Notes under the pieces: generated by a model
Told to the model about the DNA's origin: nothing
Database searches by the model: none
What the model saw: only the letters and a program-made list of their open reading frames with translations
Position numbers and translations under genes: made by a program
Assembly: GCA_043228905.1 (NCBI GenBank)
Contig: JBHGNT010000241.1
Span: 1-45,948, forward strand
Reading direction: 5' to 3'
Origin: Azolla caroliniana
Taxonomy: Eukaryota > Plantae > Polypodiophyta
DNA length: 45,948 nt
Part shown: positions 1 through 45,948 of the stretch, one piece after another
Position numbering within the stretch: position 1 is the stretch's first letter
How the letters are laid out: each line of letters opens with the position of its first letter

Positions 1-11453: not shown

Positions 11454-13236
11454 TCGGCCACAAACCGATTCGGTAAGTCCACAATCACATGAAGACAACC
11501 CCAATGAGCAATCCCCCGTAGACCATCATTCAATGCTGCAGCCAACAGCGCCCACCACAACAAATGGGTCAGTCTGAGTCTATACGCCGCAAACAAACAA
11601 ACAAACAAAGGACAGGCGGGAAGCAGCAAAAAGAATGATTCTAAAATAATAAAGTTATTTCTAATGTGTAATGATGTTATTTACAGATTATACACAAATA
11701 AAATGTATTATAATAAATTACTGCATTTATTAACAGGTAATGTAGAACCACAAAAATTCTTTAATTGTTGATTTGAGATATCATTTGGTATCGACTGGGG
11801 CTACAGCTGTTATCATGCATTTATTAGGTTATATAATAGTCAATTTCTTCAGATCGGATGGTAGAAGTGCTATAACTGGCGGATTCAATAAATTTTACTA
11901 CATACTCGGAATAAGTAGTTTCACAAGTATTATTATTGTTTCACTATATGATAATTTGAAAGCTTTTATATATAAGTATTTTTCTTTGAAAAGTCTTACT
12001 AATTACATGCGAATATATGCACAAGTTTTTGTATTAGGTGTTATAACATGGTATTTAATAGCAGCAGCTTTGAATATCAATCAATAAATGATTTAATATC
12101 TTCCTGCTATAGATATATTGTTGATTATATCACCCCATCTCAGCAGGATGCTGTCAGCATACAACAACCCAACGTAACACATGAAAATAGTAGTGCTATT
12201 ATAGAAAAAGAAGAACAAGAAAAAGCTGCTAACAAGGTATGCAGCGAAGAAACGACAACTGCTTCTGATATACAGTCAAAAGCAGCTGTAAAAGAAGAAG
12301 AGGAAAACAGCGTGTCGTAGCTACTACTAAATCATCGGGTGATGATGCAGCAGAAACGAGCAGTACGGTATCTTCCGCATTAGAAGAAGAACAACGAAAG
12401 GCTGATCCGGGTAGTACTGCATGCAGTAGAATCAAACGATTCAACAACTAGTAGTAGTGTACCGATACATAAAGATAAGTATTTTTGGATTACGCTACTA
12501 ATACCTGTAGTAGCTGTTATAATAGCATATACATTTGGCAAACGAGGTGGTGGTGGTGATGATGATGGTCCATTACCTTCTATAAGTGATTTTAATCCAT
12601 TTTGAAATATGATGAATTGGTTTTGGTATAGACCTGGAAGACTTGATTTACCAAATGCTTGCTGCTTTGCTGCTTTGGAGGTTATAGATCCTGTAAATTC
12701 AACAGGTAGAATAATGGAAAGTATCCACCTTGCTATAGAGTATATGCGTCATAACCATGATGGCTTTTACATGGCTCTTGAATATCCCCAACATATACCA
12801 CTTATTTGAAAAGGATTCTTGTATTTAACTTGTTGCATAAGATTGGTACATGAGCGTTTTTTACGTGGCGATCGACTGGATGGTCGGCCTTCAAATGAAT
12901 AAATTAACACTATCGTAGATTCACTACTTAATACTAATGTTGAAAATAATAATAATAATAATAATAATTCTTATTTACCGTTATATTACTATACTAGTGC
13001 TAGTGACATAAATGCTAATTCATCATCTAATACAAATGTAATTGATGTGAATTTTTCGAACATCCAATTGGTTTTACTGTCCAGAGATTTCCAGATCTTG
13101 GTCTCGCAAGCAAGGTTGTTTACCTTTGATACTAATGTTAATATGGTGCGTGCACAGGAGTACTAGTATTAATGAAGATCTGTTCAGTGGATTGATATCA
13201 GGGTCTGTTGAAAATATCAGTATCAGTGATAGAACC

Positions 13237-13313
13237 GATGCCGAAATACAAACCGGTCTTGGTATTGATGCCGAAACACAAACCGGTCTTGGTATTGATG
13301 CCGAAACACAAAC
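13237..13313 (+). repeat. 30-bp tandem repeat, about 2.6 copies, encoding DAETQTGLGI
   Basis: Unit GATGCCGAAA(T/C)ACAAACCGGTCTTGGTATT. Confidence 0.9.
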
Positions 13314-13709
13314 TGATAATAATCATGCTGATCAACAAAAAAAAACTGTACAAACTGATGTTTCCCGTTTTCATTCTAGTAGTTCTTCTTCAAGAATATA
13401 TTTCTCTGCTAATGATGATGATGATGATGTTGATGACGATCTTTAATATTAACACAATCTTCTGCTGCTGGGTTAAAACAATACCACCACCTGCGTGTAT
13501 AAAAGAAAAATAAATAACAATAATAATAATAAAGTGTGTAGAGAAATTGGGTCTATGGATAGAGCTGAAACGCTCGCTGTGAACCAGACATCCATAAAAG
13601 GTAAACTTCTGTTTTGTTTTACCTCAAATTCAATTAAAAGGAACTATAACTAAAGGGAGTTTAGAGGCCATATGAATCTCTTCTAGGATCAAAAATGACT
13701 TGATTGAAT

Positions 13710-13798
13710 TTAAGAGAATTTTCCATGTTACACCAAGTTACTTACGGAAGTATGCATACACTCCAGGAACACTTCAGGGTAAACACCCATCCGAATGG
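13710..13798 (-). CDS. nad4: NADH dehydrogenase subunit 4, exon 3 (89 nt)
   Basis: IWMGVYPEVFLECMHTSVSNLVQHGKFS* after editing; follows the intron end GACCCTAC. Confidence 0.93.
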
Positions 13799-14099
13799 GT
13801 AGGGTCGAAGGTTCAGCATTCAGGCCGTAACATTAGTTAAGCAGAACAAAAAAAAGATTTTTCACCCTAAATGCGTAGTAAAGTGCTCTCCGAACCGAGC
13901 TGGATAGTCTCCTCTCACTCGGCTCACTAACCTGAACTTTCATTGTTACGGCTTCAGATATTTAAACCGCACGCAATTGTTGGATGGTTCCCAGCTTTTC
14001 GTATGGGGGTTCTCATACGGCATAAGTGACAGAGTGGTATTTGTTTCCTTCTTGCCGTAATCACCATTTGTTTGACGAAATCGTTCGTGTGCGATCCCT

Positions 14100-15655
14100 T
14101 TATTATTATTGCGGTCGAGTGCCGGTATGTGGTACGCCTGCGGCTCTCGGCTCCGTCACAAGCGGCGCATACGTTCCGTAAGGCGGCGCGCGCTGTTCGG
14201 CCACGATCTGATCTCCATTGTAGTTTTCTTCATGGATCTGGCACTTGCTAGGCCTGTATTGGATCTGGTACTCAATTCCTTGACAGTGGCTTTACTACGT
14301 TCGGTCGTAGTGTGTTCACAATTCGTACAAACGGAACGTCTGGCATCGATTGCTTCTACAAGATCACCGGGCCTCTGCCGCCCAATCTCGTATGCGATGG
14401 TCGGTGGCCGATAGGCTTTGCTCCCTCTAGGGGCCGGTCCTCGCTCGCCAGCGGTTGCGGACGCTTCGCTAATCAATCTACAGTTCGATTTAGCAGCGAG
14501 AACGAAAGCCAGTAAGTACCGTAGTGTAAGAGAAAGATACCCTGATGATATTTTGTCGCCTGTTTCCAGCAGCAAGGTAGTGGCGATTGGGATACGCTAC
14601 GAAGAATAGACGCGACTCTTGATTCTCTGAAAAGGTGGATTTTGGAAATACTTGAGGAAGTTGTTTGGATCCTTATCACAAAACCCTCATTCTTTACCTC
14701 TATTATTTTTTCACGCACGAATTCCGTTCCCTTTCATGACCCTTTGTTCTACCACATTCCTCCCATTCCATGAACTTTTGTTTCTTTCACTCTCGGAGTA
14801 GGCGCGAAGCCAGCCAGCCTTCCCGGCTTTACAGGTTTCGACTAGGGAAGTCTTTATATCAATCAAATTTTGGTTGGGTATCTCTCGCACACTTCCTTCT
14901 ATGAACCTCGGGCTGTAAGTCACTTTCGAGAGTCTGTCCAAGAAGGCCTGGCTTTCCGTGATCGATACTATCGTGCGTGTTTACCGATACCTTCTCTCAT
15001 ACACTAAACGGTACCACGGAGATCTCTACGTACTTGTCTTAGACAAGTATGCTGAGACCTTCCCAGCCCCCGTGGAAGCGGCAAAGGCTGCAGGGCGAAG
15101 CAGATTGCTCTAAGAAAAGAAGGGTTCGCACCTGCGGCCTGTACAAGTCTGTCTTAGAATTATGGTATGCTAAAGGGCATAGCAGCAAGCGCCTACAGCT
15201 AGATTTGGGAATGCAAGGGGGGCGGGGCGGGGCGGGGCGGGGCGGGGCGGGGCGGGCGAGAGATCCCGCTATGCTTTCTTTGCGGCATGATACTACGGAA
15301 TCAAGGCCGCAGGTCCAGCAGTATTTTCACGAAGATGCCGTCTATAGTGGTTCCCTCGAGCCCAGCCCTTGGTCGTCATTGACCTGAGATTAGGTGCTAG
15401 TTTTTCATAGGCAGCAATCCGTCATATATCTATGTCCCATCGAAATGGTCTTTCGACCTTCGCTCGATCTCGACAGCTTAGATCCCATAAGACACGTAGT
15501 TGTTGTTCCATTGTCGTCAAAGCCTCGAGCTTTAATCCATCCGGACCTGGAGTCAATTTTCTCGTGTCATTCAAGTGTACAACGTCCATCAATGATAGTT
15601 CATTAATGTCCATTGATTTAGACTCCTTCTCCGCCACCTTATACAAATAAGATCG
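14100..15655 (-). pseudogene. degenerate RT/maturase ORF in nad4i1399g2
   Basis: RT0-like LTPGPDGLKLE near 15520-15555; X-domain-like VKNEGF and TLRYLLAFVLAAKSN.RLISEA at 14450-14700. Broken by frameshifts and a (GGGCG)n array. Confidence 0.65.
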
Positions 15656-16119
15656 ATAGGGGTCGGGCCTTTCATTTGAGGGCCCCTGTTCCCTAGCCCT
15701 CACAACGAACCACCGTACGGAAGCCTTTCGACTCGTACGGCTCGCCCTCTCAGATCTAGACCCTGGCATTACCAGTTAGGTCTTTACCCGTTGTTCTGCC
15801 ACGGCGAGGCCCAGTCTAGCTTGCGTGTGGAGTGGCGTACAGATTTGTTAAGGAAATGTCCGTTGCCTTAGTAGAGAACAGTACAATCCTGGACTGGCCC
15901 TCTTTGTATTAACCGCTAAGGTCTATGTCGTCACTACGAGCGAGGCCTCTGAACTCTTCAAGGACGCCGTCAAAGAAGGGGATGATTGGCCCCGACTTTT
16001 GAAACTACTAGGTTTTCCTTTTTAGTGAGAGCTATGCGGCCCTTGCTTTTCATGCGGAAAAAAGAAGAAACCTTGCTTGGCTTGCCAAAGTAAGCTCAGC
16101 AGTCAGCCTACGGGCGCAC
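15656..16119 (-). other. nested compact group II intron (inner intron of a twintron, or fossil), 464 nt
   Basis: 5' GTGCGCCCG at 16119; DIII-like hairpin GACCT-AACTGG-TAATG-CCAGGGTC; domain V GAGCCGTACGAGTCGAAAGGCTTCCGTACGGTGGTTC (15707-15743); DVI ending CCCGACCCCTAT at 15656. Confidence 0.72.
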
Positions 16120-16652
16120 GGTAAGGTGTTTGGCTTTTTTTTGCCGGATCTAGAGAGATACTACGAGTCCCCCGCCCCAGATTCCCGAATCCGCGGTTAT
16201 CTAGTTCGCCGGTACTACCAAAAACTCTGATGCTTACGTTACCGAACTAGTAGTGTCAGTCCGAACGGCCGGCGGAAAACCCAGTTGTGCTTTTAGCATC
16301 GGCTCCGTATCGAAGTTGGAAACTCCCCGTGCTCTGCCATAAATGCTTGGAGTCCATATTTATTATGGTGGAGATAATGCTGTGATAGAATTGATTGCTC
16401 AATAACCTAACCGAGCGCGCGTTCGAGTCATTGGCTCGTCCAACCTCGCATTCATGAGTAACCCATTCAACTGTCTTTCGGAGACACGGTCGGAAAGTGA
16501 GGGCCGAAAGTGGCTGGCCTCGCTCTTTCCTTTCGCAACAGGCTATGTTCCCTATTTATTAAGGTAAGTTGCCTCCGTCTCATCGCGAGCACCTACAATG
16601 TTGTGATTACATTGTTTAGTAATACATTTACTTGGTGGTTTAACGGTCGCCT

Positions 16653-17075
16653 CTCCAGGAATGGAAGGTAAAAATGTTAGAACTTCTCTTCTATTCAAAT
16701 CGGAGAATTTATGGAGGAATTTGGGTTTCGAATTCCCAAAAACCACACGATTATATAGCCAAAGAGGATAGGCTGCGCCTAAAATCATCCCAAGTGCCGC
16801 CGATGTGGCCACTAAGCTATTTTTTTAAGAAGCTCCCACTAGAATAGGAAATTCCCCAATGGAGCTGCTAGTGCCGGGTAAACTCATATTAGCTGGAGTA
16901 GAAAGTAATGGAATGGTGAAGAAATTTAGCATGGTGCTTGCTAGACCTCCGTAATACCTAACAGGTCGGGTCTTATATCAGTCGTATGGAGCACCAACGC
17001 ATGAGAAAAGGGCTAAAAGAACCAGTCCATAACTTGACGTGGGTAAAATGCTACCTTCAATTCCCTATATGTTTG
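16653..17075 (-). CDS. nad4: NADH dehydrogenase subunit 4, exon 2 (423 nt)
   Basis: NIQGIEGSILLMLSHGL...NMSLPGTSSFIGEF...LGMILGAAYSLWLYNRVVFGN after editing. Length matches the i976-i1399 spacing. Confidence 0.93.
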
Positions 17076-18748
17076 ATAGAGTGAAATCTTCTCCCCGAGT
17101 ACGCCGATTCCTCCCTGAACCGTACGAGGTAGTTACCTATCATACGGCTCTCTAACTCCACTTATTGGGTTGTTCTGCTTCCAATCGATGGTAGTACCTG
17201 AGATCTGTTACTGAAATGAACCCCTTTGAACATAAAGCCGCCCGCTTTCTATTCATGGTTGGCATGTATCCTTCCGAAATCGGCACCCGTCCGCCTAAAG
17301 AGAGAAAGCGTGTAGTGCTTTCCCGGGCGGGGCCGGAGGCCCTCTGAACCGAAGGTTCTCTAGAAAACCTTTTTCCCGAGAAAAGAAAAGTGCTCCCGAT
17401 GATGCGTAAGGCTGCGGACTTACTAAATAAAGGGTCTGGAACCGGATACGATAACGGCGTATCCTGAAAGCAAGCCTCTAACTCGAATAGGATTGTGCCG
17501 TCAATGGCCTTCCCATCAGGAGGGAGAGGAGGGCCAGGTGTCCGCCTGTATTATTTTTTTTGGCTTACTCTTGGGTGGACAGTAACCTATGAACCTATGT
17601 TACATGGAAAGCCGGACTGTGGCATGTAGTTTTATTGTTGTTACGAGGGCTGGAAACCAACCGGTTCGCACAAGTATCAATCCCATTCTGTGTGGTGGCA
17701 GACACATCCGCTAGGGGATCCGTGGAGATTGGCTCCGCGCGCAAATGGCGGCCGGGTGAAGCCGGCGTGGAGTAAGATCTGCTGCGAGGGTCATGCAGAT
17801 ACATAGGCCCCTTCCCTTCCGCCGAATCGTTCAGCGCTTTCCGCCGTTCGCACGGTCCTTTAGTGGGAGTTGGGCAGGTGCTATGGGCTTCTGACTTCCA
17901 GCTACGCGCCCCTTGCAAAGCAGCGAATGGAGGCTGATAGTATTTTAAACGCGTTCAAAATACTGAAAATCTTTTTAGCGACATGAATAAAAAGAATAAA
18001 TTCATTCGTGAAAGAATGAATGAAGGGTTCGCCGCTCAGCTGAATCTCGCCGGTGTCACCTATAGGCTGCGACGCCTAGAGTTGTCGTTTGTGCACCCCA
18101 CCCGTCCCCAATGAAATGAGTAATCCACTCCCTTGCCAATTGTGGCCTTAGCACTTAGTCTCGATGGCTGGCGGGGAGTGTAACAGCTTATGTTCGCGCG
18201 TCTTCCCACGCGTACTGGACACGTGTCAGCTGTAGGAAGTATTGTTCCGGAAACGACTCCAATTCGCCAATTCAGGCTCAACTCGCTTGACGTTAGCGGA
18301 CTTGCATGATACTATCGGGCAATCCGGGAAGATGGCGAGGGAAGAGAATGCGTTAAGGCTGTGAACTTTGAGTTTTCCTCTCTGAGCCCAGAGAACGCTA
18401 TGCATTTTTCAGGGGCTTTAGCCACTCAACCGAAGGGAAGAGGGTAAACTGATTCTTACTCTGTAGAGCCGTGCTGCGCATTTTCGTTCGTAGAGCTAGC
18501 GAAGTCCCCTCACCTACTCTACTCTCCTTGCCGCCTTTTGATGAGAAAAGTAGAAAATGAAACAACGCCGCCTCTAAGGCCCCGCATCCAGCACAAGTAC
18601 TTCCTGCTAAATTCAATCAAGCTGCTTCTACGACATGCTACGCTTTCTGTCCTATGGTTAGAAGGTTAATTGGTCGCACGTCCGGCATACAGGTTTTTTT
18701 TGGCCTTGCGTGTTCATAACTTAACTATAGGTGACCTTACGGCCGCCC
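17076..18748 (-). other. nad4: group II intron nad4i976g2
   Basis: 5' GGGCGGCCG; domain V GAGCCGTATGATAGGTAACTACCTCGTACGGTTC; 3' CACTCTAT. Confidence 0.92.
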
Positions 18749-19715
18749 GACTAGACATACCAATAGTTACAAAATTCATATAGGCTACTAAAGGGTAGGC
18801 AATAATCTTTTTCAGATCAATTTATCTTATAGTAGTCAGGAGAGTGTATATAATAGCAATCACGCTTAGAGTATAAATAAAAAGAGTAAAATAAAGTATC
18901 ACTCCAGGAAACATGAGTACAGAAAATCTTAAAAAACCATAGGTTCCCAGTTTTAAAAAAATTCCTGCCAAGATTACAAATCCAGCTGTAAGTACCTCTA
19001 CATGAGCTTCGGGTAACCAAATATGAACTGGTACCATAGGCACTTTTACAGAGAAAGAAGCGAAAAAGGCGAGCCATAGCAAGATTTAGCGCCATTCACT
19101 AGACTCTGTGGTTAATAATATATGCAAATCGATAGTTCCCGTCTGAAAGAAAATCAATAAGATAGCTAAGAGCATGAAGACAGATCCAAGCAAGGTATAT
19201 AAGAGAAACTAATGTGCCGCTCATATTTTTCTTTATCTAGAACCCCATACCCCTATAATAATAAACATAAAGATTAACACGCTTTCGAAAAAAACATAAA
19301 AAAGTAAAATATCCAGCATGCGAGACACAGCAATCGTAAAAGATTCACCAATTGAAAATGCTATTATATACTCTTTCTTAAAACTTTCGATACTGGACCA
19401 ACCTACTAAAATGCAAATGGAAACTGAAGACATGGTCGAGACTGCTAAAGATAGGAGAGTACCGTCTATACCTATGATGAAATTGATGTTTGAATGGGGA
19501 AGCCATCAAATAGTTTCCGCAAATTAAAATTTGGCTGTAGAATTATCGGATCATGTCCGAAAAACTGAAAAATACGAGAAAATCATCAAAAAAGCGCACA
19601 GACCAGTGATTCATATCCGTCATATTCCGAAATCGAGAAAAACCGAAGAAATAATGCTTCCCAACGGAGAACATAGGGTGAGACCACTGAGATGGGATTC
19701 CGCTAATAACATCAT
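18749..19715 (-). CDS. nad4: NADH dehydrogenase subunit 4, exon 1 (no intron at i461)
   Basis: ATG at 19715; ..[57 protein letters not shown]. Many stops that editing can remove. Confidence 0.93.
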
Positions 19716-21003
19716 CTTTTAATTTAATAAGTCTGTTCGGTTTTTTCCCTTTTTCTCTCTCCTCCATATGCATGGGAGTTAAAGGTTGGTTCTTCAACAA
19801 GTCGCAGCAATGCAATGCAATGCAATGCAATGAAGGCCTTCGCTTTGTCTCGTCGACCGCAAACAAAGCGGCGATGGGCTGGCTTTCCGCGTTTCCGTAA
19901 AGAAAATCGAAAGAACTCTGATTGATTCTTATTCGTAGTTGGGATGCAGGGATAGATTTATTTCTTCCTCGAAGAACCGTACGAACGATTAGGCCGCTGC
20001 GATTTCCACACGCAGACACGCGGATTCAGCATGAAGGGCGGGCGATTTATTCCCCGATCGAACGAATGAATGAATGAATGAATAGGGTGTCGTTCGCAAT
20101 GACAAGGAACGTTAGCTGGAAACGCGGTCAACTAACGGGCACAAGTGCAATATTTTCATTTTGGTGTGACTCTTGGTTGGAGAAGGCCACACCACAGTTG
20201 GTCTCTTCTCCATAAGCCGGACCGCCAACGTCAAGGCGAGATCACATTGGTCCAGTCCCCGCATAGCCAGTGGAAGGGTGAGGTGCATCCACTCAGATAG
20301 CATGGGGAGGTCGAATGACTGCGGCCACGTCAATCCGCTTCTTTTCTTTTCTTGTTGGGCCGCTAGCAATTGTCTAGCTTCTGCTACCAACTCCCCCATC
20401 GGGCCGTCTGACTTTACCGTAGCCGATAAGTAGCGTTAATCGTCTTCATCGCGCTGATGAAGCAGCGGGTTCATCCACCACCTTGGTTCTTCCCCGCAAG
20501 CAACTTCCGCCGTATTATCCATAGCTGTTCATCAAGAAGGCCTAGAGTTAGTTTTCCGATAAGATTCAAGCTACAATTTCAAACAGCACCTTTTCTTCAT
20601 GAAGCGCAAGAAAACTGCACTGCGGAAGAAGAAGAAGCGGTAAAAAGTGTAATATAAATGGCTACCAAAGTTCTTCTTTTGAACTTTCAAGAAGGCCTGA
20701 ATATTCATGGATTATTATACGATAATCTTTAATGCGGCTCAGATTGCGGAAAGAATTGAATGCTGGAATTTCGAAATTCCGTTGGTAAAATTCAGAAGGA
20801 TCATGCAAGAAGGCAATATCATCTTCTGGCCATAATCTGCGAATCCAGCAAAGCAAAGCAAAGCAGCACTTTTCTTTTCACTTTAAACCGAGCCGGCGGC
20901 AATCTTGATGAATCACTGGCAAGAAGATGCTTTGCACTTTTCTTTCCACTTTAAAGCAGCAATCTTTTCACTCGGAAATGGCAAAAGAGCTTGGAAGAAG
21001 AAT

Positions 21004-21074
21004 AGGCTAGGGACGGAGTCGAACCGTCATTCCAGGATTTGCAGTCCAATACATTGCCATTATGTTACCCAGCC
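21004..21074 (-). tRNA. trnC: tRNA-Cys(GCA), copy 2
   Basis: Reverse complement identical to 3704-3774. Confidence 0.93.
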
Positions 21075-21280
21075 AGCAGAACGTTTTTCCCGCTTAAATG
21101 AAGAGAGGCGGGACTCTCATTTAAGGGGGGTGACCTTAGGCCACCCTTTGAAATAATCTAAAGCCTTACAATCAATTTCTGCGATGCCATAAAATGTGAA
21201 CCAACGACAACGATTTTGGGCAAAATAAGAATTAGTGATTGAAAAAGACCCGCAGCTTGCTTGTGAAGCCGACCAGCGTA

Positions 21281-21431
21281 CTGCCAACACGACTTGTTTA
21301 TGCCTATTAAAGAACCTTTTAATGCTAATTCACAGAAAACTATACGAAGCATACAAAATAACTAATATACGAAACGGAAGCGACCGATGGAAATACGTCA
21401 GTTTCTTACTCATGTAAATAAACTATTTCTT
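21281..21431 (-). pseudogene. rps14: 5'-truncated duplicate of rps14 exon 2
   Basis: Repeat B starts inside exon 2, at the position equivalent to 3347. Confidence 0.85.
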
Positions 21432-21482
21432 GCTGCTGTTGGTGCTTAGGAAGAGACTGCTGGTTAGGGGGCGGCTTTCGAT

Positions 21483-22204
21483 TCAATGGTGCTTTTTCTT
21501 TTCTGAAACTAGCGCAGCACGAATCTCTTCTTTTACCGCAATATTACGCTTTATTGGGTTCGTGTTCAGAATTCTGGATGTCCTACTTCTGCAGAATGTC
21601 TCATTTCTGCTTCTGCGAAACTTTAGACCTTTGTTTCCAAATTTCCCACTTCTGCTTTTATTCTTGTGGAACCTAAATTTTCTACTTTTGTAAAATTTCT
21701 TCTTTTTGTGGAACCTCTCACTCTCATTTTTGCGAAAGGGACTCCTGAAAAGGAAAGCCACGAACCCTGCAGTAACTGCGGCATACCCACCCTTCATTAA
21801 ATTGAAAATCAACCCTTTGACCTTGTCGCGGTCACGCCAAATCTTGGTTAGTTCAATCCGAACTATTTTCTTGTTCAATGGTTTTGACAAAATAATTTCC
21901 GGTTTACGTGGTTCTGGCAAAATAATTTTTGGTTCACGAAGCTCTTCCACTTTTTCCAGATTCGAATCTTCGATCCCAACAGAATTAAACTTTGCTTACT
22001 TGGTGATTGGCGCTCTTGCTGTCACTTCATGTTTTAAAAGGATTACAGGAGTTTTCAGTCCTGTATTCACCAAGATCATATTCTGCGGGTGTAACAGTTT
22101 GATTAAACCTCTGTCCCCATCATGACTTTTGTCCCTGTATTATAATGGTTTCACTGAATATTATAGAGCGCCTTCACGTAGTAAAGTGGGACTAGAATTA
22201 TACA
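21483..22204 (-). CDS. rps1: ribosomal protein S1, exon 2
   Basis: YNSS..VNTGLKTP..PITKQAKF..GIED..EPKIILP..IELTKIW..VKGFILNSMKGGYAVAIAGFVAFLPRS after editing. The stop TGA at 21483 could itself be edited. Confidence 0.88.
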
Positions 22205-22362
22205 GTTAACCTAAGCCGCACCATTACTGCTGGGGCTTGGCTCCCGAACCGTGCATGAGCTATAGGCCTCACACGGCTCTTCCCGTCATGCTGGCATCTC
22301 CTCCCCGTATTTAGCTATGACGGAAGGCGTTTCGAGTTATGGTATGATTTCACTCCAAATTG

Positions 22363-22393
<31 letters not shown>

Positions 22394-23000
22394 TTAGGAC
22401 GGTGATTTAACGCGAGTTTGAATACCTTACGTATGATTCGCTGTCATCTACGATCCAATTTGAAGAAGTTAATGGGTCCCCGTGTCAGCTCTGGAGCTTG
22501 GTGAAGAATCCTATTTCCAAGAGCATACAGCCTGGCGGGCCTTCCGTTTCCGGAGCTTCATGGGCGTTGCCCCGTTCCCCAACCAGATGCTTGGATGTGA
22601 GCTATACTCCGTAAGGGATGCCGCGAGCGTAGATGGTCTGTCTCAGACAGAAGAGCCATCGATAACTTACTTTTCTCGGGCGTCAAGGGATGCTCAATGA
22701 CAATCCCCAAGTTGTCACTGCCTTGCTCCCTCCCGCTATTACGATAACGAGTCCCGTGGTCAGCACCGTCGATTGGGCCACGAAGCTTACACTCATTCAT
22801 TGTTCGTCCTGCGCCCCGGGCCTTTTGCTTTTGCAGTTTCGAAGGTAGCCGCCCTTCCATCAAGGCCTGGGAGTCAACTGAACATCTCAGCTACTGGCGG
22901 AAAAGATCGGCGATCTCTTTTTGTCCGCTTTTGGTTGAAGTTCACGTTATTAATAGCGTGAGCCGTTTTGCAGATATTGCTTAGGGCTAACAGATCACAC
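22205..23000 (-). other. rps1: group II intron rps1i25g2
   Basis: 5' GTGTGATCTGTTAGCCC; domain V GAGCCGTGTGAGGCCTATAGCTCATGCACGGTTC; 3' TTAGGTTAAC. Inserted after CDS nucleotide 25. Confidence 0.9.
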
Positions 23001-23025
23001 TGGGGAATAATTAACCAAAGCTCGT
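23001..23025 (-). CDS. rps1: ribosomal protein S1, exon 1 (25 nt, ACG>AUG start)
   Basis: ACG AGC TTT GGT TAA TTA TTC CCC A = MSFGQLFP after editing. Confidence 0.85.
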
Positions 23026-24591
23026 TCTGCTTTCTCTTATTCTTGTTCTGTTTCTCGTTTCGAGGTCTGTTTCTAATATCTATGGGAGTTTGTGAGAGGT
23101 CCCTCAGGTGAAAGCAGCTTACATGGGAATGAAAGGGATCCTCTTAGCGGCATCTCTAGTAAGAGATGAAGCTAGGAGGTGGGCTGTCTAGTCCCTTAGC
23201 CTTCACCGAACCCATTATGCTCAGATGCATACAAAGGCTTATGGTTCCTGGCGAACTTAACACCCGAGGCCAAACCTCGCCTCGAATGTAGGAGCTGCTA
23301 TAAGTCACTTTATATAGAGACCTTCTTTCAGGGATCAAAAGGCCCCCACGACTCAAGCAGTTGGATGGTTGGATGGGGTGTTCTAAGACCTTTTTCATAG
23401 CGTCATACTACCCATACACGATTCCAAATCGGAATCTTTCCCGTCGCTACCGTCTTCGGTGGGTTAGGGGAGGTGGAGATCGGGCTCGGAAAAGATCCAG
23501 AACAGGGTCTCCTCTAATCAATCCCGAACAAGTTCTCGAAGCTGTAATCTTACGTAATGTCGTGTGATCAATTCAAGAACCGCTTCTGTTCTGCGCCGAT
23601 AATCTCAGGATCGCCGCACATTGTTTCTAGTTCGGAGAGAGACACGATCGCCTCTCCTTTCTCCAAAATCGATAGATACTGCCCCCGTAACCTCAGAGGC
23701 GAATTTTGCCATATACCCAACCCTAACCATGGGAAGGTTTCAGAACTGAGCAAACCAAGGTTCCCATCCCAAGGCGGCAGAGGTAAAACACCTGCTTGCT
23801 TGCTTGCTTGCTTGCTGGGGATGTTAGAACCAACCAGTGCCGATGAACCGGTTCATCATGAAGGCCGGCCCGGCCCGGCCCGGCCCGGCCGTTTTCACGC
23901 ATGAGGAGAAAGGTAGCCTTCTACCGCCCGCCGCCGAGAGAGCACCTCACGCGAAACCCGCTCCGCAACAACAAAGTCGAGCTAATTCGCCGAAGGCCTC
24001 TCGGAACTCAGAGAATCTGCAGAACAAGGGAACGGTCTGAGAAGTCACCTTAGCACTGCTGACGAGAGAGAATGATACCGAGGAAAGGAAAGGAAAGGAA
24101 AGGAAAGGAAAGGAAACATTTCTCCCTTTCCAGGAGAATCGGGGGGCGGGCAGATTCCAAGCTAACGACCGAGATGAAGGAAAATAAAAATGGGAAAGGG
24201 TAGTAAGTGGGAAACAGGAGGAATGGATGATGATGGAACGGTGATGTATCAGATAAGGTGGACCAGCGCTGATAGACAACGGAGAGTAGAACCTGAACCC
24301 GACTCTATCGTTGGGTATTCGACCCCTGAACCTTTGGCCGGGTACTCATCTAATGCATTCCGAAAAATACAGTAGGAATTGGACCTACCGAGCACCGTAT
24401 AGAATCGTAAAAGGAAGACAACTAGGTGATTCGTCGAGCCCCAACCGGCCGGATCCCCTGCCCTTGATGTTATAAGCCCACCTTCAAAGCAAAGCTGGCC
24501 CGCTGAACCCCACAACGTCAGGCTTTTCAACCAGTCAAGTTTCCATTGACCTGCATTCTGCTTGGGGAAGGGCAAGGCCCATACCTTGTTG

Positions 24592-25389
24592 TCATAAGCC
24601 CCCCCACCAATAGATAGGGACAGATGGAAATGACCGAACCACGTCCACAGAATGCCGGTACCGAGCAGCTGCTTCGAAGCCGAAGTGATGCGAAGGACTA
24701 AAATGACCTATATATTAACAAATACCGCGTATCGTCGAGAGAATGGTCCCTGTAGTAACGTAGGACCCATAAGACCCGATGGCTAAGAGGAAAGTAAAAC
24801 CATAAATACCGTCGGAAATGATGAAGAGTGCTTCGTAATATTCCATTCCCTAAAACCCGGTGGGAACTGGAGCCAGCCGAACGATAGCTACTAAAGCGTG
24901 AACCGCTTATTATTTTAAACCTGCGAGTATGGCATGATGAGCCCAAGTCACGGCAGCTCCAGAGGAAAGGAGAATAAGGGTATTTAGAAAAGGGATTCCC
25001 CAGGGATTTAAAACCTCAACTCCTTTGGGGGGCCGAATAGCTCCGATCTCTACCGCGAGTGCCAAAGATAAATAAAAGAAAGCCCAAAAAAAGGCTAGAA
25101 GAGACATAACCTCCGAGACGATAAACAAGAGAAAACCGTAGCGAAGCCCTAATTATACCACTTTGGTATGACGTCCTTCGTAAGTAAATTCACATGTAAC
25201 ATCGCGCCGCCATACAAACATGGTGTATAAGATCAAGCTTAGGCCTAAAGTGAGGAGTGTTCCGTCTCCCGCGAATGAATGCATATACATAACAGCACCG
25301 ATGGTGCTTGCTAAGGCTCCGAGTAACCCCAGGAGAGACCATGGACTTGAATCCACCGGATGATAGGGATGCTCTTAGGAGACACTCGT
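24592..25389 (-). CDS. cox3: cytochrome c oxidase subunit 3, intronless, 265 aa (ACG>AUG start)
   Basis: [70 protein letters not shown] after editing; 798 nt. Confidence 0.95.
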
Positions 25390-25749
25390 GTTATTTATTT
25401 AATGAATTCACACGAAACGGTTTGTACATGAAAGAGTCTTGGCTACTATAATCAATGTAAGGGAGATGAATCCTATTGCAAATACAATCGGAATGAAGAA
25501 ATCCTAAAATCCAATAATCAGTTCCACAACCGAAGAGACTTCTAGATCTTTCAGGATTTCTAGGCCACCCGAAAGATCGGGTAGTGTATTCTACGACAGA
25601 TTGAGGAGCACCTGCGGGAACAACTCTTCGTTGTTATTTTAAAGAGTTGCGATGTCCTCGTGCAATTCGGTCTATAATCTTTCTAAGCTGTTTATGACTA
25701 TGGGCATGTCTTATCCAATCTGTTTCTTTTCCTCGGTGCTTTATACCTA

Positions 25750-26434
25750 GGGCAGTCTCCTGCATTCATGGCAGTTCCTATGGTTGCAAAAACAACAAGG
25801 AGTCGGTTCCCGTATATACCCGGCTTTTCTTGTATGCTTTCGGCAAGCAAAAAAAACGCTAGCGGGCCTACCACGCTTCGCGCCTGCGTCTTTGCCAGAC
25901 AGTATTTGCCAGTAGTGCCATCCCACCCGACCTGAGGATTTAGTTTGTCCCTTGCGGGCAGGCAGTTGGTCTACCCATCCCAACATGAAACAAGTGTAAG
26001 TTGAAACGAAACCTCGGGCCGGTTACACGTTCCACTGTGCCGAAATGCGGAGGGTGCTGGTCGTAATAGTTACCCCGCGGGGTATGCGCGTGCGCTCTTG
26101 ACGGGCACTCCAGGACCCGCCAACGCGTTCTTGTTTCCGAGAACCCCCGGGGAACCGTTGGCTCGCTCGTGAGATAACCAAAATCGGAAGTAGAGGACGG
26201 CAGGTTCTCCCGCACTCATTTATTCTGACCTCTGATACAGATAACGAGGCCACCTTTACGACCTTCTCCCTTCCTTCCCTTTTTAGGTTCGCCTCACTTG
26301 AGTTGCTCGACAAACCGAACTCGGTGCTTACGACGCGGAAGTTGCCTTCGCGCGCCGCCCGTGCCAGGGAACAAGCGGAGCATCGCTAACGGCTTTCATC
26401 CGGCCGACTCGGCGCCAGCAGCTTCATGCCGCAC
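25750..26434 (-). other. nad7: 5' portion of group II intron nad7i140g2 (no domain V/VI found; lower boundary uncertain)
   Basis: Starts GTGCGGCATGAAGC right after CDS nucleotide 140. No DV motif or exon 2 between here and the cox3 start. Confidence 0.75.
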
Positions 26435-26574
26435 TAGAATAATCCAATATGCGGTTCCGCACGTTCTACCGCTTCTCCATTCGTTTCCGATACTGATCAT
26501 GAAACACCATAAACAGCAAGGTGCTAAAGTCCAGGATTCGAAGTGAAATTCTTGATTTGCCTGTTAGACGCCGT
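26435..26574 (-). CDS. nad7: NADH dehydrogenase subunit 7, exon 1 (140 nt, ACG>AUG start)
   Basis: [47 protein letters not shown] after editing. Confidence 0.92.
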
Positions 26575-26604
26575 ATTGAACCATTCTTGCTTGTTCCTCC
26601 CACC

Positions 26605-26688
26605 AGCCCACGACCGGACTCGAACCGGCTAGTTTCCCGCCAACCCGGGTGGTACATAGGAATGCTCTATCCTTTGAGCTACGTGAGC
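26605..26688 (-). pseudogene. tRNA-like element, probably derived from trnT, with a 19-nt anticodon loop (t-element candidate)
   Basis: Acceptor GCTCACG/CGTGGGC, D-arm GCTC/GAGC and T-arm GCCGG-TTCGAGT-CCGGT are intact. The anticodon stem TTCCT/GGGAA closes ATGTACCACCCGGGTTGGC. Sits upstream of nad7, as in the ancestral trnT-nad7 linkage. Confidence 0.75.
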
Positions 26689-27167
26689 CAAAATAGCCAC
26701 TGCTGTTTCTATTACTAAAAAATTGTTCTCCGCGGGCTTTCATCGTGCGTGCTAGGTTGTTGGCCAAGACTAGTTACTAGTCCGCCAATTTCTTATTGTT
26801 AGAAAAAAAGAAGCTGGTCATCATTTACTAATATCCAGGACTTGTCGTAGTCAGGAACCAGGTCGCTAGGTAGTTTCTGACGATATGTTTTGTTCCGAAT
26901 TCATTCGGGATACCACCATTAGCAATATAAGAGGATCCAACAATCAATCAATCAATCGCGCGCGGGGAACCAAAGGAAACCATTCCCGCCCTTGCCCTTA
27001 AGGCTACCCTGCGGACCGGGACTTGATACCAACTAGCGCGAACTCCCTTTACCTAATGCCGCCTTTACGGGCTTAGGAGCTTTGCGGGTTTCCGGGCCTT
27101 TGGCGGGATGCGGTAGTATTTCTAGTAACCGGCAGGGTCGAGTTATCGGTTCAACGTGAAAGAATTT

Positions 27168-27179
27168 TGTATATAAGTG
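27168..27179 (+). promoter_or_regulatory. possible mitochondrial promoter core upstream of nad5
   Basis: TGTATATAAGTG about 90 nt before the nad5 start, in the divergent nad7/nad5 spacer; resembles seed-plant mt promoter cores. Motif evidence only. Confidence 0.2.
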
Positions 27180-27269
27180 CGCATTCTGTAAAAGAAAAAA
27201 CGCTTTGCGTTTCCATTCTGGACAAACTGCCATGAATACCAAAAACAAGAAAGAAAGGATTCATTGAGT

Positions 27270-27499
27270 ACGTATTTACCAATAGTATCGTTGTCCTTGC
27301 CTGGTAGCTTTGTAGCAGGTGCTTCTGGTCGTTTTCCAGGGTCGAAAGGAACCGCTATAGTAACCATCACGTGCGTTTCATTCTTTTTCATTTTATTCCT
27401 GACCGTCTTTCATGAAGTCGCACTGGGAGCCAGTGCTTGCTATATAAAGATTGCTCCATGGATTTCCTTGGAGATGTTCGATGCTTCCCGGGGCTTCCT
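27270..27499 (+). CDS. nad5: NADH dehydrogenase subunit 5, exon 1 (230 nt, ACG>AUG start)
   Basis: [31 protein letters not shown]...IAPWI..EMFDASWGF after editing. Confidence 0.93.
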
Positions 27500-28352
27500 T
27501 GGCGACCGCGAAGCCACCGGATGAATTGCCGGATAGATAGATTATCCGGACGCTGCTGTTGCTCCGTGGCGAGACGGGCTCGACTCACTCTATGGGATAA
27601 TTTCCTCCCCTAGAGCCTCATAGCATGTCGAGAAAGGGGCCTACTGGACTCCGCCCGCCGAAAACTGCCCGCCCTCCCTTGGCGGCTCCCGACCGTGTCT
27701 CCAAGACACAGGTGAGGCTTACGGATCACGAACTACAGATCGGTGGAGAAGGGATCCCGGCTAGCGTCAGGCGAGGTCCCATATACAAAGTATATGTACA
27801 CCTCCACGCCGGCCGCAATACAGGCTATGGATAAGGCGCATCCCTCGCACATGCGCAGCAAGAGGGCGCAGATGCCTGGACAAGGAAAGGCCTGAGTCCG
27901 ATAAGGACAGCACACACACCATTGGCAAGCGCACTGTGCTTCAACAAGTGAGAGTATTCGGTGGAACCGGTGAACCATACATTCGCCAGCTGCTGGTTAA
28001 ATGCGTGGGGCAGAGGGCCCACAGTACCCGCCTCTTCGATCGGCAAAAACAACCAACCGGGAAGCGCCGCTTGAATCAACAGAAGGGAAGGGGCCTAAGT
28101 TGGCAGATGCCGTACACTCGAATGAGACGCGGGTGGGACCTTCCTGTTCTTCCTGGACACACGGAAGAAGAAGAAGTTATCCCTCTACTAACCGTAATCC
28201 CAAGTTGGTGAGCCGTGTGATGGGCGACCATCTTACACGGTTCGGAGAGCACTTGATTATGCCACTCGGGCGAACGCGTTGTGGTACGGATAAAAAACAA
28301 GCTCGCTTGATTTGCAGAGGGAAAGGCCCGGTGAAGTAACTTCCGACCCGGT
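27500..28352 (+). other. nad5: group II intron nad5i230g2
   Basis: 5' TGGCGACCG; domain V GAGCCGTGTGATGGGCGACCATCTTACACGGTTC near 28210. Confidence 0.9.
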
Positions 28353-29364
28353 GTTCGATAGTCCGACTGTAGTTATGTCAATTGTGGTGACATTCGTCAG
28401 TAGCTTGGTTTATCTCTATCTCATTTCATATATGTCCGAGGATCCGCATAGCCCCTGATTCATGTGTTATTCACCCATCTCTACCTCTTTTACGCTAATG
28501 TTGGTTATTGGAGATAACTTCATTTAATTACTTCCAGGACGGGAGGGAGCAGGTCCCGTTTTATATTTGTCGATTAATTTTCGGTTCGCATGACTTTAAG
28601 CTAATAAAGCAGCTATCAAAGCTATGCTTGTCAATTGAGTAGGTGATTCCGGATCAGCCCTCGGGATTATTGGTCGTTCCACTCCCTCTTAAGTAGTAGA
28701 CTCTCCTACTACTTTCGCTTGTGCTAGTGTTTTCTCTGAACCCAATCACTATTTTCTTTCTCGTAATACGGGATTTTATGCCACAATTGTTATTCGTATC
28801 TCACCCCTTGTCGGCGCTATTGGAAAATTTGCATAAATGGGATTGCATACTCGGTTACCTGACGTAACGGAGGGTCTCACTCCAGTATCCGCTTTGATTT
28901 ACGCAGCTATTACGGTAATAGCAGGCGTATTTATGATAGCGAGGTGCTCCCCCTTATTCGAGTATTTACTCAATGCTTTGATTGTTATTACTTTTGTGGG
29001 AGCTATGACGTTATTCTTCGCGGTAACTACTGGAATGTTGTAAAATGATTTAAAGAGGGTCGTAGCTTATCTAATTCGTAGTCAATCAGGCTATACGATC
29101 TTTGCTCGCGGCATTCTTGATTATTCAGTTAGCGTATTTTATTTAACGAATTACGCTTTTTTTAAAGTATTACCCCCTTCGAGCGCAGGTTTAGTAATTC
29201 ATGCCATGTCGGATGAGCAAGATATGCGTAGAATGGGAGGGCTCGCTTCTCTGTTACCCTCCACTTATGCCATGATGCTTATAGGCAGCTTATTCTTAAT
29301 TGGATTCCCTTTCTTGACCGGATTTTATTCTAAAGATGCGATTTCGGAGCCTGCTTATACCAAA
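28353..29364 (+). CDS. nad5: nad5 exon 2 (1012 nt)
   Basis: [81 protein letters not shown] after editing. Confidence 0.94.
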
Positions 29365-30290
29365 GTGCGACTTGAAGGACATGAGACAATGTGTATAGCC
29401 CTCCTATAAGAGTAAGAGAAAGGGGCTATATCGCCATCCCAGCCTGGCGGGAGGCTCTTACCCCACCATGCGTTCTTTTGGGGAGGGTGTGAAGCATGGA
29501 AGCGGAGAATATACAATACAACATAGAACCCGCTAAGAGAAGCGAGACTATTCTTTTTGATCAACCACAGCAGGCAGCAGTGAACTGTGCGACGACGCTT
29601 CGTAAAAGCGACCTAGCACCTATGAGCTGTAATTGAGTAGGCCCCTGTAGGGATGTGATTTAGGACACGACGTTTGGTTGCGTGCCCCGATCGGCAAATG
29701 ATCACCGGAGTATAGCACAGGATCGCTTTTTCTTGTAATAAAGTCAACATGTCGACAAGGTAAACCCAATGGGCTCCCCTCGGGAGGTCTGGTCGTAGGA
29801 TCAGATACCGTCCAGTGGACAGAAGACGATCCGAAAAGCTTTGGCTCACCCTCAAACAAAGGTAAGATAGGCGACAATTTGCCGACCCAGTGTGCTGACT
29901 CGAATCCTGGATGACGAAACGCTGTTACCGGGCCACTTCTATTGACCACATGGGAGTAGAAGCGGCCGGGACCGCGAGCGGTACTAAGTGAATATGAGTC
30001 AATCACGACGAAGTTGCGACGAGGGAAGGGAAAAAATTTGACTTTCGTGCGTGCCCCAAAAGAAAAGGAGAGAAGAATATTACAAACCAACTGGGGAGAG
30101 CAAATTGGAAACGAGCAAATACGCAACTTGCGGCGGAGTGATAGCAGAACACTACGTGGGCCCATCGGTGACCTGCTGAGGCCGGCCCAGCCGTCACTCT
30201 TCTTCGCCGCTTGAGCCGTATGCGAGGAAACTTGCACGTGCGGTTCTTTGAGGGGGAAAAGCTTGCTTGAAAGAGCCTATCCATCCCGAT
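29365..30290 (+). other. nad5: group II intron nad5i1242g2
   Basis: 5' GTGCGACTTG; domain V GAGCCGTATGCGAGGAAACTTGCACGTGCGGTTC; 3' CCCGAT. Confidence 0.93.
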
Positions 30291-30503
30291 TATACCATTA
30301 GTGGTAACTTTGTTTTCCGGTCGGGAAGCGTCTCTGTCTTCTTCACTCCCTATCACTCTTCTCGTTTACCTTTCCTAACATTTTCAGCATCAACTAATTC
30401 ATTCAAGCGAGACATCTTACGATGCCATGATGCGCCCATTCTTATGGCCATCCCTTTAATCCTCCTGGCTTTCGGAAGCATTTTCGTAGGATACTTGGCC
30501 AAA
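30291..30503 (+). CDS. nad5: nad5 exon 3 (213 nt)
   Basis: [34 protein letters not shown]. Confidence 0.94.
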
Positions 30504-32473
30504 GTGTGACCTGTTAGCCCATAAGTCAGTCCCGTGACGAAGCGGCTGTTGCTCACCCAGCACGATCTAAGCAAGGTGAACAATAATTGAGGATTGGATG
30601 CGAGCGAAACTCCCGCCAATGGCTGAGATGTTCAGTCGACTCTCTTCTCTTTGTAGGAGGTCTGGCAGCCTCTGAATCACGAGTAAGCAAAAAAGAAGGG
30701 AGGAAAGAGGCCCCGGCGAACCTTCATGAGTGAACAAGTGTAAGCTTTGCCGCCCGACAGTATCCAGTACTGACCACACTGAGGGACAGGCCCAGTGAGC
30801 AAAGGGCAAGAACGAAGGGTACAAGCAGTGTCAGTTTCTGGCCTTGCACCGAACATCCAATGGACTATGGACTAAGAAACGGCCACTGCATGAAAAGACT
30901 ATGTCCGGGAGACCGCCCCACGAGGTACATCTTGCGCCTACGGGCCGCTATAACTATCCAATACACTCGAAACTGGAGTATCCCGATAGGGTTCCCTTGT
31001 GGTGGGCCGCCGAGCTACAAGCTCTACGGGAGCAGGATTCTCCGAAAAGCGAAGGCCCTGACGAATAAAGGCTAGGGATATGCCCACTTGGAGACTTAGG
31101 ATCTCGATGGTCAATGGAAAGGGAAATGGATTGTAAGTAAGTTCTACATAGATAATACCTAAACAATACCTTGGTGGGAACAAATCCCCGCCCCGGTGGT
31201 AGCCTAAGACTAAGGCAGTTGTAGACCGGAATTTACCAACAAGCTTATTGCCCCAATGAACGATATGGGCAAGATGCGTGCTCTCCAATCTAGGCGACTC
31301 ATACAAGATATACACGCAAGACTCTAGTAAGACAAGTCACACAGGGTAACCGAGGGAAAAACAAACACCCCGGGGAAGGGAAGGGAAGGGAAGGGAAGGG
31401 AAGGGAAGGGAAGGGAAGGGAAGACCTCGACAATAGGGTGAGTGGTGACCTTAGGGCCGGGATAGAGACGGCGGGCAGGAGGAGGTCTTCTGTTGGGTGG
31501 AAGGGCTACAGCACTCATTTGTTAAATATGGATACCAAAGCAGCCGAGAAAGAGGAAAGCGACCGCTGAGCGCCTTCATGATGAACCGGCGCGCGCGCGC
31601 GCCTTCATGATGAACCGCCTTCAGCCTTCATTCGTAAAGCCAACCACTAAACTAACAAGTGGGGGTGAGGTGAACCCTTTAGCGAAGTTGACCACACGAA
31701 TGAAGATTCAATGGGAACGCGAGTCCCGTCCCGTCCCGTCCCGTCCCGTCCCGTCCCGTCCCGTCCCTGAGAACACATCACATAAGGAAAGGTTCCCCAC
31801 CCCAGGGGAACCGGAGAGGGCCCTGAAGGTTCCTTTGCTTGCTTGCTTGCTTGCTTGCTTGCTCGTAAAGCCAACAAACAAAAAAGTGACTTCCAATAAA
31901 GAATACTCGACAACGGGGAGACTCGTAGGGCCTTTGGCCCGCCCTCTGTTGGGGCTATAAAAGCTGGGAAAAGCTATATAACCCTTCTTTCTTTTTACTT
32001 TCTTTTTCTAGTTGAAAAGGAATCTAACCTAGCCAGACCGAATAGTTGAATGGCTGGCTAAGAGTACATAGAGGTGGGACAGAAGCCCAATAAAACGTAA
32101 AGCGTTTTTTTCTTCTCCGGAATCAACAAAACTACAAACAACAAAGAAAAAGCTTTACAAACAAAGGCCAGAGGCCAAAGTGGCCCCAGCCCAAACGTGC
32201 CATTGTTTAGGTAATCTATATCTAAGTATACATATATCTAGAGATTGCCTTACATATCCATATAGAATCGTTTGAAGAAACAAAGACTTGACGAGGGGTG
32301 TTCATGTGCAGCAACCTTAACTCCTACACAGGCACTGCCATACCGAAAAGAATTCTTCGAACCTGTAAAGCCAACAAAAATCTTCGATCCTGGGAGAAGC
32401 CGTATGAGGCGGAAGCTTCACGTACGGTTTTGAAGCCGAGCCTTTCCAGCAGCAATGGAGCGGCTTAGGTACC
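30504..32473 (+). other. nad5: group II intron nad5i1455g2 (cis)
   Basis: 5' GTGTGACCTGTTAGCCC; domain V AAGCCGTATGAGGCGGAAGCTTCACGTACGGTTT; 3' TTAGGTACC. Confidence 0.92.
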
Positions 32474-32890
32474 GATATGATGATTGGTTTAGGCACCAAT
32501 TTTCGGGCCAATTCCCTTTCAATGCTACCCAAAAATGAGATTCTTGCCGAATCTGAGTTTGCTACTCCAATCACAATCAAACCAGTACCTATTACGTTTA
32601 GCATCTTAGGGGCTTTTACGGCGTATAATGTAAATCTTTTCGCGAACGAATTCCTTTTCGCTTTCGGAACCAGTACTTTCGGTAATGGACTTTATTGCTT
32701 TCTGAATAAGCGCCGGTTCTTTGACAAAGTTTTCAATGACTTTCTAGTGAGATCGTTTTTGCATTTCGGATACGAAGTCTCATTTAAAGCCTTAGACAAG
32801 GGTGCTATTGAGATCTCAGGTCCTTACGGGATTTCGTACACATTCCGGAAATTGGCCAAGCAAATAAGTTAACTTTAAAGTGGATTTGTT
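32474..32890 (+). CDS. nad5: nad5 exon 4 (417 nt; no intron at i1477)
   Basis: [44 protein letters not shown] after editing, contiguous. Confidence 0.94.
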
Positions 32891-33359
32891 GTGCGAAGAG
32901 TACGTCACGACCCGTTGGCCCTAAGCTCCGTGGTGGGTAAACGGTAAACTCGACTCTACGAGCCCAAGAAGGACAGTAAGGGCGGCGTAAAGACCGGAGT
33001 TGGTGTAGTGCTAGCAAGAACGTGAGTTAATGAGTCCCGGGCCTTTTGTCCACAAGGCGGCATGTCGAAATGAATAAAGGCATGGTGGGCGTATCTAACG
33101 AAGGTCGCGGTATGCCAGGTTTCGCTAAAGCAGGGAAAATCACAGCCCTCTGCCGCCCTTCCTCGAGAATAGCTACGCCGCCATAACTACATGTACGGTT
33201 AACAGTCTAGGGAGCAAAATAGCTAGAGCACGGGAAAATAACGATCTCGGCAAGAGCCATACATAACGACTACTAGTGCCGGCTCTGGGATCTCCTGTAA
33301 ACCCCTATACGGTATGTGGCGGATATTAGGGGAAGCAGTGATGGGGACTACCTCGAAAG

Positions 33360-33395
<36 letters not shown>

Positions 33396-33460
33396 GCAGA
33401 GAGCCGGATGAGGGGAGACCTTCACGTCCGGTTCGGAGGGCAGGGTGACCTTGACCCTAC
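32891..33460 (+). other. nad5: group II intron nad5i1872g2
   Basis: 5' GTGCGAAG; domain V GAGCCGGATGAGGGGAGACCTTCACGTCCGGTTC; 3' GACCCTAC. Confidence 0.93.
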
Positions 33461-33592
33461 TATCATTATGCTTTCGTTATGTTACTTGGATTAACCATAT
33501 TCGTGACCTCTTTCGGTACGTGGGATTTTCTACTTTTCTGGGTGGACAGTTGATTGTATCTCATTTTCATAGTTCGTAGTTTCTTCCTATAG
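33461..33592 (+). CDS. nad5: nad5 exon 5
   Basis: [21 protein letters not shown].. The stop TAG at 33590-33592 is tentative because of editing. Confidence 0.88.
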
Positions 33593-34082
33593 AACTCTTC
33601 AATACGAACCAACACTGGGGGAAGGTCCGATCCCTCCCCTCTATATCTTCTTTGAAAATAACACAAAGTGTTTCGATTTCTCTTCCATATAAATGAGGAT
33701 GTAGCTTGCTATACTTCCCGTCATGTCAGTCCCCATGAACTATCCTTCAGTCCTCATGAACTGTCCAATAATGCCATATTCGTCCCGTAGAGAGAATCGA
33801 GAGGACATTAAAAATAAGACTTTTAGCCTGTTCTTTTTCTGTAGCACTAGAAGTTTCCATATTAGACGTCGGCTTCTCGTTTGTTTCCAGAATGTAATTA
33901 TCTTCATCGTCATCTTCTGCTTTCCACAATTCTATTTTTTGTGGGTGCACGGGTGGGTTCCCTCTTGTATTTTGTAGTGAAGAATACCAGGTGCACTAGG
34001 AGCTTCCACATCTCGTCATTGCCAAGATGGGGTCGGGACAAACTGCCACTAATACAGAATGAGAGAAAGGAACAATAAAACC

Positions 34083-34691
34083 ATGCTACTCCTTGATGTT
34101 TTTCCGGGCATGGCTTTAGTCTCTGCTGTTACGGTCATACGTGCTAAAAACTCCGTCCATTCCGTTCTCTTTTTCATCCTCGTTTTCTGCAACACTTTAG
34201 GTTTACCTCTCTTGTCAGGTCCCGACTTCTCTGCTATGATCCTCTTAGTGGTTTATACAGGCGCGATTGCTGTGTCACTTCCATTTGTAGTGATGATGCC
34301 AGATATCAAAATAGCGGAAATCCACGAGAATATATTGCGCTATTTATCAGTAGGTGGTACTATTGGACTGATTTCCTGGTTGGAAATCTTTGTCATTCTA
34401 GACAATGATTACATTCCAATACTACCAACCAATTTGAATACAACCTATCTGAGATATACGGTTTATGCTGAAAGAATATAAAGTTGGACTAATTTGGAAA
34501 CATCAGGCAATTTACTTTATACCAACTATCTGGTTTTGTTCCCGGTGTCTAGTCTGATTTTATTAGTAGCCATGATCGGGGCTATAGTACCAACTATGCA
34601 TAAAACTGCTAAGGTCAAGAGACAGGATGTGTTCCAGCAGAATGCTATAGATTTTCGGAAGACCATCGGAAAGATACGCGCGCGAGAATAA
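34083..34691 (+). CDS. nad6: NADH dehydrogenase subunit 6
   Basis: VIRAKNPVHSVLF..VYIGAIAV..IHENILRYL..ETLGNLLYT..LLVAMIGAIVLTMHKT after editing. Internal TAA at 34479 needs U-to-C. Confidence 0.94.
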
Positions 34692-34712
34692 ACAAATACA
34701 AAGTCTTGCTGC

Positions 34713-34763
34713 CAAAGGAAAGGAAAGGAAAGGAAAGGAAAGGAAAGGAAAGGAAAGGAAAGG
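34713..34763. repeat. (GGAAA)n microsatellite just downstream of nad6
   Basis: About 10 units; a similar array lies at 24081-24116. Confidence 0.95.
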
Positions 34764-37154
34764 CTGCTGCCAAAGCCTCATTCTTTCCGGTCTCCACCAT
34801 AACTTCTTCCAAGGGTACTGGTTCAGTCTCCGCACTAACTTTCATAGATATCGGGGGCCAATACCCGAATGTTCATAGTGTGTCGCCCATTTTATTTCTT
34901 TTTCTATACTCAACAACAAGGTGACATGAAAAAAGAGGTGGCGTAGGCTGCTTTAAATTAAAACCTTAGCTTTGCAGCTGCTGTTTTCAACCATCAGACC
35001 TTTTACAAGTAAGCAAGCAAGCAAGAGGTTCAAACCCACAGAAAGCAGCTGCTGCTTTTAACAAGCATCTGCATTCGTAGTAAACACGCGGATTCAGCAT
35101 GAAGGGCGAAAAAAAGAATCGTTTCATTTCCGCTAAATCAACGATCAGACCAAAAACGATAGTTGACCCGCCGCGCCGGCCGTGTCAAACGGCAGATTAT
35201 TAGGTTAATTTAAACATTACGGGCAAAATAAATCTATATTACCCGCAAGCAAGCAAGCAAGCAAGCAACTGCGACTCTGCTGTGGTACAGCAAGCAGGCA
35301 AGCAAGCTGCTTTAAGGTTGTTTCAACCTTGCCCGTTTAAAGTTGATGCATCCGTACGCTGTTTCTCAAACCTCTCTGCAAATTCCAGTTCATTGCTACC
35401 GCTCTTTATCTGTATTTTTCCGAAGCGGCGGGCGATCGCTCTTTTCTTTTTGGGTACAAGAACGCGTAGCACAGGCCGCTACGAAAGAAGGGCATAATGA
35501 AGAGACCTTAAAAGTCGAAGCAGGCCGCCAAAAAAAAAACAAAGATTTGCGTAAGGTTGAAAAACAACCCGTCCACTGCTTTAAGGTGGCAAACGAAGAA
35601 AGAGCTAAACAATGAGAGCTGAGCAAAGCAAGCAGAGAAACAGCGTACGGCAACGCATCTTTTTTATGCGGAGGGCTAAACCCCCACCAACCGTGCGTTA
35701 GCGGGAAGATGAAGCCCAACCGTGTGTTAACAGCGGCGGTATGGTTTTAATCCGAGCTAAGCTAAAAATCCGCCTTCTGAGCTATAAATGTTTACAGCGG
35801 GGAAAGAATTGATGCTTAAAAAAAGCAGCAAATTAGCGCAAGAAGTGCAGTTTTGCGCTGGCTGGGCACGTATCTTTGAGGGATACGTACCTCTCAGGCC
35901 TTGTAATTCTGAGAAGGGATACCTTGCTTGGCTTGAGAGGCTACATCTCACAAAACAAAAGAGAGCTTATAACTAGCTAGTGGTAACCGAAGATAGGTGG
36001 ATAGAACCAAAACGATTAACCGAGACGTCGCAGACAGATGCTTAAAGCCCGCCCCGACGCGCGCGGTAACGTAGTTACGGTCTGTTTTTTTCGGGATGTC
36101 GGTTACGGTTCGATCTATCTATAGATAGCTAGTTATAAGTTCTCTTTTGTTCTGTCTTAACGCTAGTCTTAACGACGTCTTGGGTGTAGATGTTTCACCC
36201 ATATCCTTTCAATTTGTAACTGCTTGCTGCGGGGCCCAAGGAAGATGCTGGGATAAAGCGCAAAGCTCTTTCTCAGCTTCCGCTCCTTCGCTCGTCTGGT
36301 ACGTGCGGGAGAATGTTCCGTTACGAACTTATGTCACACGTGTCGGTGTATCCTGGCTTGGACTGCCGTCTTCAGCCTTACCGGTTTCCTATACTTGTTA
36401 AAAGTGTGGGCGACCAGGTTCAGATGGGGTTTAGGCTGATGCTGATAGGATAGATTGATGGAGAGCGGAGTGAGAAGGGTGCCCGTACCCGTATAAAATT
36501 CTTTACGATTAATCATGGGCTTCTTCTTGCATCATTTCATATCAGTGCCTGGATTCTGCTGCTTGCTGTTCACCAGGTATATCAATAAAAGCACTACTCA
36601 TCAGCAGAGTATTAGGAGTATCATGAATCTGATTATTCTAATGGGTCATGTATTGATTACTCATAGTTCAGGGGTGCAATGGAATCTCCTCTAAAGGTGG
36701 TATCGTCTCTTCACTGGCACTTTCGTCATAAATCCAGCACTTCTGTTCTGCTGGGAAATAATCTATCATTTCCGGGCTCCGCTCCAATTTTCACTTTATG
36801 TCCTAAATTTCTCAATTCTTTTCCCTTTCTCATGCGTGAAAACGAGCGAAAATGAATGAACAAATAATATTTCTAATGCAGAAGCAACGGAAGCTCGTAG
36901 AGAAACCTTAAATTATTGGCTCACTTAAAGAAGTACTGCAGCCCGTTTAGTCCTAATTCTTCTCATAACCAATGTTTTCACTTTGATTTCGTTCAATCTC
37001 CTGTTATTTCGGTACATTCACGTGGGAATGGAAGAGATTCCGGCAGATCATGTTCACCATGAAGTCATATGAAATCGGATCTCGATTCTCCCTAGAATCT
37101 TCCTATTAGTTGCCATCAAAGACTTTTGCTTGTTTTCCGTTCTTTATCAATTGG

Positions 37155-37229
37155 TTATTTCAAAGGGTGGCCTAAGGTCACCCCCCTTAAATGAGAGTCC
37201 CGCCTCTCTTCATTTAAGCGGGAAAAACG
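37155..37229 (+). repeat. 75-bp hairpin-containing module, extra copy of 3622-3696 (the trnC leader)
   Basis: TTATTTCAAAGGGTGGCC...CATTTAAGCGGGAAAAACG is identical in both; internal inverted repeat CTTAAATGA/TCATTTAAG. Confidence 0.9.
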
Positions 37230-37751
37230 GGAAAGGGAGCAGCCAATATGCTTCAACATTCGAAGATAAAGAGCGCAGATTGGCCAAAAGGAAAGTAAGC
37301 AACGTAAAATACCTTGCCCCTGAACTACGAGTAGCACTCGCTCTGTCATGGATAGACAATCTGATCCGATTTGCTGAATATACATACCTCTGAAAGTAGA
37401 AGCAAAAGCGAAAGTGAGAGTGAAAGTGGAAGTATGGCCAGTTCCATGACCTTTCAGGACTCCTGCTACTGGGGATCGGATCGCCCTCATGGCCTAAAGG
37501 CGAACCGCGGAAGAAAAGAAGCGGGATTCGAACCCAATAGCTACTTTCGCTCGGGTCGATCTCGCCGCCATGACGCCACCAGAGTGATCCACATATCTAT
37601 CAACAAGAAAGCCAGAGTACGTAATCGACGCTGATGCAAGGAAATTTTTGAATTAGTCACGAGACGCGGGAAAATGGGGAAGATACGAGGTTTCAATCCT
37701 CTCTCATCAGATACGCTGATGGTCGGTTTTTCACTTGAGTCTAGGAGTTAT

Positions 37752-37784
<33 letters not shown>

Positions 37785-38130
37785 GCGTGAGGAAACAAAC
37801 TGAGCAATGGCCCTAGCTAGCCGATAGGGCTAAAGCGACGACAAGGAAGTAGAACTCCAACCACGGCGTAGGTGTTCTTTCCGCCGGCCGGCCGCCTGTG
37901 GACATCACAGATGGATCGCATCTACGTCGTCGTCCGGGAGGCATGAGCTGCCAATTTGCGGCAGTTGCTGGCTGCATGGGCATCGTCACGATCAAAAGAG
38001 GGCAGGGGAGCTCGTATTCCGGAACCCTCACCTGATGGGATGCGGGGAGCCGTATGACGGGAAACTGTCACGAGCGGTTCTGAATTGGCGGTCAGGCAGG
38101 GAACTCCTAACCTGATTGGCCGACCAAAAC

Positions 38131-38316
38131 CGAAATAAGACTCCGGAAAAGTCGTCGCCGTTGTTAAGAAATAGTTTATTTACATGAGTAAGAAACTGAC
38201 GTATTTCCATCGGTCGCTTCCGTTTCGTATATTAGTTATTTTGTATGCTTCGTATAGTTTTCTGTGAATTAGCATTAAAAGGTTCTTTAATAGGCATAAA
38301 CAAGTCGTGTTGGCAG
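38131..38316 (+). pseudogene. rps14: duplicate rps14 exon 2 with the 3' half of intron i114 (37229-38130) but no exon 1
   Basis: Identical to 3312-3497; upstream identity stops at 37229. Confidence 0.88.
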
Positions 38317-38522
38317 TACGCTGGTCGGCTTCACAAGCAAGCTGCGGGTCTTTTTCAATCACTAATTCTTATTTTGCCCAAAATCGTTGTCGTTGGTTCA
38401 CATTTTATGGCATCGCAGAAATTGATTGTAAGGCTTTAGATTATTTCAAAGGGTGGCCTAAGGTCACCCCCCTTAAATGAGAGTCCCGCCTCTCTTCATT
38501 TAAGCGGGAAAAACGTTCTGCT

Positions 38523-38593
38523 GGCTGGGTAACATAATGGCAATGTATTGGACTGCAAATCCTGGAATGACGGTTCGACTCCGTCCCTAGCCT
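38523..38593 (+). tRNA. trnC: tRNA-Cys(GCA), copy 3
   Basis: Identical to 3704-3774. Confidence 0.93.
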
Positions 38594-39886
38594 ATTCTTC
38601 TTCCAAGCTCTTTTGCCATTTCCGAGTGAAAAGATTGCTGCTTTAAAGTGGAAAGAAAAGTGCAAAGCATCTTCTTGCCAGTGATTCATCAAGATTGCCG
38701 CCGGCTCGGTTTAAAGTGAAAAGAAAAGTGCTGCTTTGCTTTGCTTTGCTGGATTCGCAGATTATGGCCAGAAGATGATATTGCCTTCTTGCATGATCCT
38801 TCTGAATTTTACCAACGGAATTTCGAAATTCCAGCATTCAATTCTTTCCGCAATCTGAGCCGCATTAAAGATTATCGTATAATAATCCATGAATATTCAG
38901 GCCTTCTTGAAAGTTCAAAAGAAGAACTTTGGTAGCCATTTATATTACACTTTTTACCGCTTCTTCTTCTTCCGCAGTGCAGTTTTCTTGCGCTTCATGA
39001 AGAAAAGGTGCTGTTTGAAATTGTAGCTTGAATCTTATCGGAAAACTAACTCTAGGCCTTCTTGATGAACAGCTATGGATAATACGGCGGAAGTTGCTTG
39101 CGGGGAAGAACCAAGGTGGTGGATGAACCCGCTGCTTCATCAGCGCGATGAAGACGATTAACGCTACTTATCGGCTACGGTAAAGTCAGACGGCCCGATG
39201 GGGGAGTTGGTAGCAGAAGCTAGACAATTGCGGCGCGGCCCAACAAGAAAAGAAAAGAAGCGGATTGACGTGGCCGCAGTCATTCGACCTCCCCATGCTA
39301 TCTGAGTGGATGCACCTCACCCTTCCACTGGCTATGCGGGGACTGGACCAATGTGATCTCGCCTTGACGTTGGCGGTCCGGCTTATGGAGAAGAGACCAA
39401 CTGTGGTGTGGCCTTCTCCAACCAAGAGTCACACCAAAATGAAAATATTGCACTTGTGCCCGTTAGTTGACCGCGTTTCCAGCTAACGTTCCTTGTCATT
39501 GCGAACGACACCCTATTCATTCATTCATTCATTCGTTCGATCGGGGAATAAATCGCCCGCCCTTCATGCTGAATCCGCGTGTCTGCGTGTGGAAATCGCA
39601 GCGGCCTAATCGTTCGTACGGTTCTTCGAGGAAGAAATAAATCTATCCCTGCATCCCAACTACGAATAAGAATCAATCAGAGTTCTTTCGATTTTCTTTA
39701 CGGAAACGCGGAAAGCCAGCCCATCGCCGCTTTGTTTGCGGTCGACGAGACAAAGCGAAGGCCTTCATTGCATTGCATTGCATTGCATTGCTGCGACTTG
39801 TTGAAGAACCAACCTTTAACTCCCATGCATATGGAGGAGAGAGAAAAAGGGAAAAAACCGAACAGACTTAGAAGTCGTTGAAAGGA

Positions 39887-40042
39887 ATATTTGAGCATGA
39901 TTCTTTCGCGCTTCTTCTAGAGATCTTTCCTGTTAACGCAACTATTATTTTGCCCATTCATGGAGTTTTGTTTAGTACTTTCAAATAATATGATTATCTA
40001 CTGCTAGTATGTAACGTGGGTTGGCTCGGTTTACCTAGTGTT
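39887..40042 (+). CDS. nad2: NADH dehydrogenase subunit 2, exon 1 (156 nt; ATA at the usual ATG position)
   Basis: (I)FEHDFLALFPEIFL.NATIILLIHGV.FSTSKQYDYPPLVCNVGWLGLLSV after editing. Confidence 0.88.
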
Positions 40043-41530
40043 ATGTGCCTAGGAAGGCACGTTCTGGGATGCGGGGGTTGAAAGCCATCGCTCGGATGGA
40101 CTCCCTAACTGGCAGGGATCGGACTGCTGCCAAAAACCATAGCATGGGGACTATCCGCTCGCCGCAGGGCTAGTCGTACGCAACAGGAGCAAGGTAACTC
40201 CCCCAGTTTGTAGAATGTTCCGGGAGGCACTTGAGTCCGAACGCTATTATTCATGTGCGACCAACCCTCCGAGAGTAACTGTAATAAGCAGGTTCTGTGT
40301 ACGCAGTACCAAACGGCGAGTCAACTACCAGACGCGCAACCTAGGGATCACCCGAATGGACTCTATAAAGATTGACTTCAATATAAGTAGAGCATAGCCG
40401 CCCAATCCTTAAAGATCGAGGCTTTGCTGGCCCGTACGGGTGAAAGATCCTGTCGTAATGTACTCCGGAAATTACACCAGGCAACCCAAGTCGAGCATGC
40501 GACAATGCCCCCATGAAGAGCTCCGAGGAAAGGGAGGTAGATGATAGTGTGATATTCTGTAAACGGACACGCAGAAGCGTCCCCGACAGGTGTACTACAC
40601 CTAGCGAAAAAGAAAGAAATCGTACGTGGTGGGATAAGCGAATTAGGAGAATGCAGTTGACAGACTGGGAAATTTCCCGACCGAATCTCATATGAGACAA
40701 CTGGAGTAAGCTGCTTGCTGCTTTGGGGCTGGCTACTTCTACAGCCGAGGAACCGGCGGACGATGGAACCTTAGCAAATGGAATGGGCGAAATGGAGATA
40801 CCTACTCCTGTGAGTCATAGAGAATATACGCTCCGGAACTTGCTCTCCGACCTATACAGTGGTGGTAAGTAGGTCACTCTTGTAGTCAGACTAGCAAGTC
40901 GAGCCGCTCGCAAACAAAACTTCTCCAGCCAAGCCAAGCCAAGCCAAGCCAAGCCAAGCCAGGATTGTCCTAAACGTAAGCCCTGGACACACAACAATAG
41001 ACATTCTATACTTCCCCCAACAAGCAAGAAAGAAGTGGATAGCTACGCTTGACTCGCTGAGCAAGATGCATTGCGACTGGATTCCCCCCTGACGAGCCTC
41101 ACTATAAGTCCTAGAGTAGTGCGGTATGGTAAAGCAACACGGCTAGCCTTCCAGAGACCCGAACTCGCTGAAAGCCAAATGGAGCCAGCGGGACTTCCGT
41201 AGTCAAATAATCGTCCGGGAATCTTTGGTTCAAAATACGGACCTTCGGCCTTCTTTCGTAGAGTGAAGGGCGTGGGTGAAACTTTTGCTGAATGAAGGAC
41301 ACAAGCAAGGTCGGTTGGTAATTTTGAAGCGAACTCGCGTCTAGACATAGTAAATAGAACTTGAATTCAGGCAACTAAGCCACGTACTCTGAACACATAA
41401 ACCAGTGTTCGATTTGAAAGGTTCGCTTGTTCCCGTAAATCTCCAGCAGAAGTCATCACAAACGAGCCACATGCGGGGAAACTTGCACGTGTGGTTCTGA
41501 CCAGAGAGGGAAGACCTACCCCATCGGTTT
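40043..41530 (+). other. nad2: group II intron nad2i156g2 (atypical termini)
   Basis: Starts ATGTGCCTAGG; domain V GAGCCACATGCGGGGAAACTTGCACGTGTGGTTC at 41464; ends CGGTTT. Confidence 0.88.
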
Positions 41531-41916
41531 CTAATAACCATCGTACCGGTCGCCGCTGGCGCACCCATAACGTTTGCTAATCTACCATATAATAATGGTA
41601 TGAAAGACAATTCGACATATTTTCGCGAAATATTGCCACTATTAAGTACGGCTAGTACTATTGTTACGTGTTTGGATTATTTTAAACGGGAGAGGTTGAA
41701 TGCTTCTGAATCCATTGTATTAACTTTACCTTCCACTCGCAGTATGCCTTTCATGGTCTTGGCCTGCGATTCAATTGCCATGTATTTAGCTATCGAGCCT
41801 TAAAGTTCATGTTTTCATGTGATCGCAGCCTTGAAGAGAGACTCTGAATTTTTCATGGAAGCCGGCCTAAAATATTCTATTTCAGGTGCATTCTCCTCCG
41901 GAATATTATTGTTTGG
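41531..41916 (+). CDS. nad2: nad2 exon 2 (386 nt)
   Basis: [54 protein letters not shown] after editing. Confidence 0.93.
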
Positions 41917-43679
41917 GTACGACTGGCCAACTACCGATATAGGCAGCGATGGCGACGAGCTATGCCTTAATTTCCGATGTGCGACATCTCACTGGTTGGG
42001 ATAGAGATTCTCCTGGTCTCATTCCATGGCGGCGGAAAGAGTCCTCGGCGTAAAGTTAAGATTAGAAGAAGTAGAGCGAAAGAAATATACTTGGAGGAGG
42101 GTCCCGAGAGAGAGTGTAACCCAGCAAGGACAACGGGAGGGTGCGAAGAAGCCCAATACTTCAACTAAAGGAGCGACCTTAGTTGGTTCACTAAACCCCA
42201 ACCCAGCGCTACATGTTCTCCTGGGTCCCGCCGAGGATCCCTCAAGTGCCCTTGTCCCGACTTCTCCCGGGATAGGCGTTATCGAAGACAAGCCAGGAAT
42301 GGCCGAAGTAAGTGGACACCCACCTTACCGGTTAGAGAGGCCCTCTTTAAGACATTCACCAAAATGTTCACAGGGGCTAGGAACACTCGATCGTAGGAAC
42401 TTCCGTACACCACTTACGGATCGCTCCGGGGTACGCAACAACCTTGACCAAATCTACCAAACGAATCAGGCCTTCGGCCCCGATCACGTGCACTATCAGC
42501 TTTATCCAATACATGGTCTTGGATAAAGATTTGCTGTTTACTGCTTACGGAAACATCCGATGATCACACCCCACCCCTGCCACGGGAAATTATTCAGAAC
42601 TTCAATCTTCCGAGAAGAGAGAGAAAGATTCGTAAAACTTTTCAGTCAAACAAGATATTCGATCCACTTATATAGATATATCTATGTACATATGAATATG
42701 TACGTATTCTTTGCTCTCTATTTTGTAGAACCTTCGTTCTTCAAACCAACCTTGCGGCGGGCCGGGCCGGGCCGGGCCGGGCCGGGCCGGGCCGGCGGCG
42801 TTCTCCTATTAAATCATTCCCACGATACGGGCAATATGATACTGGCATTATCAATGTGTTAAGCGAGGAAAAACTGAAGATGGATTGGCTCTCAGCCAGC
42901 CAGCAGCAGAGTTACAGAGAGCGCCGCCCGCGCGCGGACCTTCTGATGGCCTACCTCGCCCCTAGACGAAAGGGCAACCATCTACACCTGAAATACTGTC
43001 GACAGTATTTGCTTGCGGCGGAACAACAAAAAAGAGTGCAGTCTCCCGCTTAACCGGAATTTGATAAGGTTTCGCAAGACACTTCAACATATACCTGACG
43101 TTAGCAAGGGGGAACCAAGGTTTCTGCCTCGGTTCCCCCGGCAGGCAGGCATTCTCGGAACGCCCGCATGATGAAAACCGCGCCGATGAAGCCGCTTAAT
43201 GAACGATGCCCGGATGAAGCGGTGGGTGCGCAGGACCAGTGGAAATCCATCGTGTCCGCAGCGAAGGCGCCGCAGAGCGACCCGATTATTAGATACTTAT
43301 AGGTTATAAACCGTAAGCCTTCAGCCTTATGCAAATACCATCATGAACAAGTGGTCCTTAGAACAAGGTGAGAATGGGGGGAGAGCTACTAGAGGCGTTC
43401 CTTCTGCCGGCCTTCCCTTCAGTTGAGTGGCTGAAGCCCCGCCCCTGGCTGGTAAGCGCTATGCGCCATTCCTTTAACGTAATGAACGTTGAGGGCGCGC
43501 GCGCCCCCGATGCGATGCCCGCAGTTTTATTTCCAAAATGAAGATCGAGGTGGAAGGCCTCATAATGAGATAGGTTCAATAGTGTCCGTGCAAGCCGTAT
43601 GCAGTGAAAGTCGCACGTACGGTTACGAGGGGGTTCGCGTCTATACGTGGAGTGTGGATGGGAGCCTATGTCGCCCTAT
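41917..43679 (+). other. nad2: group II intron nad2i542g2 (cis)
   Basis: 5' GTACGACTGG; domain V AAGCCGTATGCAGTGAAAGTCGCACGTACGGTTA; 3' CGCCCTAT. Confidence 0.92.
42758..42796. repeat. (GGCCG)n microsatellite
   Basis: About 7 units; similar arrays at 659-688 and 23863-23890. Confidence 0.95.
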
Positions 43680-43846
43680 TTGTTCTATGATCTATGGGTC
43701 TACTGGAATCACTAACTTTGAAGAATCAGCCAAGACTTTCACTGGATATGAAATCACTTTGCTCAGTGCTCAATCTAGTGGTATCTTTATGGGGATCCCA
43801 TTCATTGCTGTAGGTTTCTTATCCAAGATTACTGCAGTTTCTTTTC
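43680..43846 (+). CDS. nad2: nad2 exon 3 (167 nt)
   Basis: CSMIYGSTGITNFEELAKIFTGYEITL..GIFMGILFIAVGFLFKITAVPF after editing. Confidence 0.93.
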
Positions 43847-44996
43847 GAGCGGCCGTAAGACGGCCTGTGGGTACCGGCAGATTGCGGCCAATCTCAGTAC
43901 TATCGGGGCGCCTTATGTTATGCTGCTGGAGCGTGGAACCCATCACTACCTCGTAAGAGCGTGAGACTATAGCATGTTACAAAAGCGCGGTTGGGGGCTA
44001 GGAGGTGAAGGGCACCGCGCGAACTCTTCTATAGTGTCACACGAGAGAAGCCCGCCCGCCTGGCGAATCGAAGTTCCAGTCAACTGGCCACCTGGTTAAC
44101 CTGTGCCACAAGCAAGCACAGTGGAAACGCGTTGGTGTGCTTCCTGCCTGTCGAGATTAAGCAGCGACAAGGTCTAGATTGGAGGAGCTGGAAACAGCTG
44201 CATGAAAGCCGATTACTCAACTCAACCCCTTGCTTGGCTTGGGGACAATTAACGAAACGATATCCCGAGACACCAAAACCATAGGCTGTATCGGCGAGAT
44301 CCAACGGTGAGCTAGATCCCCGGCTGGAAGTCATAGGACCTTTAGTACCCACTGCCGCATTCCGTGCGTGCCACTTCGGCCTTTATGTTACAAGCCGGCA
44401 AGAAGAGCGGCTCGAAAACCTGCCTGAAGGCGGGGAAGTGGGGCACAGCAAACGCTCCTTCACCTCATTCCGTTCAGGAAAGGGATAACCAGGAGCGCGC
44501 CGCGCGGGTCTTTGACCCCGAACAAAGCCTTTGGCCTTTGCTCGCGGAGCGAACTAACAAATTTCATTCTTTCAAGGAAACCTGCCGGATGGTAGTACGC
44601 CATCTTCACCTGCGGCGGAGAAAACCAAAGAAAGCGCCTTGTTCTCTTCTCGGCCTGAGAAAGCACTGGCAACAACGGAAAGGAAGGGGTCTATCTATCT
44701 AATACCTGCTTTTACTGAGCAGGTTTTATCCGTCCAAAATCCACTGCCGAATTAATTCCCGGTGACCTTATCCGACAGCGTGTGGAATGGCTGAAAGCGG
44801 CGGCGGACTCTCGGGTATATCTAATCCAAGTGTTGTAGGGTTAGAGAGCCGTATGATGGGCGACTATCACGTACGGTTCGGGGAGCACTGTAGTAGGTCA
44901 TTCGGGAATTCTCTGAACTCTTCGCTAGGCAAACAGCGAGTGAACGACAGCTTTCTTTGCTGCACGGCTCGGTTAATGATTTACTTTCGACCCTAT
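43847..44996 (+). other. nad2: group II intron nad2i709g2
   Basis: 5' GAGCGGCCG; domain V GAGCCGTATGATGGGCGACTATCACGTACGGTTC; 3' GACCCTAT. Confidence 0.92.
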
Positions 44997-45569
44997 ATGT
45001 GTGGGCACCTGATGTATACGAGGGTTTACCTACTCTGGTTACAGCATTTTTTCCCATTGCACCTAAAATATCTATTCCTGCCAATATGTTATGTGTTTCT
45101 CCCTATAGTTTCCACGATCTAACATGGTAACAACTCTTCCTTTTCTGCAGCATCGCTTTCATGATCCTAGGAGCACTGGCCGCTATGGCCTAAAAAGAAG
45201 TAAAAAGACTTTCAGCTTATAGCTCTATTGGACATGTAGGTTATCTTTCAATCGGTTTTTCACGTGGAATCACAGAAGGAATTTAATCACCACTAATTGG
45301 TATCTCTATTCATATATCAATGATCATTAATGTATTCGCTACAGTTTTAGCATTACGTTAAACCTGTGTCAAATATATAGCGGATTCAGGCGCTTTAGCC
45401 AAAACTAATCTTATTTCAGCTATTACTCCGTCCGTTACTATGTTTCTATACGCAGGAATACTCCCGTTAGCCGGCTTTCGTAGCAAATTCCATTTGTTCT
45501 TTGCCGCCCTGAGCTGTGGGGCTTATTTACTAGCTTTAATAGGGGTAGTTACTAGTGTCATCAGTCGTT
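44997..45569 (+). CDS. nad2: nad2 exon 4 (573 nt; no intron at i830)
   Basis: HVWAPDVYEGSPT.VTAFF.IAPK..VKRLLAYSSIGHVGY..YAGIPPLAGF.SKF..GVVTSVI after editing. Confidence 0.93.
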
Positions 45570-45948
45570 GGGCGGCCGGAAGGGGTTGCCTAGAGTCAGT
45601 GTAAGAGACCTGCAGGCAGGCAGGGTCGTGCACCGGACGCGTAGCTTACCAAAACGTCGCAGGACAGATGGAGAGAACGCATCTACGAAAGGGCAAGTGA
45701 GGGGGTGCCGCTAGGATCTCATGAACCTACCCAAGATCCTTGTATGAGTCCGCCGCTATCACTACACGAGATGAACCTAAGTTGCCGTAAATCAAAGTAT
45801 CCTTCAGTGTGATGAGACTCCCAGCCAGTTACAGCGCGCGATTGCTGAAGTGCCCCCTGCCGGTGATCAGAACAACGCAAGCCGGACGAAGACAGACGGA
45901 GCAGATTACCCATATCACTGCTGCTGGGGACAGGGAACAAATCGGCAT
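45570..45948 (+). other. nad2: group II intron nad2i1282g2, 5' part (continues beyond the window)
   Basis: 5' GGGCGGCCGG at CDS position 1282. Confidence 0.85.

Follow-up and report, generated by a model that had tools for sequence, protein, structure and literature searches.

A decayed copy of the mitochondrial cox2i691g2 intron nested in nad4i1399g2 of a fern: most likely a zombie twintron, probably shared with seed plants

Zombie twintrons, in which a group II intron that still splices carries a second, degenerate group II intron in the same orientation, have been described from lycophyte and hornwort mitochondria, among them cox1i1149g2ii652g2, sdh3i349g2ii42g2, and atp1i1050g2ii1536g2 (PMC7049729). 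The donor of the inner copy is a paralogue elsewhere in plant mitochondrial DNA, and for cox1i1149g2ii652g2 a shift in the pairing of domains V and VI (DV-DVI) has been described (PMC7049729). In the functional twintron atp9i87g2ii1114g2 of Lycopodiaceae, the inner intron is inserted in domain IV (DIV) of its host, at or near maturase-like sequence, and it splices first and restores an intact maturase (PMC7049729). In leptosporangiate ferns, a former twintron arrangement has been proposed for the mitochondrial mat-Lepto region; that case involves rps14 and a maturase gene, its nesting is inferred as a past state, and the main text of the report makes no mention of nad4 (PMC12548569). Here, we describe an intron nested in nad4i1399g2 of a fern, which shares the architecture of the published zombie twintrons and differs from them in host, donor, and phylogenetic reach.

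The window, by which we mean the whole 45,948-nt stretch of Azolla caroliniana DNA that was analysed, is mitochondrial DNA of the fern (leptosporangiate) type: its nad4 gene has stop codons at the genomic level, RNA shows U-to-C differences there, rps1 has an intron at the rps1i25g2 position, and nad5 is without i1477. The last nad4 intron, nad4i1399g2, occupies 2854 nt of the minus strand (13799..16652), between a heavily edited 423-nt exon (16653..17075), in which RNA runs show C-to-U and U-to-C differences, and the last nad4 exon (13710..13798), edited at 13798 and 13730 in reads. The length of the 423-nt exon equals 1399 minus 976, which fits an exon running from i976 to i1399. The 5' core of the outer intron (16120..16652; DI to DIII and the first bases of DIV, with domain limits set by eye) can be aligned to a seed-plant orthologue, L011, and its DV and DVI (13799..13927) score 43 bits against Rfam RF00029. 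Three raw RNA reads from run X24 join 16653 exactly to 13798, with the first base of the downstream exon C-to-U edited, and another RNA run gave a spliced contig for the same intron (X18 record 7). The outer intron is thus spliced.

Nested in nad4i1399g2, in the same orientation, is a second group II intron of 464 nt (15656..16119, minus strand). It starts 533 nt into its host, and we propose the label nad4i1399g2ii533g2. The first-pass annotation had placed this element from motifs, and these proved correctly positioned and distinct from the DV and DVI of the outer intron: the 5' motif GTGCGCCCG at 16119, DV at 15743-15707, the 3' end CGACCCCTAT at 15656, and a DIV of about 27 nt. From the 5' side, the element comprises an end with GUGCG (16084..16119), a best-kept domain I block (15858..15904), DII and DIII hairpins (15771..15836; limits set by eye, the DIII motif being common to the seed-plant fossil copy), DV (15707..15743), and a DVI region with a lengthened linker and a candidate branch A at 15663 (15656..15706). 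Its GUGYG 5' and AY 3' ends are intact in all eight fern loci that we could compare. DV has the AGC triad, a GAAA loop of the GNRA type, and a bulge (CC, at 15720-15719), despite a 3-nt GGT duplication (15714-15709). The insertion point lies just after the outer DIII, as judged by eye, and hence in domain IV of the host, a domain that tolerates insertions in group II introns.

Covariance and folding, two of the checks proposed in the first-pass annotation, would not establish the element by themselves: the inner DV/DVI scored 23.9 bits against RF00029 (E 0.094; gathering threshold 40), and the whole element folded no better than shuffled sequences (z -0.08). The inner intron is established by its homology to cox2i691g2, a BLAST comparison with plant mitochondrial introns having likewise been proposed there for finding the donor. 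In the seed-plant mitochondrial DNA that provided the nad4 orthologue (L011), a cox2 intron starts after the codons for NHAFM, which we take to be the position called cox2i691g2 in the literature. Complete copies of 1702-1712 nt were found on plant mitochondrial contigs of four assemblies titled Frankia; compared with L011, these contigs are 97% identical in the cox2 exon and 95% in the intron. The mitochondrial contigs in these four assemblies (L013-L016) carry cox2 and rrnL and are likely host contamination.

The fern element matches cox2i691g2 in collinear blocks: the 5' end (74% over 42 columns), domain I (83-85% over 48 columns, E 2e-9 to 1e-8), DV (78% over 46 nt), and the last 12 bases. 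When the entire 2854-nt outer intron was compared with the 10-kb donor locus, all three BLAST matches fell on the inner element. The signal extends beyond DV, as the 5' 345 nt of the element align to cox2i691g2 with a z of 8.7, above all 500 shuffles, and it is specific, as the DV/DVI tail scores 206 against cox2i691 and 53-122 when set against the 11 remaining DV tails of the window. Shuffle z values against the donor were 5.5 for the window, 7.4 for a more distant fern locus (L003), and 14.7 for the seed-plant copy; with seven other intron regions, none of these copies exceeded 2.1. Run by BLAST on seven whole assemblies, the seed-plant segment matched cox2i691 alone, in four of the seven. 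Since the similarity coincides with both intron ends, the inner element is, on these sequence comparisons, a paralogue of cox2i691g2, which has been listed as solitary, with no paralogue (PMC10012718, supplement 2). The two share the 5' end, the domain I blocks, a DV with a CC bulge, and the 3' end; the inner copy, at 464 nt versus 1702 nt, is missing about 250 nt of DI and almost the whole of DIV, and the donor scores 47.2 bits in Rfam versus 23.9 for the copy.

No donor was found inside the window by blastn and shuffle tests, the latter leading us to reject its rps1 intron, and short motifs had no match in the supplements of PMC7049729 and PMC10012718. A short repeat of about 35 nt in L011 (8260-8295 and 14578-14610) is common to the nad4 fossil and domain IV of the same plant's cox2i691; it was not seen in the L013 donor and could reflect conversion or the movement of a small repeat.

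The place of insertion resembles the donor's own exon context. The eight bases upstream (16120..16127, minus strand) are like the end of the cox2 exon, and in silico removal of the element leaves a junction resembling the cox2 exon junction. Under a one-gap rule picked after the site had been seen, the junction ranks first of 2303 positions in L003, agreeing with the cox2 homing site at 11 of 12 bases, and second of 2376 in the window, with 10 of 12. With no gap, agreement was 7 of 11 in L003 (14 of 2303 positions being as good) and 6 of 11 in the window (72 of 2376). If one gap is allowed, at most one other position in the host intron would thus resemble the cox2 homing site more closely. Reverse splicing into an ectopic site would account for the ends at the donor splice sites, the sense orientation, and the site mimicry. 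A donor lariat would have reverse-spliced into a site resembling its own cox2 exon junction, and the product would have been reverse-transcribed and then fixed, both steps being established group II behaviour. Domain IV of nad4i1399g2 would have tolerated the load, and the copy would then have decayed separately in the fern and seed-plant lineages.

The same observations bear on whether retrotransposition is needed at all. Cox2 intron DNA might have been brought in by recombination, fern mitogenomes being recombinogenic (PMC10027690), or the resemblance might be due to chance, in keeping with the sub-threshold Rfam score and the lack of an overall folding signal. However, the similarity is bounded by the donor splice sites and lies in sense orientation between two stretches of host intron, and the insertion point resembles the homing site, so that we consider this reading largely refuted and very improbable.

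A metagenome scan with the nad4i1399 3' junction recovered 12 loci, nine of which span the insertion site (L002, L007, and L009 fall short). Seven of the nine match the window at 97-99% identity and are unlikely to be independent, L003 matches it at 81%, and L011 belongs to the seed-plant type. All nine are occupied. In each of the eight fern loci, the element has its two ends and the GGT duplication, and to that extent the fern twintron proposed in the first-pass annotation stands; it is not fern-specific, however, as a copy lies at the same site in L011, where the same flanks enclose about 590 nt and the 3' junction is in register. Alignment of this stretch with the fern element gave z values of 6.3-7.6, higher than in any of 100 shuffles, and shows the two to be homologous. 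The seed-plant copy is the more decayed, without the 5' motif and DV, but it retains more of DI, much of which is lost from the fern copies that keep the ends, DV, and DVI. Among four other sets of RNA contigs, a more distant fern (X17) spans the whole stretch and has the element, and two others reach the 5' junction; a further seed-plant-like RNA contig has 667 nt at the site. Contigs of X17 and X18 also match the 5' junction over 36 nt with six mismatches, which we treated as chance.

No empty site was found in the nine spanning loci (eight fern, one seed-plant) or in the further RNA contig sets. The comparison across ferns had been expected to expose one; its failure in eight fern loci does not refute the twintron, because the same site is occupied in the seed-plant orthologue. 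Three pattern scans of viral contigs and the first genome-contig scan returned no matches, and further seed-plant nad4i1399 sequences were absent from the nodule-derived assemblies searched, four genomes and then seven. Occupancy of all nine spanning loci with no empty site suggests that the insertion predates the fern/seed-plant split. We regard an ancient insertion shared with seed plants as probable, the pre-insertion state being inferred and one seed-plant copy having been aligned.

Two separate insertions at this site by the same donor, in ferns and in seed plants respectively, or a later conversion of the seed-plant copy by cox2i691, would also account for occupancy in both lineages. As the best homing-site mimic, the site could have been struck twice, and the seed-plant copy is nearer to the angiosperm-type cox2i691 (z 14.7) than it is to the fern copy (z 6.3-7.6), with one 27-nt block 96% identical to the angiosperm-type intron. 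Informative site patterns (4 versus 7 versus 5 of 78 columns) could not join the fern copies to the seed-plant copy to the exclusion of the donor. Against this, DIII and DV stretches common to the fern and seed-plant copies differ in the donor, both copies are deeply decayed, and no empty site was seen in either lineage, so that one event is simpler; we judge repeated arrival or conversion unlikely. Our favoured reading, which we hold with reasonable confidence, is that a decayed cox2i691g2 copy sits in domain IV of nad4i1399g2, likely having arrived by a single reverse-splicing event before ferns and seed plants parted, and is likely no longer spliced.

The inner copy is degenerate and looks dead. 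Relative to the donor, about 250 nt of domain I are gone, the hairpin where the donor has its likely EBS1 stem-loop (15963..15971; aligned, with the assignment by eye) has shrunk to a 3-nt loop, the GGT duplication lies beside the catalytic triad, and the DV-DVI linker is lengthened. The first-pass annotation had read both the CC bulge and the GGT duplication as signs of a possible fossil, and only the latter, absent from the donor, survives as a lesion; the bulge was inherited, the DV of the intact cox2i691g2 having the same non-AC bulge. A complete domain I with EBS1/IBS1 pairing is lacking in the inner element. A 6-bp EBS1/IBS1 search found none in the inner copy and none in the donor, and so does not separate live from dead introns. 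In predicted folds, the window and L003 tails form no branch helix and leave the 3' end outside, whereas the donor folds normally, and a DVI with a bulged branch A is accordingly not predicted for the inner element. In the distant fern X17, positions 15663-15669 around the candidate branch A are rewritten. Between the window and L003, the element has a substitution rate of 0.121, identical to that of DIV filler (0.121, p 1.0) and above that of the outer core (0.043, p 1e-5); inner DIII-DVI are somewhat slower than filler (0.071, p 0.09).

The search for inner-junction reads listed none in X24, the only raw-read run, at a depth of 2-6; about 12% of the run was read, and joints with fewer than three reads go unlisted. 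Two deep RNA contig sets (X15/X16) held no joint for either intron, and we discount the missing inner joint there as strong evidence, since the outer joint is missing as well. Low depth, the 3-read threshold, and the failure of the deep sets to show the outer joint make the RNA evidence against inner splicing weak.

A fern twintron that still functions, its inner intron splicing first at a low rate with help from editing and host factors, would fit the intact termini in eight of eight fern loci, the slightly greater conservation of DIII-DVI, and the DV pairing, which is kept with one double change relative to the donor. Working plant mitochondrial introns, moreover, are often degenerate. This reading has to contend with the large DI deletion, the duplication beside the triad, the predicted misfolding of DVI, the rewritten branch region in X17, the neutral overall rate, the lack of a listed junction, and the lack of any intact outer ORF to restore, and we consider it quite improbable. 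Its boldest form, in which an unnoticed twintron roughly 400 million years old and common to ferns and seed plants, flowering plants included, still splices its inner intron at a low rate in ferns and would be the oldest living plant mitochondrial twintron, seems to us just as doubtful. The inner copy is therefore likely no longer spliced, the outer intron being excised with it inside, as the first-pass annotation had suspected of a fossil, and the outer-junction reads, lesions, and neutral rate support this. Outer splicing would not depend on prior inner splicing, as the seed-plant copy is without the 5' motif and DV. An intron within an intron in the same orientation, with a spliced outer and a degenerate inner partner, is most likely a zombie twintron.

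Immediately downstream of the inner element, an open stretch (15425..15655, minus strand) contains TPGPDG, about 100 nt from the element, and a few other motifs that by eye resemble a decayed maturase. The first-pass annotation had set the element at the 5' end of a maturase remnant; the motif is in place, but no profile confirms a maturase, as Pfam, NCBIfam, and two protein searches gave no maturase match. The protein-search matches were read-through ORFs from other copies of nad4i1399g2, several of which run out of the inner DV/DVI, or unrelated repeats. Unlike atp9i87g2ii1114g2, the nad4 intron has no intact ORF and inner splicing was not seen; the insertion may mark the event that disabled a putative maturase of the host intron.

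Elements of this kind are known; what appears to be new is the host, the donor, and the extension into seed plants. The five published cases come from lycophytes and hornworts (PMC7049729), and this one from ferns and a seed plant. Identity to the donor is about 60% of aligned letters, against 98% in the hornwort case (PMC7049729), which argues that the nad4 copy is much older. Our literature search found no report of a nad4i1399 twintron or of a cox2i691 paralogue, though figures and subscription papers could hold one. In the literature searched, it would stand as the first case of one group II intron inside another to be followed across ferns and seed plants, and it lies in a much-studied intron. 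It gives cox2i691g2 a first paralogue and a direction of movement, from cox2 into nad4, offers a deep shared marker for vascular-plant phylogeny, and would show one insertion decaying by two routes. Ferns without cox2i691g2 may retain the nad4 relic; Haplopteris is reported to lack the cox2 intron (PMC10027690).

Several other features of the window were recorded, the names of introns other than those of nad4 being by-eye assignments. Upstream of nad4 lie rps1 and its intron (22205-23640, minus strand), at the position of rps1i25g2, given as a fern-only intron in PMC10012718. By eye, nad4 is continuous over the i461 position (18749-19715, minus strand), and nad4i461g2 appears to have been lost; a table in PMC10027690 gives it as present in Haplopteris and two eusporangiate ferns. 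In nad5, the short exon that follows i1455 is joined directly to the next exon (32478-32600, plus strand), so that nad5i1477g2 is absent, as it is from Haplopteris (PMC10027690). Three identical copies of trnC-GCA occur (3226-3774 and 38045-38593, plus strand; 21004-21074, minus strand), and upstream of two of them stands the same group II DV/DVI, which no obvious exon follows; in other ferns, mat-Lepto and an rps14 repeat lie near trnC-GCA (PMC12548569). Just downstream of nad4, on the opposite strand, an open frame contains a short tandem peptide repeat (13051-13446, plus strand). Within the outer domain IV, reads and contigs break at a GC-rich 5-nt microsatellite (15208-15263). In the poly(A) run X24, reads in the opposite orientation match 15456-15582 and 15851-15966 with a few changes and continue into unrelated sequence; these are likely nuclear copies of mitochondrial DNA.
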